A stretch of 64,000 bases of DNA from an uncultured Puniceicoccaceae bacterium. Its GTDB lineage: Bacteria; Verrucomicrobiota; Verrucomicrobiia; Opitutales; Oceanipulchritudinaceae. The stretch is taken from the NCBI GenBank assembly GCA_963933835.1, contig CAWVVV010000001.1:352001-416000 (forward strand). The letters run 5' to 3'. Shown piece by piece: positions 1 through 64,000 of the stretch (position 1 is its first letter; each line of letters starts with the position of its first letter). Under the pieces are notes generated by a model. It had not been told where the DNA came from and searched no databases. It was given only the letters and a program-made list of their open reading frames with translations. The translations under genes were made by a program, and so were the position numbers.

Positions 1-56
1 GAGAACCCAGCTCAGGTTCCAATTAAATTATAGTCTGCAAATTCTGAGTATCAACT

Positions 57-989
57 TTAACGGAGTTCCGTATCCCAACTTCCGTCAGATGTTTCCTTCG
101 CTTCAAGCTGAGCCGATTCGAGCTCTTTTTCGCCACTAAAGGCCCTGGCTTCGATTCGGGCAGTTCTATTACCGAGGTCCCCGTTTAGACGGGTGATTGC
201 GACTTCAAAACGCAATTCAGATCCCGCATCCTCCCAAGATACAATTTCACCTCTTTCGGGCGTGGCCAAGAGTTGGGCAAGCCCATCACGAAACTGAGCC
301 CGTATCTCGTCCGTGATCTGGACGCGGCCAAAAACATTGCTCCCTATTCCGGAGACCATGTTGACCGGAGCCTTTATGATCCCTGTGAAAAAACCCTGGG
401 CAGCTCCTTCGGCGGCTTCCTTACCCGCGATGCGGATATCATCGGTAAGTTCATTGGCGTCTTCGATATAATCAGGAATCGCGATCCGCACTGCTTCCAC
501 TTCCGCCAGGATCGCAGGGATCTGAGTCTGGATCCCTTCCACTTGTTCAACGATCGCCGGAACTTCACCTCTCACCGCCTCGACTTCTGCCAGTATATCG
601 GGAATCTGTGCCTGTATGCTCTCCACCCGTTCCAATATAGGGGGAATCATTTCACGTATATTCTCCACTTCCGATACGACGCTCGGGATTGCTTCCCGGT
701 AGGCGGCCTCGGTGAGCAACACTGGTAATGATTCCCTGATTTTCTCCATTTCTACACGAATATTTGCCACCTCTTGCACGACCGAAGGCAGAATCTCGGT
801 GATCACATCAACTCTTTCGAGGACAGGAGAAATCTCACCGCTGACTGCTTGAATTCCTTCCACGACGGGTGGCAGTCCGTCACCTACTTTTTTCAATGTC
901 ATAGCGAAGTAGACCAAGGCCCCCGCCAGTATGACTAGGGCTAGCGCTAGAACATAAGACGCGATGGAACGAGAAGGATTAGAAGCCAT
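57..989 (-). CDS. Membrane-anchored protein with ~10 proline-punctuated 14-aa amphipathic helical repeats
   Basis: N-terminal hydrophobic helix, repeats such as IPAILAEVEAVRIA and IPDILAEVEAVRGE, a Gly/Ala-rich segment and a small C-terminal globular domain. Confidence 0.75.
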   Translation of the reverse strand: MASNPSRSIASYVLALALVILAGALVYFAMTLKKVGDGLPPVVEGIQAVSGEISPVLERVDVITEILPSVVQEVANIRVEMEKIRESLPVLLTEAAYREAIPSVVSEVENIREMIPPILERVESIQAQIPDILAEVEAVRGEVPAIVEQVEGIQTQIPAILAEVEAVRIAIPDYIEDANELTDDIRIAGKEAAEGAAQGFFTGIIKAPVNMVSGIGSNVFGRVQITDEIRAQFRDGLAQLLATPERGEIVSWEDAGSELRFEVAITRLNGDLGNRTARIEARAFSGEKELESAQLEAKETSDGSWDTELR

Positions 990-1113
990 TCCTCTATTCA
1001 GTTAAAAGCTACCCACATGGCAAGTTCTGCTAGAAACTCGATTTCCACAATGACAGCGGTGAGTGGGCTTTGAACGCCTAAAACCCTAACTTGCCCTAGG
1101 GACAAATTCCACT

Positions 1114-2430
1114 GTGATGGGCTTCATGAGTCTCGACTCAAGAGAGCATCAACGTGAGCTGACCCCGACCGACCTTCGGGGGATCCTTAAGTATGTGCCG
1201 CAGTGGCGGAATCACACCTTTGTCATCGCCCTCGATGGCTCAGCGATGGAACACGCTAACTTCGGCAACCTTCTCGTCGACCTCGCGGTGCTGCGCAATC
1301 TGGCGATTCGCATTGTCGTCGTCTTTGGCATCAGTGCCCAGCTCGAGCGCCTCGCAAAGGAAAAGCAGATCTCAATCAGTGACTCCCGAGGCACCGGACC
1401 GACAAATGAGATCACGCGCGATGTCGCCGTCGAAGCCGCAGGCCTAGCCGGGCACCAGCTTGTGCAAGGGCTGAGCCGGATGGGTCTAAAAGTCGCTCAA
1501 ACAAACGCCGTGCGCGCGACAGCGCGAGGTGTTATCAAGGGGGAAGACCAACTCCTCTCCGGCAAAGTAGACCGTGTCGACATCGATGTGCTCAACCGCC
1601 TTCTCGATGATGAAGTCATTCCAGTGATCAGCCCGATCGCTTTCAATCGCCCCGGAGAGGCCCTTCGCCTCAACAGCGACCTCCTCGCATCCGGCGTGGC
1701 AACAAAGCTGAAAGCATCGAAGCTAATTTTCCTCTTAACGTATCCAGGAATCACCTACAATGGAGAGTTTCGACTCAATGTCCCCGTAGATGAAGTCCGC
1801 GAACTGCTCGAACGTGTCCCCTGCCCGATCGACGACATCGTCCGGAGCAAGGCCGCCAATGCGGTCGCAACGATCGAAGCTGGGGTTCCCCGTGCCCACC
1901 TCATCGATGGACGGATTCATGATGGGCTCCTGACCGAGATTTTCTCAAAGGTAGGAATCGGGACGATGATTCACAGCAACCCGTATGTGAAGATTCGCCC
2001 AGCGAAAAGACAAGATGCCCAAGCAATCTTCAATATCACTAAAAGCGCTGTAGACAGCGAAGCCTTGCGACATCGACCGATCGAAGAAGTTGAAGCTTCG
2101 ATCGACGAATACTTTGTCTACGAAATAGATGAAAGCCCGATCGCCTGCCTCCGCCTCAGTGCTGAAGGCAAAGATGCGATCGAACTCGGATCCGTCTTTG
2201 TCCAAGCCGCTTACCAGGGGCGTGGTATTGGACGGGCCCTGATCGAATTTTCGATTGAAGAAGCGAAGAAGCGGAAGGCAAAACGGCTCTTCGCCCTCAG
2301 CACACAGGCGGGGGCCCTCTTCACCGCATGCGGTTTCGAAGAAGCGGATCTCGACAGTCTTCCGCCACGCCTCGCTGAGCGCCACCAGGCCACAAATAGG
2401 AATAGCGATATTTTTGTCATCGATTTCTAA
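1114..2430 (+). CDS. argA: Amino-acid N-acetyltransferase (N-acetylglutamate synthase), AAK plus GNAT domains
   Basis: YVPQWRNHTFVIALDG, GVPRAHLIDGRIHDGLLTEIFSKVGIGTMI, C-terminal GNAT motif YQGRGIGRAL; true start may be ATG 1117 or 1126. Confidence 0.9.
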   Translation: MMGFMSLDSREHQRELTPTDLRGILKYVPQWRNHTFVIALDGSAMEHANFGNLLVDLAVLRNLAIRIVVVFGISAQLERLAKEKQISISDSRGTGPTNEITRDVAVEAAGLAGHQLVQGLSRMGLKVAQTNAVRATARGVIKGEDQLLSGKVDRVDIDVLNRLLDDEVIPVISPIAFNRPGEALRLNSDLLASGVATKLKASKLIFLLTYPGITYNGEFRLNVPVDEVRELLERVPCPIDDIVRSKAANAVATIEAGVPRAHLIDGRIHDGLLTEIFSKVGIGTMIHSNPYVKIRPAKRQDAQAIFNITKSAVDSEALRHRPIEEVEASIDEYFVYEIDESPIACLRLSAEGKDAIELGSVFVQAAYQGRGIGRALIEFSIEEAKKRKAKRLFALSTQAGALFTACGFEEADLDSLPPRLAERHQATNRNSDIFVIDF

Positions 2431-2484
2431 TACACTTCACCACTGCGCTTCCTCTACAAATAGCCGCTGCACCTACCCCACCCC

Positions 2485-2799
2485 GTGTCTCAAAAAGTAA
2501 GCCCACCTGCTGACCATTACTGGAAAGCCAACCTTCGAATCACTTTCACACTTCTGTTTTTCTGGGCCATCATTGGCCTTGGAGGCGGGGTCCTCGCAGC
2601 GGATTGGCTGAATCAATTCACCCTTCCGGGAACACATTACCCACTTGGTTTCTGGTTCGCTCATCAAGGAGCAATCGTTGCCTTTGTTGTAATCATTCTC
2701 ATCTATGCCCTTCTCCTTAACCGTCTCGATAAGAAGCATAAGGCCCATCTCGATTCAGTCTCCAGCGACAATGACACCGTGACGGAGGATCCATCATGA
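2485..2799 (+). CDS. Small 2-TM partner of sodium:solute symporter (DUF4212-like)
   Basis: HYWKANLR...YPLGFWFAHQG motif; overlaps the start of the symporter gene (ATGA). Confidence 0.85.
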   Translation: MSQKVSPPADHYWKANLRITFTLLFFWAIIGLGGGVLAADWLNQFTLPGTHYPLGFWFAHQGAIVAFVVIILIYALLLNRLDKKHKAHLDSVSSDNDTVTEDPS

Positions 2800-4637
2800 G
2801 CGTCCTCGAATGGACTTGGATTTTCGTCGGATGCACCTTCTGCCTATATATGGGCATCGCTTGGTGGGCTCGCGTCGCCGACACCCGCGGTTTCTACATC
2901 GCAGGGCAAGGTGTTCCCGCACCCGCAAACGGTATGGCCACCGCCGCCGACTGGATGAGTGCTGCCTCCTACATTTCGATGGCCGGGCTCATCTCTACGA
3001 TGGGCTACGCTGGCGGCGTCTACTTGTTGGGTTGGACAGGTGGTTTTGTCCTCTTAGCGCTTCTCCTTGCCCCTTATCTCCGGAAGTTCGGAAAGTTTAC
3101 GGTGCCCGATTTTGTCGGCGATCGCTATGAATCGCAAATCGCACGTATCGTGGCTGTGCTCTGCGCCCTCTTTGTCAGTTTTACCTATGTAGCTGGGCAA
3201 ATGCGAGGCGTTGGTGTCGTCTTTGGGCGCTTCCTCGAAGTTGATGTTAATACCGGGGTCGTCATCGGAATGATCATCGTTGTGATCTACGCGACCCTTG
3301 GTGGCATGAAAGGCATCACATGGACGCAAGTCGCACAGTATTGGATTCTCATTACGGCTTTCCTCATTCCAGCCATTGCAATTTCGATTCGACTCACCGG
3401 TTCATTTTTCCCCCAAGCAGGCCTTGGCGGCGAGCTCATCGGTGAGGCAGGGATTGGATTTCTCACTAAGCTGAATCAGATTCAGACTGACTTAGGCTTC
3501 AACCCTTATACCACCCCCTTCATTGGATCGTGGGATAAGTGGAACGTCTTTTTGGTCGCGTTTACCCTCATGGTCGGAACGGCGGGACTACCCCACGTCA
3601 TCGTCCGATTCTATACCGTCAAATCACCAAAGGCCGCGCGTTGGAGCGGGTTCTGGGCCCTCTTCTTTATCTCAGCGCTCTACCTTTCGGCCCCAGCCGC
3701 AGCGGGCTTTGCGCGTTATTTCATGCTCGTGTCCCTCAACGATACGCCCGTCGAGCAAACCCCCGCCTGGTTCACAAGCTGGGAGCGCACAGGTCTCGTT
3801 GTCTGGATGGATGATGGTGACGAACATTTTGCTTATACTGGGGATGACCGGAACGAGATTTTTCGGCGCGGAAGTCTCTCGGATGTAGCTTACGTTGGGA
3901 TAGTAAAAGAACATCAATGCTGGATCGATACGCTTGGAAACTCTGGGTCCGATGGGCGGATTGAAATGCGCGAGCTTGGCCTCAGCGGCCCCGATCGTGA
4001 TATCATTGTTCTAGCGACACCTGAAATGGCAGAGCTCGCTCCTTGGATCATTGCCTTTGTCGCTGCGGGGGGGCTTGCCGCCGCTCTTTCGACCGCGAGC
4101 GGTCTACTTTTGGTCATCTCCTCAAGTGTGGCGCACGATCTCTATTATCGGATCATCAATCCCCAAGCGACGGAGAAACAGCGGCTCCTTGTCGGGCGTG
4201 GCGTAATCGTGATTGCTGTCGTGATCGCCGGACTATTTGGCATTTATCCGCCTGGCTTTGTCAGCCAGGTCGTTGCTTTTGCCTTCGGCCTCGCAGCTTC
4301 CAGTTTCTTCCCAACGATTGTTTTGGGCATTTTCTCGAAGCGAGTTGGAACGGTTCCAGCCATTGCAGGCATGCTAGGAGGCATAGGCTTTACGGGCTTC
4401 TATATCCTCGGAACGGTTTTCTTTGGGATGGAACGGTGGACTTTAGGTGTCTTTCCAACGGGCATCAATCCGCAGGGAATCGGGACAATCGGCATGTTGG
4501 TCAATTTCTCCCTCACCCTCGGCTTGACCCCGTTCTTTCCTGCCCCTTCAAAGAAAGTCTGCGAGCTCGTCGACCGCATTCGTGAGCCTGAGTTTTCAGG
4601 CGATGCCGTCGAAATTGAAGAAGCCCCAGAACACTAG
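2796..4637 (+). CDS. Sodium:solute symporter, ActP-like cation/acetate symporter family
   Basis: NGMATAADWMSAAS, LRKFGKFTVPDFVGDRY, GTAGLPHVIVRFYT, AAALSTASGLLL. Confidence 0.9.
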   Translation: MSVLEWTWIFVGCTFCLYMGIAWWARVADTRGFYIAGQGVPAPANGMATAADWMSAASYISMAGLISTMGYAGGVYLLGWTGGFVLLALLLAPYLRKFGKFTVPDFVGDRYESQIARIVAVLCALFVSFTYVAGQMRGVGVVFGRFLEVDVNTGVVIGMIIVVIYATLGGMKGITWTQVAQYWILITAFLIPAIAISIRLTGSFFPQAGLGGELIGEAGIGFLTKLNQIQTDLGFNPYTTPFIGSWDKWNVFLVAFTLMVGTAGLPHVIVRFYTVKSPKAARWSGFWALFFISALYLSAPAAAGFARYFMLVSLNDTPVEQTPAWFTSWERTGLVVWMDDGDEHFAYTGDDRNEIFRRGSLSDVAYVGIVKEHQCWIDTLGNSGSDGRIEMRELGLSGPDRDIIVLATPEMAELAPWIIAFVAAGGLAAALSTASGLLLVISSSVAHDLYYRIINPQATEKQRLLVGRGVIVIAVVIAGLFGIYPPGFVSQVVAFAFGLAASSFFPTIVLGIFSKRVGTVPAIAGMLGGIGFTGFYILGTVFFGMERWTLGVFPTGINPQGIGTIGMLVNFSLTLGLTPFFPAPSKKVCELVDRIREPEFSGDAVEIEEAPEH

Positions 4638-6046
4638 GCCTTAAGCGCTTCAACCGTCTGCCCGATAATCCCATCAAAGGATCCGTTGGAGAAAAAGACG
4701 ACGCATTGCTTCGGCTCTTTTTCTAGAGACTGAAGCAATCCGGACTGAAGTGTCTTATTATCCGGATACACCGTAGCTTTGCTCTCGAGCGAATGAGCGA
4801 TCGCCGCAAGATCGATCCGCTCTTCGTCAGTATAGCGCTCTGCTCTAAATACAGCTCCAAGATGAACTGTGTCTGCGAGCGAAAAGGCATCAGCAAACGC
4901 CGCCTGCAGGACATTTCGGCAGGCTGTGTTCGAGCGCGCCTCCCAAGCCATCGTCAATCGATGGTTCGGATACCGATTGCGAAGTGACTCAAGCGTGCCC
5001 TTGATCGCGGTTGGGTGGTGACCAAAGTCAGAAATCACAACCGTCCCGTTATCTTGATACAAAATCTCCTGACGACGCTCAACCCCTCTGTAGTTCTTGA
5101 GCACATCAGGGTTTAGCTTGCAGAAAGGATCGTCCTCATTGATCGCCAGACCTGCGGCAAGGAGAGCCATAGCGGCATTGCGAGCGTTGTATAAGCCCAT
5201 CAGAGGCCAATTCACTTTTGCCCAGACTGTTCCCCGCCACGAGAGCTGGAAGCTAGAGCCCTTCGCATTTTCTTTGAAGGAAAGAATCTGGAGGTCGTTG
5301 TCAGCACCAGTGCCGATTTTCAGACTCCGCGACCAAGCGACCGGCAGGAGATCACAGAGGTTCTCATCGTCACCGTTATACAGTATCCATCCACGGCGTG
5401 GTATGATCCGCAAAAAGTGATTAAAGGTGCGCTTAATATCCGCAAGGTCTCGAAAGATATCTGCGTGATCAAATTCTAGATTATTCAGGACGGCAATTTG
5501 CGGCGCATAGTGAATGAACTTACTGCGCTTATCAAAAAAGGCACTGTCATACTCATCACCTTCGATCACAAATGGAGCTGCCTTGTCACCTAGCGCATAC
5601 CCCGAAGGGAGGTCATTCGGCGCCCCGCCGACAAGCCATCCAGGGTTCGCTCCACCGATTGAACGAAGGATAAAGGCGGTGAGGGCCGTCGTCGTCGTCT
5701 TTCCATGCGTCCCAGCGACGACAATGTTACGACGCCCGCTCAAGACAAAGCGGTTGAGGGCTTCGGGCAGCGAAATAAATGGGATCGAGCGCGTGTCCAA
5801 AAGCCATTCGATTTCCGGATTCCCTCGCGCGTTGACGTTGCCAATCACAACGAGATCTGGCGCGAGTTCCGCCAATCGCTGCGGATCAAAACCCGGCAGC
5901 ACCTCTATGCCCGCCTCAGTGAGGATCCGACTCATGGGTGGATAAGCATTTTGATCCGAGCCAAGGACATCATGCCCAGCTTCGCGCAGGAGAAGAGCGG
6001 CATTGCCCATGCCTGTCCCACAAATGCTCATAAAGTAGATTCTCAC
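4634..6046 (-). CDS. mpl: Murein peptide ligase (UDP-MurNAc:L-Ala-gamma-D-Glu-mDAP ligase)
   Basis: ICGTGMGNAA, VAGTHGKTTT, IEGDEYDSAFFDKRSKF, DFGHHPTAI; start chosen at GTG 6046. Confidence 0.9.
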   Translation of the reverse strand: MRIYFMSICGTGMGNAALLLREAGHDVLGSDQNAYPPMSRILTEAGIEVLPGFDPQRLAELAPDLVVIGNVNARGNPEIEWLLDTRSIPFISLPEALNRFVLSGRRNIVVAGTHGKTTTTALTAFILRSIGGANPGWLVGGAPNDLPSGYALGDKAAPFVIEGDEYDSAFFDKRSKFIHYAPQIAVLNNLEFDHADIFRDLADIKRTFNHFLRIIPRRGWILYNGDDENLCDLLPVAWSRSLKIGTGADNDLQILSFKENAKGSSFQLSWRGTVWAKVNWPLMGLYNARNAAMALLAAGLAINEDDPFCKLNPDVLKNYRGVERRQEILYQDNGTVVISDFGHHPTAIKGTLESLRNRYPNHRLTMAWEARSNTACRNVLQAAFADAFSLADTVHLGAVFRAERYTDEERIDLAAIAHSLESKATVYPDNKTLQSGLLQSLEKEPKQCVVFFSNGSFDGIIGQTVEALKA

Positions 6047-6091
6047 GGGCTCCACACTCCCTTCATCCTCCCACTTGCGACAATGCAAAAC

Positions 6092-6748
6092 TCACTTTGC
6101 CGGATGATTCGTTAGGAGCGGAAATTCATCACCGTAGCGGGCTTCTCTTCCCGTTACGATATCGGCCAGCGCTCTCGGGCGAGCAAGCCATTCGCGGCGC
6201 TTCGAATAGCGAAACTCAGGTGAATCAACATCTGCCGCCACAAAGCCCCACGCGTTCAGACCCGACCAGCGAGCTAGAAAAACCGCCCGGTGGGCATGGT
6301 AGCGCTGTGTCACGACGATGATCGTCTCAAAGCCAAAGACGCGCTTGGCCCGCAGGACGCTATCGAGGGTGCGCATTCCAAGCGGATCGACAATGATCGC
6401 ATCGGCACCGACGCCCCTTCGCCTCAGATAGCGCCACATATATTCGGTTTCACCGTAGCCTGTTCCATCGCTTCCGCCGCTCACTAAAAGACGAGAAACA
6501 ACCCCAGCTCGGAACAATTCAAGTCCCGCATCGAGCCGCGCATCGAGCGTCGGGCTTCCCGGCCCAGCTCCCAAAATAACTGCGATCGGAGCATTCGGCA
6601 CGGCCTCTACTTCCGTCTCAAGATGTGATAAAGATAGCCCTAAAACGGTCAGGTTCGGTCCGAGAAAAATGCCACAGAAAAGAGTGAACCCAAGTCCCAA
6701 GACCCATTTCACAATTCGCACTGATCGCTGTATGCCCATTGATTGCAC
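6092..6748 (-). CDS. SanA/YdcF (DUF218) family membrane protein
   Basis: VILGAG, RLLVSGG, GMRTLDSVLRAKRVFG, VVTQRYHAHRAVF, RREWLAR. Confidence 0.85.
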   Translation of the reverse strand: MQSMGIQRSVRIVKWVLGLGFTLFCGIFLGPNLTVLGLSLSHLETEVEAVPNAPIAVILGAGPGSPTLDARLDAGLELFRAGVVSRLLVSGGSDGTGYGETEYMWRYLRRRGVGADAIIVDPLGMRTLDSVLRAKRVFGFETIIVVTQRYHAHRAVFLARWSGLNAWGFVAADVDSPEFRYSKRREWLARPRALADIVTGREARYGDEFPLLTNHPAK

Positions 6749-6846
6749 TTCTTAGATGCTTGGAATTCTTTCGCCTACGTCAACTGTCGCGAACCTGAAA
6801 CGACGGAGGCATTGACCTTTCAGTCGAATCCTAGCACCCCATTCCT

Positions 6847-8139
6847 ATGACCGGTAAAAACCTCACCGTCCTCATCATTGGCAGCGGTGGCCGAGAGCAC
6901 GCTCTCGTCCGTGCCTGTAAACAAAGCCCACTCGTTCACTCAGTCGTCGCCGCTCCGGGGAACGGAGGAATGGCAACTGATGTTCCCTGTTTTCCAATCG
7001 ACGCCGAGAACCCGACGGCGGTCTTAGAACTGGCTCAACGACACAACGCTGACCTTGTCATCGTCGGACCTGAAGCTCCCCTCGCTGCGGGCGTGAGTGA
7101 CGCACTCATCGAAGCCGGCATACCGGCCTACGGCCCAACCCTCGCCGGAGCACGCCTCGAAGCTTCCAAGGTCTACTGCAAAGATTTTCTCGCCCAATAC
7201 CAGATTCCTACAGCCGCCTACGGTGCCTTCACCGATGCCGATGCCGCTCGCAAGCATCTCGAGCAAAACCCTGCTCCAGCGGTGGTCAAAGCTAGTGGCC
7301 TTGCCGCGGGTAAAGGGGTCCTCATGTGCAGTACTCAGACGGAAGCGCTGGTTGCCGTAGAAGACATGCTAGGCGAAAAGAAATTTGGCGAAGCCGGAGA
7401 GGAAATCGTCATCGAAGAATGGCTTCAAGGTGAGGAAGCTTCGATCATGGTCATGGTCAGCGGCGAAGATTTCGTCTGCCTGCCCGTGAGCCAAGACCAC
7501 AAGCGCGCAGGAGAAGGTGACACGGGCCTCAATACCGGCGGCATGGGAGCCTATGCACCCGCCTCGGTCGTGACTCCGGAGATGCAGGCCCTGATTGACG
7601 AGACGATCATTCGCCCAACCCTCAGAGGTTTCACGAAGGAAGGCATCGACTACCGAGGAACCCTTTACATTGGCCTTATGCTCACGCCTGAAGGACCCAA
7701 GGTCTTGGAGTTCAACGTGCGCTTTGGAGACCCAGAATGCCAAGTTCTTCTTCCACTCTGCGAGACTGACCCCGTCGAGCTCCTCTATGCCTGCGCAACA
7801 CGCACGCTCAAACCCGCCGAAGTAAAACTCAAGGACGCCGCCTCAATCATTATCGTCCTCGCCGCCAAAGGCTATCCGGAAGCCTATCCCAAAGGCGACG
7901 TGATCCAGTTTCCTGATACACTACCCGACGATGTCCACATCATCCACGCTGGAACGAAGCGCCTCGAAAATGGCGACATCGTAACCTCTGGCGGCCGTGT
8001 CCTCGGTGTTGTTGCCGTGGCTCCTACGCTCGAGGAAGCCAAAGACAAAGCTTACGCCGTCGCCGATCAAATCGACTGGCCGAACAAATACCTCCGGCGT
8101 GACATCGCATGGCGAGAGTTTGCGCGTCTTGAGTCCTAG
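6847..8139 (+). CDS. purD: Phosphoribosylamine-glycine ligase
   Basis: IGSGGREHAL, KASGLAAGKGV, QDHKRAGEGDTGLNTGGMGAY, LEFNVRFGDPE, TSGGRVL. Confidence 0.97.
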   Translation: MTGKNLTVLIIGSGGREHALVRACKQSPLVHSVVAAPGNGGMATDVPCFPIDAENPTAVLELAQRHNADLVIVGPEAPLAAGVSDALIEAGIPAYGPTLAGARLEASKVYCKDFLAQYQIPTAAYGAFTDADAARKHLEQNPAPAVVKASGLAAGKGVLMCSTQTEALVAVEDMLGEKKFGEAGEEIVIEEWLQGEEASIMVMVSGEDFVCLPVSQDHKRAGEGDTGLNTGGMGAYAPASVVTPEMQALIDETIIRPTLRGFTKEGIDYRGTLYIGLMLTPEGPKVLEFNVRFGDPECQVLLPLCETDPVELLYACATRTLKPAEVKLKDAASIIIVLAAKGYPEAYPKGDVIQFPDTLPDDVHIIHAGTKRLENGDIVTSGGRVLGVVAVAPTLEEAKDKAYAVADQIDWPNKYLRRDIAWREFARLES

Positions 8140-8169
8140 GGAGCCTACCTGGGGATTTAAAGACGCTCC

Positions 8170-9292
8170 CTAGCGATCCATCACCTCGTCAATTGCATTT
8201 TGTTGGCGAGCAACATCGTGCAAGGTGACAATACCGACCATCCGGCGCGGATCTTTCGTGCTCACGACCGGTACCTGTAGGACGTCGTCTACAACCAACG
8301 TCTGAGCAACATCGCGGATAGACTGCTCCGGCTTAACGGTCACCGATGGTTTACCACGGACGATTTCTCCTACCGTGATATCCTGTTTATCGCGCACGCG
8401 TTCATTTAACTCGTGATGCGTCGTGACACGCCGACCAAAAGGCCACCGTCATCTAGAACTGGATACGCGTGGTGTTTGTGATGCTCGTCAACAACCCGAG
8501 TGATTGCTTTGCGGGCAAGTTCGCGACTTCCGACCGATACCACGTCGAAGGTCATAATCGTTGAAATCGGCAAATTCTGCCAGTCGCGATCACCACGGTA
8601 GTGCGGCATCTTGCGCAGGTTAATCTTATCTTGAACAATGAGGGAGTCATACAACGAGACGGCTTCAAAGCGGGAACTCAGAAGCCATGCCACGGCGTTG
8701 CCAATGATGAGAGGCAGGATGAGCGCATACTGCCCAGTCATCTCCCAGATGATCATAATCGAAGTCAGGGGACAGCGAATGACCGCGGCAAAAAGCGCTC
8801 CCAACCCAAGCAATGCCATCGCTCCGACGATCTCGGCCTCGTATCCAAAAACGAACTGTCCAAAGAGGCCCAACAACCCGCCTAGCAGTGCGCCCATGAA
8901 AAGCGTCGGAGCAAAAAGACCCCCACTACCGCCGCTCGAGTAGGCAATGACCGTAGCCAAAAACTTTCCAACAAGAAGTGCTACAATGACACCGATCGAC
9001 AACAAGCGGCCGTTCAGAACCTCATCCGCATCGTTGTAGCCGACACCGAAAACACCCATCCGCCCTTCGGTTAGAGCCATCACTGTTATCGCGATGAGCC
9101 CAACTCCGAGTCCACCTGCAGCAGGCCGGATCCAGATAGGAATCTCACTTTCGCGACTCTTCTTTCGTGCCCAAAGCAGTGAGACAACAAATCCGCGCCC
9201 GAGGAGCGCTGCGAGTAAACCAAGCGGCAATGCCAATAGCATCCACCAGTCCGTACCGATTAATCCGAGTTCGATATCAAAGGCTGGATGAT
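8170..9292 (-). pseudogene. C-terminal half of a ClC chloride channel/H+ antiporter with CBS domains; 5' half missing, frameshift near 8425
   Basis: GGSGGLFAPTLFMG, AAVIRCPLTS, WEMTGQY, SLYDSL; the CBS pair continues in a second frame (VTTHHELNERVRDKQ...MVGIVTLHD); the frame extends upstream only to HPAFDIELG at ~9290. Confidence 0.85.
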
Positions 9293-9457
9293 TACAATCA
9301 ACTCAGCTACACCCGTTCCATAACGTCCCCAAGGCTCCATCCCAAGCTTAGTAAAGAGATCTATCGATTCCTGAGCTCCCAGAAACTTAAAGAAGAGTGT
9401 TTGTCCCAATAGTATGGAGACAATAACTCGAAGAAGAAGAGAAACTTTCGAGGCCAT
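9260..9457 (-). pseudogene. 5' fragment of a DoxX-like membrane protein fused out of frame to the ClC remnant
   Basis: LLGQTLFFKFLGAQES..LFTKLGMEPWGRYGTGVAEL is a typical DoxX-like N-terminus; it ends after ~55 codons. Confidence 0.7.
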
Positions 9458-9589
9458 AATAGATGCTTTCGTTTAATTCGCCGAGTGCTTCATGGAGGGA
9501 CCTGTGGCGCTGCACTCGTTCAGCGGACTTCACTAAGAGAACCAGAATGAACATTCATTCCGAATAAAATCGTATCCCGCGGATTAAAG

Positions 9590-9904
9590 TTACGCGAACG
9601 ATTTACCGCACCCACACGTCGATTCGGCATTCGGGTTTTTAATTTCGAATCCCTTCCCCATCAATCCATCGTCGAAATCGACGACCGAGCCATCCAGCTG
9701 CTCAAGGCTCTTTTTATCGACGCGAAAGGCGACGCCTTCGCTCTCCATCGCGAGATCGTCATCTTTGCCAGGATCAAAGCCCATTCCATACTCGAATCCA
9801 GAGCAGCCGCCCGAGCTTATAAAAATGCGCAAAGGTAAATCAGTGCCTTTATCAGACTGAAGCTGAGTGACCGCTTTAGCCGCTCGACTTGTTAAGGTAA
9901 TCAT
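9590..9904 (-). CDS. erpA: A-type Fe-S cluster carrier (ErpA/IscA, HesB family)
   Basis: GGCSGFEY and NPNAESTCGCGKSF motifs; ErpA versus IscA cannot be resolved. Confidence 0.9.
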   Translation of the reverse strand: MITLTSRAAKAVTQLQSDKGTDLPLRIFISSGGCSGFEYGMGFDPGKDDDLAMESEGVAFRVDKKSLEQLDGSVVDFDDGLMGKGFEIKNPNAESTCGCGKSFA

Positions 9905-10123
9905 CGCTCAAATCAACGAACTCAGGGGTCAGATGTCAATCCAGCGCCAGCATTAGTAGCGCATGTCAACTAAGCCGCGCGCACAGTCATCGATTCGGAT
10001 CGGGCAAAAAGCAACCGCGGCAAACACACTACGGCAAGACATGGGCCAATTTGTGAAAGCATATTTCATGCTCATTTTGAGATCACGCTTGCACGCCGCG
10101 TCAGATAACCCACTTTCGAGCTC

Positions 10124-11143
10124 GTGACCCATCTGAGGGAGTTAGAAGACTCAATCACCTATGAACTCCTTAGGCCCATTGCCGAAGGCGGGATGGGCTC
10201 CGTCTACGAAGGCCTCCAGCGGGGTTTAGACGGCTTCCGTAAACGTTTAGCAATCAAGGTGATACGAGAGGAGTACTCCTCGATCAAAGCCTTTAGGAAC
10301 AACTTTCCGGGTGAAGCGCGCCTTGTCGCAGACCTGATTCACAACTGCATCGTCCAGACCTACCACTTGGGTGAAAGCCATGGCCAATACTACATGGTGA
10401 TGGAATTCGTAAACGGGATTAATCTCGAAGAATTCATTCTCCAGCACCGCGCCCTAGGGAACGAAATTCCGGTCGAATTGGCAGCCTTCATCATTTCGCG
10501 GGTTTGTCGCGGCCTCGCCTATGCTCACACCAAAAAGGACCGCGAAGGCAATCCGCTCGATATCGTGCACCGCGATGTCAACCCGCGCAATATCATGATC
10601 TCCTTCGAAGGTGATGTGAAGCTGACCGACTTCGGCATCGCGAAGGCCTTCAAGCTCATGTATAACGAAGAAGGCCGTGTTATCGCTGGGAAAGACGAAT
10701 ACCTCTCCCCCGAGCAAGCCGCACGCGAGGTGACGGATGCAAGGGCTGACCTCTTCTCCTGCGGAGTCGTCCTGTCCGAGCTCATCTGCGGGTATAACCC
10801 CTTTGAGTCGAACGAAACCCCTGAGCAGACGCGCGCCAACATCGTCGCGATGCCACTCCCCCAATGGTCTGAAATACGGCGACCGCTCAGCGACGATATT
10901 TCAGAGATTCTAAACCGCGCCCTAGAGCGATCACGCGAACACCGATTCGATGATGCTGAAGCAACGATGCAGGCCCTCGAAATCTCACTGTATAGCGACG
11001 GCTATGGCCCGACCTCAGAGAAACTAGCCCGCTACGTCAGTGCCCTCTTTGCCAATGGGCGTGCTTACGCCGACGACGTCAATGCGGTCAAGCAGTCGAC
11101 TTTCGGACTCAATCCGCGCGCCACAAACGACAAGTCTTACTGA
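10124..11143 (+). CDS. Hanks-type serine/threonine protein kinase (cytoplasmic, kinase domain only)
   Basis: IAEGGMGSVY, LAIK, IVHRDVNPRN, KLTDFGIAK, YLSPEQ, ADLFSCGVVL. Confidence 0.92.
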   Translation: MTHLRELEDSITYELLRPIAEGGMGSVYEGLQRGLDGFRKRLAIKVIREEYSSIKAFRNNFPGEARLVADLIHNCIVQTYHLGESHGQYYMVMEFVNGINLEEFILQHRALGNEIPVELAAFIISRVCRGLAYAHTKKDREGNPLDIVHRDVNPRNIMISFEGDVKLTDFGIAKAFKLMYNEEGRVIAGKDEYLSPEQAAREVTDARADLFSCGVVLSELICGYNPFESNETPEQTRANIVAMPLPQWSEIRRPLSDDISEILNRALERSREHRFDDAEATMQALEISLYSDGYGPTSEKLARYVSALFANGRAYADDVNAVKQSTFGLNPRATNDKSY

Positions 11144-12618
11144 TGCCTTCCCAGGGATTTCAACAGGTTCAGAAGCTGTCGCAGTCGCAAGTCCTCGCGC
11201 CTCAGCTACGGCAGTCCCTCAAGATACTGCAGGTGCCAGCCCTTGAGCTACGCAGTGCCATCCTCGAAGAACTTCAGAGCAACCCAGCCCTCGAAGAGCT
11301 CTCCACCGAAGGCATCTCATCGGTCGAAGAGCAAAGCGGCCCAGTCGAAACGCTCAACGAGGACGGAGAGCGTGTCCCTGAAAAAACCGAATCGAAGGAA
11401 GTTCTCGAATTCGGCGAAGACTTCTCTGTCTTACAAAAACTCAGCGACGACTGGGCCGACATCATGCACCAGGAGTCGGGCGAGTTCGAATACACGAGCG
11501 ACGACGCCAAACGACGCCAGCACTTCTTCGATTCAGTCACGGGCGAAACCTCGATGCAGGAAAATCTTATCGAGCAAGCGCGCATGCAAGAAGCTGACGA
11601 GGAAACGATCAAGGCGCTCGAATATCTCGTAGGCAGCCTCGACGATCGCGGATTCATGACCACGAAGGCTTCCGAAATCGCACTCTACAGTGATCTTCCT
11701 CTGCGCACCGTGCAGGAAGCAGGACGCCTCTTAAAGACCCTCGAACCGCCAGGGATCGGCGCCGAAGACGTCCAGGAATGCCTTCTCATTCAACTTCGCC
11801 TCAACCGGCGAGGAGGCAGTATCGCGGCGGAAATCGTCCAAGACCACTGGCAACTTCTACTACGCAGGCGTGTGCCAGACATTGCTCGACGCATGAGCCT
11901 GACGACTGAAGACGTGCAGCAAGCCGTGCTTGAAATCGCCCGCCTTGACCCATCCCCCGGGCGGCAATTTTCTGAGGACGCCAACCGCGTCATCGTGCCC
12001 GACATCACCGTCTCACAAGATGACATGGACGAGTGGCAAATCGAGCTGCACAACGACTACATTCCACGCCTTCGCATCTCTCCCGTCTACAAAGAGATGA
12101 TGGCTAAGGGCGTTCTCAAGGGGAAGGACCGTGAATTTCTACAAGAAAAGTTTCGTAGTGGAAAATTTCTGATCAGCTCGATCGAGCAACGACAGCAGAC
12201 GATTGAACGCATCACGCGTGAGATCCTCATTTATCAGGAAGCTTTTTTCGAAGAAGGGAGTTCTAAACTAAAGCCCCTCACGATGAACCAAATCGCTGAA
12301 CGCGTCGGCGTTCACGAAACAACCGTCAGCCGGGCGATCGCGAATAAATACATCCGCACACCACATGGCATCTTCGAGTTGAAGTATTTCTTCACCCCCG
12401 GATACGAAGGACAAAACGGAACCGCGCTCTCGAACACTTCGGTCAAAGAGCGCATTGCTAAAATCATCGAAGACGAACCTTCTTCAAAGCCTCTCAGCGA
12501 TCAGAAAGTCGTCGAAGTCTTGGCAGGTGAAGATGTTAAAATCGCCCGTCGAACGGTCGCAAAATACCGCGAAGAACTCGGAATCCTTCCGACTAACCTC
12601 CGTCGCCAATACGCTTAG
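11143..12618 (+). CDS. rpoN: RNA polymerase sigma-54 factor
   Basis: PQLRQSLKILQ, GVHETTVSRAIANKY, RpoN box ARRTVAKYRE. Confidence 0.97.
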   Translation: MPSQGFQQVQKLSQSQVLAPQLRQSLKILQVPALELRSAILEELQSNPALEELSTEGISSVEEQSGPVETLNEDGERVPEKTESKEVLEFGEDFSVLQKLSDDWADIMHQESGEFEYTSDDAKRRQHFFDSVTGETSMQENLIEQARMQEADEETIKALEYLVGSLDDRGFMTTKASEIALYSDLPLRTVQEAGRLLKTLEPPGIGAEDVQECLLIQLRLNRRGGSIAAEIVQDHWQLLLRRRVPDIARRMSLTTEDVQQAVLEIARLDPSPGRQFSEDANRVIVPDITVSQDDMDEWQIELHNDYIPRLRISPVYKEMMAKGVLKGKDREFLQEKFRSGKFLISSIEQRQQTIERITREILIYQEAFFEEGSSKLKPLTMNQIAERVGVHETTVSRAIANKYIRTPHGIFELKYFFTPGYEGQNGTALSNTSVKERIAKIIEDEPSSKPLSDQKVVEVLAGEDVKIARRTVAKYREELGILPTNLRRQYA

Positions 12619-12623
12619 TCCCC

Positions 12624-13304
12624 GTGGCTACCTCACCGCCATCAGCCCTTTGGCAAGGCCCTACCCTTGTTCTCGATTGCTCGACGATGCACACCCAGAT
12701 TGGCATCATCGAAAACGCCGTCTGGCTCGCCTTTACTGAAACAAAGGGCGATGCCCTTGAGACAATCTTCCGCAGCATCGATCAGGTTTTAAAGGAAACA
12801 GGGCGAACCCTCAGCGAGATCGCCTCGGTGGCGATAGGCATCGGTCCCGGATCGATCCTCGGCCTTCGCCTCTCGCTCATGGCTCTCGAGACCTGGCGCG
12901 CCCTCCCGCAGCTCAAGCACTGGCAGTGCTACGCTTTTCACGGGCTCGAACTACAGGCCCAGTTCCTCCGCACCAGAAGCCAAGACGACTTCCACCTCAT
13001 GAGCGACTTTCGGGGCGAAAGCTGGCACCTGATCAGCGTTGTCGATGGCGTTCCCGCCCCTCTCCAGATCGCCGACGACGAAGCGCTCAAGTCACTCCCA
13101 GGGACGCTTTACTACAGCCCGACCGGACGTGGCCGCCAAAAGATGCCGAGGAGCGACACCACCGAGGCCGTGTTTTCCCTTTCAAAGCTGCCGGCCCTTG
13201 CACCCGGCACTTGGGCCAAAAAGGTTGAGACGCCTGAGCTCTACCTGCCTAGCCCGCCTGTATTTAAAAAATGGGACGCAAAACCACACCGAGGCCATGC
13301 CTAG
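12624..13304 (+). CDS. tsaB: tRNA t6A biosynthesis protein TsaB
   Basis: TLVLDCST, VAIGIGPGSILGLR; tsaD is present later in the window. Confidence 0.8.
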   Translation: MATSPPSALWQGPTLVLDCSTMHTQIGIIENAVWLAFTETKGDALETIFRSIDQVLKETGRTLSEIASVAIGIGPGSILGLRLSLMALETWRALPQLKHWQCYAFHGLELQAQFLRTRSQDDFHLMSDFRGESWHLISVVDGVPAPLQIADDEALKSLPGTLYYSPTGRGRQKMPRSDTTEAVFSLSKLPALAPGTWAKKVETPELYLPSPPVFKKWDAKPHRGHA

Positions 13305-14457
13305 CTCGCCCAAAATGAGAATACCGCCCCACATTCGCGCATGGGTCGAAATCGATCTAGGCCGACTGGAGGCGAACGTCGCCACAGTGCGAACGGCCCT
13401 TCCTAAGCACCTCCAATACATCGCAGTGGTTAAAGCAGATGCCTATGGGCATGGATTAGAAGCTGTCGTGGAGCGCCTTATGCGTGCTGACGTCGATGTC
13501 TTCGCAGTCGCTAACCTCTCTGAAGCCAATACGATTCGTGAGATTGGAACAGGCTGGCCAATCTTGGTTCTCTCCGCCCTCCTTCCCGGTGAGGAAACCC
13601 AAGCGGTGCAACTCGGCATCATGCAGACCGTGTCTAGCGAAGGCGAAGTGCACCGCCTCCAACGAGCCGCCTGCAAATTTAAAAAGCCAGTCCGCGTTCA
13701 CCTCAAAATCGACACCGGAATGGGCCGCCTCGGTGTCTTGCCTGCCGCCGCTAGCGGCGTCTATCAAGCGATCTGCAATAGCTCACACTTAGAGCTCGCC
13801 GGCATCTCGACCCACTTTGCTGATTCCAACGCCGACCCAGACTACACCGCGATTCAGCGAGAACGTTTTCTAAAAACGCTCAACGTCCTCAATCATTCGG
13901 ACGCTAACGATCAGCTCGTCCATGCCGATAACAGCGCCGGCCTCGACACTTTTCCTCCGGGCGGACCTTTCAATGGAGCTCGCGTCGGACTGCTTCAATT
14001 TGGTGTTAGCCCTCACCCTGGCTCGCTCCTCGCGACGGTACGCACTCTGCCCGTCCTCACCTTTCACACCCGCCTGTCACTTATCAAAACACTCCCGGAG
14101 GGGCACAGCGTCAGCTATGGACGCACCCACCAACTGAGCAAAGAAACCCGCATCGGCGTTCTCTCAGCCGGCTATGGAGACGGCATTCCAACCGCCTTTA
14201 GCAACTCCGGGCACATCCTCCTACGCGGACAAAAGTGCCCGATCTTAGGACGCGTCACGATGGATCAGACAATGATCGATTTGAGCGCTGTTCCAGAGGC
14301 TGAAGTGGGCGACACTGCGACCCTCATTGGAGACCAGGGGGCGCACGCTATCACGGCCCGCGAGTTTGCCTTTTCAAGCCATCAGATCCCGTGGGAAGCC
14401 TTTTGTGCGATCACCGGACGGGTGGCGCGTTTTTATCGAACAGATACGGCTCTCTAA
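13297..14457 (+). CDS. alr: Alanine racemase
   Basis: AVVKADAYGHG (PLP lysine), HLKIDTGMGRLG, GYGDG, GRVTMDQTM; start placed at ATG 13297. Confidence 0.95.
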   Translation: MPSSPKMRIPPHIRAWVEIDLGRLEANVATVRTALPKHLQYIAVVKADAYGHGLEAVVERLMRADVDVFAVANLSEANTIREIGTGWPILVLSALLPGEETQAVQLGIMQTVSSEGEVHRLQRAACKFKKPVRVHLKIDTGMGRLGVLPAAASGVYQAICNSSHLELAGISTHFADSNADPDYTAIQRERFLKTLNVLNHSDANDQLVHADNSAGLDTFPPGGPFNGARVGLLQFGVSPHPGSLLATVRTLPVLTFHTRLSLIKTLPEGHSVSYGRTHQLSKETRIGVLSAGYGDGIPTAFSNSGHILLRGQKCPILGRVTMDQTMIDLSAVPEAEVGDTATLIGDQGAHAITAREFAFSSHQIPWEAFCAITGRVARFYRTDTAL

Positions 14458-14537
14458 TCCCACAGATACTCGTTCTACACGATTGACGCGAACCCCCGTA
14501 TTATCCGACTATCAGTCTCTACCCTATTACACCCCAA

Positions 14538-16379
14538 ATGAGTCCAACCACCTCCCTAACGGAACTCGATTCCGCGGTCATTCGTTTTGCCGGTGATTCC
14601 GGTGATGGCATGCAAACCGTCGGTGATCAATTCACTGACAGCAGCGCCCTTGCAGGTAACGATATCTGCACCCTTCCGGATTTCCCCGCTGAGATCCGTG
14701 CGCCCGCTGGATCTCTCCCCGGCGTATCTGGATTTCAACTACAATTCGGACGCACAGAGGTGCTCACTCCCGGCGATGCACCCGATGCCCTCGTCGCGAT
14801 GAATCCCGCCGCGCTGAAGACAAATTTAGGCGATCTCACTCGAGGTGGACTCCTCGTGGTCAACACCGCCGCTTTCACAGACGCCAATCTAAAGCTCGCC
14901 GAATACACCGAAAACCCTCTCGAAGTTCCCGAGCTGGACGAAAACTACGAGGTCATCCGCATCGATCTCAACCGGCTCACGATCGAAGCCCTCGCCGAGC
15001 TTGAGATGAGCCAGCGCGACAAGCTCCGCTGCAAAAATTTCTTCGCCCTTGGTTTCATGTATTGGGTGTATGGCCGCCCGATCGAAGCCACGCTCAAGTT
15101 CATCAATTCAAAGTGGTCGAAGAAGAGACCCGAAGTCGCCGACGCGAACATCAAGGTCCTGAAAGCCGGCTACTACTTCGGCGAAACAACCGAAATATCG
15201 CGGAACCGCTACCAGATCGCAGCCGCAGCCGTCAGCCCAGGCATCTATCGGAAAATCGCTGGAAACGAGGCCCTTGTTATCGGACTCATTGCTGCCGCCA
15301 AACAAGCGAAGCGTGATCTCCTCTACTCCGGCTACCCGATCACCCCCGCTTCCTCGATCCTCGAGAACCTAGCAAGCTACAAGGCCTATGGCGTTAAGAC
15401 CGTCCAAGCGGAAGACGAAATCGCTGCGATCGGTATCGCCCTCGGCGGAAGCTACAGTGGACACCTCGGCGTCACTGCCACGAGTGGACCTGGACTGTGC
15501 CTGAAGAGTGAATTTCTAGGCCTCGCTCATGCGGTCGAACTTCCCCTCATTGTCATCGACGTGCAGCGCGGCGGCCCGAGTACCGGCCTTCCAACCAAGA
15601 CTGAGCAGGCCGACCTTCTCATGGCCCTCTTTGGTCGCCACGGCGAATGTCCGACACCGGTCATCGCCGCCTCGACGCCCAGTGACTGTTTCGAAACCGC
15701 GATCGAAGCCACTCGCATTGCACTTAAATATAGCACTCCAATCATCATTCTGAGTGACCTCTACATCGCCAATGGGTCAGAACCATGGGAGGTGCCTGAA
15801 GCATCGAGCCTTCCAGATCTCTCCGTTCCACTCGCTCCCGAAGGCAAGCCTTACGTAACCTTTGCGCGCGACAAAGAGACCCTCTCACGCACCCAAGCGA
15901 TTCCCGGCCAACCTGGCCTTGAGCACCGTATCGGCGGCCTCGAAAAAGAGGAAGGTGGAGCCGTTTCTTACGACCCGGATAATCACGAGCAGATGAGCCG
16001 ACTGCGCGCCGAAAAGATCGCACGCATCGCCGACTCAATTCCTCCCACTCAGATCAACGGCGACACCTCCGGCGATATTCTCATCATTGGATGGGGTGGC
16101 ACCTACGGGGCAATCACCGCCGCCGTGAATGGCTTGCGCACCGAGGGATATAAAGTGAGCAATATCCACATCCGCCATATGAATCCTTTGCCAAAAGATA
16201 TTAAGGCCATCGCGGCGAACTTCGACCAAGTGCTCATCCCAGAGATCAACTTTGGCCAGCTCTCGTTCATCCTTCAGCCCGTCCTTGATCGAAAGATAGA
16301 GACCTTTAATCAACTCAAAGGTCGCCCCTTCAGAGTTGAGGAAATGAAGAACCACATCGTCGAACTCCTCAAAGCCTAA
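14538..16379 (+). CDS. korA: 2-oxoacid:ferredoxin oxidoreductase alpha subunit
   Basis: RFAGDSGDGMQ, GYPITPAS, QAEDEIAA, TATSGPG, VQRGGPSTGLPTK. Confidence 0.93.
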   Translation: MSPTTSLTELDSAVIRFAGDSGDGMQTVGDQFTDSSALAGNDICTLPDFPAEIRAPAGSLPGVSGFQLQFGRTEVLTPGDAPDALVAMNPAALKTNLGDLTRGGLLVVNTAAFTDANLKLAEYTENPLEVPELDENYEVIRIDLNRLTIEALAELEMSQRDKLRCKNFFALGFMYWVYGRPIEATLKFINSKWSKKRPEVADANIKVLKAGYYFGETTEISRNRYQIAAAAVSPGIYRKIAGNEALVIGLIAAAKQAKRDLLYSGYPITPASSILENLASYKAYGVKTVQAEDEIAAIGIALGGSYSGHLGVTATSGPGLCLKSEFLGLAHAVELPLIVIDVQRGGPSTGLPTKTEQADLLMALFGRHGECPTPVIAASTPSDCFETAIEATRIALKYSTPIIILSDLYIANGSEPWEVPEASSLPDLSVPLAPEGKPYVTFARDKETLSRTQAIPGQPGLEHRIGGLEKEEGGAVSYDPDNHEQMSRLRAEKIARIADSIPPTQINGDTSGDILIIGWGGTYGAITAAVNGLRTEGYKVSNIHIRHMNPLPKDIKAIAANFDQVLIPEINFGQLSFILQPVLDRKIETFNQLKGRPFRVEEMKNHIVELLKA

Positions 16380-16400
16380 CCCTCTACCCCCGACCGCGTC

Positions 16401-17423
16401 ATGACTACGACAGCCGAAGCCCCCTTAACGAAAAAAGATTTTGTCACCTCAAACGATGTTCGCTGGTGCCCCGGCTGCGGTGATTACGCCATCCTCAATG
16501 CCCTCCAGCGCGTCCTCCCTGAGCTCGGCATACCGAAAGAGGATTACGTCATCGTCAGTGGGATCGGCTGCTCAAGCCGCTTTCCTTACTACATGAACAC
16601 CTACGGGTTTCACACCATCCACGGCCGCGCTCCCACCGTCGCGACAGGGGTCAAAGTCGCCAACCCAAAGCTCTCCGTCTGGATCATTACGGGCGACGGC
16701 GATGGCCTCTCGATTGGCGGAAATCACTTGATGCACCTCATGCGGCGCAATGTGAACGTCAACGTCCTCCTCTTTAATAACCGCATCTACGGGCTCACAA
16801 AAGGCCAATACAGCCCGACCTCAGAAGAGGGAACGCGGACGAAGAGCACCCCGATGGGATCGGTCGATCGTCCCATAAATCCACTACGTTTTGCTCTAAG
16901 TGCTGAAGCTGGCTTCATTGCCCGCACCTTAGACAACAACGTGAAGCACATGGTCTCGACCTTCAAAGCAGCCCACGAACACCCGGGCCTCAGCTTCGTC
17001 GAGATCTTACAGAACTGCGTCATCTTTAACGACAAGACTTGGGACCCCGTCTACAGCAAAAAGACGCGGCAAGATAACCTACTCTTCCTCGAAGAAGGCA
17101 AACCCCTCTTCTACGGCGCTGAAAAGAACAAAGGCCTGCGCATCGACCAGACGCTCAAACCAGAGATCGTCACGGTCGGCGAAAACGGCGTCACCGAAGA
17201 CGACATCATCGTCCACCGCCCAAGAGATCCAGAGCCCCTCTACTCCTCCATGCTCGCGCAGCTCAACTACCCCGAATACCCGAGCGTAGCAGGCATTCTA
17301 CGACAAATCGAACGCCCCACCTACGAGAGCCTCGTCGCTGATCAAATCACCGCTGCCCAAGTACGCAAAGCACCTGGCAGCCTCGACGACCTCATTCGAG
17401 GCGACGCATCCTGGACGGTCTAG
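16401..17423 (+). CDS. korB: 2-oxoacid:ferredoxin oxidoreductase beta subunit
   Basis: RWCPGCGDY, SGIGCSSR, TPP motif GDGDGLSIGGNH...NN. Confidence 0.93.
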   Translation: MTTTAEAPLTKKDFVTSNDVRWCPGCGDYAILNALQRVLPELGIPKEDYVIVSGIGCSSRFPYYMNTYGFHTIHGRAPTVATGVKVANPKLSVWIITGDGDGLSIGGNHLMHLMRRNVNVNVLLFNNRIYGLTKGQYSPTSEEGTRTKSTPMGSVDRPINPLRFALSAEAGFIARTLDNNVKHMVSTFKAAHEHPGLSFVEILQNCVIFNDKTWDPVYSKKTRQDNLLFLEEGKPLFYGAEKNKGLRIDQTLKPEIVTVGENGVTEDDIIVHRPRDPEPLYSSMLAQLNYPEYPSVAGILRQIERPTYESLVADQITAAQVRKAPGSLDDLIRGDASWTV

Positions 17424-18421
17424 AACGCCTCGTTTTTGAGGTCTCGCTCCATCAGGGCAGTGAGCGCGGCAAGGAGGTTTTGGCCTTCGAAGAGGATGCT
17501 GTAGACTTGATCAAGGATGGGAGCGCTGATCCCTTCTTCTTGGCAGATGGCATGGAAACAAGCCGCGCTGCGATAGCCTTCGACCGTCATCCCGCTTTCT
17601 AGGAGCTGTTCGACGGTTGAACCTTCAGCGAGGAGTTTTCCGAAGCGTCGGTTCCGGCTTTCGTCACCATTGCACGTAAGCATCAAGTCACCGAGGCCAG
17701 AGAGGCCAAAAAATGTTTCGGGGTTACCACCAAGGGCTCCACCGACCCGAACAAGCTCGCGTAGCGCCCGAGTAACGAGCGCAGCGGTACTGTTATGACC
17801 GAGCCCAAGTCCTATCCCCATTCCCGCCGCAATCGCGTAGACATTTTTCAGGCAACCACCGAGCTGCACACCGACAGGATCATCACTCGTGTAAACACGG
17901 AGGGTGCGATCACTCATGGCGGCTTGGAGAGCTTGTGTTTCTTTGGCCGGAGCTTTTGTCCCGAGGACGATGGCGGAGGGTTGGCCTTTCGCCACTTCAC
18001 TCGCAAAGGTAGGCCCAGATAGCACCCCGATTTGATACCCGGGCAGCTCATCTTCCATTACCTCAAGGGGCAAACGGTTGGTATCCACTTCCAGTCCTTT
18101 GCAGAGGGCAAGGACCCAGCGCAGATTAGTCGCGAGACCGGATTTTGCTTTGAGCTCCTTGCAGGTGTCGCGGAGGAATTTCGATGGGCAGGCTAAGATC
18201 GCAACATCCGCCTCCATCAGCGCAGGAGTGAGCTCCGTTGAAATCTGAAAACTGGCCGGTAATTCGACGCCCGGGAGGCGGCGCTTGTGCTCGCGCCGGG
18301 TTGTCATTTCAAGCGCTTCTTCGAGATCTCGAGCAATCAGCGTAACGCGGTGACCGGATCGATCTAGATGCAACGCCAGGGCAGTTCCCCAAGCACCGGA
18401 AGGATAGACACAAATATTCAT
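17420..18421 (-). CDS. gpsA: NAD(P)H-dependent glycerol-3-phosphate dehydrogenase
   Basis: SGAWGTALA, CKGLE, LSGPTFASEV, GGCLKNVYAIAAG, GLSGLGDL..TC...SRN. Confidence 0.95.
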   Translation of the reverse strand: MNICVYPSGAWGTALALHLDRSGHRVTLIARDLEEALEMTTRREHKRRLPGVELPASFQISTELTPALMEADVAILACPSKFLRDTCKELKAKSGLATNLRWVLALCKGLEVDTNRLPLEVMEDELPGYQIGVLSGPTFASEVAKGQPSAIVLGTKAPAKETQALQAAMSDRTLRVYTSDDPVGVQLGGCLKNVYAIAAGMGIGLGLGHNSTAALVTRALRELVRVGGALGGNPETFFGLSGLGDLMLTCNGDESRNRRFGKLLAEGSTVEQLLESGMTVEGYRSAACFHAICQEEGISAPILDQVYSILFEGQNLLAALTALMERDLKNEAF

Positions 18422-18555
18422 TCAGAAGTAAAATTGATCGCTAGTCGAAGATGGGTTGTCGAAGCTCATAATCTGATCGTCGTTCGGAGACTGGCAACGC
18501 TTGCTTTTATCTTCTCGATGACCGACGACAGGAATGGCTCTGCTTACACCCTCCC

Positions 18556-18843
18556 ATGATTCGAAGATTTTTCCAATGGCGCGCTAAACGACGGCTCGCG
18601 CGCACCCGCTACCGCTTCGATCGACGGAGCTATCCGGGGCGGTTTCAGGCCGGATTTTTAAGCCACCTCCAACAGGGTAGCTTTTGGGAGATGAATAAGA
18701 ATCCGCGCTTACGTCGCCGGGGCCGGCGCCAGACCGTGCTCCTCCTCCTCGTTATCATCGGCACGATACTTCTGATCTGGGGAATTATAACCAGCATCGA
18801 AGGGATCAAACTGTTTGCCCTCCAGACGTCCTCTATAAACTGA
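18556..18843 (+). CDS. Hypothetical basic protein with a single TM helix
   Basis: Arg-rich N-terminus followed by one hydrophobic helix; fills the gap before the DUF971 gene on the same strand. Confidence 0.55.
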   Translation: MIRRFFQWRAKRRLARTRYRFDRRSYPGRFQAGFLSHLQQGSFWEMNKNPRLRRRGRRQTVLLLLVIIGTILLIWGIITSIEGIKLFALQTSSIN

Positions 18844-18849
18844 CCGACA

Positions 18850-19164
18850 ATGATTTCTGCTCCCACTCAAATTGCTCTCATCGGTGACTTCGTCGCCATC
18901 GTTTGGCCCGACGAGCGCGAAGACGTCCACGCCATGGATGCGCTCCGTGCGGCCTCCCCGAGCGCCGAAAACAAAGGCGAAGCCGATCTCTTCGGGCACG
19001 TTCACGGGGGAGATCCCCGGACGGAGTATCCCGGCGTAAAAGTCGACAACTGGGAATGGGTCGGCTCCTACGCGGTGCGCTTCATCTTTTCCGACAGCCA
19101 TCAAAGCGGTCTTTTTAGCTACGAACTTTTACGCGAATTAGGCGAGGACACGGCTAACTCGTAG
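18850..19164 (+). CDS. DUF971 / gamma-butyrobetaine hydroxylase-like N-terminal domain protein
   Basis: LRAASPSAE, VGSYAVRFIFSDSHQSGLFSYELL. Confidence 0.88.
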   Translation: MISAPTQIALIGDFVAIVWPDEREDVHAMDALRAASPSAENKGEADLFGHVHGGDPRTEYPGVKVDNWEWVGSYAVRFIFSDSHQSGLFSYELLRELGEDTANS

Positions 19165-19336
19165 ACCTGTGTATGCGCACATTGAACACTCCATCCGGAG
19201 GCTAGTCTGACCCTAAGACCCCATAAAGGTGGAGTCTCATTCCGGATTCGCATTTTGTCAGATTCTTACCAATATCAGCGCAATACTCTTTATAAGTCGA
19301 AGTGAGCCCCTTCCTGATCGATATACCAGTTACCCA

Positions 19337-21883
19337 ATGAGATTGTTCCCACTTTACACCCTCGCCGCCTTCCTCTTCCTCTCGATCTCGTCGCTCAGCG
19401 CGAAGTTCGAGCACCGCCCAACGGCCGAAGAGCGTCAAAGCATGCAGCGCGAAACACGCATCGCGATAGAGTTTCTTCAGGACTACCACCTAAAGAAAAT
19501 GCCCTTCGCCGATGTCGACAGCGAAGAGCTACTAACGAACTACATGACGACGCTGGATGATCAGCGCCTCTTTTTCCTCCAGACCGACCACGCCGAAGTG
19601 GTTGATCGCTTCAAGACCACGCTCAAGCCATCCTATCTCTTCATCGGCGACCTCTACCCCGCCTTCCAGATATACAGCATCTATCAGGAGCAAGTTGAAG
19701 CTCGCCTCGACTGGATTTCAGAGCGCCTCAATGGCGAGTTTGATCTCAATCGCGAAGATGAGATCGTCCTCGATCGATCTGAGCTGCTATGGCCCGCAGA
19801 CAAGGCTGAAGCCGATGCCCTATGGGAGAAACGCATCAGCTTCGATATCATCGCTGAAATCCTCGAAGGCGAAACGCTCCAGCAAGCCAAAGAGAAGATC
19901 GGCAAACGCTACGAGCGTCGCCGGAAGTTTCTCCAAGAGTTCGAGATTCATAACATTCAGGAGACTTTTCTCAGCACCCTCACGACGCTCTACGATCCCC
20001 ACACTAAGTTTTTCTCGTGGGACAGTGCGCGTGAATTTGACATCGCGATTTCTAATTCACTCATCGGCATCGGTGCGCAACTGCGCGACGTCGAAGGCTA
20101 CTGCGTGGTCGAGCGAGTGCTGCCTGGCGGCCCAGCCGAGCTGAGTGGACGTATCCACCCCGGCGACAAAATTGTGGCGGTCGCTCAAGGAGCAAAAGGA
20201 GAGCCCGTTGACGTCGTCGGCATGAAGCTGCGCCGTGTCGTTCACATGATCCGTGGCGAGCCCAGCACAACGGTGAAGCTCACGATCCAAGCTCCCGATG
20301 GCCAAATCCGTAAGATTGTCAGCATGAAGCGCGATCGCATCGAGCTCGCATCCAATCTTGCGAAAGCCGAGCTGATCGAGCTTCCGCATGGCGATAAAAC
20401 CGTCATGGTCGGTAAGATCGAGCTCCCCTCCTTTTACGGCGAAGGCGATTTTGAAGACGGCGGAACAAGCACCAGTGCCGACGTTAAAGAGCTTATCGAG
20501 AAGCTCAGAGAATTCGACATTCAGGGGCTCATCCTCGACCTCCGACGTAACGGTGGTGGCCGCCTCGACGAGGCCGTTCGCCTCACGGGACTCTTTATCG
20601 AAACCGGGCCTGTCGTGATGAAGCGCAGCTTCGATGGCAAGGTGAGCGAAGACTGGGACGAAAACGCAGACATCACTTACGATGGTCCACTCGTCGTCTT
20701 GACCTCACGGATGAGCGCTTCCGCCAGCGAAATCATGGCGGGCGCACTCAAGAGCTACAACCGTGCGATTGTGATCGGCGACGAGTCGACTTACGGGAAA
20801 GGCACCGTTCAGACCCTCCTCCCGATTGCTCGGAAGAGCAGCAGCCCATTCTGGACGACACCGCCGAAGTGGGGCCAGTTGAAGCTCACGATCCAACAAT
20901 TTTACCTGCCCGATGGCGTCTCCACGCAAGAGCTTGGAGTGCCTTCCGATATCGTTTTTCCGAGCCTCACCGAGTCGCTCATCGAAACCGAAGGGGAGCA
21001 ACCCTACGCTCTAGCTTGGGACGAGATCAGCACCATCGGCTTCGACGATGCGACGAAAGATTGGAGCACCCCGATCACAACCGTCACCCAAGAGACGATC
21101 GATCGCCTTCAAGAGCAGAGCCATCTGCGCCAAGCCACCCTCCCCGAGTTTGAATTCTTCGACCGCGAGCTGGAATGGCGACGCGACTTGATCGAGAAAG
21201 AAAGTTTCTCTCTCAACCTCGAGCAGCGCCGCACCGAAATCGAAGAACAGAAAGCCCAGCGGCGGGCCTTTGAAGATGAGCGCAAGCACCTGAGCAAGGA
21301 ACTCGCCTTCATTGCTCAGCCTGTGAAACTTGATTTAGCCTCAGCGCAAGACGAGGTGCATCAAGCCAAGCTCAGCGAAACACCTCTTCCAAACGGCGAA
21401 TCCCGTGCGAACCAATTTTATCAGAAGATCTTCTACTATCAAGCGGATGAAGCGAGTGACATTGAAGAAATCTGGGTCGAATACATCGACTACGAAGAGA
21501 TGGTAACACACTCCACTGTCCTGGCCGAATGCGTCGGATCAGTGACTGGAACGGATGTCACTTCAGAGGTGATGGAAAGTATTTTGACCACGCTCAAAAA
21601 CGCCGACCGCTACGGAAACTTCGATGTCAAAGGCCCCTTCAAAACTCACCTCGGCGAAACCCTCACCGATGAGAAGCTCGAAGCCATCCTTCCAAACTTT
21701 TTCGCGAAGATCGTTGAACTCGATGAGGACCTCCTCCGCAAGCGCCCCGTTCTCGACATCCATCTGCGCGAAAGCCTGCGAGTGATTGCGGACTGGATTG
21801 AGTTGGAAGAATCGAATTCAGACGAGCCTTCCATCGCTGCAGCCAAGACCGAGATGCCGACGGCGACGGCGGAGCAGCTCTAA
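19337..21883 (+). CDS. prc: Carboxy-terminal processing protease (tail-specific protease, S41, PDZ)
   Basis: Signal peptide from ATG 19337, YDPHT, GIGAQL PDZ, DLRRNGGG, SASASEIMAGAL, YGKGTVQ. Confidence 0.92.
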   Translation: MRLFPLYTLAAFLFLSISSLSAKFEHRPTAEERQSMQRETRIAIEFLQDYHLKKMPFADVDSEELLTNYMTTLDDQRLFFLQTDHAEVVDRFKTTLKPSYLFIGDLYPAFQIYSIYQEQVEARLDWISERLNGEFDLNREDEIVLDRSELLWPADKAEADALWEKRISFDIIAEILEGETLQQAKEKIGKRYERRRKFLQEFEIHNIQETFLSTLTTLYDPHTKFFSWDSAREFDIAISNSLIGIGAQLRDVEGYCVVERVLPGGPAELSGRIHPGDKIVAVAQGAKGEPVDVVGMKLRRVVHMIRGEPSTTVKLTIQAPDGQIRKIVSMKRDRIELASNLAKAELIELPHGDKTVMVGKIELPSFYGEGDFEDGGTSTSADVKELIEKLREFDIQGLILDLRRNGGGRLDEAVRLTGLFIETGPVVMKRSFDGKVSEDWDENADITYDGPLVVLTSRMSASASEIMAGALKSYNRAIVIGDESTYGKGTVQTLLPIARKSSSPFWTTPPKWGQLKLTIQQFYLPDGVSTQELGVPSDIVFPSLTESLIETEGEQPYALAWDEISTIGFDDATKDWSTPITTVTQETIDRLQEQSHLRQATLPEFEFFDRELEWRRDLIEKESFSLNLEQRRTEIEEQKAQRRAFEDERKHLSKELAFIAQPVKLDLASAQDEVHQAKLSETPLPNGESRANQFYQKIFYYQADEASDIEEIWVEYIDYEEMVTHSTVLAECVGSVTGTDVTSEVMESILTTLKNADRYGNFDVKGPFKTHLGETLTDEKLEAILPNFFAKIVELDEDLLRKRPVLDIHLRESLRVIADWIELEESNSDEPSIAAAKTEMPTATAEQL

Positions 21884-21931
21884 GCGACAGACTTTTTCGG
21901 AATATTCGCCACTTTCAACCCTCATTGGATC

Positions 21932-22390
21932 ATGCCTGACGCTTCAAAAAAGAGACTGTTCTGGATACGCATTGGTGTCCTCGCGATTATCAGCGCCGTT
22001 GCCTATTTTGCGAACGTTGAGATCCAAAGCTATCTCGGCGAAAAAACCCGCGGCGCCATCGGCCTTGAGCTTCGCAGCCTTGAAGACGCAACCGCCATCG
22101 CCGTGGCAGAAGGCAAACCCATCCTCGTCGAGCTCTCCGCCGTCTGGTGCCCCGCCTGTCGCAAGTTCGACAAAGCCGTGCTTTCCGACCCAAGCGTGCA
22201 AGCGCAGATCAACGCTGGTTTCGTCTTTGCTCACCTTGAATATGAGAGTGACGAAGGCGAAGCGTTCATGCAGCTCCACAACGTGAAAGGATTTCCCACG
22301 ACCTACATTTTAAACACCGACGGCACACTCATCCGTCAGCTCAGGACGACGATGAACCCCGTCAAGTTCAGCGAGCAGCTGAGCTTGTAA
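21932..22390 (+). CDS. Membrane-anchored thioredoxin-like protein
   Basis: N-terminal TM, WCPAC, GFPT cis-Pro loop. Confidence 0.85.
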   Translation: MPDASKKRLFWIRIGVLAIISAVAYFANVEIQSYLGEKTRGAIGLELRSLEDATAIAVAEGKPILVELSAVWCPACRKFDKAVLSDPSVQAQINAGFVFAHLEYESDEGEAFMQLHNVKGFPTTYILNTDGTLIRQLRTTMNPVKFSEQLSL

Positions 22391-22417
22391 GAAGTCGTTC
22401 GATCTGGACCGAATTTT

Positions 22418-24154
22418 TTAAACGGTCAGCCAATAAGCAAAGTACGGATCGAGGGTGATCGCACCCTTCTTATCCGTCTTGATCGTATCGTGGCTAAGAA
22501 TGTCGCGGCACGCCTTGAGCCCTTCAAAGCTCTCGTCCAAAGCACTCAAAGCAACCGTCTGTCGCTTCTTCGAGAAGTTGAATAAGCAGACGATATGTTC
22601 GCCCCCGATCGGACTGATGCGGACGAAGCAGAAGAGTTCCGTGCCTACATCACGAATGACCTGCGACGCATCAGGACTGAAGGCAGAGTGATTACCCCGG
22701 CGCTCAAGCCAGAGGTGATAGCGGGCAAAAATCCGCGCTTGGCTGCCTGTATTTTCATCGAGCGCAGCCTTCAGTTCCGCTTCTTTCCACTGGCGACGGT
22801 TGAGTGTGCGAGCTCGCCCTGTCTCCTCGAATCCTTCGACCCAGTTTGTCCCTCCGATCAAATTTTGAATGTAGACCGCAGGCACCCCACGAAAGGCTAA
22901 GACGACCGCCTGCGAGCAAAAGAAGCGCGCCATCGAGAGGCCTTCATCATCAGGAATCTTAAGCGCATCGATGTAACTACAGTTGAGCTCATACGGCTGC
23001 TCCGAACCATCCGGCATCGATCGCATCGAGACTTGTCCGCCGCGCGCTTTGACTTCGTTAGCAATCCACATCAGTTCGTCCGTCGCTAAGATACCCTGCA
23101 GCGGACGCACGCCGATCCCATCATGCGACGAGGAGAAATTCAGGAACGTCTGCCCCGGAGGCAGCGCTGGCAAGGTGTCCGCCCACGCCGTGAGGTGCTG
23201 TGTATCTCCCCTCAGCAAGGCATGGAGCAAGAGCGGCGGGAGAGAAAAGTTATAGACCATGTGGGCTTCATCACCCTGCCCAAAGTAGGAAATATTCTCA
23301 TCGTGAGGCACATTCGTCTCCGTCAACAGAACGACATCCGGAGCGACAATTTCGAGAACGTCGCGGAACAGCTTCACCACCTCATGCGTCTCTGGCCGGT
23401 GCATGCAATCGGTGCCGATCTCTTTCCAGAGGAAGGCGATCGCATCGAGCCGGAGGATGCGGCAGCCTTTCTCGATATAGAGAAAGAGAATGTCGAGGAA
23501 CTCAAAGAGGACGTCGGGGTTACTCCAATTGAGGTCGACTTGATCCTCGCTGAAAGTCGTCCACACGTGGCTCTTACCGTAGCGTGAATTGAACTCTGTC
23601 AAGAGCGGCCAAGGGCGTGGACGGACCACCTTGGATAGGTCCGCTTCCGGATCTGTCGGGTGGAAATAGTAGCACCCTGGAGCAACGCCCATGACGTAGT
23701 CTCGGAACCACGCGCTCTCCTTTGAGCAGTGGTTCAAAACGAGATCAAACATCAGGTTAAAGTCTTCCCCGAGATTCACCACATCGACCCAGTCGCCCGA
23801 CGACGGCTCGACTTTCCGGTAGTCGATGACGGAGAAGCCATCATCAGAGGACCAGGGCGAGAACGGCAGCAAGTGAACAATCGAGATCGCACCGCGCAGG
23901 CGCTCATTACAGAAGTCATGCAGACATTGGAGCGGATTCCGGTTCCCCGTTTCGTCTGATATCGTGTCCGCGTAGGTGATAAGCAGAACGTCATTCGGCC
24001 CCCAAAAGCGGGTATGCGGGCTCACGTCGTCGCCCACCCCATAGCGCCCCAGAAGCATAAAGAAACGATCCATTAGCTCCGGCGCCTGTTCGCCATAGAG
24101 GGTGGTCAGACGCCGACGAAGGCCTTGGGCCTGCTGCTTTGTAATGAATTTCAT
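22418..24154 (-). CDS. GH13_18 sugar phosphorylase, probably glucosylglycerate phosphorylase
   Basis: DLVLNHCS, RLDAIAFLWK, TETNVP, SSHDGIG, and PYELN (Glu as in glucosylglycerate phosphorylases rather than the YQVN of sucrose phosphorylases); clustered with gpgS. Confidence 0.85.
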   Translation of the reverse strand: MKFITKQQAQGLRRRLTTLYGEQAPELMDRFFMLLGRYGVGDDVSPHTRFWGPNDVLLITYADTISDETGNRNPLQCLHDFCNERLRGAISIVHLLPFSPWSSDDGFSVIDYRKVEPSSGDWVDVVNLGEDFNLMFDLVLNHCSKESAWFRDYVMGVAPGCYYFHPTDPEADLSKVVRPRPWPLLTEFNSRYGKSHVWTTFSEDQVDLNWSNPDVLFEFLDILFLYIEKGCRILRLDAIAFLWKEIGTDCMHRPETHEVVKLFRDVLEIVAPDVVLLTETNVPHDENISYFGQGDEAHMVYNFSLPPLLLHALLRGDTQHLTAWADTLPALPPGQTFLNFSSSHDGIGVRPLQGILATDELMWIANEVKARGGQVSMRSMPDGSEQPYELNCSYIDALKIPDDEGLSMARFFCSQAVVLAFRGVPAVYIQNLIGGTNWVEGFEETGRARTLNRRQWKEAELKAALDENTGSQARIFARYHLWLERRGNHSAFSPDASQVIRDVGTELFCFVRISPIGGEHIVCLFNFSKKRQTVALSALDESFEGLKACRDILSHDTIKTDKKGAITLDPYFAYWLTV

Positions 24155-24185
24155 AGGACAATCGGTGGTGCGCGCTGAGTGGTGA

Positions 24186-25550
24186 CTAGGCCTTTTTCGC
24201 TTTCGCTGGTTTCGCCTTAGAATCCTTCTTTAGCGGTTTCGCGGTCTCGTCTGCTTCGATCGGGAACGGCGGTGCGCTCGGGCGCGATGGCGGTGCCCAG
24301 CCGGTGAGGCTGGTCAAGACGGTGCGCAAGCTACGGCGCAAGACACTGTAACTGTAGTAACGATTCGCTACCTCGAAATTGTGCTCCACGACCTCGCGAT
24401 GATACGCCTCATCTGAGAGCAGGCGCTTCACCTCATCCGTCACTTGGCGCGTGATAAAGCCATCGATCACAGCGAGCTTAAAGCCCTTCGGCTCAATGTC
24501 CTCAACAAAGATTGAGTAGCGATTGATCACGATAGGTTTTTTAAAGTAGATCGCCTCAAGGAGGGCATTACCAAAGCCCTCGTAGGTGCTTGGATAGGTT
24601 ACGAGATCGGCGTGTGGATAGAGATCCCAGAGGGTATAGAGCTTACGCCCTTTGCTGTCATATTGCCGCACTTCGCTCACCCGGTCGCCGATGAAAACGA
24701 GCTCGACCTCCTCCTCCCGCGCCAGCTCTTCGAGCATGTGTTTATACTCATAGCCCTCGTCCCCGGCCTCATGCGAGATGACGAGCTTGTAGCGCGGGTC
24801 GTTGAGCATGCTGACGAGTTTGATCGCGTGTTCGATGCCCTTGCGCGGCACGATGCGGGTGGGTTGAAGAATGAAAATATCATCTTTCGACAGACCGATC
24901 TCTTCGCGCACGTCGGCGGAATACTCATCGGGCACCGGAGGTTGCTTTTCGAATTCGAAAACATTCGGCGTCACGATGCTACCGACTCCCTTGCGCAGCG
25001 ATAGCTGCTGCTGTGCAGCCGCATTGATCACGGTATGGGCGATCGATGGCAGGCGGCACGGAAAAGCTAAGTCGAGGTGGTCTTGCACGGCCGAAATCGA
25101 GAAGCGGGTGCGCTCCCAGTAAAAGTCGTGGTGGTGCGCGATGGTCGGGATTCCGGTCTCGGCAATGAACTCGGTGATCGCGATTCCTAGAGGCACATGC
25201 ATCGGAATAGTGAGCGCGTTTTCCGGAATAAGCACATCGATGCCAAATTTCTGAACAAATTGATACAACGTCCCCTTCAGGTAATCCGCTAGTTCTCGGA
25301 TGCGGCGCGACACGAGCGGCGCCCGGCGGGTCTGTCCCCAGATCCGCTCATTGATCCACACCACCTCGGGGTGGCCAAAGTATGCCTCGGGCACACACAT
25401 GCTGATCTCTGGCTGCCGGTCGAGCAAACCACCATACCAGTGCGAGACATGGCGATCATCCCACAGGACCTCGGCCCACTTGGCACTTTCAAGCGAAACC
25501 CCGTCGGTCCCAGCAAAGCGCGTAGATACAAATCCAAATCGTTTTCCCAT
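24186..25550 (-). CDS. GT4 glycosyltransferase, mannosylglucosylglycerate synthase (MggS)-like
   Basis: TRFAGTDGVSLESAKW, IAHHHDFYWER, QPTRIVPRKGIE, YPSTYEGFGNALLEA; GT4 is secure, specificity inferred from context. Confidence 0.75.
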   Translation of the reverse strand: MGKRFGFVSTRFAGTDGVSLESAKWAEVLWDDRHVSHWYGGLLDRQPEISMCVPEAYFGHPEVVWINERIWGQTRRAPLVSRRIRELADYLKGTLYQFVQKFGIDVLIPENALTIPMHVPLGIAITEFIAETGIPTIAHHHDFYWERTRFSISAVQDHLDLAFPCRLPSIAHTVINAAAQQQLSLRKGVGSIVTPNVFEFEKQPPVPDEYSADVREEIGLSKDDIFILQPTRIVPRKGIEHAIKLVSMLNDPRYKLVISHEAGDEGYEYKHMLEELAREEEVELVFIGDRVSEVRQYDSKGRKLYTLWDLYPHADLVTYPSTYEGFGNALLEAIYFKKPIVINRYSIFVEDIEPKGFKLAVIDGFITRQVTDEVKRLLSDEAYHREVVEHNFEVANRYYSYSVLRRSLRTVLTSLTGWAPPSRPSAPPFPIEADETAKPLKKDSKAKPAKAKKA

Positions 25551-25853
25551 CTTATTTCTAAAGGGCACTGTCGACGAAGCAAAGCTCCGAGCTAAGGTCC
25601 GCCGAACACCTTAGAAACAAGCTATTTCGATACCAATGAGAAGCGAAAAGCGGTTATGCCTCCTCAAATTATTGGCATCGCTGGAATGAAATATATTCTT
25701 ACTTCCGGAAACTTAGCATTCATGCCACTCAAGAAGCGGAATGTCTCTACCGAGCAGTGCCCTGAAGAAAACGTTCTTACAATCCGGCAAGAGACCTGCA
25801 TATTGAACGACGTCATCGGCCCGTTCACTCCGACTCACCGATTCACAGAATTC

Positions 25854-27032
25854 ATGACCTCCGAATCCACACTAACTGATGTCTTGAGCAAGGTGGAGGG
25901 CTACATCCAGCCTCTACAAAAGCTCAGAGAGATCGTCTTGGCCAACACCGTGATGTGCGCTGAGATCGCAGCGCCTACTTTTTCCGAAGAAAAACTCGGC
26001 AGCTTTCTCTGCGACCGCTTCACCGAGAGCGAGCTCCTGAACATCTCTACCGATGAAATGGGAAATGCCACTGCCGTCATCCCCGGATCCCTCGGCAAGG
26101 ACGCAAAGAACATCCTCGTCGCAGCCCACGTCGATAACATCTGGCCCTCCAGCGTCGACCACACCGCCTCGGTTGGGGCGAGTTCAATCAGTGGCGCCGG
26201 CGTGGCCGACAACAGCCTTGGAGCCGCCACAATCGCGAGCTTACCGTTCATATTGCAACGCCTTGGCATCGAGCCGCAGCACAACATTGTCCTCCTCGGC
26301 GCCACCCAAAGCATGGGCCGAGGCAACCTCGCTGGCCTCAGATTTTTCGTCGAAAACGCTACCATGCCGATCGACTCCGCCCTTTGCATCGAAGGGATCG
26401 AACTTGGTCGCCTCAGTTATACCTGCCTTGGGATGAGCCGTTGTGAGATCAGCCTCGAAGCCCCTGAAGTGAAGGATTGGGAAACCCGCGGGCACATTAC
26501 ATCGATCGGAGCACTTTCACGCATCGTTCAGAAAATCCTCGCGATCCCCCTTCCATCCGAGCCGAGGACCTCGATCATTCTCGGGTCCCTCAATGCCGGC
26601 AGCGGCTTCAATGTCCCACCGACCAACGCCTACCTTCGCTTCGAGATCCGGAGTGAGGTCCCAGGTATGGTGACGGATGTTCGCGAGCAAATCGAAGAAA
26701 TCATCAAAGAGGCCAACGCCGAACAACGCTTTCAGGCCAATCTAGAAATACTCGCTCACCGTCGTCCAGGCAGTGTCGGGTTCAGCCACCCTCTCGTCAA
26801 AGCCACCCGCGCGATCATGGAAAACCTCGGCCTCAAGCCGAAGATTGCGCCTAGCACGAGCGAACTTTCCGTCCTCCTCGAAAACAACATCCCTAGTCTC
26901 ACGCTCGGCGTGACCAAAGGTCACCACAAACACAACGTCGACGAATCGATCGAAATCGAGCCCATCTTCACCGGACTCGCTCAGATCGTAGGCGTTCTCC
27001 AATACATCGACGGGAGCCTCAATCATGAGTAA
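25854..27032 (+). CDS. M20/M25/M40 metallopeptidase-fold protein with dimerisation domain, atypical active site
   Basis: IAAPTFSEE, DEMGNA, AAHVD, GVADNSLG, AGSGFNVPP, FEIRS; the EE motif position reads QS; start at ATG 25854. Confidence 0.8.
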   Translation: MTSESTLTDVLSKVEGYIQPLQKLREIVLANTVMCAEIAAPTFSEEKLGSFLCDRFTESELLNISTDEMGNATAVIPGSLGKDAKNILVAAHVDNIWPSSVDHTASVGASSISGAGVADNSLGAATIASLPFILQRLGIEPQHNIVLLGATQSMGRGNLAGLRFFVENATMPIDSALCIEGIELGRLSYTCLGMSRCEISLEAPEVKDWETRGHITSIGALSRIVQKILAIPLPSEPRTSIILGSLNAGSGFNVPPTNAYLRFEIRSEVPGMVTDVREQIEEIIKEANAEQRFQANLEILAHRRPGSVGFSHPLVKATRAIMENLGLKPKIAPSTSELSVLLENNIPSLTLGVTKGHHKHNVDESIEIEPIFTGLAQIVGVLQYIDGSLNHE

Positions 27033-28011
27033 AATAACCGCTTGGCTCGAAAAGAACACCTACCACCACGGGGAGTTCTGGGACATCAAAGAGCTCGTCC
27101 GCGCGAAAGAGGAAAAGGGCCTTAAAATCAGCCTCTGTATCCCTACGCTCAACGAAGAGAAAACGATCGGCAAAGAGATCGTCATCTTCAAGAGCGAGCT
27201 CATGGATCGCTACCCCCTCATCGACGAATTTGCCGTCGTCGACTCCGGTTCGACCGACAAGACGCAGGAAGTCGCTGCTGCCTATGGAGCTGACGTCTAC
27301 TTCTCAGGAGACATCCTCCCGAAGGAAGGCTTTAAGCGCGGGAAAGGCGAAAACCTCTGGAAAGCCATTTACCAGCTCAAAGGCGACATCATCGTCTACG
27401 TCGACGCCGATATTAAGAACATCCACCCGCGCTTCGTCACCGGCCTCGTCGGCCCGCTCATCGAGCGTGATGAAGTCCAATACGTCAAAGCCTTCTACGA
27501 CCGTCCCCTCGCCTTCAGTCAGGGCATTCGCCCCTCCGGTGGTGGCCGCGTCACCGAAATCCTAGTACGGCCGCTCTTCTCTCTTTTCTTTCCTGAGCTC
27601 ACCGCCCTTATCCAGCCACTCTCAGGCGAATACGCCGTGCGTCGTGAGACCCTCGAGAAGGTTCCCTTCCCGATCGGCTACGGGGTAGAGACATCGCACA
27701 TCCTCGATGTCTACTCAGAGTATGGGCTCGATGCCTTTGCCCAGACTGACCTCGACCAGCGCGTCCACCGCAATCAAACGACGCTCGACCTCGGCAAGAT
27801 GTCCTTCGGCATCCTCCAGAGCTTCCTCAACCGCATCGAGAGCTTCGGCATGATCGAAAAGCTTCCCGAGCTCAGTAATATCTTCCGCCAGTTCCAAGCC
27901 GAAGGAAACCGCTACGACCAAGTCCTCAAAGAAATCATCGAAGAAGAACGCCCACCGATGATCAGCCTCAAGGAGTACTGTAAGAAATTCGACCGGAAAC
28001 ATGTTAAATGA
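27025..28011 (+). CDS. gpgS: Glucosyl-3-phosphoglycerate synthase
   Basis: CIPTLNEE, DSGSTD, GKGENLWK, YVDAD, VKAFYDRP, GGGRVTE, QPLSGEYA, GYGVE, RVHRNQ. Confidence 0.93.
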   Translation: MSKITAWLEKNTYHHGEFWDIKELVRAKEEKGLKISLCIPTLNEEKTIGKEIVIFKSELMDRYPLIDEFAVVDSGSTDKTQEVAAAYGADVYFSGDILPKEGFKRGKGENLWKAIYQLKGDIIVYVDADIKNIHPRFVTGLVGPLIERDEVQYVKAFYDRPLAFSQGIRPSGGGRVTEILVRPLFSLFFPELTALIQPLSGEYAVRRETLEKVPFPIGYGVETSHILDVYSEYGLDAFAQTDLDQRVHRNQTTLDLGKMSFGILQSFLNRIESFGMIEKLPELSNIFRQFQAEGNRYDQVLKEIIEEERPPMISLKEYCKKFDRKHVK

Positions 28012-28090
28012 TGAATCTTGAATAATGAATAGAAAACCGCCGCAGCCAGCCGCAGCACATTCATAATTCATCATTCACCATTCAAAATTC
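28007..28090. repeat. Inverted pair of heptamer tracts (AATGATG-type left, ATTCATC-type right)
   Basis: 28007-28030 aatgatg aatcttg aataatg aat; 28059-28090 attcata attcatc attcacc attcaaa attc. Confidence 0.85.
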
Positions 28091-28102
28091 TAGAGCTCTC
28101 TC

Positions 28103-29539
28103 GTGAAAGTCGCCATCGTTCACTCTCATTTTCGCCGGGGCGGTGTCACCCGTGTGGTTGAGAACGCGGTCGCGGCAATGAAGCGAAAGGACGTCGAATG
28201 CCTCGCTCTCTCAGGCGAAACCTACACTGGCAACGACCTCCCCGAGCACCGCTTGATCGAAGGCCTCGGCTACGAAAACACCTATACTCCGGGCGCAGGC
28301 AATGCCCTCGCCCAGCGCCTCATCGAAACCGCGCCGGAAGCCCTCGGCGGTCCTCCCGACCTCTGGCACATCCACAACCACAGCCTCGGGAAGAACCTCA
28401 ACTTCCCTGAAGCCCTCCGCACCCTCGCTCAAAACGGAGCACGCCTTCTTCTTCAGATTCATGACTTCGCAGAGGACGGCCGCCCAACGAACTACGATCG
28501 CCTCTCCACCGCGTATCCAGATCCTACGACGTTTTCCCGATCGCTCTACCCCGCAGGTGCGCAGATTCACTATGCTGCGCTCAACCAGCGCGATGCGAGC
28601 ATTCTGAGTGAAACCGGCATCAAGGGAGAGCAGCTTCACATCCTGCCCAACAGCGTTGCCGTCCCCCAGCTCGGCGAGGCCGAGACCGACATCCTCCCTG
28701 AGGTCGAGGAACTCATCCTCTACCCCACCCGTGCCATACGTCGGAAGAATGTAGGAGAAATGCTCCTACACGCAGCCCTCGCCCCCGATGGGACTCACTT
28801 TGCGACCTCCCTCCTTCCTGATAACCCTGAGTGGCTCGAAATCCACCGCGGCTGGGAAGCCCTCACCGCGGAGCTCAAACTCCCCGCGCACTTTGGCCTC
28901 GGCAGCGACTATAGCTTCCCCGCCCTCATTCAGCGCGCTGACGCCCTTATCACAACGAGCGTCGCGGAAGGCTTCGGCCTCGCATTTCTAGAGCCTGCCC
29001 TCTTCGACAAACCGCTCGTTGGACGCAATCTACCCGAAATCACGACCGACTTCCGCGCCTGGGGGATCGGGTTAGAGAATCTCTACACCGAGCTCTCCAT
29101 CCCTGCCGAAGCGATCGACGAAGCGAAACTAAAGGCAAAGCTCAAGGCTGCCCTCCAGAGCAACGCCGATGCCTACAACCGCCCACTCCCCGCGAACGCA
29201 ACTGAACGCGCCCTTGACGCCGCGCGTTCTAACGACGGCTGGGACTTCGGCCGCCTCGACGAAGAGCTTCAATCCGACGCTATCCGCTACGCCGTCAAAC
29301 ACCCCGAAGCCTTCGAGCACGCCGCCAGCACGATCACACACCGGCCAAGCGCAAACGAGATCGCAGCCGACCGCAGAGCGATCGAGACCCACCTCAACCT
29401 CGACCACTACGGCGAGCAGCTCTACAAGATTTATCAAAGCATCCTAGCTAGCCCCATCGAGACGCCCACCGCCCTCGACGCCGAAGCCATCCTTACCGCC
29501 TTCCTCTCCCCCGAGCGCCTCTACCTCCTGCGGAGCTAG
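28103..29539 (+). CDS. GT-B glycosyltransferase, mannosylglucosyl-3-phosphoglycerate synthase (MggA)-like
   Basis: IVHSHFRRGGVTRVV, HIHNHSLGKN, QIHDFAEDGRP, YPTRAIRRKNVGE, TSVAEGFGLAFLEP; directly downstream of gpgS. Confidence 0.7.
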   Translation: MKVAIVHSHFRRGGVTRVVENAVAAMKRKDVECLALSGETYTGNDLPEHRLIEGLGYENTYTPGAGNALAQRLIETAPEALGGPPDLWHIHNHSLGKNLNFPEALRTLAQNGARLLLQIHDFAEDGRPTNYDRLSTAYPDPTTFSRSLYPAGAQIHYAALNQRDASILSETGIKGEQLHILPNSVAVPQLGEAETDILPEVEELILYPTRAIRRKNVGEMLLHAALAPDGTHFATSLLPDNPEWLEIHRGWEALTAELKLPAHFGLGSDYSFPALIQRADALITTSVAEGFGLAFLEPALFDKPLVGRNLPEITTDFRAWGIGLENLYTELSIPAEAIDEAKLKAKLKAALQSNADAYNRPLPANATERALDAARSNDGWDFGRLDEELQSDAIRYAVKHPEAFEHAASTITHRPSANEIAADRRAIETHLNLDHYGEQLYKIYQSILASPIETPTALDAEAILTAFLSPERLYLLRS

Positions 29540-29779
29540 TTCCCACTCGGTTCACACGGGTTGCGCGCTGATAAACCTGAACGATCGATGCCGCCGTCTA
29601 ATTCAACACCGGGGGCCCCCTAGCATTCTACTGGGCCACGCTCTAGAGTAATATCTTTCGCCCTCGAACGCACCGGCTCTCCCTCAATACAAAAACGATG
29701 GCGTAGTGCGCTATCGTTTCGTAATAATCCTCTCCGAACTCCTCTTTTTCGCCCTCTGTCACCCTGAGCGACTGGAATT

Positions 29780-30526
29780 ATGAAACGCCTGTCTATTACA
29801 CTGTCCCTTCTGGCTATAGCCGTTGGCCCGATTGCCGCCCAACCTATCGTCACCTCTTGGCAAGCCGAACACTCCGGCCGCTACGCTCGAATTTACGAGA
29901 CCACGGCAGCAGAGTCAGCAAGCCAATCCGTCACTACATGGTCACGGGGTGAGGGCATTCAAGACCAGCCGACCTACGCCGGTGTGAACGAAGTCTCCGT
30001 CAGCGCTACGCACGTCTACATTCGCACGAGTGGTCTCGGTTACCATGTCATGGGCCCTTGGTATGGAAACGAAGCCAAAACAAACCTCTTCGTTAATTAC
30101 CCAGCAAACCAAGCAGTCATCTACGCGCTTCCTCTCGACCCTGGCAGCATTCCATCGACCAAGAGCGGCACTGGACTCGGTGCCATCGGCTATTTCGTCG
30201 ACGGTATCGCGATGTTCGATTCCCGAGACGCCTTCTCATACTCGACCTCAAGTGCAACCGATGCCCGGCCCAATAACGGAGTTCAAGGCGACGGGTCTGG
30301 AATCGCGATGCATACGTCAACGAGAACGTCACCTTCGACCCCGCCAACGCGCACCAAGCGAGATCCAACCACCACTACCACGCTAACCCCCCCCCCCGCC
30401 TTGCGTCACCTCCTTGGCGATGCCGTTGCCTACGACTCTGCCACTAGTCGCTACACCGAACAAACTGGCGGAAATGGTATCCATTCATTTCCAGAGCCAA
30501 AGCCATCCGTGTCCATCCGTGGTTAA
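29780..30526 (+). pseudogene. Secreted YHYH-domain protein with two compensating frameshifts and a 3' truncation
   Basis: Signal peptide, GLGAIGYFVDGIAMFD; alternative frame from ~30293 reads WNRDAYVNENVTFDPANAHQARSNHHYHANP; frame restored at the C11 run 30387-30397; homology stops after GIHS (~30490). Confidence 0.8.
30505..30526 (+). repeat. Solo ATCCGTG decamer-repeat element end
   Basis: atccgtgtcc atccgtggttaa, near-identical to the GxxExxY cassette terminal repeat. Confidence 0.85.
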
Positions 30527-30600
30527 ATCTTACAGAGCAAAGAACCGCCCAAATCCGCTTCCTCCTGTTCAAATAAACAGAGCCAAAGCCAGAGCACCCG

Positions 30601-30656
30601 ATTCATCATTCACCATTCATCATTCAAAATTCATCATTAAAAATTCATCATTAAAA
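30601..30656 (+). repeat. Heptamer tandem repeat, 8 units of ATT(C/A)ANN
   Basis: attcatc attcacc attcatc attcaaa attcatc attaaaa attcatc attaaaa. Confidence 0.9.
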
Positions 30657-30744
30657 ACCTCCCCGCCTTCCAGCCTCGAGATCTAACCAACATTTGCTAA
30701 TTCCGCTTTTGCGCTTTCCGGAGAGATCGTCTTTACTCTCACCT

Positions 30745-31404
30745 ATGTCCAAGCAATCTGCGATCCATCCCACCTCCGGCTACACTCGCGCCGAGGAGAT
30801 CGCGAACACCGTCACTCACGGACTCGGGCTTATCCTCGGCGTGGCGGCTCTCGTCCTCACGGTCGTCTTCGCTAGTCTCAACCAGGATGCCTATCTGATC
30901 GTCGCATCGGCTATTTACGGAACGAGCCTCGTGCTCCTTTACACGGCCTCGACGCTCTATCACGCGGCGCGAAACCTCCGCTGGAAGAAGCGCTTCCTCA
31001 TTCTCGACCACGCCTGCATCTACCTCCTCATCGCGGGGACTTACACCCCCTTTGTCCTCGGCCCCCTGCGCGGACCCTCGGGCTGGAGCCTTTTCGGGGT
31101 GATTTGGAGCCTCGCTCTCTTCGGGATCATCCGTGAAGTCTTCATCGCCCGACGGGGAGGATTGATCTCATCCCTGATCTATCTCGCGATGGGTTGGGCG
31201 GTGGTGGCCTATATCATCCCGCTCTATGTCTCCATCCCTAGGCTAGCGTTTGTCATGCTCATCAGCGGCGGAGTCGTCTATTCGCTTGGCGTCGTTGTCT
31301 ATCTCATGAAACGCCTCCCTTACCACCACGCGATCTGGCACCTCTTTGTCGTCGGTGGATCGGTCTGCCAGTGCTTCGCGATCCTCTCGATCGTAATGGC
31401 CTAA
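30745..31404 (+). CDS. Hemolysin III / PAQR family membrane protein (TrhA-like)
   Basis: EEIANTVTHG, ASTLYH, LDHACIYLLIAGTYTP, YLAMGW, HAIWHLFV. Confidence 0.92.
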   Translation: MSKQSAIHPTSGYTRAEEIANTVTHGLGLILGVAALVLTVVFASLNQDAYLIVASAIYGTSLVLLYTASTLYHAARNLRWKKRFLILDHACIYLLIAGTYTPFVLGPLRGPSGWSLFGVIWSLALFGIIREVFIARRGGLISSLIYLAMGWAVVAYIIPLYVSIPRLAFVMLISGGVVYSLGVVVYLMKRLPYHHAIWHLFVVGGSVCQCFAILSIVMA

Positions 31405-31472
31405 GCACAAGTACCCCCTCGACCAAAGGCAGCGCGCGCCTGTCCCCAGAGCGCCGAAACCAAACACCGAGT

Positions 31473-31594
31473 ATCCGTGCCCATCCATGATTAAAATCGA
31501 GCACTCAGCATCAGTCCCTATTCAAAATTCATAAATCCCCCTCTCACTCGTCATCCTTCCCTCATTCATCACTCATCATTCAATATTCATCATT
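31473..31594 (+). repeat. Degenerate decamer element end plus heptamer tracts
   Basis: 31473-31494 atccgtgccc atccatgattaa; 31520-31536 attcaaa attcata aat; 31564-31594 attcatc actcatc attcaat attcatc att. Confidence 0.75.
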
Positions 31595-31698
31595 GCGCCC
31601 TACATAGCCCTCGAAATCATGGGCCAGTAACCTGTTTAAGAGGTCAAACCGGTTACTCCGGCTAGCGCATCCGTGCCTACGATCGGCCTAAAAATAAA

Positions 31699-32184
31699 AT
31701 GGAGACAACTCTCTTAACAGATGGCAGCGTGCATCCCCAAAGTGGTATCGGTTTTGGAGCCTACCTAACTTTTCAGGGAACGCTGGATACTTTAGATGCC
31801 TTAAGTGACCGAATAAAAGTCAGGCAGTTTGAAGACACCTCATCAACAAAACTGGAAATACAAACACTCCTGTGGGCATTGTCTGAAATCCCCGAAAGAG
31901 AGATCCTTTCCTATACTGATTCTCAAAATATCGTAGGGCTGTTATCGAGGAAGGATAGATTAACCAAAAACGGTTACGCTTCTAAGGGAGGCAGTCTGAT
32001 TAGAAACCATGAAATCTATCGGGAGTTCTTCGATACGATTGAGAAACTTGAGATTCAATTCCGACTGATCAGTGGGCACAAGCCATCCCAGAGTAAGGAT
32101 CAGATTGATAAGATCTTTTCCATGGTTGATCGGGCATCGCGAAGTGCCCTGAGAACCCACATGAAAGAAACATCCAACAATTGA
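31699..32184 (+). CDS. Ribonuclease HI-like protein
   Basis: Acidic catalytic set TDGS / KLEI / YTDS / SGH / VDR; AT-richer than its neighbours. Confidence 0.8.
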   Translation: METTLLTDGSVHPQSGIGFGAYLTFQGTLDTLDALSDRIKVRQFEDTSSTKLEIQTLLWALSEIPEREILSYTDSQNIVGLLSRKDRLTKNGYASKGGSLIRNHEIYREFFDTIEKLEIQFRLISGHKPSQSKDQIDKIFSMVDRASRSALRTHMKETSNN

Positions 32185-32472
32185 GTCTGGGATCTGCCAA
32201 GTCCGAGCCCCGGCAATGCTGCGTCAGGATGACAATCCAAGGCGTTAATAAGTAAGCAGGACTCAAGACTGGACGCCCACTTGGACCCATGACAGGGTCC
32301 TCAACCACGACCCCACAATCAGCTCAAAACTGAACTTTTGATAACCTTTAATTTGCAATACCTTCTCATGGAAGTCGCCACAGTCAATGTCGCCTAAGCT
32401 TGACCTTGATTGGAGAAAACATTTCTGAGCACTCGGATCTGGAAGGCATTTAAATTAGCACAGCGTACCACA

Positions 32473-34410
32473 ATGAATCCTGTTTTTGAATCAGCCATGC
32501 GGAATCTGTTCTCAGATCCGGAAACTTTTTTCGATGCTCAAGCCCTGTTCGACCCCGAAAAGGCAGATGCGCCATCCCTTACCGCGGCATTTCTGCTGAC
32601 ACTGGGGGGTGATCAATCGGCGATTACCTTTTTGCAAAGGATGGCAGCGACAGATGCCACTGCCTCGTTTTTTCTGAACGGCCTTGAGCGCATCAAAGAG
32701 GAAATTGAGCAGGCCAGCAAAGCTCCGAAGTTTGTGAAAACGCTGAAAAGCCTAGCGGACAATCCAGCGGACGAGACCTGCGTGCGGAATGTGTTTTTAC
32801 CCGAGGGCGCTGGACTGCCGGAGAACCGAGCTGAGCGCGTGTTGGCCTTGCGGGAAAAACGTAAAATCAGCATCACCGAACTCAACCCATCGCCTCTTAC
32901 CGACCCGGGGCGCGAGTTGTTGTTTACTTCGAATGTGCTGCTGACTATTCCGTCGGCGAACACGTCGCTGGACGAACTTGAATATCCCGAGGAGTTGAAG
33001 GGCCACATCCGGCAGGCCATGAACGAAGAGCAGCGCTATTGGTTCGATCACCCGATCCAGATTGGCGTGAAACCGAAAGCCAACGAAATCCTCTACGGAC
33101 TGCGCGGCCTCGACGAGACCGTCACGTTCGAGCGCGCCCGCGGCACCATGGGCGATGGTAAAATCGCATGCGTGCTCTCCGCATCCGTTACCCACAAGGG
33201 ACTGCACGCGGTGGCCAAGGATTACATTGAGTCTGAGATTCGCAACGCGGTCGGTTTCAAAAATATCGATGTGTATGTTTTCACGGAAGACGAAACAGAC
33301 CGACTGATTGAAGAGGTGCTGGTGCCTGCTGGTGGAAATGCCGAGGCACTAAGTGTGTTCGGAGTCGACGGGGAATATGGCCGCCACTACAGCTTCCTCA
33401 AAGCCATATCTGCTCTCTGGAACGCGAGCAAAGATCCCGGCGTGAAAGCCACATTCAAGATCGATCTGGACCAGGTATTCCCGCAGCGGGAACTGGTAGA
33501 GCAAACCGGCGCATCGGCTTTCGAGCACTTCAAGACCCCACTCTGGGGCGCCCGAGGCACCGACGCAGGCGGCAACCCAGTTGAACTAGGCATGATTGCC
33601 GGAGCCCTGGTAAACGAGAGGGATATTCACAAAGGTCTCTTCACCCCCGATGTCCCCTTCCCTGAAAACCCATCGAGCTTGGACGAAAAAATGTTCTTCA
33701 GCAAGATGCTGATGGCGCTCTCGACTGAAGGTGAACTACAAACGCGGTATGGCGAAAGCGGCATCGATGGAAAAACTGAGTGTATCCAACGCATCCATGT
33801 GACAGGTGGGACGAACGGCATTCGCGTCGACAGCCTGACCAAATATCGCCCATTTACGCCATCGTTCATCGGGCGTGCCGAGGACCAAGCGTATATTCTT
33901 TCTGTTTTGATGAAAGAGGGCGAGAAGCTGGGATATGTGCATGAGGATGGTTTGGTCATGCGCCACGACAAAGAAGCGTTTGCGGGTGATGCGATCAAGG
34001 CCGCATCTTTTGGCAACATCATCGGCGATTATATCCGCACACTTTATTTCTCCGAATATGCGCGCGTTTTGAACAAGGACGACATTGGGCCGATCAAGGA
34101 GATCGTCGACCCTTTCACCGGTTGCTTCACTACATCGATTCCGGTTACGGTGGTGATGTTACGCTTCTGTATGAAAGCCGCCAGTTTCTTCCTCGCGGGC
34201 GAGCATGAAGCGGGAACGAAATTCGTGCAAGGTAGCCATTCACGCCTCACTCACGCGATGGACTTTGCCCAGCACGGCCTGCGCGAGCAGTATCAGCATG
34301 AGCGCGAGGGCTGGAACCAGTTCTACAACCTACTCGAAGACGTCAAAAAGGACGAAAGTCTGCGTGCAAAAGCGATCGAGATCATCGACCGTTGCCGCGT
34401 CCGCGCCTAA
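32473..34410 (+). CDS. Large hypothetical protein, possible GT-A-fold sugar-active enzyme
   Basis: Long uninterrupted ORF; FKIDLDQVFP (DxD), VTGGTNG, GRAEDQAY, MRHDK motifs in GT-A-like order. Confidence 0.7.
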   Translation: MNPVFESAMRNLFSDPETFFDAQALFDPEKADAPSLTAAFLLTLGGDQSAITFLQRMAATDATASFFLNGLERIKEEIEQASKAPKFVKTLKSLADNPADETCVRNVFLPEGAGLPENRAERVLALREKRKISITELNPSPLTDPGRELLFTSNVLLTIPSANTSLDELEYPEELKGHIRQAMNEEQRYWFDHPIQIGVKPKANEILYGLRGLDETVTFERARGTMGDGKIACVLSASVTHKGLHAVAKDYIESEIRNAVGFKNIDVYVFTEDETDRLIEEVLVPAGGNAEALSVFGVDGEYGRHYSFLKAISALWNASKDPGVKATFKIDLDQVFPQRELVEQTGASAFEHFKTPLWGARGTDAGGNPVELGMIAGALVNERDIHKGLFTPDVPFPENPSSLDEKMFFSKMLMALSTEGELQTRYGESGIDGKTECIQRIHVTGGTNGIRVDSLTKYRPFTPSFIGRAEDQAYILSVLMKEGEKLGYVHEDGLVMRHDKEAFAGDAIKAASFGNIIGDYIRTLYFSEYARVLNKDDIGPIKEIVDPFTGCFTTSIPVTVVMLRFCMKAASFFLAGEHEAGTKFVQGSHSRLTHAMDFAQHGLREQYQHEREGWNQFYNLLEDVKKDESLRAKAIEIIDRCRVRA

Positions 34411-34623
34411 CTCAAATGCCCTCGTTTTTCACTGATCACTAACACACGTCAAAAGAGGTGTCGGCGGACATTTCTTCAAGGACGTCTCTGTGCAAACGAA
34501 TGCCTACGTGATACCTTGGCTTTGCTCTTGAGCAAACTGTGCCTTCGCTACTCAGCAGCGTGGTTGCGAAGCAAAAAGCTTGAGGAGGCATCAGGTATTT
34601 TGGGCTTGGAGGGTTGTCCCCTT

Positions 34624-34851
34624 TTTGCCTCCCCCAATTTCGGCATTCAGGAATTCCAGACGTTTACGGATGCAACGCGGGCGGTCTTCCCCGGATGCCC
34701 TGACCTACGCGACGGCTATCTGTATCCAAACGATAATACCGGACATGGCGTCGACATCGACGAAGAGGAAGCGAAGAAATACCCATGCAAGTCGACAATC
34801 GTCGAATGGTCGCAAGCACGCCGATCCGACGGCTCACTGAACGCGCCGTAA
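34624..34851 (+). pseudogene. C-terminal remnant of an enolase-superfamily sugar-acid dehydratase (mannonate dehydratase/RspA-like)
   Basis: PNFGIQE...VFPGCP...DGYLYPND..GHGVDIDEEEAKKYP...ARRSDGS; the N-terminal part is absent. Confidence 0.75.
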
Positions 34852-34969
34852 AGTATTGGGTAGGGCTGGTTAACCATCCTCGCTTCACTTCGATCTACAG
34901 GCTCATAGTCGAAGATCTTTATAGATATCCCGACATCTCACTAGAGATGCAGAAACCCTGCCAATGACT

Positions 34970-35524
34970 TTACGACTGATTCATCAAGACCAGCGGAAGG
35001 GCGATCAAAAGAATCGAGCCAAACATACTGATTAGACATGAGTAGAAGCTCAATCGGATGTAGCGGAATTTGGGTCGAAGGACATCGTTACTCAGATGGT
35101 AAATATCAGAGACCATTAACTCGGTGATCGTATTCCGACTCTCGAGCGATTCACGCATGAGCTCTTTGTAAGTCGTCTCATCATACTGCCAGATGCCTGA
35201 AAAATGTAGCAGGTTTCTTTCACCACTCGCATCAGCCTGGTAACGCTTGGGCATGAGACTGATAATCGCGAAGAGGATGCTCAAGGAAGCGGTTAAAATG
35301 AAAAAGATAATCCCGGCCTGGATATCCGGTTTATTGTAACCGGAAAGGGATAGCGGGATGAGCAATGCATTGATTGTAATGATCACCTGTGCTCTTCGAT
35401 CCGCGAGTGAGATGTATTGGACGTGCTTGGATTGAACACTGCTCAGGACAGAGCCTCTCAGGAGCGCCGGCCAGTTTTTCTCTGGTCCTGCATTTTCGGG
35501 CGAGTTGTTTTCGGATGTGCTCAT
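34970..35524 (-). CDS. Pycsar effector-like (DUF5706-like) membrane protein
   Basis: ISLADRRAQVIITINALLI, second TM ending SLMPK, NLLHFSGI, DIYHLS..LRPKFRYIRLSF, third TM. Confidence 0.75.
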   Translation of the reverse strand: MSTSENNSPENAGPEKNWPALLRGSVLSSVQSKHVQYISLADRRAQVIITINALLIPLSLSGYNKPDIQAGIIFFILTASLSILFAIISLMPKRYQADASGERNLLHFSGIWQYDETTYKELMRESLESRNTITELMVSDIYHLSNDVLRPKFRYIRLSFYSCLISMFGSILLIALPLVLMNQS

Positions 35525-35755
35525 TGAATCCTAAGTTATCTTATAGCAGTTTTGGTCGTTCAGTCAGGAATACTTTAGTGATAGGCTGCGCAATAATGGG
35601 TCGATGACGAGTGAAGATACTCCGTGAAAGTCTTGCGGAACTAAATATGCATAGGGACGAAGGACGGTAATACCTCGAAGTCACTTTTTCCCCGCGTTAG
35701 ATGATTGCCTCAGCAGAATTGTAACTCGCACCTGCGTAGTCGCATCGTTGAGACC

Positions 35756-36661
35756 ATGTCAGAATCACCGCCTGACGCTCCTCAGAGCCCATCCGAAACG
35801 CCAGAAGAAAAGATAAAGTCTTCTTCGGGGCTCGCTGGCTTTGGGGCGGAACTTCGCCGCCGTAAGGTAATACGGGTGGGCGGGACCTACGCGGTCGTGG
35901 CCTGGCTCGTGATTCAAATCGCCGCCAGTACCTTCCCCAGCCTGTTCATCCCCGACTGGGCGCTGAGATTTGTCATCATGTGCGTGCTGATCGGGTTCCC
36001 CATCGCGATCATTCTAGCCTGGGCGTTCGAGATGACGCCGGACGGGATCAAGGCGACCTCGAGTGCCCAGCGCTCGACCTCTCCTAGCGCCACACCCACC
36101 AAGAAAGATAACTGGAACTCCGTCATTCTCGCCGCTGCTGCGCCGACGCTCATTTTTGGAGCCCTCGCGGTCTTCTTCTACCTGCGCGCAGGAGAGGGTG
36201 AAGTCGAAGCGCCCCCTCCCCCCGTTGAGGAGGAAGCGATGTCGATCGCGGTCTTGCCGCTGATCAACATGAGCCCAAATCCGGAGAACGCCTACTTTGC
36301 CGGCGGCGTGCATGAAGATGTCCTGACGAATCTTTCGAGAATCCAAAACCTGATGGTCACCTCCCGCACGACGATGCTGCGTTACGCCGCGTCCGACCTG
36401 ACCCTGCCGGAGATCGGGGCAGCCTTGGGAGTGCAGTAGGTTGTCGAGGGATCCGTCTGCCGCACAGGCAATCACGTGCGGGTGACGATTCAGTTGATCG
36501 ATGCCCGCAACGACCTTCACGTGTGGGCGAACAACTTCGAGCGCGAGCTGGTCAACGAGTTCGCGACCCAATCCGAAATCGTGGCCGAGATCAGCCACTC
36601 GACCCACCTCCAGCTTCAGCCCGAAACGGCTCAGGCCGTTAAATGGATGCCGAGACTCTGA
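35756..36661 (+). pseudogene. Membrane-anchored TolB-like/TPR protein (adenylate-cyclase-associated domain type) with a nonsense codon and truncation
   Basis: ELRRRKVIRV..YAVVAWL, SIAVLPLINMS, GVHEDVLTNLSRI, VTSRT; TAG at 36437 replaces Tyr in GVQ*VVEGSV..GNHVRVTIQLID; no TPR region follows. Confidence 0.8.
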
Positions 36662-36871
36662 AAAACCTTCCTTCTACGCCCTAAAGTGTTTCCTCTAAGT
36701 GCCTTGTGAAAGATTCAGTGCATAGGCGGTAAAGATTACCGATATGAACTGAGTAGAGCTGGAAAATGATCCTTGGGGCATAGAAAAGCGACTCTACCCA
36801 ATCACATTGCGCCTACAAAAGCTCAGCATGCCTTCACTCAGTGCCCACATCGAACACATGGAGGACTCTTA

Positions 36872-37681
36872 ATGAGTTCTGGGTTTACCTATGTTGCGAC
36901 TGGAGATGCCTTTAAGCAGGAGGCTATCGTATCTTGTAGGTCGTTAAAGCAGCATATGCCTGACGCCCATGTGACGATTTTCACTCATAGCAAAGAAGGT
37001 TTAGTTACAGATCTATTCGACGACGTCCAGTTGATCAACGAGCCAAAATACTCCTTCTTTGATAAAATACATGCCTTCCTCAATAGCCCCTATGAAAGAA
37101 CAGTGTTCATCGATACAGACACCTTCGTCTGTAATCCGGTAGACGAGCTTTTTGAGGTTCTAGATCGCTTTGATATCGCTGCGGTACGCGATCACTGGAC
37201 GGGGACCAAGGATGAGGGTCCCATCTGTATCGACGATTTCAATACGGGCCTTATCGTCTATAAAAAATGCGCCTGCACTCAGGCCGTATTTGAGGACTGG
37301 AAAAATATCTACACCCAACAATTGGAATCGGACCTTCCAGTTGAACATGATCAGCCTTCATTTAGAAGCGCAGTTTATCGTAACACCGAGGTTAAACTCT
37401 ATGTCCTTCCGAAGTCTTATAACATCAGACTCACCGCCCCTATCTTTCTCGGAGTCAACTATCTCCCGAAGGTCTTACATGGTAGACCACCTAATTTTGA
37501 ACCGATTGCGGCCAAGCTATCATCATCAAATGACTTTCGCTTTTACCTCACCAATGGAACTTTAGTCGATCGAACTCAAATCAAAGTTTTGGATACAAGA
37601 TACGGCCTACCCTTCAACATCCTTACATCGATTGGGCGATACATCACAAAGTGCCTTCGATGGATTAGGAATATCGGATAA
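36872..37681 (+). CDS. GT-A nucleotide-diphospho-sugar transferase (GT8-like)
   Basis: SPYERTVFIDTDT (DxD), FNTGL, HDQPSFR, VLHGR. Confidence 0.75.
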   Translation: MSSGFTYVATGDAFKQEAIVSCRSLKQHMPDAHVTIFTHSKEGLVTDLFDDVQLINEPKYSFFDKIHAFLNSPYERTVFIDTDTFVCNPVDELFEVLDRFDIAAVRDHWTGTKDEGPICIDDFNTGLIVYKKCACTQAVFEDWKNIYTQQLESDLPVEHDQPSFRSAVYRNTEVKLYVLPKSYNIRLTAPIFLGVNYLPKVLHGRPPNFEPIAAKLSSSNDFRFYLTNGTLVDRTQIKVLDTRYGLPFNILTSIGRYITKCLRWIRNIG

Positions 37682-37708
37682 GGACTTTCGCAGACTCATT
37701 TAGGATCA

Positions 37709-38628
37709 ATGACCATACGCAGCAAGATTGACGCGATGATTCATCAGGCTCGCGTGCTCAAGCACAACGGGATAAAGCAGTATGGGCTGAGATGGGCCTA
37801 CTATAAATACATCTATGCTAAGAAGATTCTTAAAACCCCTCGCATTGTAAGTAATGGAGATGAGGCTTTTGAGCTACATGCTCTAGGATGTGAAAAAGAT
37901 TTCATGATGACTCTTTGGGCGCTGAAGTCTTTCTACTACTTTAGCGAATGCAGGCCAAGGTTGATCCTCTTTGATGATGGTTCCCTGAGCGAGAACTCAA
38001 AGACGACTTATTTAGAACATTTTCCCGACATTCGCATCGTCGCCCGAGATAGATTCCATAAAGACATGGACACCTTTTTGGGGGACTATGAGACAAGTCT
38101 AAATTTCTGTCATAGAAGATCTTTTTACTGCGCCCTGAAATTCTTCGGGCCCATGTGCTACGCCAGATCTAAATCGATTCTATATTTCGATTCAGACATT
38201 TTGTTTTTCAAAAAGCCCACCGAACTGCTCTCGCTCATCAAAAAAGAAGCCCATTCTATATGAGCGACTACGTCGAGGCCTACTCTCAGTCAACGAACTC
38301 ACTGAAAGAGATGATGCAGATCGACTTAGAGGAACGCGTAAATGCTGGGCTTTTCTTCACCCCTATAGACGCATTTAAAGACGAACTCGACGTCGTAGAG
38401 CACTACTTTAAAAACATCTCGGTAGTCTCGAACGTAAACAGGCACGAGCAGACGCTCGCGGCTCTCCTTCTCTCAAAGGCAAACGCCACTCGTCTAAGCA
38501 GTAACTATCAGATTTCTAAGACCCCAGTGACGGATAATACGGCGAGTCATCATTACGTGAATGATGGTTCGAGAGGGAATTTCTACGGTGAAGGACTCAG
38601 GCGATTAAGATCAGCGGGCATGATTTAG
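37709..38628 (+). pseudogene. GT-A glycosyltransferase split into two ORFs (37709-38263 and 38260-38628) by a -1 frameshift
   Basis: LFDDGSL, YFDSDILFF in ORF1; RVNAGL, HEQT, HHYV in ORF2; the frames join at the A6 run 38240-38245. Confidence 0.7.
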
Positions 38629-38919
38629 CAGCCGTTTCAACAAGGGACTACGGACAATTAATCGAGGCGAAAGCTCGACGAAGGATCAGGCCCTTTACTT
38701 TAAGGCGCTAAGGAAGAAATCGGTTTATCCACCTAACACCGCCCTCAACGGAGGGCGCGCATCACGATGACATCATTGTCGAGGCCTACGACTCCGTTTG
38801 CATCCCCACCATCTCCAAAGATGAGGCGCTTTTTCTCCTCGAGGGCATCCCAATTTACGACCGCCTGCTTTCCCTCGAATGGAACTCAGCGTGAGTCTTG
38901 CAAAAGCTGGATCCCTATT

Positions 38920-38937
38920 AAAGAAATTAATTTCTTT
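38920..38937. promoter_or_regulatory. Perfect 18-bp palindrome upstream of nirK, candidate operator
   Basis: AAAGAAATTAATTTCTTT is its own reverse complement and lies ~90 bp before the nirK start. Confidence 0.5.
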
Positions 38938-39024
38938 TCATTATTGAATAAGCAGACTGCAGTTACTTGTAGTTTTAGGTGCCAATCAAGTTCGGCTGCA
39001 TCCCTCTAAGCAAAACCTAGCACT

Positions 39025-40470
39025 ATGAAATCGAATCTCCTGATCCTTGCACTCATCGCGATGATACTGCCCCGTGTAGTCTACGCCCAGGGCACCCTTT
39101 CTGATCCGAGACGACCGGCCTCCGAGGCTGATGACCTGTATGTTCAGGGCGAAGAAATCGCCATCTTGACCGATGCCCCAAATGTCCCGCCACCGATCAC
39201 CCGCAAGCACCCGACCAGAGTGATCGTTGAGCTTGAGGTCACGGAGGTTGTCAAACGCATGGCCGATGGCGTCGACTACACTTTCTGGACCTTTGGTGGG
39301 AGCGTTCCCGGCAAATTCATCCGTGTTCGCCAGAACGATGAAGTGGACTTCACGCTCAAGAACCACCCGTCGAGCAAGATGCCACACAACATCGACCTGC
39401 ATGCCGTCACCGGACCCGGCGGAGGTGCCAAGGCGACCTTCACGGCACCTGGACACCAGACCAACTTCAGCTTCAAAGCCCTCAATCCGGGCCTCTACAT
39501 TTACCACTGTGCGACCGCTCCGGTCGGTATGCACATAGCGAACGGCATGTATGGTTTGATCCTGGTTGAACCGATCGAAGGCATGGCTCCCGTGGATAAG
39601 GAATTCTATGTTGTTCAGGGCGACTTCTACACCACCGGCAAGTACGGCGAGGCGGGTCTGCAGGGCTTTAGCATGGAAAAGGCTCTCGAAGAGAATCCCG
39701 ACTACGTTGTCTTCAACGGCTCGGTCGGTTCGATGACCGGAGATAAAGCCATTCAGGCCACTGAGGGCGAGACCGTCCGCCTCTACGTCGGTAACGGTGG
39801 GCCGAATTTAATCTCATCCTTCCACGTCATTGGTGAAATCTTTGACCGCGTCTATCCGGAAGCGGGCAGCTTTTACCAGGAGAACGTCCAGACCACTTTA
39901 GTCCCCGCTGGCGGAGCCACCATCGTCGAGTTCAAACTGGAAACGACGGGCGACTTTATCCTCGTCGATCACTCAATCTTTCGAGCCTTCAATAAGGGTG
40001 CCTTGGGTATTCTCAATGTCGATGGCGACCCCGATGTGATCGTCTTTTCCGGGCAAAGGAAAGATGAGTATCTACCTGAGAGCAGTGTGATTCAGTCCAT
40101 TCCCAGCGACACCAGAGCGGCCCCCGCCGCTTCCACAAAGGCTGAGCGCATTACCGCTGGTAAACTCGTCTATGACCAGAGCTGTGCCGCCTGCCACCTG
40201 CCGACTGGAACGGGAGTTCCCCTCGCCTTCCCACCACTGGCTCAGTCGGACTTCCTGAATGCAGACGTCGACCGTGCTATCAGCACCGTTCTCAACGGTC
40301 TTCAGGGTGAGATCGTCGTCAATGGTGCCAAATACAACAGCATCATGCCGACGCTGGGGCTGAATGATGATAAGGTCGCCAATGTTCTGACCTACATCTA
40401 CTCGATGTGGGGCAACTCAGGGGTCGAAGTCACTCCTGAAGAAGTGAAGAAAGTCCGCGAATCTAAGTAA
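39025..40470 (+). CDS. nirK: Copper-containing nitrite reductase with C-terminal cytochrome c domain
   Basis: [52 protein letters not shown]-terminal CAACH...MP heme c; signal peptide. Confidence 0.95.
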
Positions 40471-40489
40471 CCCACAAAACCCTCCGACT

Positions 40490-41284
40490 TTGAAACGCTC
40501 CCTCCTTCTGTTCCTCCTTATCGCGGTTCTGTCTGTTGCGACTGAGGCGAAACCCGCGCCATCCGAGATGGTGCGGGTCGAGGGTGGAGCGTTCACGCCG
40601 ATGTTTGGTGAACTCAGTAAACCAAGAACAGTCGCCCCGTTCCTACTCGATCGCCACCCGGTGACGAACGCCGAGTTTTTGAAATTCGTCCGCGAGCATC
40701 CGGCTTGGCGGCGCTCGAACGCCAAGCAATTGTTCGCCGATGTCGGTTACCTCTCGCATTGGTCGGGAGATCTCGAGTTGGGCGAGAATGCCCCGCCGAA
40801 TGCCGCCGTCGTCCGCGTTTCTTGGTTCGCCGCTCGCGCCTATCTCAAGCACATCGACAAGCGACTCCCGCGAGAAGACGAGTGGGAGTTCGCCGCCCTC
40901 GCAGATGCCACCCGCGCCGATGCAAGTAAGGATCCCGCATACCTTCAGCGCATTCTCGAATGGTATGGCAAACCCTCCCCTGCACGCCTTCCGGACACCT
41001 CCACCTTGCACGCTGATTTTCGCGGCGTGGTCGGCTTGCACGGCAACGTCTGGGAGTGGGTCGTCGATTTCAACAATCAGATGGTCACAGGAGCCGCGCG
41101 TTTGGATAGCTCACTCGACCGAGCCTTGTTTTGCGCCGGCGGCGCAGTGAATGCCACCGACGCGGCCAATTACGCCGCCTTTATGCGCTACGCCTTTCGC
41201 TCCAGTCTCGATGGCGCCTACACCGTTAACAACCTCGGCTTCCGTGGCGCGCGGGACCTTGAGCCCACCGAATCATATCCATGA
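40490..41284 (+). CDS. Formylglycine-generating-enzyme-fold protein (NirV-like)
   Basis: HPVTNAEF, VSWFAA, RLPREDEWEFAA, LHGNVWEW, NLGFR; directly after nirK. Confidence 0.85.
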   Translation: MKRSLLLFLLIAVLSVATEAKPAPSEMVRVEGGAFTPMFGELSKPRTVAPFLLDRHPVTNAEFLKFVREHPAWRRSNAKQLFADVGYLSHWSGDLELGENAPPNAAVVRVSWFAARAYLKHIDKRLPREDEWEFAALADATRADASKDPAYLQRILEWYGKPSPARLPDTSTLHADFRGVVGLHGNVWEWVVDFNNQMVTGAARLDSSLDRALFCAGGAVNATDAANYAAFMRYAFRSSLDGAYTVNNLGFRGARDLEPTESYP

Positions 41285-41886
41285 AATCGACTCTCCTATT
41301 CCTTCCCCTCTTGCTCATTCCTAATCTGAGGGCCGAAGAACTTCCACCGTGCTGCGCCGTCAATGAGGTCTCCGTCGATGCTGCTGGCTCGGTCTACGAA
41401 CTCGACGCCAGATGGACCGATCAACACGACCAGCAAACCCAACTCGCAGACTTCAAAGGGCAACCCGTCCTGCTCACAATGGGCTACTCGAGCTGCCAAT
41501 ACGCCTGCCCTCGACTCGTCGCCGATTTGATCGCGATCAAGCGTGAGCTCACTGCAACGCAACAACAGGCAGTGCGCTTCGTCTTCGTCTCGATTGATCC
41601 CGAACGCGATTCGCCTGAAAAACTCGCCGCCTTCTTCGATCAGTACGACGTCGATCAGTCACGATGGTCGGGACTTCGCGGTTCGGATGATGCCGTGCTA
41701 GAGCTTTCCGTCGCCCTCGGCACACGCTACCGCCAGCTCGAGAACCTCGATTTTGCCCACTCCAACCGTCTGACGCTGCTCTCACCCGAGGGAGTCATTG
41801 TTCACAATCAGGAAGGCCTTGGCACTGATCCTAGCGAAATGCTCGGCGCCCTGCGAAATATCCTAACCACGGCGGAGAGGGATTAA
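41281..41886 (+). CDS. SCO1/SenC copper chaperone
   Basis: CQYACP (CxxxC), SIDPERD, FAHS. Confidence 0.9.
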   Translation: MKSTLLFLPLLLIPNLRAEELPPCCAVNEVSVDAAGSVYELDARWTDQHDQQTQLADFKGQPVLLTMGYSSCQYACPRLVADLIAIKRELTATQQQAVRFVFVSIDPERDSPEKLAAFFDQYDVDQSRWSGLRGSDDAVLELSVALGTRYRQLENLDFAHSNRLTLLSPEGVIVHNQEGLGTDPSEMLGALRNILTTAERD

Positions 41887-41936
41887 TAATACATCCAGTT
41901 GCGAATGGGCGCGATGAACCTGTGCGACTGACTGCA

Positions 41937-42986
41937 ATGAGCCTCTCCGAACGCCTAGACCCATTTGCCGACGAACCGTTCCGGCTGTTCTTCCCGCTCG
42001 GCATCCTTGCCTCAGTCATCGGCGTTCTCCTATGGCCAGCGTTCTTTGGTCATTGGACCACCACTTATCCGCTCGAAACGCATCCCCGCTGGATGGTGAT
42101 CGGCTTTGGCGGCTGCTTCATTACCGGTTTCCTCGGCACCGCCGGTCCGCGACTTCTGGGGACCAAACCGTGGTCCCGTTTCGAGTTCATTCTCCACACC
42201 GTGATGGCTCTATCCGTGATGGCTCTCCTCACTTTCAACAACATCGCCAAAGCGGATTTGTTGACGGGAATCTGGTTGCTCGGTGTTTCGGCGAGCTTGC
42301 TCATACGCGTCTTCTTCGGTCGGAAGGACGTTCCTCCACCCGGACTCCCACTCGCGGTTCTTGGTCTCATTGGGGCCTCATGCGCAGGCTTTGCATTAAG
42401 CATGGAGAACCCTCTCCGCTTCTCGCTGCCGCTTCACACCTTCTGGCGTCTACTCTACTTCCAGGGGTTCCTCTGGCTGCCGATCCTCGGTGTTGCGCCC
42501 TACCTCCTACCACGCTTCTTCGGTTGCAAGTCACCGCACTCTTTTCCCGTCAGCTCCCGAATGCCTGCCGGTTGGTTGATACACTTTATCGATTCACTCA
42601 TCGCCGGCTTTCTGCTCATCGTCAGCTTTGCTTTAGAGGCTTGGCTCCCTGGTCCGGCTGGGATGATTCTGCGAACCATCGTTGTTCTCGTCCACCTCAC
42701 CCGAGCGGTGCCCGGCCTTGTCTCATGGAGTAAAGTCAACGGTCTTGGCCTTGCCCTGCGCTGGGTCCTTCCCTGCGCCGCCATCGGTTGGCTGCTCGCC
42801 GTCTTGTTTCCACCCTTACGGATCGGCATGCTACACTTCATGTTCATTGGAAGCTTCGGGCTGCTCATGCTCGCCGTCGCGACGCGCGTCATCCTTGGCC
42901 ATAATGATCGTCACGACCTTCTCGTCGCACGTAAAAAAGAAGGCCGGAGGAAACGAGTTCCACCGGCCTACAAATATTGTCTCTAG
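41937..42986 (+). CDS. nnrS: NnrS family heme-copper membrane protein, probably 3'-truncated
   Basis: EPFRLFFPLG, H..WMVIGF, GFLGTAGPR, LHFMFIG, ATRVILGH; the final residues run through the fusA terminator. Confidence 0.78.
   Translation: MSLSERLDPFADEPFRLFFPLGILASVIGVLLWPAFFGHWTTTYPLETHPRWMVIGFGGCFITGFLGTAGPRLLGTKPWSRFEFILHTVMALSVMALLTFNNIAKADLLTGIWLLGVSASLLIRVFFGRKDVPPPGLPLAVLGLIGASCAGFALSMENPLRFSLPLHTFWRLLYFQGFLWLPILGVAPYLLPRFFGCKSPHSFPVSSRMPAGWLIHFIDSLIAGFLLIVSFALEAWLPGPAGMILRTIVVLVHLTRAVPGLVSWSKVNGLGLALRWVLPCAAIGWLLAVLFPPLRIGMLHFMFIGSFGLLMLAVATRVILGHNDRHDLLVARKKEGRRKRVPPAYKYCL
42933..42969 (-). terminator. Rho-independent terminator of fusA
   Basis: Minus strand AGGCCGGTGGAA-CTCGT-TTCCTCCGGCCT followed by TCTTTTTT. 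Confidence 0.8.
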
Positions 42987-43002
42987 AAAAGAGCTGAAGT
43001 GC

Positions 43003-45099
43003 TTACTTCTTCTTCTTCTTCTCTTCCTTACGCTTGATCGCTTCCTCAATAACCTTGAGCGAAATATTCTTCGGACATTGCGCATAGTGATCGAACTCCA
43101 TCGAGAACTGACCACGGCCTGAAGTCATCGTGCGGAGGTCACCGATGTAACCAAACATCTCAGAGAGTGGAGCCTCGGCCTTGATGCGAACACCAGAGAC
43201 GGCTTGGTCCTGAGATTTGATCATTCCACGGCGACGATTGAGGTCACCGATAACATCACCAATGTTGAGGTCTGGAGAGAAGACATCGAGCTTCATGATC
43301 GGCTCGAGAATCTTTGGATCCGCTTTCGGCAAGGATTCACGGTAAGCGGCTTTCGCGGCCACTTCAAAAGCTACAGCAGAGGAGTCGACACTGTGGTAGG
43401 CACCATCGAGGAGGGTGACCTTGAGGTCGATCATCGGATACTCGGCGAGAGGACCCTTTCCCGTCGAGAGGCGGAAGCCCTTCTCAACAGCAGGCCAGAA
43501 TTCACGCGGCACGTTACCACCAACAACCTTACAGATGAAGGTAAAGCCTTCGCCAGGTTCACCAGGTTCGATGCGGTATTCAATTTTCGCAAACTGACCT
43601 GAACCACCGGACTGCTTCTTGTGCGTGTAGCTGTCTTCGATCGAAGTAGTAATGGATTCCCGATACGCTACTTGTGGCGCGCCAACTTCAACTTCGACGC
43701 CGTGGGTGCGTTTGAGGATATCGACCTTAATGTCGAGGTGCAGTTCACCCATCCCCTTAAGGATCGTTTCGCCCGACTCTTCATCGGTTTCAACGCGGAA
43801 AGAAGGGTCTTCAGCGATCATCTTGGAAATCGCGATACCCATCTTGTCCGAAGCGCCTTTATCCTTCGGCGAAACGGCTACGGAGATAACTGGATCCGGG
43901 AAGACCATCGGCTCTAGCGTAGCTGGATTGTCTTTATCGGCGAGAGTGTGACCCGTCTGAGTATTCTTCAGTCCCACAAAGGCGGCAATGTCTCCGGCTT
44001 GAACCATGTCGATCTCAGTGCGGTCGTCAGCGTGCATTTCGACCATGCGGCCGATCCGCTCGCTCTTACCTGTAAAGGTATTCACGATCGTGCTACCCTT
44101 TGCGAGCTGGCCGGAATAGACACGGACGAAGGTCAGCGCACCGAACTTGTCATCCATGATTTTGAAGGCCAAAGCGCGGAACGGCTTATCGACGTCCACT
44201 TCGGCGAAAGTGCCGGTCGGGTTACCTTCGAGGTCAACCTCAGGCTGCGGGGGTACTTCGGTCGGGCTTGGGAGGTAATCAACAACCGCATCGAGAACAT
44301 TCTGGACCCCTTTATTCTTAAAGGAGGAACCACAAAGGGTTGGGAAGAACTCGAGGGCAATCGTTCCCTTACGGATACAAAGCTTAAGGTCTTCAATCGA
44401 AGGCTCTTCGCCACCGAGGTAGGACTCCATGAGATCGTCGTCCATTTCAACAGCGGTCTCGATGAGCTGCTCACGGTATTCGGCGACCTTTTCCTTCATC
44501 TCTTCAGGGACGTCACCCACAACAAAGTTTTCCGGCAAACCGGTGTCATCCCAGATATAAGACTTCTGGGTCAGGAGATCGACGACCCCAACAAAATCAT
44601 TCTCAATCCCGATCGGGAGCACCATAACGAGAGGGCGCGCACCGAGGATTTTCTTCACTTGATCAACGACGCTGTAGAAATCAGCACCGGTACGGTCGAG
44701 TTTGTTCACGTAGATGATCCGTGCGACCTTGGAATCATTGGCGTAGCGCCAGTTGGTCTCGGATTGAGGCTCAACCCCTCCCGAACCACAGAAAACACCC
44801 ACACCGCCGTCGAGGACCTTCAAGGAACGGTAGACCTCAATCGTGAAGTCAACGTGCCCTGGGGTGTCGATGATGTTGAAACGGTAGTCCTTCCAAAAAC
44901 AGGTCGTCGCAGCCGATTGAATCGTGATGCCACGCTCTTGTTCTTGGTCCATGAAGTCAGTCGTCGCAGCACCGTCGTGCACTTCACCGAGCTTATGGAT
45001 TTTACCCGTAAGCTTCAGAATACGTTCTGTCGTCGTTGTCTTTCCGGCGTCAACGTGTGCGAAGATGCCGATATTGCGATACTTTGTGAGGTCGTTCAT
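43003..45099 (-). CDS. fusA: Elongation factor G, stand-alone copy
   Basis: [51 protein letters not shown]; start ATG 45099. Confidence 0.97.
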
Positions 45100-45369
45100 G
45101 GTCTGCTGGCTGGATCCTTTGAGAAGAATCAGTGGACAAATAAAAACGGGGGAAAATCGGCATTTTGAGCTGAATGTCACTCTTTAAATGCTAGAATCTA
45201 TCCCTTTGAGCTTATATTGGGCTAGAAACAAGGTGCTAAACAGAAGCCTACTCCGCGACTCAGGCCTTCCTTTGGGCCATTTCAAGGCCAAGGGGAATTA
45301 GTTTAAGAAGTTTCGCATCTAGCTAGGCAGACATTGACCGAAGCCCCATCGCCCATCAACTTATTTTCA

Positions 45370-46086
45370 GTGGATAAATCCTCCCGCAGACGCTTTCTCT
45401 TTCGCGCCGCCCTCGTGGTCTTGGCAGCTGCCCCGCTGACGAGCCTCGCGGCCAACATCAGCTATAAAGTTCGCCGAGGGGATACCCTCTCGGCCATCGC
45501 GCGCAATCACGGGACCACGATCAAGGCTCTGAAGCGTGCGAACGGGCTGAGTAGCGATCGTATTCTCGCCGGTCAGGTTTTGACCATTCCGGTGAGTCGG
45601 ACCGCAGCACTCAGCTCAGCCGACAGCCTGACCCAAGGTATCAATGTGAAGCGCGACCGATGGAAATACATCGTCGCCCACCACAGCGCGATCGAGGCCG
45701 GCAACGCTGAGATTTACGATCGCAACCACCGGCGTCGCGGAATGAAGAACGGTCTCGCCTACCATTTTGTGATTGGAAACGGGCGCGACTCCGGCGACGG
45801 CGAGATCGAGATCGGTCCCCGCTGGCGCCAGCAGCTCCACGGCGGCCATGTGCGCAGCCAACGCTACAACGAAGCCGGCATCGGCATTTGCCTGGTCGGC
45901 AATTTCGAAGAACGCCGCCCGTCAAAAAAGCAAGTCAAGGCCTTCGAAGGCCTTGTCGACTACCTCGGAAACGATCTCCTCAGCGGCAAGTTCAAGTTTA
46001 TGGTGCACAAAGAAGTGGATAAAAACCACACCGTCTGCCCAGGCCGCTACTTCCCGCTCAAAGCGATGCATAAGAAGTTCGGGTAG
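45370..46086 (+). CDS. LysM plus N-acetylmuramoyl-L-alanine amidase (Amidase_2) with putative Tat signal
   Basis: SRRRFL, YKVRRGDTLSAIA..LKRANGL, IVAHHS, AYHFVIGNG, IGICLVGNF, H...TVCPG. Confidence 0.9.
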   Translation: MDKSSRRRFLFRAALVVLAAAPLTSLAANISYKVRRGDTLSAIARNHGTTIKALKRANGLSSDRILAGQVLTIPVSRTAALSSADSLTQGINVKRDRWKYIVAHHSAIEAGNAEIYDRNHRRRGMKNGLAYHFVIGNGRDSGDGEIEIGPRWRQQLHGGHVRSQRYNEAGIGICLVGNFEERRPSKKQVKAFEGLVDYLGNDLLSGKFKFMVHKEVDKNHTVCPGRYFPLKAMHKKFG

Positions 46087-46120
46087 GCCTACCTGACGCC
46101 CATAGACGAGGCTTGATAAG

Positions 46121-46720
46121 ATGGAAGCGCACCAAACAGCCGCTAACTACGATCGTATCGCTCACCACTGGTCAGGTGAAGATTTCAACTTCAAGAATGG
46201 GATACAGCAGCACGAAAGAGCACTAAGCTTTCATCGTGGCGGCAGCCACGCGATAGACATCGGGTGTGGGAGCAGTGGCCGTATCATTCAGTGTATTCAA
46301 GCACACGGATACGAAGTCGAAGGCCTTGATATTTCAGAGGTGATGCTTTCTCTCGCACGGAATAAGCACCCTGAAGTCACTTTTCATCAGGCAGACATTA
46401 TCACATGGGAGCTTCCCAGAAAATACGATTTCATCTCAGCATGGGACAGTATCTGGCCTGTCCCTCTCACTAAACATCCAATTGTCTTGGAAAAGCTCTG
46501 CGCCGGGCTCGAATCAAATGGCATCTTAATCTTCACCAGCGGCGGAGTCGATGAACCCGGTGAGGTGACAAACCCCTGCCATGGCCAACCACTCTACCAT
46601 GCCGCTCTAGGCATACCAAAACTCTTGGGGCTCATTGACCGCTTCGGCTGTATCTGCCGCCACTTGGAGTATGATCAACTGCCAGAAAAACATATCTACC
46701 TGATTGTTCAGAAAAGATGA
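46121..46720 (+). CDS. Class I SAM-dependent methyltransferase
   Basis: IDIGCGSSG, GLDISEVML, ADI, YDFI. Confidence 0.88.
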   Translation: MEAHQTAANYDRIAHHWSGEDFNFKNGIQQHERALSFHRGGSHAIDIGCGSSGRIIQCIQAHGYEVEGLDISEVMLSLARNKHPEVTFHQADIITWELPRKYDFISAWDSIWPVPLTKHPIVLEKLCAGLESNGILIFTSGGVDEPGEVTNPCHGQPLYHAALGIPKLLGLIDRFGCICRHLEYDQLPEKHIYLIVQKR

Positions 46721-46772
46721 GAACGCCTCTGTTCTTGTCAGCACGTTCCGCCCTCGCCTTCTTTAAGGGCGA

Positions 46773-47801
46773 ATGAGATCCCGCGACCGTTTTTTAGCTG
46801 CTTTGCGAGCAGAGCCTGTTTCCCGTCCTCCGATCTGGATCATGCGGCAGGCGGGTCGCTATTTACCGGAGTATCGGAAGCTGAAAGAGCGCTACGATTT
46901 TCTCACCCTTGCCAAGACGCCCGAGCTCGCCTGCGAAGTATCAGTGCAGCCCTTCCGCCGTTTCGCCCTCGATGCTGCGATCGTTTTTTCTGACATTCTC
47001 ATCATCCCCGAAGCGATGGGGCAGCCCTATCACTTCCGTGATCAAGGCGGGATCGGGATGGACTACCGCCTTGAGCGCCCCGAGCAGATCAACGCCCTCA
47101 CTCCCGAGGCCGTTCCGGAAAAACTCAACTACGTCGGCCAAGCGATCTCGCTCCTGAAAAACGAGCTGGGCGACGAAAAGGCTATCCTCGGCTTTGGTGG
47201 CTCCCCATGGACGCTTGCCTGCTACATGCTCGAAGGCGGCGGCAGCCAACACTTCAGTAAAGCGAAAGAACTTTACTACAAGGAGCCAGCACTGTTCGAA
47301 AAACTGATGGAGAAGCTCGTCGCCGCGCTTGCTCGGCTCTTCCAACTGCAAATCGAAGCCGGTGCAGATGCGATACAGATTTTCGATAGCTGGGCGGCAG
47401 CCTGTCCCGGAAACCACTACGAAGCGATGTCGCTGCGCTGGATTCGCAAACTCATCGCGCGCCTGCCGGAAGGCTTTCCCATCATCCTCTTTGCCAAGGG
47501 TATGACCGCGCACATGCCGAGCTTGCTCAAGAGTGGTGCCCAAGGCTTTGGCATCGATGCGCAAATCCGCCTCCATGAGCTCCGTGCACAGGTGCCGGAA
47601 AACTTCGCGCTCCAAGGAAATCTCGACCCCTCCCTCCTCGAGCTGCCACCGGAGATCGTTTCGAGCGAAGCGAAACGCTTTCTCGAGAGTATGAGCGGCG
47701 CCCGCGGCCACATCGTTAACCTCGGCCACGGGATCACCCCGCAGGCCCGACCCGAGAGCGTTGAGGCCCTCGTCAACGCGGTCGTGGAAAGCGGAAACTA
47801 A
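46773..47801 (+). CDS. hemE: Uroporphyrinogen decarboxylase
   Basis: PIWIMRQAGRYLPEYR, DAAIVFSDIL, QIFDSWA, QGNLDP, NLGHGI. Confidence 0.96.
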   Translation: MRSRDRFLAALRAEPVSRPPIWIMRQAGRYLPEYRKLKERYDFLTLAKTPELACEVSVQPFRRFALDAAIVFSDILIIPEAMGQPYHFRDQGGIGMDYRLERPEQINALTPEAVPEKLNYVGQAISLLKNELGDEKAILGFGGSPWTLACYMLEGGGSQHFSKAKELYYKEPALFEKLMEKLVAALARLFQLQIEAGADAIQIFDSWAAACPGNHYEAMSLRWIRKLIARLPEGFPIILFAKGMTAHMPSLLKSGAQGFGIDAQIRLHELRAQVPENFALQGNLDPSLLELPPEIVSSEAKRFLESMSGARGHIVNLGHGITPQARPESVEALVNAVVESGN

Positions 47802-47817
47802 AAACAACTTTTCAGAC

Positions 47818-49089
47818 ATGCAGAAGGATACACGAAATTCCCTACCCGGTCTCCTTCGAGCCATCGGACCCGGCATCCTGATGGCAGGTGCCGCGATCGG
47901 CGTATCGCATGTCGTCCAATCGACGCGGGCGGGGGCATCCTTCGGGCTTGAAATCATCTGGCTCGTTCTCCTTGTCAATGTTCTCAAATACCCCTTCTTC
48001 GAAGCGGGACATCGCTACACCGTAGCGACCGGTGAGTCGCTCCTCGATGGCTACAAGCGCTTGGGCAATGGCTTTCTCTACGCCTTCCTCGCGCTGAACA
48101 GTTTCACTGCGGTAATCAGTGTTGCCGGTGTCACTTTTGTCACCGCTATCCTCACCCCAAAGATCGGACCGCTCGCAAACGCCAGTCCTCAAGCGATCAG
48201 TGCGGGGCTGCTTGTTCTTATCATTCTAGTTCTTAGTCTCGGACGCTATAAATGGCTCGACCGGATCATCAAGGTGATGGTCTTCGTTCTCTTCGTCGCA
48301 ACCATCGCGGCATTCTTGAGGGCGTCATCAAATCCTAATACCCCGGTCGAAGGTTTTGTCGGCCCCGAGCTTTGGACGATTACTTCCCTCCCCTTTCTCA
48401 TCGCCCTCATGGGATGGATGCCTGCTCCGATCGAGATGTCGGTCTGGCAGTCGCTCTGGATCAAAGCCGCTGAAGACGAACGCAACGAGAAGACAACCCG
48501 CCGCCAAGCCGCCGTTGATTTTCATCTTGGCTACATCATAACAACTTTGCTGGCGCTCATGTTTGTCGCGCTCGGTGCTTGGGTGATGTATGGCTCGGGC
48601 GAGCAGTTCGCGGCCTCAAGCGTCGGGTTCACAAATCAATTTGTGAACCTCTACACCTCGAAACTCGGTGAGTGGACGACGCCGATCATCACCGCCGCCG
48701 CCTTCACCACTCTCCTTTCAACGACAATTACGGTGGTCGATGCCTACCCGCGCTCGCTCGCAGCAGGCATCCAAGTAGCTAAGTCGTCCCTACCTCAAAG
48801 TGCGCGTTTCTGGCACATTGTAATGATCATCGTCTGTTCGCTCGTCGGCTGGCTTATCATCGCCTTCTCGTCGAAGAACCTCACTACCCTGATCGATCTC
48901 ATCACAACGGCAGCCTTTCTGACCGGACCCATCTTTGCATTTTTGAATCTGCGCCTCGTATTGTCGGACCACCTACCCAAGGCTTTCCGCTTAAACCTCT
49001 CGCGCAAAGTGCTTAGTTGGCTCGGCCTTGCTTACCTCGTTGGGTTTTCGCTCCTCTTTATTTGGTGGCGACTTTTCATAAAAAGCTAA
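47818..49089 (+). CDS. NRAMP-related membrane transporter
   Basis: GPGILMAGAAIGVSHVVQSTRAGA, ATGESLLDGY, LMGWMPAP, DAYPR; ~11 TM helices. Confidence 0.8.
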   Translation: MQKDTRNSLPGLLRAIGPGILMAGAAIGVSHVVQSTRAGASFGLEIIWLVLLVNVLKYPFFEAGHRYTVATGESLLDGYKRLGNGFLYAFLALNSFTAVISVAGVTFVTAILTPKIGPLANASPQAISAGLLVLIILVLSLGRYKWLDRIIKVMVFVLFVATIAAFLRASSNPNTPVEGFVGPELWTITSLPFLIALMGWMPAPIEMSVWQSLWIKAAEDERNEKTTRRQAAVDFHLGYIITTLLALMFVALGAWVMYGSGEQFAASSVGFTNQFVNLYTSKLGEWTTPIITAAAFTTLLSTTITVVDAYPRSLAAGIQVAKSSLPQSARFWHIVMIIVCSLVGWLIIAFSSKNLTTLIDLITTAAFLTGPIFAFLNLRLVLSDHLPKAFRLNLSRKVLSWLGLAYLVGFSLLFIWWRLFIKS

Positions 49090-49100
49090 TAATTAGCACG

Positions 49101-50000
49101 ATGTTTTCAGTTTTTAGGCCAGAAATTCAGTTAGCTGGTAGAGCATGGTCTATCGACCGATTGCTAAGAGCAATGCGATGGCTTCTTCACAACTGCATCC
49201 CCTCGATAACGACTAAATTGTTGGTTTGTTATGTAGGTTTTAGCCTCTGCGGTCTGCTCCAGGGGATGTATCAGAACATGCCAGCGGATGAGGTGCTCGC
49301 AGAAAAAGGCACACCCAAAAACACTCTGGCCCGCGGCACATCCGAGCTCTGGGTCTACGAAGATGGAACGAGCCTCCGATTCGAGGGAGGCCTTCTCATT
49401 TCCTGCGATAGGTGTGTTCTGCTTGAAGCTCCAGAGGCGCTGCCTGAAATTCCTAAATCACCTACCACCCCAGCGGAACCCCTAACAGAGGCAACCCCAG
49501 TTGAGAAAAAAGAACTCGTCGAAAAAGAACTCGCCGAAGAATCACAATGGCTGGAGGACGGTGAATACGCCTATGAAGATGAATACGATCTCGCGGGGAT
49601 GGAGGACGATTACTCTTCTTGGGACGATGAGCCCTCTGAGGCGAACTTCCTCGTCATCTTTTTGATCGGAACGACTGCCTTGAGCAGTGTGCTCTGGCTA
49701 GCGTTTAAGCAGGTAAGCATCGGTTTCGTGGCGCGCCAAGTTCTCGTCATCGCGGTGGGGGTGAACCTCTTCAGGCTCTTACTTGACCTCATCCCGTGGC
49801 AGGACGAAAACAGACAGTTCTTCTATGTCGATGACGTCATTTTGCTGAGCGTTCTCGTCAGCCTGATCTATTTCCTCTCAGAAGTTAAAACAACCCTGAC
49901 TGCACTCAAAATCGCGGTCGCAGCCACGGTTATCGCTAAGATTATCATCTTTGGAATCCTATGGGCGGCGATTATGATCGGTGGCAGCTTTTTAAGCTAA
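49101..50000 (+). CDS. Hypothetical membrane protein with an acidic linker and 4 C-terminal TM helices
   Basis: Open frame; start uncertain (49101 or 49173). Confidence 0.6.
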   Translation: MFSVFRPEIQLAGRAWSIDRLLRAMRWLLHNCIPSITTKLLVCYVGFSLCGLLQGMYQNMPADEVLAEKGTPKNTLARGTSELWVYEDGTSLRFEGGLLISCDRCVLLEAPEALPEIPKSPTTPAEPLTEATPVEKKELVEKELAEESQWLEDGEYAYEDEYDLAGMEDDYSSWDDEPSEANFLVIFLIGTTALSSVLWLAFKQVSIGFVARQVLVIAVGVNLFRLLLDLIPWQDENRQFFYVDDVILLSVLVSLIYFLSEVKTTLTALKIAVAATVIAKIIIFGILWAAIMIGGSFLS

Positions 50001-50016
50001 GAGGACTGCAGTGAAA

Positions 50017-50051
50017 AACGAAAAGCCCTACGTTTGAGTAGGGCTCTCGTT
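50017..50051. terminator. Terminator hairpin between convergent genes
   Basis: AACGAAAAGCCCTAC-GTTTGA-GTAGGGCTCTCGTT, with a T tract on the minus strand. Confidence 0.7.
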
Positions 50052-50209
50052 ACTGCTCACTCTTCTATTCACTATCTACTGTCTATCACTAACACCTGTC
50101 TACTTAGGCTAAACCTTCTCCGAGGTTGAAAGTTTCAGAAACTGAAAATTCGTGTCTGATTTTCCGTTGTAGAGTGGACGTTTCGACCGCCACTTTTCAA
50201 AAGGGGCCT

Positions 50210-51406
50210 CTAAGCTAGAAAGCCGACCGGCGGGAGCTCTTCGGCACCCCGCCCTGCGATCGCCACAGGCTGCTCTGTAACGAGCGGATAACGATATTCG
50301 AGGCCCTCGAAATTCCGCATCACGATTTCCTCTTCGGTGATTTCCTTCACATAAGAAGGGTTGATCGGCACCTTGCCACCACCACCGGGGGCATCGATGA
50401 CAAACTGCGGAATCGCATAGCCCGTCGAGTGTCCGCGCAGGCCTTGAATAATCTCAATGCCCTTGCGCACATCAGCGCGAAGATGGCGCGAGCCCGTAAT
50501 GAGGTCACACTGGTAAAGGTAATAGGGCCGCACACTGATCATAAGCAGGCGATGCACGAGTGAGCGCATGGTCTCAAGATCATCGTTAACGCCCCGCAGG
50601 AGCACACTCTGGTTGCCAAGGGGAACACCGGCATAGCTCAACTTCTCAGCCGCCTCAGCGACCTCCTCGGTGATCTCACGGGGGTGATTAAAGTGCAGGC
50701 TGATCCAGATCGGACCGTGCTTCTTAAGGACGTCTTGCAGGCCCTCTGTGACACGCTGTGGAAGGAAGACAGGCACTCGGGAACCAATGCGGATGAACTC
50801 CACGTGTGGGATCGCTCGCAGGCGTCCGAGAATGTAGTCCAACTTCTTGTCGCTGAGCAGAAGCGGATCGCCACCGCTCAAAAGGACGTCGCGCACCTCA
50901 GGGTGCTCCTCAATGTATTTAAGCGCGTTTTCGAAGTTAGGGTGAAAGTCGTAGCCTTGCGCATTGGAAACCAAGCGGCTGCGGGTGCAGTAGCGACAAT
51001 ACGCTGCGCACACGTTTGTGACGAGAAAGAGCACGCGGTCCGGATAGCGATGAACAAGCCCGGGGACACCCATCGAATCTTCTTCGCCCACCGGATCGAG
51101 CAGTTCTTCCGGCGCTGTAAACATCTCTTCCTCCCGAGGGATGACCTGCCGACGGATCGGGCAGTTTGGATCATCGCCGTCGATGAGGTTAAAGAAATAA
51201 GGCGTGATCGCCATCTTCAGCTTATTCTCGGCAAAACCGCAGCCCACCCTCTCCTCCGGGGTGAGATCAATGAGGCGCTCGATTTCAGTTAGACTCGTGA
51301 TCCGATTCTTCAGTTGCCAGCGCCAGTCGCGCCAGTCTTTAGCAGGCACAGTGCTCCAGAGGCCTTGGCCACGGAACCAGTCAGAACGTTGATCAGTCGG
51401 ATACAT
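50210..51406 (-). CDS. kamA: KamA family radical SAM enzyme (lysine 2,3-aminomutase-like)
   Basis: WRDWRWQLKNRI, HRYPDRVL, CAAYCRYCTR, LLSGGDPL, NQSVLLRGVND, DAPGGGGK. Confidence 0.88.
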   Translation of the reverse strand: MYPTDQRSDWFRGQGLWSTVPAKDWRDWRWQLKNRITSLTEIERLIDLTPEERVGCGFAENKLKMAITPYFFNLIDGDDPNCPIRRQVIPREEEMFTAPEELLDPVGEEDSMGVPGLVHRYPDRVLFLVTNVCAAYCRYCTRSRLVSNAQGYDFHPNFENALKYIEEHPEVRDVLLSGGDPLLLSDKKLDYILGRLRAIPHVEFIRIGSRVPVFLPQRVTEGLQDVLKKHGPIWISLHFNHPREITEEVAEAAEKLSYAGVPLGNQSVLLRGVNDDLETMRSLVHRLLMISVRPYYLYQCDLITGSRHLRADVRKGIEIIQGLRGHSTGYAIPQFVIDAPGGGGKVPINPSYVKEITEEEIVMRNFEGLEYRYPLVTEQPVAIAGRGAEELPPVGFLA

Positions 51407-51498
51407 TGAGTTGGAAAAGAGAAATAAACCTCATCAATTGAAAAATTCACATATTTAGATTTGTCAATACATGGGAAAGAATTCTACTGATTATTGAG

Positions 51499-51834
51499 AT
51501 GGAACGAGACTCGGAACAACTGGCGCGCGAGCTGTGGACGATTGGAGACGATAACCGCCTCCGCTTGCTCGCAATGCTACCGACCGAGCCTGGCTGCGAA
51601 AACCACCGCAATGTCTCTGAACTCGCGGCGGAGCTTGGTCTCAGTCAGCCAACGGTGAGCAACCACCTCGCCCGCCTCCGCACCCTCGGCATCGTCAAAT
51701 GCCGCAAAATGTGCCGCGACGTCCATTACTGGATCGATCAAGAAATGGCCGCCGAGATCATCACTGCCTTAGCAATCAGCCTGAAGACCAGCGATGTGCT
51801 CCAGAAGAGCGAAGCCGTCGAGACAGGGAAGTGA
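51499..51834 (+). CDS. ArsR/SmtB family transcriptional regulator
   Basis: DNRLRLL, NVSELAAELGLSQPTVSNHLARLRTLGIV. Confidence 0.9.
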   Translation: MERDSEQLARELWTIGDDNRLRLLAMLPTEPGCENHRNVSELAAELGLSQPTVSNHLARLRTLGIVKCRKMCRDVHYWIDQEMAAEIITALAISLKTSDVLQKSEAVETGK

Positions 51835-51841
51835 CGACTGC

Positions 51842-52220
51842 GGACCGCGGGGACGCGGTCCCTCCAAAACAACGATGCCTGCCAGCCCTTCCCTGGAGGA
51901 ACCGGCTCTCATCAGTCCGTATTGCCGACCCATTACCCTTTTCCTGGAGGGACCAGCTCCTGCTGGTCCGCAACCGCGCACGCTCCGGATCTACAGCGGA
52001 CGGGCGGAGCCCATCCCTCCAAAACGTCAAATGACCGTCGCTAACCTCTCTGGAGGGACCAGCTCCGCTGGTCCGCAACGCGTATACCTTGGATCTCCTG
52101 TGGACGGGCAGGAGCCCATCCCTCCAAAAATACCTGCTGACTCCCCTCTCTGGAGGGACCAGCTCCTGCTGGTCCGCAACCGCGGACGCCGCCACAGACC
52201 GGCAGGAGCAGGTCCCTCCA
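51842..52220. repeat. Array of eight 24-25-bp REP-like palindromes (TGGAGGGA-stem-loop-GTCC)
   Basis: Units at 51842-66(-), 51894-918(+), 51945-69(+), 51998-52021(-), 52051-74(+), 52102-26(-), 52151-75(+), 52196-220(-). Confidence 0.9.
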
Positions 52221-52253
52221 AGGTAGGTTGTATTCTAGAAACGTGTAGCCCGC

Positions 52254-53036
52254 CTACTCCACGCTGCGGAAATTGATTTCCCAGGTATGGGATTTGCCAT
52301 CGGGTGGCTGGTTGTAGCGGCGGAGGCGTTGGAAGACATTCAGGACTGAGCGATCGAAGGCTTCGTTTCCTGAGGTGCGTTTGATCCTAAATGGAGAAAT
52401 TGTGCCATCTGCTTGGACGGTAAACTCAACGAGGGCTTCGAGCCCATTTGTTCCGAGCGGATTGAAGGCTGCCTGCAGGCGTGCCGCGAGGCTATCGACA
52501 TAGCTGTTGAGTGCGTTTACCTGTGTCGCACTCATGCTTACGCTGCTAGAGGTCAGGCTAGGCACGCTGAGGGTGTTCAGCTGGTCGCGGGCGTTTGTCT
52601 CGATGCGAACATCTGGCGCGCGCCGCTGCGGAGCGGCTTGGGTGACCTCGGGTTGTCCAAATTGATTTACATGGTCCGCGTAGGAGAGGCGCTGCTGTGG
52701 GGGCTCTGGGGCTGGCGTTGGTGCGACAACAGGGGTCGGTTCAACGATCCGCTCAGGAGGTAAATCTGGCACAGGGCGCAAGTCATCGAAGGTAGGCACT
52801 TCAAGGGACTCAACCGGCGGCAACGGCTCAGGCTCGGGTAACAGCTCAGCCTGTGGCTGCTGAATCGAAACGCTTTCAACCGCTCCCGAGGCACCGCTCA
52901 AATCAACAAGCTCAAATACGACCAGTGACTCCTCTTCAAAAAACGTCGCGAGGAGTCCAAGAACAAGCACTACGCCGATCGCTGCGAGGTGCAGGCCGAT
53001 CGAGACTTGAAAGCCTTCTCTGGTCGCGCGCTTCAA
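52254..53036 (-). CDS. TonB/TolA-like energy transducer
   Basis: TM with SxxxH, Pro/Glu-rich linker, C-terminal DGTI...TSGNEAFDRSV. Confidence 0.85.
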   Translation of the reverse strand: MKRATREGFQVSIGLHLAAIGVVLVLGLLATFFEEESLVVFELVDLSGASGAVESVSIQQPQAELLPEPEPLPPVESLEVPTFDDLRPVPDLPPERIVEPTPVVAPTPAPEPPQQRLSYADHVNQFGQPEVTQAAPQRRAPDVRIETNARDQLNTLSVPSLTSSSVSMSATQVNALNSYVDSLAARLQAAFNPLGTNGLEALVEFTVQADGTISPFRIKRTSGNEAFDRSVLNVFQRLRRYNQPPDGKSHTWEINFRSVE

Positions 53037-53042
53037 AAGTCG

Positions 53043-53456
53043 TCAGATGCTTTGAGTTTCGAGGGACAGCTTTGAGAGCTTATGCTTCTTAATCAAATCG
53101 AGCAGTGTAATGACACTTTGATACGGCAAGGAAGCATCCGCCCGAATTTTCAGCACGGCTGGATCGCCGGAGGCGGCCTCGAGCTCCAGATAGCTATCAA
53201 GCTCTTCAAAGCTCACCAACTGCGGCCCCCAGTAGTAGCGACCGTTCGCATCGAGACTGATCTGTTGAACGACAAGCGCACTCTCAGACTGCGACCCCGG
53301 CGTTTCAACCGGAAGGTTTAGATCGATCGATTGCTCAAGGAGCGGAGCCGTGATCATGAAAATAATGAGGAGGGCAAAGGCAAGGTCGATGAGCGGAGTG
53401 ACGTTGATCTCCGACATCGCTTCGAGCTGGTTCCTCCGATGGAAGCTACGCGCCAT
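53043..53456 (-). CDS. exbD: Biopolymer transporter ExbD/TolR
   Basis: EINVTPLIDLAFALLIIFMITAP, IRAD. Confidence 0.9.
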   Translation of the reverse strand: MARSFHRRNQLEAMSEINVTPLIDLAFALLIIFMITAPLLEQSIDLNLPVETPGSQSESALVVQQISLDANGRYYWGPQLVSFEELDSYLELEAASGDPAVLKIRADASLPYQSVITLLDLIKKHKLSKLSLETQSI

Positions 53457-53459
53457 TGC

Positions 53460-54128
53460 CTAGAGTTCCTTCGTTTCGATTTCGATGCGGTCGGCGAGAT
53501 CACTGGCAAAGTTCTCTGCCTCGATCACCATCAACTTCGTCTGGGTAAGGAGAAAGTTATATCCGAAGACCGAAGGGATCGCGACGACCAGACCCGCCAC
53601 GGTCGTAAGGAGCGCGCCCGAAACACCTGGGGCCAAAGTCCCAACACTTGCACCGCTGGCGGTTGAGATCGAACCAAAGGCATCCATCACACCCCAGACC
53701 GTGCCGAGCAGCCCGAGGAAGGGAGCACCCGTCACGATCGAGCTCAGCATCACCATACGCGACTCATAGCGGAGGGTCACCCGCGAGACGGCCCGCTGAA
53801 GGGAATTTTCCACGTGAGAAATACTGTGCGCACTGTTTTCACTGCGATGATAGGTCGCCAGCGCCTCACGCGAGAGCGCCGCAAAGGGGCCCCTTGTCGA
53901 CGAGAACTCTGGATCGACCCGAATAACACTCGGCGTCGCCCGCATGCGCTCATCAAAGAGCTTGTTCGCCATTCGCATCCGCCGCAGCTCGAGGTACTTA
54001 CCAATCATCACTGTCCAAGCCGTGAAACTAAAGACAACAAGGAGTAGAACAATCACCTTACCCGCGCCATTGGACTGGCCGAAGTAGGTTAACACATTTG
54101 CAAGTGGAAGAAGGATCAGCATCGTCAC
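53460..54128 (-). CDS. exbB: MotA/TolQ/ExbB proton channel
   Basis: APFLGLLGTVWGVM, ALLTTVAGLVVAIPS. Confidence 0.9.
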   Translation of the reverse strand: MTMLILLPLANVLTYFGQSNGAGKVIVLLLVVFSFTAWTVMIGKYLELRRMRMANKLFDERMRATPSVIRVDPEFSSTRGPFAALSREALATYHRSENSAHSISHVENSLQRAVSRVTLRYESRMVMLSSIVTGAPFLGLLGTVWGVMDAFGSISTASGASVGTLAPGVSGALLTTVAGLVVAIPSVFGYNFLLTQTKLMVIEAENFASDLADRIEIETKEL

Positions 54129-54283
54129 CGAAAAGGTGAGACGCCTCTACGCGCTCGCCAATTCAAAAACAGTCGAAACTCGAAAACGGGTGGGAAGCGT
54201 GAGAGATCAATGCCGACGCCAGACCCGAAGAATGAAGTTGCGCTGAGATCGCCGCGTGTTTGCCTGAGAGCACCTGCTTAGCG

Positions 54284-55408
54284 ATGGATAACCTCACTCG
54301 AACACTCAAAGAACTCGCCCCTAAAGCCTCCACCGTCGGAGATAAAACCGCTCTCGTCGGGCTCGACGGCTTCATTGACCGCATCATGGAGGTTGTCGGC
54401 AAGCGCCACGGTCCAGGGGAGCAATTCGATCCGCTTCCTACCATCGATCAATGGGGAGCCCGCGTTTCAGCCGCCGCTGGAGAATCGGCCAATTTCGAGC
54501 TCTGGCTCAAATACGAAAAACTCGGTGGCAATGGCCCCAATATGGCGAATGCGCTGCTCGCTGCGAGCGTTCAGACCCGCTACCTAGGCATGCTCGGGAA
54601 ACCGGTTCACCCCCTCTTTGCCGACTTTGCGAAGCGCTGCGATGCGATCTCACTCGGCGACCCCGGTGTCACCCACGCGATCGAATTTGGCGACGGCAAA
54701 ATCATGCTCGGTGAAATGGCTGACTACGGCAGTCTCACCTATGAACGCATCATCGATTCCGTCGGCGAAGGCGCTTTCCATGACATCCTCGCGCGCTCTG
54801 ACCTCATCAGCCTGATCAATTGGACGATGACGCCGCACCTCACGAGTATCTTTAACGATCTCCTGAGCAAGGTCCTCCCCAATCTGCCTCCGAAAGACGG
54901 TGGACGGATCTTTTTCTTCGACCTCTGCGATCCAGCGAAGCGATCGGACTCAGATCTCCGCTCCGCCCTCGAAGCGATTAAGCGCTTTCAAGCGCATGGG
55001 CGCGCTGTGCTCGGGGTCAATCTCGCCGAAGCCCTCCAAGTCGGCGCCGTCCTCGGCAAAGAGCTCGATGGCTCCTCGACTGCTGGAATTAAAGCCGCCG
55101 CAGGCTGGATCCGTGACCAGCTCGAAATCGCCAACGTCGTCATCCACCGACGCGACGCGGCCGCTTGTGCGACAAAAGAAGACACTTACTTCGTTAACGG
55201 GCCCTTCATTGAGAAACCGCTCATTTCGACCGGCGCCGGAGACCACTTCAACGCAGGCTTCTGCCTCGGACTCCTACTCGACCTCAGCCCCGAAGCGTGC
55301 CTCACCGTCGCGGTCGCAACGAGTGGCCAGTATGTCCGCACCGCCGAAAGCCCATCAATTTCAAAGACTGAGAGCTTCCTTGAGCGTTGGCAAAAGGGAG
55401 ACATTTAG
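54284..55408 (+). CDS. PfkB family carbohydrate kinase
   Basis: LGGNGPNMANAL, STGAGDHFNAGF. Confidence 0.85.
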   Translation: MDNLTRTLKELAPKASTVGDKTALVGLDGFIDRIMEVVGKRHGPGEQFDPLPTIDQWGARVSAAAGESANFELWLKYEKLGGNGPNMANALLAASVQTRYLGMLGKPVHPLFADFAKRCDAISLGDPGVTHAIEFGDGKIMLGEMADYGSLTYERIIDSVGEGAFHDILARSDLISLINWTMTPHLTSIFNDLLSKVLPNLPPKDGGRIFFFDLCDPAKRSDSDLRSALEAIKRFQAHGRAVLGVNLAEALQVGAVLGKELDGSSTAGIKAAAGWIRDQLEIANVVIHRRDAAACATKEDTYFVNGPFIEKPLISTGAGDHFNAGFCLGLLLDLSPEACLTVAVATSGQYVRTAESPSISKTESFLERWQKGDI

Positions 55409-55463
55409 TTCCAATTCTTTTCGGGGCCAAAAACACTTCGGCGCAACACACTTCCCAAAACAT

Positions 55464-56114
55464 ATGACTGAAACAGACGACGATACACGCGGTTACCTCA
55501 TCACTTTCGAAGGGTCAGAAGGGAGCGGAAAATCGACTCAAATCGGCCGCATCGCCGATCGCTTCACTGACGCTGGCTACGACGTCATCGTCACCCGCGA
55601 GCCCGGTGGCACCGCCCTCGGCGAAGAAATCCGACACATCCTCAAGCACGCCGACAATGGGGCCGGGATGTTTCCCGAAGCCGAGCTCCTCCTCTTCGCT
55701 GCGAGCCGCGCTCAACTTGTGCGCGAAGTCATTGAGCCCGGCATCAAGGCAGGGAAGATTGTCCTCTGTGATCGCTTCATGGACTCGACCACAGTGTATC
55801 AAGGTTTGGGACGTAAAATGCAAAGCGGCCCGGTCCACGTCATCAACACTTTCGCCGTCGGCGACATCAATCCAGACGTCACCGTCGTCATCGACATTCC
55901 TGCAGAAGTCGGATTCGAACGCATTCAAAACCGCGTAACTGACCTTCACGACCGGATGGAAGAAGAGAATATTGAGTTCTACCGCAATGTCCGCGAAGGC
56001 TACCTCATGCTCGCGAAGGCACTCCCAGAGCGCTTCATCGTGGTGAATGGAATGGAAGAGATTTCTGCAGTCGAAGAGAGCATTTGGAAGTTACTTCGCA
56101 AACGTGTCATCTAG
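55464..56114 (+). CDS. tmk: Thymidylate kinase
   Basis: ITFEGSEGSGKSTQ, TREPGGT, LCDRFMDSTTVYQG; start ATG 55464. Confidence 0.95.
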   Translation: MTETDDDTRGYLITFEGSEGSGKSTQIGRIADRFTDAGYDVIVTREPGGTALGEEIRHILKHADNGAGMFPEAELLLFAASRAQLVREVIEPGIKAGKIVLCDRFMDSTTVYQGLGRKMQSGPVHVINTFAVGDINPDVTVVIDIPAEVGFERIQNRVTDLHDRMEEENIEFYRNVREGYLMLAKALPERFIVVNGMEEISAVEESIWKLLRKRVI

Positions 56115-57084
56115 CGTGGCCTCGATTGCCTCCAGCCTCTCCCCTGCCCTCGCCGAGACTCGGCCAGTCAAGGTGCTCGATGCGTCGCTCGATCAAGGGC
56201 GCCTCGCACACGGTATCCTCCTCCAAGGAGAAGACCTTGATAGCCTCGAGCAAATCGCCCTCGCACTCGCGGGGCGTCTCCTCAACACCGACGCTAGCTC
56301 AGCGGCAAGCCATCCCGACTTTTTTACCCTGAGGCCCGCAAAGAAGGCCCGTCAGATCCGCATTGGTGAGCGCGGTAGTGACGAACCTAATACAATGCGT
56401 CGTCTCCTCCGAGACCTCTCGCAGACCTCCAATCAAGGTGGACGAAAAGTCGCAGCGGTCTACGAAGCCGACCGGATGAATAATTCGACGGCGAATGCGT
56501 TTCTCAAGACGCTCGAAGAACCACCGGATGGCACAACTCTCATCCTCATCACGACGCGCCCCTACGCACTACTTGATACGCTGCGCAGCCGGTGCTTCAA
56601 CTTTCGTCTCCCCCTTCGCAATCAACGGCTCGACCAAGACGAATGGGTCATTTGGCGTAAAGCCTACCTCGGATGGCTCGATATGATCACGGGGATGAAG
56701 GCAACGGCCGAAGGCCGCGCCCACGCTGTTATGGGAGCCTACGGTCTCATCGTTCAATTCACCGAAACCCTCAACACGCTGAGCAACGAGGCTTGGGAGA
56801 AAGCGGGTGATACTCTGCCCGAACACCTCAGTGACGATGAACGCTCGGCGCATGAAGCGGGCCTACGCAAAGGCATCCGCAGCGACCTCTTCCGCGACAT
56901 CGAAGAAACGACCCGCCTCTTCGCTGTGCAACAAAGCGCCCCTGGAGAATTCCCCTCCCTTACCCTAGCCCGCCTCACCGCTGAACTAGAACGCCTCGCC
57001 GGCCTGCTCGAAGTAAACCTAAAAGAAGACGTCGCCCTAGAACGCTTCCTCCACGAGTCGCTGAGACTGTGGAATTTGAAGTGA
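56104..57084 (+). CDS. holB: DNA polymerase III delta' subunit
   Basis: HPDF, ADRMNNSTANAFLKTLEEPP, TLRSRC; follows tmk. Confidence 0.85.
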   Translation: MSSSVASIASSLSPALAETRPVKVLDASLDQGRLAHGILLQGEDLDSLEQIALALAGRLLNTDASSAASHPDFFTLRPAKKARQIRIGERGSDEPNTMRRLLRDLSQTSNQGGRKVAAVYEADRMNNSTANAFLKTLEEPPDGTTLILITTRPYALLDTLRSRCFNFRLPLRNQRLDQDEWVIWRKAYLGWLDMITGMKATAEGRAHAVMGAYGLIVQFTETLNTLSNEAWEKAGDTLPEHLSDDERSAHEAGLRKGIRSDLFRDIEETTRLFAVQQSAPGEFPSLTLARLTAELERLAGLLEVNLKEDVALERFLHESLRLWNLK

Positions 57085-57106
57085 GTGATTTAGAATCTTG
57101 AAAAGC

Positions 57107-57424
57107 TTATCTGGACTCACGTGGGTTCGAATCAGAGCTCTTCGGCTGGTAACGAATCTTTTTCACAAAGACCCACATACCGTAGTAAATAATAGCAGTC
57201 CCCGTTGAAAGCCCGGCACTCGCGAGGTGAGACAAAACATAAGAGCCCGATACCGTCAGTGCGAAATAAAACACGAAACTTACAATACCAAAAATTATAC
57301 CAAATTTGATGACAGAATATTCATGGCCCTTTGAGCGCTGCATCGTGGCAATGACCATTAGGACCAGAAATACCAATCCGACTAAGTCAGCAATAAGAGC
57401 TAGTATTGAGATCCCTGAATACAT
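57107..57424 (-). CDS. Small 3-TM hypothetical membrane protein
   Basis: Three hydrophobic segments; AT-rich. Confidence 0.55.
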   Translation of the reverse strand: MYSGISILALIADLVGLVFLVLMVIATMQRSKGHEYSVIKFGIIFGIVSFVFYFALTVSGSYVLSHLASAGLSTGTAIIYYGMWVFVKKIRYQPKSSDSNPRESR

Positions 57425-57450
57425 CGGTGCTTATGCGTGATTAAAAAAAG

Positions 57451-58320
57451 CTACACCCCAATCGGGTGCCAGGTGGTCTTGTATTCGATAAAGTCTTTGA
57501 TCGCGTAGAGTGAAGGCGGCGCTTCGGCCAACCATTGAGCGCGCGTTTTAGACGTGCGCACCTTCAAGCGCTTCATGCTCTCGGCGGCATAGATTTGAGC
57601 CTGCTTCGCTGCTTCACTCTCAACCGTAAGATCAAGCCCGCGCACATGCTCGTGGGTCGTCATTGTTTCGAGAAGCTCGTCGGCTGAACCACTGAGAAGG
57701 TTTACGACACCACCCGGCAGATCAGAGGTCGCGAGCATTTCTCCAAGGAGGATGGCAGGATAAGGATTCTTCTCCGAAGCCAACGCGATAATGGCGTTGC
57801 CCGATGTAATGACTGGAGCGACCTGCAAGATGAGCCCGAGCAGTGACGCCTCTGCTGGAGCAATGGCGCAAACCACGCCCATCGGCTCAGTGACGGTAAA
57901 GTTAAAAAACAGCCCAGAGACAGGGTTGGTGTTACCTAGCACTTGCGCATACTTATCCGTCCATCCCGCGCAGTGCACGAGGCTATCGATCGCTGCACTC
58001 ACTTCGACCTCAGCCTGCTTGGCAGTCACTCCGCCAGTGAGGCGCACCGCCCCAACAAGCTCTTCGGCACGTGCTTCCATCATCTCTGCCAGACGATATA
58101 AAATCTGCCCGCGATTGTAGGCCGTCCGAGCGGCCCACGCGCCGCCAGCCTTCGCCGCGACTTCGACCGCGTTGCGCACATCCTTGCGCGAACAAACGGG
58201 CACATTGCAGATAAACTCCCCAGAAGCATCTTCGAGCGCACGAACACGTCCACTCTCGGAGCGTATGAACTTTCCGCCTACATAGGCTTTAGGGGTCTTG
58301 GTGATAGGTAAACGAGTCAT
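57451..58320 (-). CDS. Short aldehyde-dehydrogenase-fold protein lacking the catalytic domain
   Basis: GGKFIRSESGR, YNRGQILYRLAEM, TSDLPGGVVNLL, KTTWHP; no ELGG or catalytic Cys region. Confidence 0.85.
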   Translation of the reverse strand: MTRLPITKTPKAYVGGKFIRSESGRVRALEDASGEFICNVPVCSRKDVRNAVEVAAKAGGAWAARTAYNRGQILYRLAEMMEARAEELVGAVRLTGGVTAKQAEVEVSAAIDSLVHCAGWTDKYAQVLGNTNPVSGLFFNFTVTEPMGVVCAIAPAEASLLGLILQVAPVITSGNAIIALASEKNPYPAILLGEMLATSDLPGGVVNLLSGSADELLETMTTHEHVRGLDLTVESEAAKQAQIYAAESMKRLKVRTSKTRAQWLAEAPPSLYAIKDFIEYKTTWHPIGV

Positions 58321-58338
58321 GATATATACATTAAAGGG

Positions 58339-58758
58339 TTAACCACGGATGGACACAGATTCTAGAACTCCTAGGACGACGCGTTTCCACTGCCGTTTAG
58401 GATGCTTAAAATTGAGGATGAGACCAATCTTGAGCTTTGTAATGCGAAGGTAGTTCATCATTTGACCAACTTCATTATCACCGATTGGGTCGATGACTTT
58501 AGTATCTACGACGACTGTATTCTCAATAATCAGATCAGGAATAAAAAGCCCAACAGAACTTCCCTTATAGCTGATTTCGTATTGATTTTGCTGGGCAACA
58601 TCTAAAGCGCGCAGACCTAACTCAATAACCAAAGCGTTCTCGTAAGGCTTCTCGTGAAGCCCATGACCCAATCCATTCAAAACATCGAACGCAGACCCAA
58701 TAACATCTTTAGTCAGCGTTTCATGCTGTAGTAAAGATCCGTGTGTATCCGTGTTCAT
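58339..58758 (-). CDS. GxxExxY family protein (PD-(D/E)XK nuclease fold)
   Basis: GLHEKPY (GxxExxY), IPDLIIENTVVVDTK (PD...DxK), QMMNYL, GLILNF. Confidence 0.92.
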   Translation of the reverse strand: MNTDTHGSLLQHETLTKDVIGSAFDVLNGLGHGLHEKPYENALVIELGLRALDVAQQNQYEISYKGSSVGLFIPDLIIENTVVVDTKVIDPIGDNEVGQMMNYLRITKLKIGLILNFKHPKRQWKRVVLGVLESVSIRG

Positions 58759-58768
58759 CCGTGGTTAA
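58339..58768. mobile_element. Putative mobile cassette: GxxExxY gene between 22-bp inverted repeats
   Basis: Left 58339-58360 TTAACCACGGATGGACACAGAT; right 58747-58768 reverse-complements to TTAACCACGGATGAACACGGAT (20/22 match); extra decamer at 58737-58746. Confidence 0.6.
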
Positions 58769-58780
58769 AGGTTTTTAAGC

Positions 58781-60277
58781 TTATAAAATCTTCAGGTAGT
58801 CAGCGACGCCCTGCTTGCCGCCTTCGCGCCCGAAGCCACTGGATTTGTATCCACCGAACGGTGACGTCGGATCGAATTTGTTGTAGGTATTGGCCCATAC
58901 GACACCCGCTTTAAGCGCGGTGCTCATCTTGAGGATTTTTGAGCCCTTATCTGTCCAGACACCAGCAGAGAGACCGTAAGCCGTATTGTTCGCCTTTTCG
59001 ATCGCTTCACTGACGGTGCGGAAAGTGAGAACACTGAGAACAGGCCCAAAGATTTCTTCGCGGGCGACACGGTGACTTTGAGTGACACCGGTGAACAGTG
59101 TCGGGCGGAAAAACCAGCCCGTCTTTGGCAAGGCGCATGAGCTTTGATACATCTCGGCACCTTCCTTAACGCCCGATTTTACGAGTTCGGTGATTTTCTT
59201 AAACTGCTCTTCAGAATTAATCGCTCCGATGTCGGTGTTCTTATCGAGCGGATTCCCCACACGCAGCGTAGCGATGCGTTGCTTTAGCTTTTTGATGACT
59301 ACATCAGCAACCGACTCCTGCACTAGCAATCGACTACCCGCGCAGCAAACATGCCCTTGGTTGAAAAAGATCCCATTTATAATGCCTTCAACTGCTTGAT
59401 CCAGTGGGGCATCATCAAAGACGATATTGGCAGCCTTGCCGCCGAGTTCGAGGGTCAGCCCCTTACCTGTGCCAGCGACCGACCTCATAATCGCCTGACC
59501 AACCGCCGTAGATCCAGTGAAAGCGATCTTCTTCGCGGTCGGGTGGTTGGCGATCATCTCGCCTGTTGCACCGGCACCAGTGACGATATTGACGACGCCC
59601 GGAGGCAGGCCGGCATCGCGAAAGATTTCGGCCATCTTCAGCGCCGTGATCGAAGTCGTCTCCGCAGGCTTAAGAACCACGCAATTCCCAGTCGCCAACG
59701 CCGGGGCGATTTTCCACGCGAGCATGAGGAGCGGAAAGTTCCACGGGATGATCTGCCCAACCACACCATAGGGCTCGGTCTTCGCACCGGGCACAGCATA
59801 CTCGAGCTTGTCCGCCCAACCGGCGTAATAGAAAAAGTGGGCCGCAGCCATCGGCAGATCGAAATCGCGGGACTCCTTGATCGGCTTACCTCCATCCATC
59901 GTCTCCGCGACAGCGAGCTCGCGCGAACGATCCTGAATGAGTCGCGCGATACGGTAGAGGTATTTGCCGCGTTCTTTGCCCGACATGTCTCGCCAGACAG
60001 AGTGGTAGGCTTTGTCCGCGGCTTTGAAAGCAGCATCTATATCACTTTTCCCTGCGGCTGAAATCTTTGCCAGAACCTTACCTGTCGCAGGGTTGATCGA
60101 ATCAAAATACTTCCGGCTCTTCGGTGCAACGAATTGGCCGCCGATAAAGAGATCGTATTTATCTTTGATCGCTGGCTTAGCTGATTCCGGGGCTGGATCA
60201 AACTCCCAAAGGTCTCCGAAAAGAAGTTCAGGGGTAGCACGGCGGCGAGAAGATGAAGTTGTTTTTGTCTTAGCCAT
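58781..60277 (-). CDS. Aldehyde dehydrogenase
   Basis: IIPWNFP, LKPAE, FTGST, LELGGK, FNQGHVCCAGSR, EEIFGP, PFGGYKSSGFGRE. Confidence 0.95.
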   Translation of the reverse strand: MAKTKTTSSSRRRATPELLFGDLWEFDPAPESAKPAIKDKYDLFIGGQFVAPKSRKYFDSINPATGKVLAKISAAGKSDIDAAFKAADKAYHSVWRDMSGKERGKYLYRIARLIQDRSRELAVAETMDGGKPIKESRDFDLPMAAAHFFYYAGWADKLEYAVPGAKTEPYGVVGQIIPWNFPLLMLAWKIAPALATGNCVVLKPAETTSITALKMAEIFRDAGLPPGVVNIVTGAGATGEMIANHPTAKKIAFTGSTAVGQAIMRSVAGTGKGLTLELGGKAANIVFDDAPLDQAVEGIINGIFFNQGHVCCAGSRLLVQESVADVVIKKLKQRIATLRVGNPLDKNTDIGAINSEEQFKKITELVKSGVKEGAEMYQSSCALPKTGWFFRPTLFTGVTQSHRVAREEIFGPVLSVLTFRTVSEAIEKANNTAYGLSAGVWTDKGSKILKMSTALKAGVVWANTYNKFDPTSPFGGYKSSGFGREGGKQGVADYLKIL

Positions 60278-61221
60278 TAGTATCCAGAAGTTGCGTCACT
60301 AAAGTTCCACGGAGCTTGATAGACTCCAGTTTCCTGCTTGCGAAGCTGCATGAGTAAGTCGTTCAAAAGTGAACTCGCGCCAAATCGGTAGCGTGTATTG
60401 CTGAGCCACGCATCCCCCAGCGTCTCTTTCACTGCGACCAGAAACTGGAGCGCTTGTTTCGAATTTCGAATCCCACCGGCAGGCTTCATGCTAATCGAGG
60501 TGCCTGTATCCAAATAATGATCACGGATCGCTTCGAGCATGACCTGATTGTTAGCCAAGGTGGCATTGCCTGAAGTTTTTCCTGTGCTCGTCTTGATGAA
60601 GTCGCCCTCTCGAAGCACTTCCATCGCGAGGAAAGAAGCGAGGCGGATCTTGTCGTAGGTTTCGAGTTCACTCACTTCGAGAATCACCTTCAAAGTCGTT
60701 TCGCCACCCGCATCGCGGACAGCCTCTATCTCATCCTGAACCTTCTGATACTTGCCTTCATGGAAGAGCCCGCGACTGATCACCATGTCAATTTCGTCGG
60801 CACCGTCTTTCACGGCTTGCTTTACCTCAGCCAACCGCGTCCGCAGAGGTGTTTGACCAGAGGGGAAAGCTGTTGCCACCGAGGCGATATGAACCGCATG
60901 CCCCTCGCCGAGAAAGGCGCGAGCGGCTTTGACCATCGCGGGATAGACGCAAACCGCCGCCGTCGTGGGTGTATCAAAGGTCGAATCCGGACAAATCGCC
61001 TTGCGGCAGAGTGACTCGACTTTACCCGCCGTATCCATGCCCTCGAGCGTCGTCAGGTCGACCATTGAGACGGCCAGTTTGAGGCCCTGCACTTTGCTGG
61101 CTTTCTTAATACTGCGCGTGGTGTATTTCGCCACACGTTCCTCAATCGCCACTTTATCTACTGGACCATACGTATCGAGGAGCCTCCGCATGGATTTGGG
61201 CTTGGGTGCTGTAGGGGGCAT
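60277..61221 (-). CDS. deoC: Deoxyribose-phosphate aldolase
   Basis: VDLTTLEG, AAVCVYP, GADEIDMVI, LKVILE, DFIKTSTGK, KPAGGIR, RFGASSLL. Confidence 0.95.
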   Translation of the reverse strand: MPPTAPKPKSMRRLLDTYGPVDKVAIEERVAKYTTRSIKKASKVQGLKLAVSMVDLTTLEGMDTAGKVESLCRKAICPDSTFDTPTTAAVCVYPAMVKAARAFLGEGHAVHIASVATAFPSGQTPLRTRLAEVKQAVKDGADEIDMVISRGLFHEGKYQKVQDEIEAVRDAGGETTLKVILEVSELETYDKIRLASFLAMEVLREGDFIKTSTGKTSGNATLANNQVMLEAIRDHYLDTGTSISMKPAGGIRNSKQALQFLVAVKETLGDAWLSNTRYRFGASSLLNDLLMQLRKQETGVYQAPWNFSDATSGY

Positions 61222-61267
61222 GCGGAAAAAATCACACTATCCGGCGCCCATTACAATGCGTATGTTG

Positions 61268-61882
61268 CTAAACTAAACCCGCCTTAGCGGCGAAGGGATC
61301 CCAGGTAGGGTCGCGGTGTCAGTCATACTCGGCGGCCAGAGCGACCGCTTCGGCCTGCTCAGAACCAAACTTTTTCTCGATCAAGGTGAGCGTCATATCC
61401 ATTCCGGCAGAGACACCTGCCGAGGTTATGAATTTCCCATCCGCTACCCAGCGCGCTTGCGGAATCCACTCGGTCTTTGGCCCCTGACTACACGCTCACT
61501 CAAATGCCATCTTATTGGAGGTTGCCTGCTTGCCGTCGAGGGCCCCCGTTGCGGCAAGAATGCCTGCACCGGTACAGATAGAGGCCACCGTTGGCGTCCG
61601 CTCAATCACATCGGTGAGCAATGCCATTAAGGCATCCTCCTCTACAACCGATCGCGTGCCGATGCCTCCCGGTATCATCAAAACATCCACTGGGGGTAGC
61701 TCCGAAAGCGCAACCGTTGCCTCGACCCGTGTGCCAGCAATGCTTCGAACAAGCCCCCCCTCCGATGCCATCACCAAAACATCAATACGATCCCGTATGA
61801 TCGAGAACATCTCCAGCGGGCCAAAGACATCGAGCAGCTCGAAGCCATCAAATAGAAACATCGCGACGCTAATCTTTTTCAT
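61268..61882 (-). pseudogene. DJ-1/PfpI family protein with two in-frame TGA codons
   Basis: FELLDVFGPLE, IPGGIG, SICTGA; reading through TGA at 61496-98 and 61319-21 gives ARWVADGKFITSAGVSAGMDM...EYD*HRDPTWDPFA to TAG at 61268. Confidence 0.85.
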
Positions 61883-61904
61883 CGCTCGTGAGCTTTAGTC
61901 GCGA

Positions 61905-62948
61905 TCAGTCCAGCGTCCAGTTCGGATCGAAACCGAGCTGGTAATCTTCGCAGGTCTTCACCCCCGCAGGGTCCATCCAAGCGGCAAAAGCAATCATCGC
62001 AGCATTGTCCCCGGTGTGGTGCCGCTCGGCTAAATAGACAGGCATTTCGTGGGTTTCACCGAGCGCACTGATACCTTCGCGTAAGCGAGCGTTGTTGGCT
62101 ACCCCTCCGGAGAGGCCGAGGCTACGCCAGCGTCCAGGATTCCGCCGGATGATCTGCCGAGTCTTTCCAATCAGAGCACCCACGACCGCTTCTTCATAGC
62201 TAGCGCAGAGGTCAGGCATGGTTGCTTCCAGATCGGCGGGAGCAATTTTCTCGATCGTGTAGCGCAGCGCTGTTTTCAGACCTGAGAAGGAAAATTTGCG
62301 CTCGCCCGAATTCATAAATGCACGGGGAAAATCAAACCGATCGCGCGCGCCACCCGCGCCGAGCTTTTCGATCAGCGGGCCACCAGGATATGGCATGCCA
62401 AGAAGCTTTGCACCTTTATCGAGGGCCTCGCCGGCAGCGTCATCAACCGTTTCAGCGATGACCCTGAGCGAGCGGTCAGCATCGATTTCAAAGAGGATCG
62501 TATTCCCCCCCGAGACAATCAAGCCGAGGTGTGGGAGGGATCCTTCGAAATTTTGTTCAAACGCCTCCGGTGCCTCGCCATGCATCGAAATAAACGGCGA
62601 CCAGACATGCCCCCGAAGATGATTTACGCCAACGAGCGGGCGATCCCACGCAACGGCCAGCGCCTTTGCCAGAGCCATCCCGAGCGCTAGGCAGCCCGCC
62701 AACCCCGGCCCGGCAGTGACGGCTAAGCGATCAGGAACGTCATCACCGACTTGATCCAATACCGTGCTCAGCAAGCCTGGGAAGTGCGCCAGATGCTCGC
62801 GACTTGCGACATCCGGCACGATGCCTCCGAAGGGCTGGTGTTTGTCGATCTGCGAGTGGACCCATTCACCCCTCAGCCCCACTTTCGGGTCGAAGAGTGC
62901 TAAAGCAGATTCATCGCAGGAACTTTCGATCGCCAGCCACACGCTCAC
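61905..62948 (-). CDS. tsaD: tRNA N6-adenosine threonylcarbamoyltransferase
   Basis: [55 protein letters not shown]. Confidence 0.95.
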
Positions 62949-63026
62949 AAGAGAGAGGGGAATTCAGCCTATGGAAATAAAAAAGACGCTTTCCCCACTC
63001 CGATCTATCGCCCTACTCTGTGTGTC

Positions 63027-63605
63027 ATGGCGAAGCTCTACTTCTACTACAGTGCAATGAACGCAGGGAAAACGACCGCACTTTTGCAGAGTGACTATAA
63101 TTACCGCGAGCGGGGCATGCACACTGTCCTCCTCACCCCCTCAATCGATGACCGCGAAACGATCGGTAAAATTCGCTCCCGGATCGGCTTAGAAGCGGAC
63201 GCCACACCCTACGACGCGCAGACCGACATGAAGGCCTTCGTCAAAACGACCCATGACTCCAAGCCCGTCGATTGCGTCCTCGTCGACGAGGCCCAGTTTC
63301 TGACCAAGCAGCAGGTCCTTGAGCTCACTGATCTCGCTGACTTTCACGATATCCCTGTCCTCTGCTACGGCCTGCGGACCGACTTTCGCGGCGAACTCTT
63401 CGAAGGGAGCAACTACCTGCTCGCATGGGCCGACGACATCAAAGAAATCAAGACGATGTGCCCTTCCGGTCGCAAAGCTACGATGGTTCTGCGCGTCGAC
63501 CAGGAGGGCAATGTCCTGCGCGAAGGCTCCCAAATCGAGATCGGCGGCAACGAACGTTATATCTCTGTCTCTCGCCGTTTCTTCAAAGAAGGACGCATAG
63601 AGTAA
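63027..63605 (+). CDS. tdk: Thymidine kinase
   Basis: [41 protein letters not shown]. Confidence 0.96.
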
Positions 63606-63684
63606 CTGTTTTGGAACCACAAAAGGCCCACAAAGCCTTCATGATTCCTAAGCCAACTTCTGCTCAGATCTGCATCGCGCGAGT

Positions 63685-63766
63685 ATCCGTGATTTTCCGT
63701 GTGCATCCGTGGTTAATTTAATCCCGAGCACGCGCACCATACATTATTCATCATTCACAATTCATC
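63685..63766 (+). repeat. Decamer element end (3 units) followed by a heptamer tract
   Basis: 63685-63716 atccgtgatt ttccgtgtgc atccgtggttaa; 63746-63766 attcatc attcaca attcatc. Confidence 0.8.
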
Positions 63767-63802
63767 CTTTCCCTTACTCACTCCCCCACCTAGCTTCCCA
63801 CC

Positions 63803-64000
63803 ATGCTCGAAAACCTGACTGATCGGCTCGGAAAAGCCCTCCGCAATCTCCGTGGAGTTGGCAAGCTGACTGAAGAAAACATGGCCGAAAGCCTGCAGGA
63901 AGTGCGTAAAGCGCTCCTCGCCGCCGACGTCCATTTTCGGGTCGCACGTGACTTCATCGAACGGGTCAAAACCGCCGCCGAAGGCCAAGACGTGCTCAAG
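63803..64000 (+). CDS. ffh: Signal recognition particle protein, 5' part (runs off the window; absent from the ORF track)
   Basis: Manual translation [56 protein letters not shown]. Confidence 0.92.

Follow-up and report, generated by a model that had tools for sequence, protein, structure and literature searches.

A GxxExxY gene packaged between its own inverted repeats: a candidate repeat/nuclease system resembling REPIN/RAYT

Introduction

In the 64,000-nucleotide stretch of an uncultured Puniceicoccaceae genome analysed here (the window), a short gene of the GxxExxY family lies between two inverted repeat arms within an operon, which raises the question of what kind of unit it is: a young selfish element, a resident repeat system with an enzyme of its own, or something that serves the host. 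A first-pass annotation, made from the letters alone, had proposed a selfish nuclease-plus-repeat element analogous to RAYT/REP. PF13366, one of the two profiles that the protein matches, is tabulated as a family of unknown function with multiple transfers in PMC3424549, whose passages on this family are silent on flanking repeats, and in the accessible text of PMC8934634 the name GxxExxY appears a single time, applied to a gene labelled cas4 by another tool. A literature search confined to main texts and to a minority of subscription papers found no paper tying GxxExxY or PF13366 to repeats. Tandem inverted repeats have reportedly been described beside genes for four-helix-bundle proteins.

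Results and Discussion

The cassette fills an operon spacer behind a stop codon

The unit and its surroundings comprise the following features (window coordinates).

58339..58768, minus strand: cassette of arm, GxxExxY gene and arm, filling the ALDH1/ALDH2 spacer
58737..58768, minus strand: upstream arm of three CAC-N-GAT ('G-type') decamers, holding the start codon and starting 12 nt past the ALDH1 stop
58339..58360, plus strand: downstream arm of two decamers, with a decayed third at ~58361-58370 and the ORF stop inside
58339..58758, minus strand: GxxExxY protein gene, 139 aa, predicted PD-(D/E)XK fold
58711..58713, minus strand: codon of Thr16, the helix-1 residue tracking arm base 8
58781..60277, minus strand: ALDH1, aldehyde dehydrogenase, host gene upstream of the cassette
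57451..58320, minus strand: ALDH2, short aldehyde-dehydrogenase-family gene, host gene downstream of the cassette
60277..61221, minus strand: deoC aldolase, first gene of the operon
63615..63716, no strand: gene-less mixed doublet after the thymidine kinase gene, pairing a three-decamer G-type arm with an opposed arm of another word type
30505..30526, minus strand: gene-less G-type arm
57423..57444, minus strand: degenerate arm just past the ALDH2 stop codon, a weak match found by eye

The 22-nt sequences at 58339-58360 and 58747-58768 are complementary at 20 of 22 positions (91%), with TTAA at both ends, and a third decamer extends the upstream arm to 58737; coordinates and alignment bear out the 430-bp unit with 22-bp arms that was first described. 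The operon order deoC-ALDH1-GxxExxY-ALDH2, with the GxxExxY gene co-oriented, and its GC content of 0.43 against 0.57 and 0.54 in the flanking ALDH genes likewise agree with the first-pass annotation of an AT-richer gene lying in line with its neighbours. Both ends of the protein had further been taken for translated repeat. The ATG does lie within one arm and the TAA within the other, and an in-frame ATG in the upstream arm is usual (70 of 77 homologous loci); read-through at the other end is not general, the ORF stop falling in or past the downstream arm at only 3 of 77 loci, the window copy among them, and the C-terminal translated repeat is therefore incidental. Homologous cassettes measure a median of 435 bp from arm to arm, compared with 430 bp here, and empty orthologous spacers are short. 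Most cassettes (64/77) lie within 150 bp behind an ORF on the same strand, and 18 of these overlap its stop codon.

An Rfam scan of 57300-64000 and a PADLOC search each gave zero matches, and a promoter/terminator scan gave no signal above chance level. Elsewhere in the window, the intergenic stretch at 51800-52250 between ArsR-like and TonB-like genes is repetitive, with motifs recurring in overlapping spurious ORFs, and resembles another repeat cluster.

The protein has a predicted PD-(D/E)XK fold

The protein matches the TIGR04256 (GxxExxY) profile at 118 bits (cut-off 35) and PF13366 at 114 bits (cut-off 22). These were the sole matches in the Pfam and NCBIfam scan, which gave no DDE transposase, HUH or recombinase domain, in keeping with the initial claim that the unit carries no such gene. 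An alignment-based fold model reached pLDDT 86 (a single-sequence model only 36) and places helix 1 at residues 13-30. Its nearest folds are the Cas4 protein SSO0001 and lambda exonuclease, with middling scores (Foldseek E 9e-4; Z 8.0, rmsd 10.5, 104 aligned), and a sequence search of solved structures gave nothing significant. Among 89 sequences E36 and K87 never vary, and D75, Q99 and Y103 reach at least 90% conservation, with D85 occupying the D/E-x-K position. The restriction-like fold of the predicted model, combined with conserved acidic and lysine residues, is what defines a PD-(D/E)XK protein, and the PD-(D/E)XK-like motif first read from the letters (profile scores, E36, K87 and D75) holds up. 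The predicted fold gives no function, because Z values of 6-8 are common to many restriction-fold proteins. With the Cas4/RecB-like/lambda-exonuclease group (SSO0001, 4ic1), its best structural matches, the protein shares the D..D/ExK core and Q99..Y103, which we take to be the QxxxY motif, but it differs in being a 139-aa protein without Fe-S cysteines, with no cas genes nearby and with repeat arms on its flanks.

Inverted arms accompany GxxExxY genes in general

The host genome (1.94 Mb) holds seven GxxExxY genes, 25-52% identical to one another, and all 7/7 are flanked by inverted arms of their own, each with a different word (arm scores 15-27). The repeat period, judged by eye, varies from 8 to 10 among these paralogues, so strict helical phasing of the arms is not general. 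Beyond this genome, an inverted-repeat score of at least 12 was reached at 103 of 114 scored GxxExxY loci and at 2 of 101 control flanks taken 500 bp further out, and arms are present at 75 of 78 scorable close homologues (the best 80 of 228 homologue loci). A protein-core peptide pattern occurs in 80/80 of these homologue loci and a repeat-coded pattern in 0/80, and therefore sampling did not select for arms. Both arms could be aligned at 77 of 82 close loci, and this set of 77 was used for the arm statistics. Enrichment of inverted repeats on the flanks had been foreseen by the first-pass annotation, as had a partnership of nuclease and repeat analogous to RAYT/REP; the latter gains support from the 103 of 114 loci and from the co-variation of arm and protein described below.

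One paralogue of the host genome (L006, G000 C3:199029-199331) seems frameshifted near its N-terminus and has intact arms. A well-supported subgroup (L244, L254-L256, L265 and L267) has G-type arms with an apparent period of 9, not 10.

Gene-less arms are dispersed through host and related genomes

Arms also occur without a gene, scattered in the host and related genomes. The host genome has 23 G-type arrays (3 at GxxExxY genes, 20 intergenic) and 13 A-type arrays, compared with 0 and 2 in a reversed-sequence control, and its gene-less arms are often grouped in mosaic clusters. Two arm patterns were found in 109 and 124 of 401 genomes of the phylum, with up to 200 arms per genome. At least five arms are present in 67 of 74 genomes with a close homologue versus 39 of 327 without, and at least ten are still present in 26 of the 327 genomes without a GxxExxY match at E<=1e-30. 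The dominant dispersed type, counted without each cassette's own arms, tracks residue 16 of the protein (Ser/Thr, 16 G to 9 A; Val/Ala, 4 G to 21 A; p 0.0012, kinship among genomes inflating this as it does every genome-level p value). Short arm pairs (doublets) are extragenic, inverted, variable in their spacers and many per genome, as is typical of REPINs, and 17 of them from three arm-rich genomes have spacers that are all different, which fits the picture drawn for REPINs, of arms that stay conserved while turnover is slow.

Nested arm pairs, considered as a sign of insertion into doublets, were dropped as such at 1/77. One cassette (L139) is placed between two complete gene-less doublets. 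Outside the window, mosaic intergenic clusters at G000 C4:169900-177400, C3:15200-19050, C3:289600-291600 and C1:88400-88800 combine arm words of four or five types with further short conserved words, much as BIME mosaics do.

The cassette appears to be an old resident that rarely moves

Among the 78 homologues of the protein tree (a quick tree of the 80 close loci minus 2), 35 have the same ALDH1 orthologue immediately upstream and 2 have deoC there; others recur at a few other junctions. The tree clusters by site (16 changes vs 47 shuffled) and groups the window copy with three same-site copies (SH-aLRT 87). At the 35 same-site loci the ALDH1 and GxxExxY distances correlate (Mantel rho 0.43, p 0.0002), nearest neighbours in the two proteins agree in 15/35 cases vs 3 expected, and the median dN/dS is 0.16 (50 unsaturated same-site pairs). 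This pattern points to a gene held at one junction long-term under purifying selection.

When ALDH1 alone served as query, 37 of 301 genomes of the order proved to carry the orthologue. Inspected by eye, the junction at its 3' end is occupied by a close cassette in 6 of them (the host genome among these), by a distant GxxExxY cassette in 2, by a gene-less doublet in 2 and by other repeats in 6, and is empty in 21; at the deoC-ALDH1 junction of the same 37 genomes, also judged by eye, gene-less doublets are seen in 8 and a full cassette in 1. The empty sites that had been anticipated at related deoC-ALDH-ALDH loci are thus common. It had also been argued that a gene present at this position in all relatives with a vertical phylogeny would speak against mobility: partial co-phylogeny and the shared site (35/78) give that argument its vertical half, and the 21/37 empty junctions deny it universal presence. 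The ALDH1 of the window is sister to 10 loci, 10/10 of them empty, inside a larger, mostly filled clade in which filled loci are over-sampled. An ancestral cassette with loss in the sister clade would be the simplest reading, and a separate gain of the window cassette may be the alternative.

When copies from unrelated junctions are aligned, the DNA homology starts and stops precisely with the arms (L083/L126, 77% over 450 bp; L056/L114, 78% over 439 bp), and one genome (G578) carries 82%-identical paralogues at two junctions. Direct duplications of 3-8 bp were sought at the 77 filled sites and none was found. The cassette evidently moves, to judge from these alignments, though rarely and without target duplication; our search for near-identical filled/empty pairs found none and caught no movement event. 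In assembled contigs of 4 of 17 runs (X5, X8, X10, X12), no excision or empty-allele joint appeared among the joints listed, which is not evidence of stability since contigs drop rare variants; contig pieces of X5 and X10 span cassette junctions without differences. Two peptide patterns matched 4 loci in viruses.

Residence of this kind could mean that the unit serves its host. In a fully domesticated binding system, the protein would read the arms to serve the host, whether in autoregulation, in the processing of DNA or of transcripts at operon junctions, or in chromosome organisation, and the arms would spread by recombination or through another enzyme and not through this nuclease. Long residence, the dN/dS of 0.16 and the partial co-phylogeny favour this, as do the cassettes behind stop codons in operons (64/77) and the 17 doublets whose all-different spacers imply no clonal burst, and the residue/base code described below would fit equally well. 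It is harder to reconcile with an arm-to-arm unit at many unrelated junctions where homology ends at the arms, with a single junction that alternates between gene, doublet, other repeats and empty, with the conservation of likely catalytic residues and with the patchy distribution of the gene (20 of 37 genomes of the taxonomic family), and we regard it as unlikely.

The first-pass annotation had instead leaned towards an active, selfish minimal element, recently inserted with a TTAA target duplication. The closest ALDH1 relatives are indeed empty (10/10 in the sister clade), the GC content is lower than that of the flanks, TTAA stands at both ends of the window copy and seven family members share a 1.9-Mb genome. 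Across the 77 loci, however, TTAA occurs at the left end in 23, at the right end in 39 and at both in 13, about the independence expectation, with no direct duplication, so the proposed target duplication fails. The site is occupied in 35/78 close homologues and the window copy clusters with same-site copies; there are no young copies, the paralogues being 25-52% identical; 9/10 pairs at 90% identity or more are same-site and the tenth has common flanks; and plasmids yield matches in only 7 of 72,556 records. We consider this reading very unlikely, and for the window copy it is largely refuted: by the comparisons above, that copy appears to be an old resident.

Several further features of these loci deserve mention. 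The ALDH1 3' junction in L181, L176, L177, L018, L019 and L021 holds a heptamer doublet, nonamer doublets or single tandem arrays of 6- or 7-mers, and L154 has a direct repeat of tens of bases on both sides, beyond the arms. Many relatives have a gene of ~470 aa resembling a peptide transporter between cassette and ALDH2. The window operon (57451-61221) is much nearer to that of families f36, f32 and f22 (ALDH1 71-84%; L038, L084, L096 and others) than to that of its own family, f1 (60-68%), which hints at either horizontal gain or paralogy. Several genome records whose titles name Klebsiella, Bifidobacteriaceae or Acidiferrales carry loci (L089, L093, L097, L127, L146 and others) that group with verrucomicrobial ones; these titles seem untrustworthy, and no case for inter-phylum transfer was built on them.

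Residue 16 of the protein tracks base 8 of the arms

In the discovery set, all 77/77 loci combine an A-type base 8 with Val16 (44) or Ala16 (1), or a G-type base 8 with Thr16 (27) or Ser16 (5). Out of sample, 65/69 callable A- or G-type loci among 115 further ones obey this rule, including 46/47 callable among the 53 closest, and in a second phylum 6/7 callable loci (10 sampled) do so. The exceptions are L243, L277, the frameshifted L006 and L266, which pairs Thr16 with A; Ser16 is ambiguous, being found also with A-type and other words (L243, L277, L327, L003 and L004). Co-variation of repeat and protein, another expectation of the first-pass annotation, here takes the form of a single residue and a single base.

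The mutual information with base 8 is 0.98, 0.90 and 0.03 for the first, second and third positions of codon 16, and at most 0.32 for residues 13-15, which are closer to the arm. Linkage is an unlikely cause of the match, because neither codon position 3 nor the nearer residues 13-15 track base 8. The far arm, 400 bp off, also tracks residue 16. Secondary peaks at residues 12, 17, 20 and 24 suggest one face of the modelled helix, and residues tracking arm bases 5 and 7 were sought without a clear signal. On the ALDH1 host tree (37 loci) both traits change 10 times. Among 72 disjoint closest pairs, which are not strictly independent, 12 change both traits according to the rule and 0 in the opposite sense, 1 changes the residue only and 2 the base only. 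Restricted to well-supported branches, the host tree gives 4/4 contrasts following the rule (p 0.125) and the protein tree 4 contrasts, of which 2 follow it, 0 oppose it and 2 are unchanged; such strict tree-based contrasts are too few for significance.

If the repeats were independent parasites, or were moved by another protein, GxxExxY would merely hitchhike and the residue/base match would reflect ancestry or linkage. Other repeat families at the same ALDH1 junction (6/37), arms in genomes without a close homologue and the scarcity of supported-branch contrasts speak for this; a synonymous position and nearer codons that do not track the base, a far arm that does, 12 concordant close pairs against 0 opposite ones and a rule kept in a second phylum speak against it and leave it hardly any credence. 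Recognition of the arm words by the protein is, on this co-variation, well supported, and the candidate recognition code linking residue 16 to base 8 is the new element of the present analysis. Valine and threonine differ by an isosteric swap of methyl for hydroxyl, which would fit the reading of A:T versus G:C in DNA.

A subgroup with Ile, Val or Thr16 (L252, L264, L266 and L269) has a shifted arm word of the CGT-T-AAT type and is a candidate for a second change of specificity.

Selection appears to act on the word and not on the stem

Within a cassette the two arms resemble each other more closely than do arms taken from different cassettes (26.5 vs 23.7 of 30; reached by 0/10,000 permutations), and base 8 is identical in both at 77/77 loci (0.51 expected). 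Linker bases barely co-vary between arms, decamer units match by word type and not by pairing partner, unit 3 being as good a match to the opposite unit 1 as unit 1 itself, and G-U pairs favour neither strand (cores, 22 vs 32; linkers, 42 vs 43). Selection would thus seem to act on the word and not on the stem, because units match by type instead of by partner and G-U pairs lack a strand bias. Least probable of all is an RNA-level element under selection for pairing, whose arms would form a long mRNA stem with the gene as its loop, on the model of intervening sequences in 23S rRNA: a predicted RNA fold of the cassette does bring the arms together as a pair, and the gene is co-oriented with its operon, but the linker columns, the behaviour of unit 3 and the G-U counts all speak against it.

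A candidate repeat/nuclease system of the REPIN/RAYT kind

We favour, with a probability of roughly 0.58, a repeat/nuclease system that resembles REPIN/RAYT, replicates slowly, is largely domesticated and employs an unrelated PD-(D/E)XK nuclease for its putative mobilisation. In such a system the cassette fills an operon spacer right after a stop codon and in the direction of transcription, and would be expressed through the host operon. The protein would then bind the word CAC-N-R-AT in its own arms and in dispersed doublets, residue 16 of helix 1 reading R, a step that the co-variation strongly supports. By general knowledge of base readout, Val, Ala or Ile16 would go with A, plausibly through the thymine methyl of the A:T pair, and Thr or Ser16 with G, plausibly through a hydrogen bond. 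We infer that cleavage and mobilisation are the work of the GxxExxY protein, whose conserved active site would nick or resect at the arms, host repair completing a rare duplication or relocation without target duplication. What is visible as a pattern is many gene-less doublets with unrelated spacers, and a gene that moves rarely, is long resident at a single junction under purifying selection and is lost or replaced by lineage. Counting against this reading, we know of no strand-joining activity in a lone PD-(D/E)XK nuclease.

More tentatively, and with less confidence than in the reading just given, GxxExxY proteins may in general be the mobilising enzymes of hitherto undescribed replicating repeats that span several phyla and need only a restriction-fold nuclease of ~130 aa plus host repair, with coexisting systems in one genome set apart by a few helix-1 residues, residue 16 being the first letter of a residue-to-base code. 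If true, this would assign a role and a testable substrate to a large family of proteins that is still catalogued as unknown, account for abundant intergenic repeats (each arm pattern occurring in over a quarter of the 401 genomes of the phylum, 109 and 124), and amount to a second, independent origin of the REPIN/RAYT lifestyle with different chemistry. The residue-16 rule makes the open question accessible to a one-mutation experiment. The literature that we searched held no description of a long-lived repeat-and-enzyme system of this kind.

How does the cassette compare with known systems? Insertion sequences and MITEs consist of a gene between terminal inverted repeats and of gene-less derivatives, and the GxxExxY cassette shares both features, but it lacks a DDE, HUH or recombinase domain as well as target duplication and near-identical copies, and its doublets have unrelated spacers. 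An IS or MITE was ruled out by the lack of target duplication (77 filled sites), of a DDE or recombinase gene and of near-identical copies at several sites. With PD-(D/E)XK homing endonucleases of the I-Ssp6803I type, an entry in PMC3424549, it has in common a small restriction-fold protein in a genetic insert; it differs in lacking an intron or intein, in occupying many unrelated sites instead of one cognate site, and in a recognition word that would lie in the element's own arms and not in the empty site. A homing endonuclease gene was ruled out by the many unrelated junctions and the lack of an Rfam match at 57300-64000.

The closest parallel is REPIN/RAYT, for which long residence at a single site, scarcity on plasmids and RAYTs that do not jump are described in the part of Bertels and Rainey (bioRxiv 10.1101/2021.07.10.451892) available to us. 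As far as that account goes, the two systems share inverted doublets that lie outside genes and vary in spacer, a dedicated gene for the enzyme, set between repeats of its own, and long single-site residence with plasmid scarcity and repeat conservation tied to the enzyme. By the same account they differ in the enzyme (PD-(D/E)XK here, an HUH/Y1 tyrosine transposase in RAYT), in the repeat (tandem 8-10-mers here, a short palindrome of ~14 bp in REP), in the several divergent GxxExxY paralogues per genome, each with its own word, and in the occasional relocation of a gene whose RAYT counterpart is described as not jumping. The GxxExxY system works like REPIN/RAYT but is not a member, because it has no HUH enzyme and no palindromic REP unit. 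Vertical inheritance of the RAYT kind shows partly in site-specific clades, a rho of 0.43 and a mere 7 plasmid records, yet relocation is evident; as to duplication of the repeats by the enzyme, what is seen is only the co-occurrence of arms and gene, in 67/74 versus 39/327 genomes.
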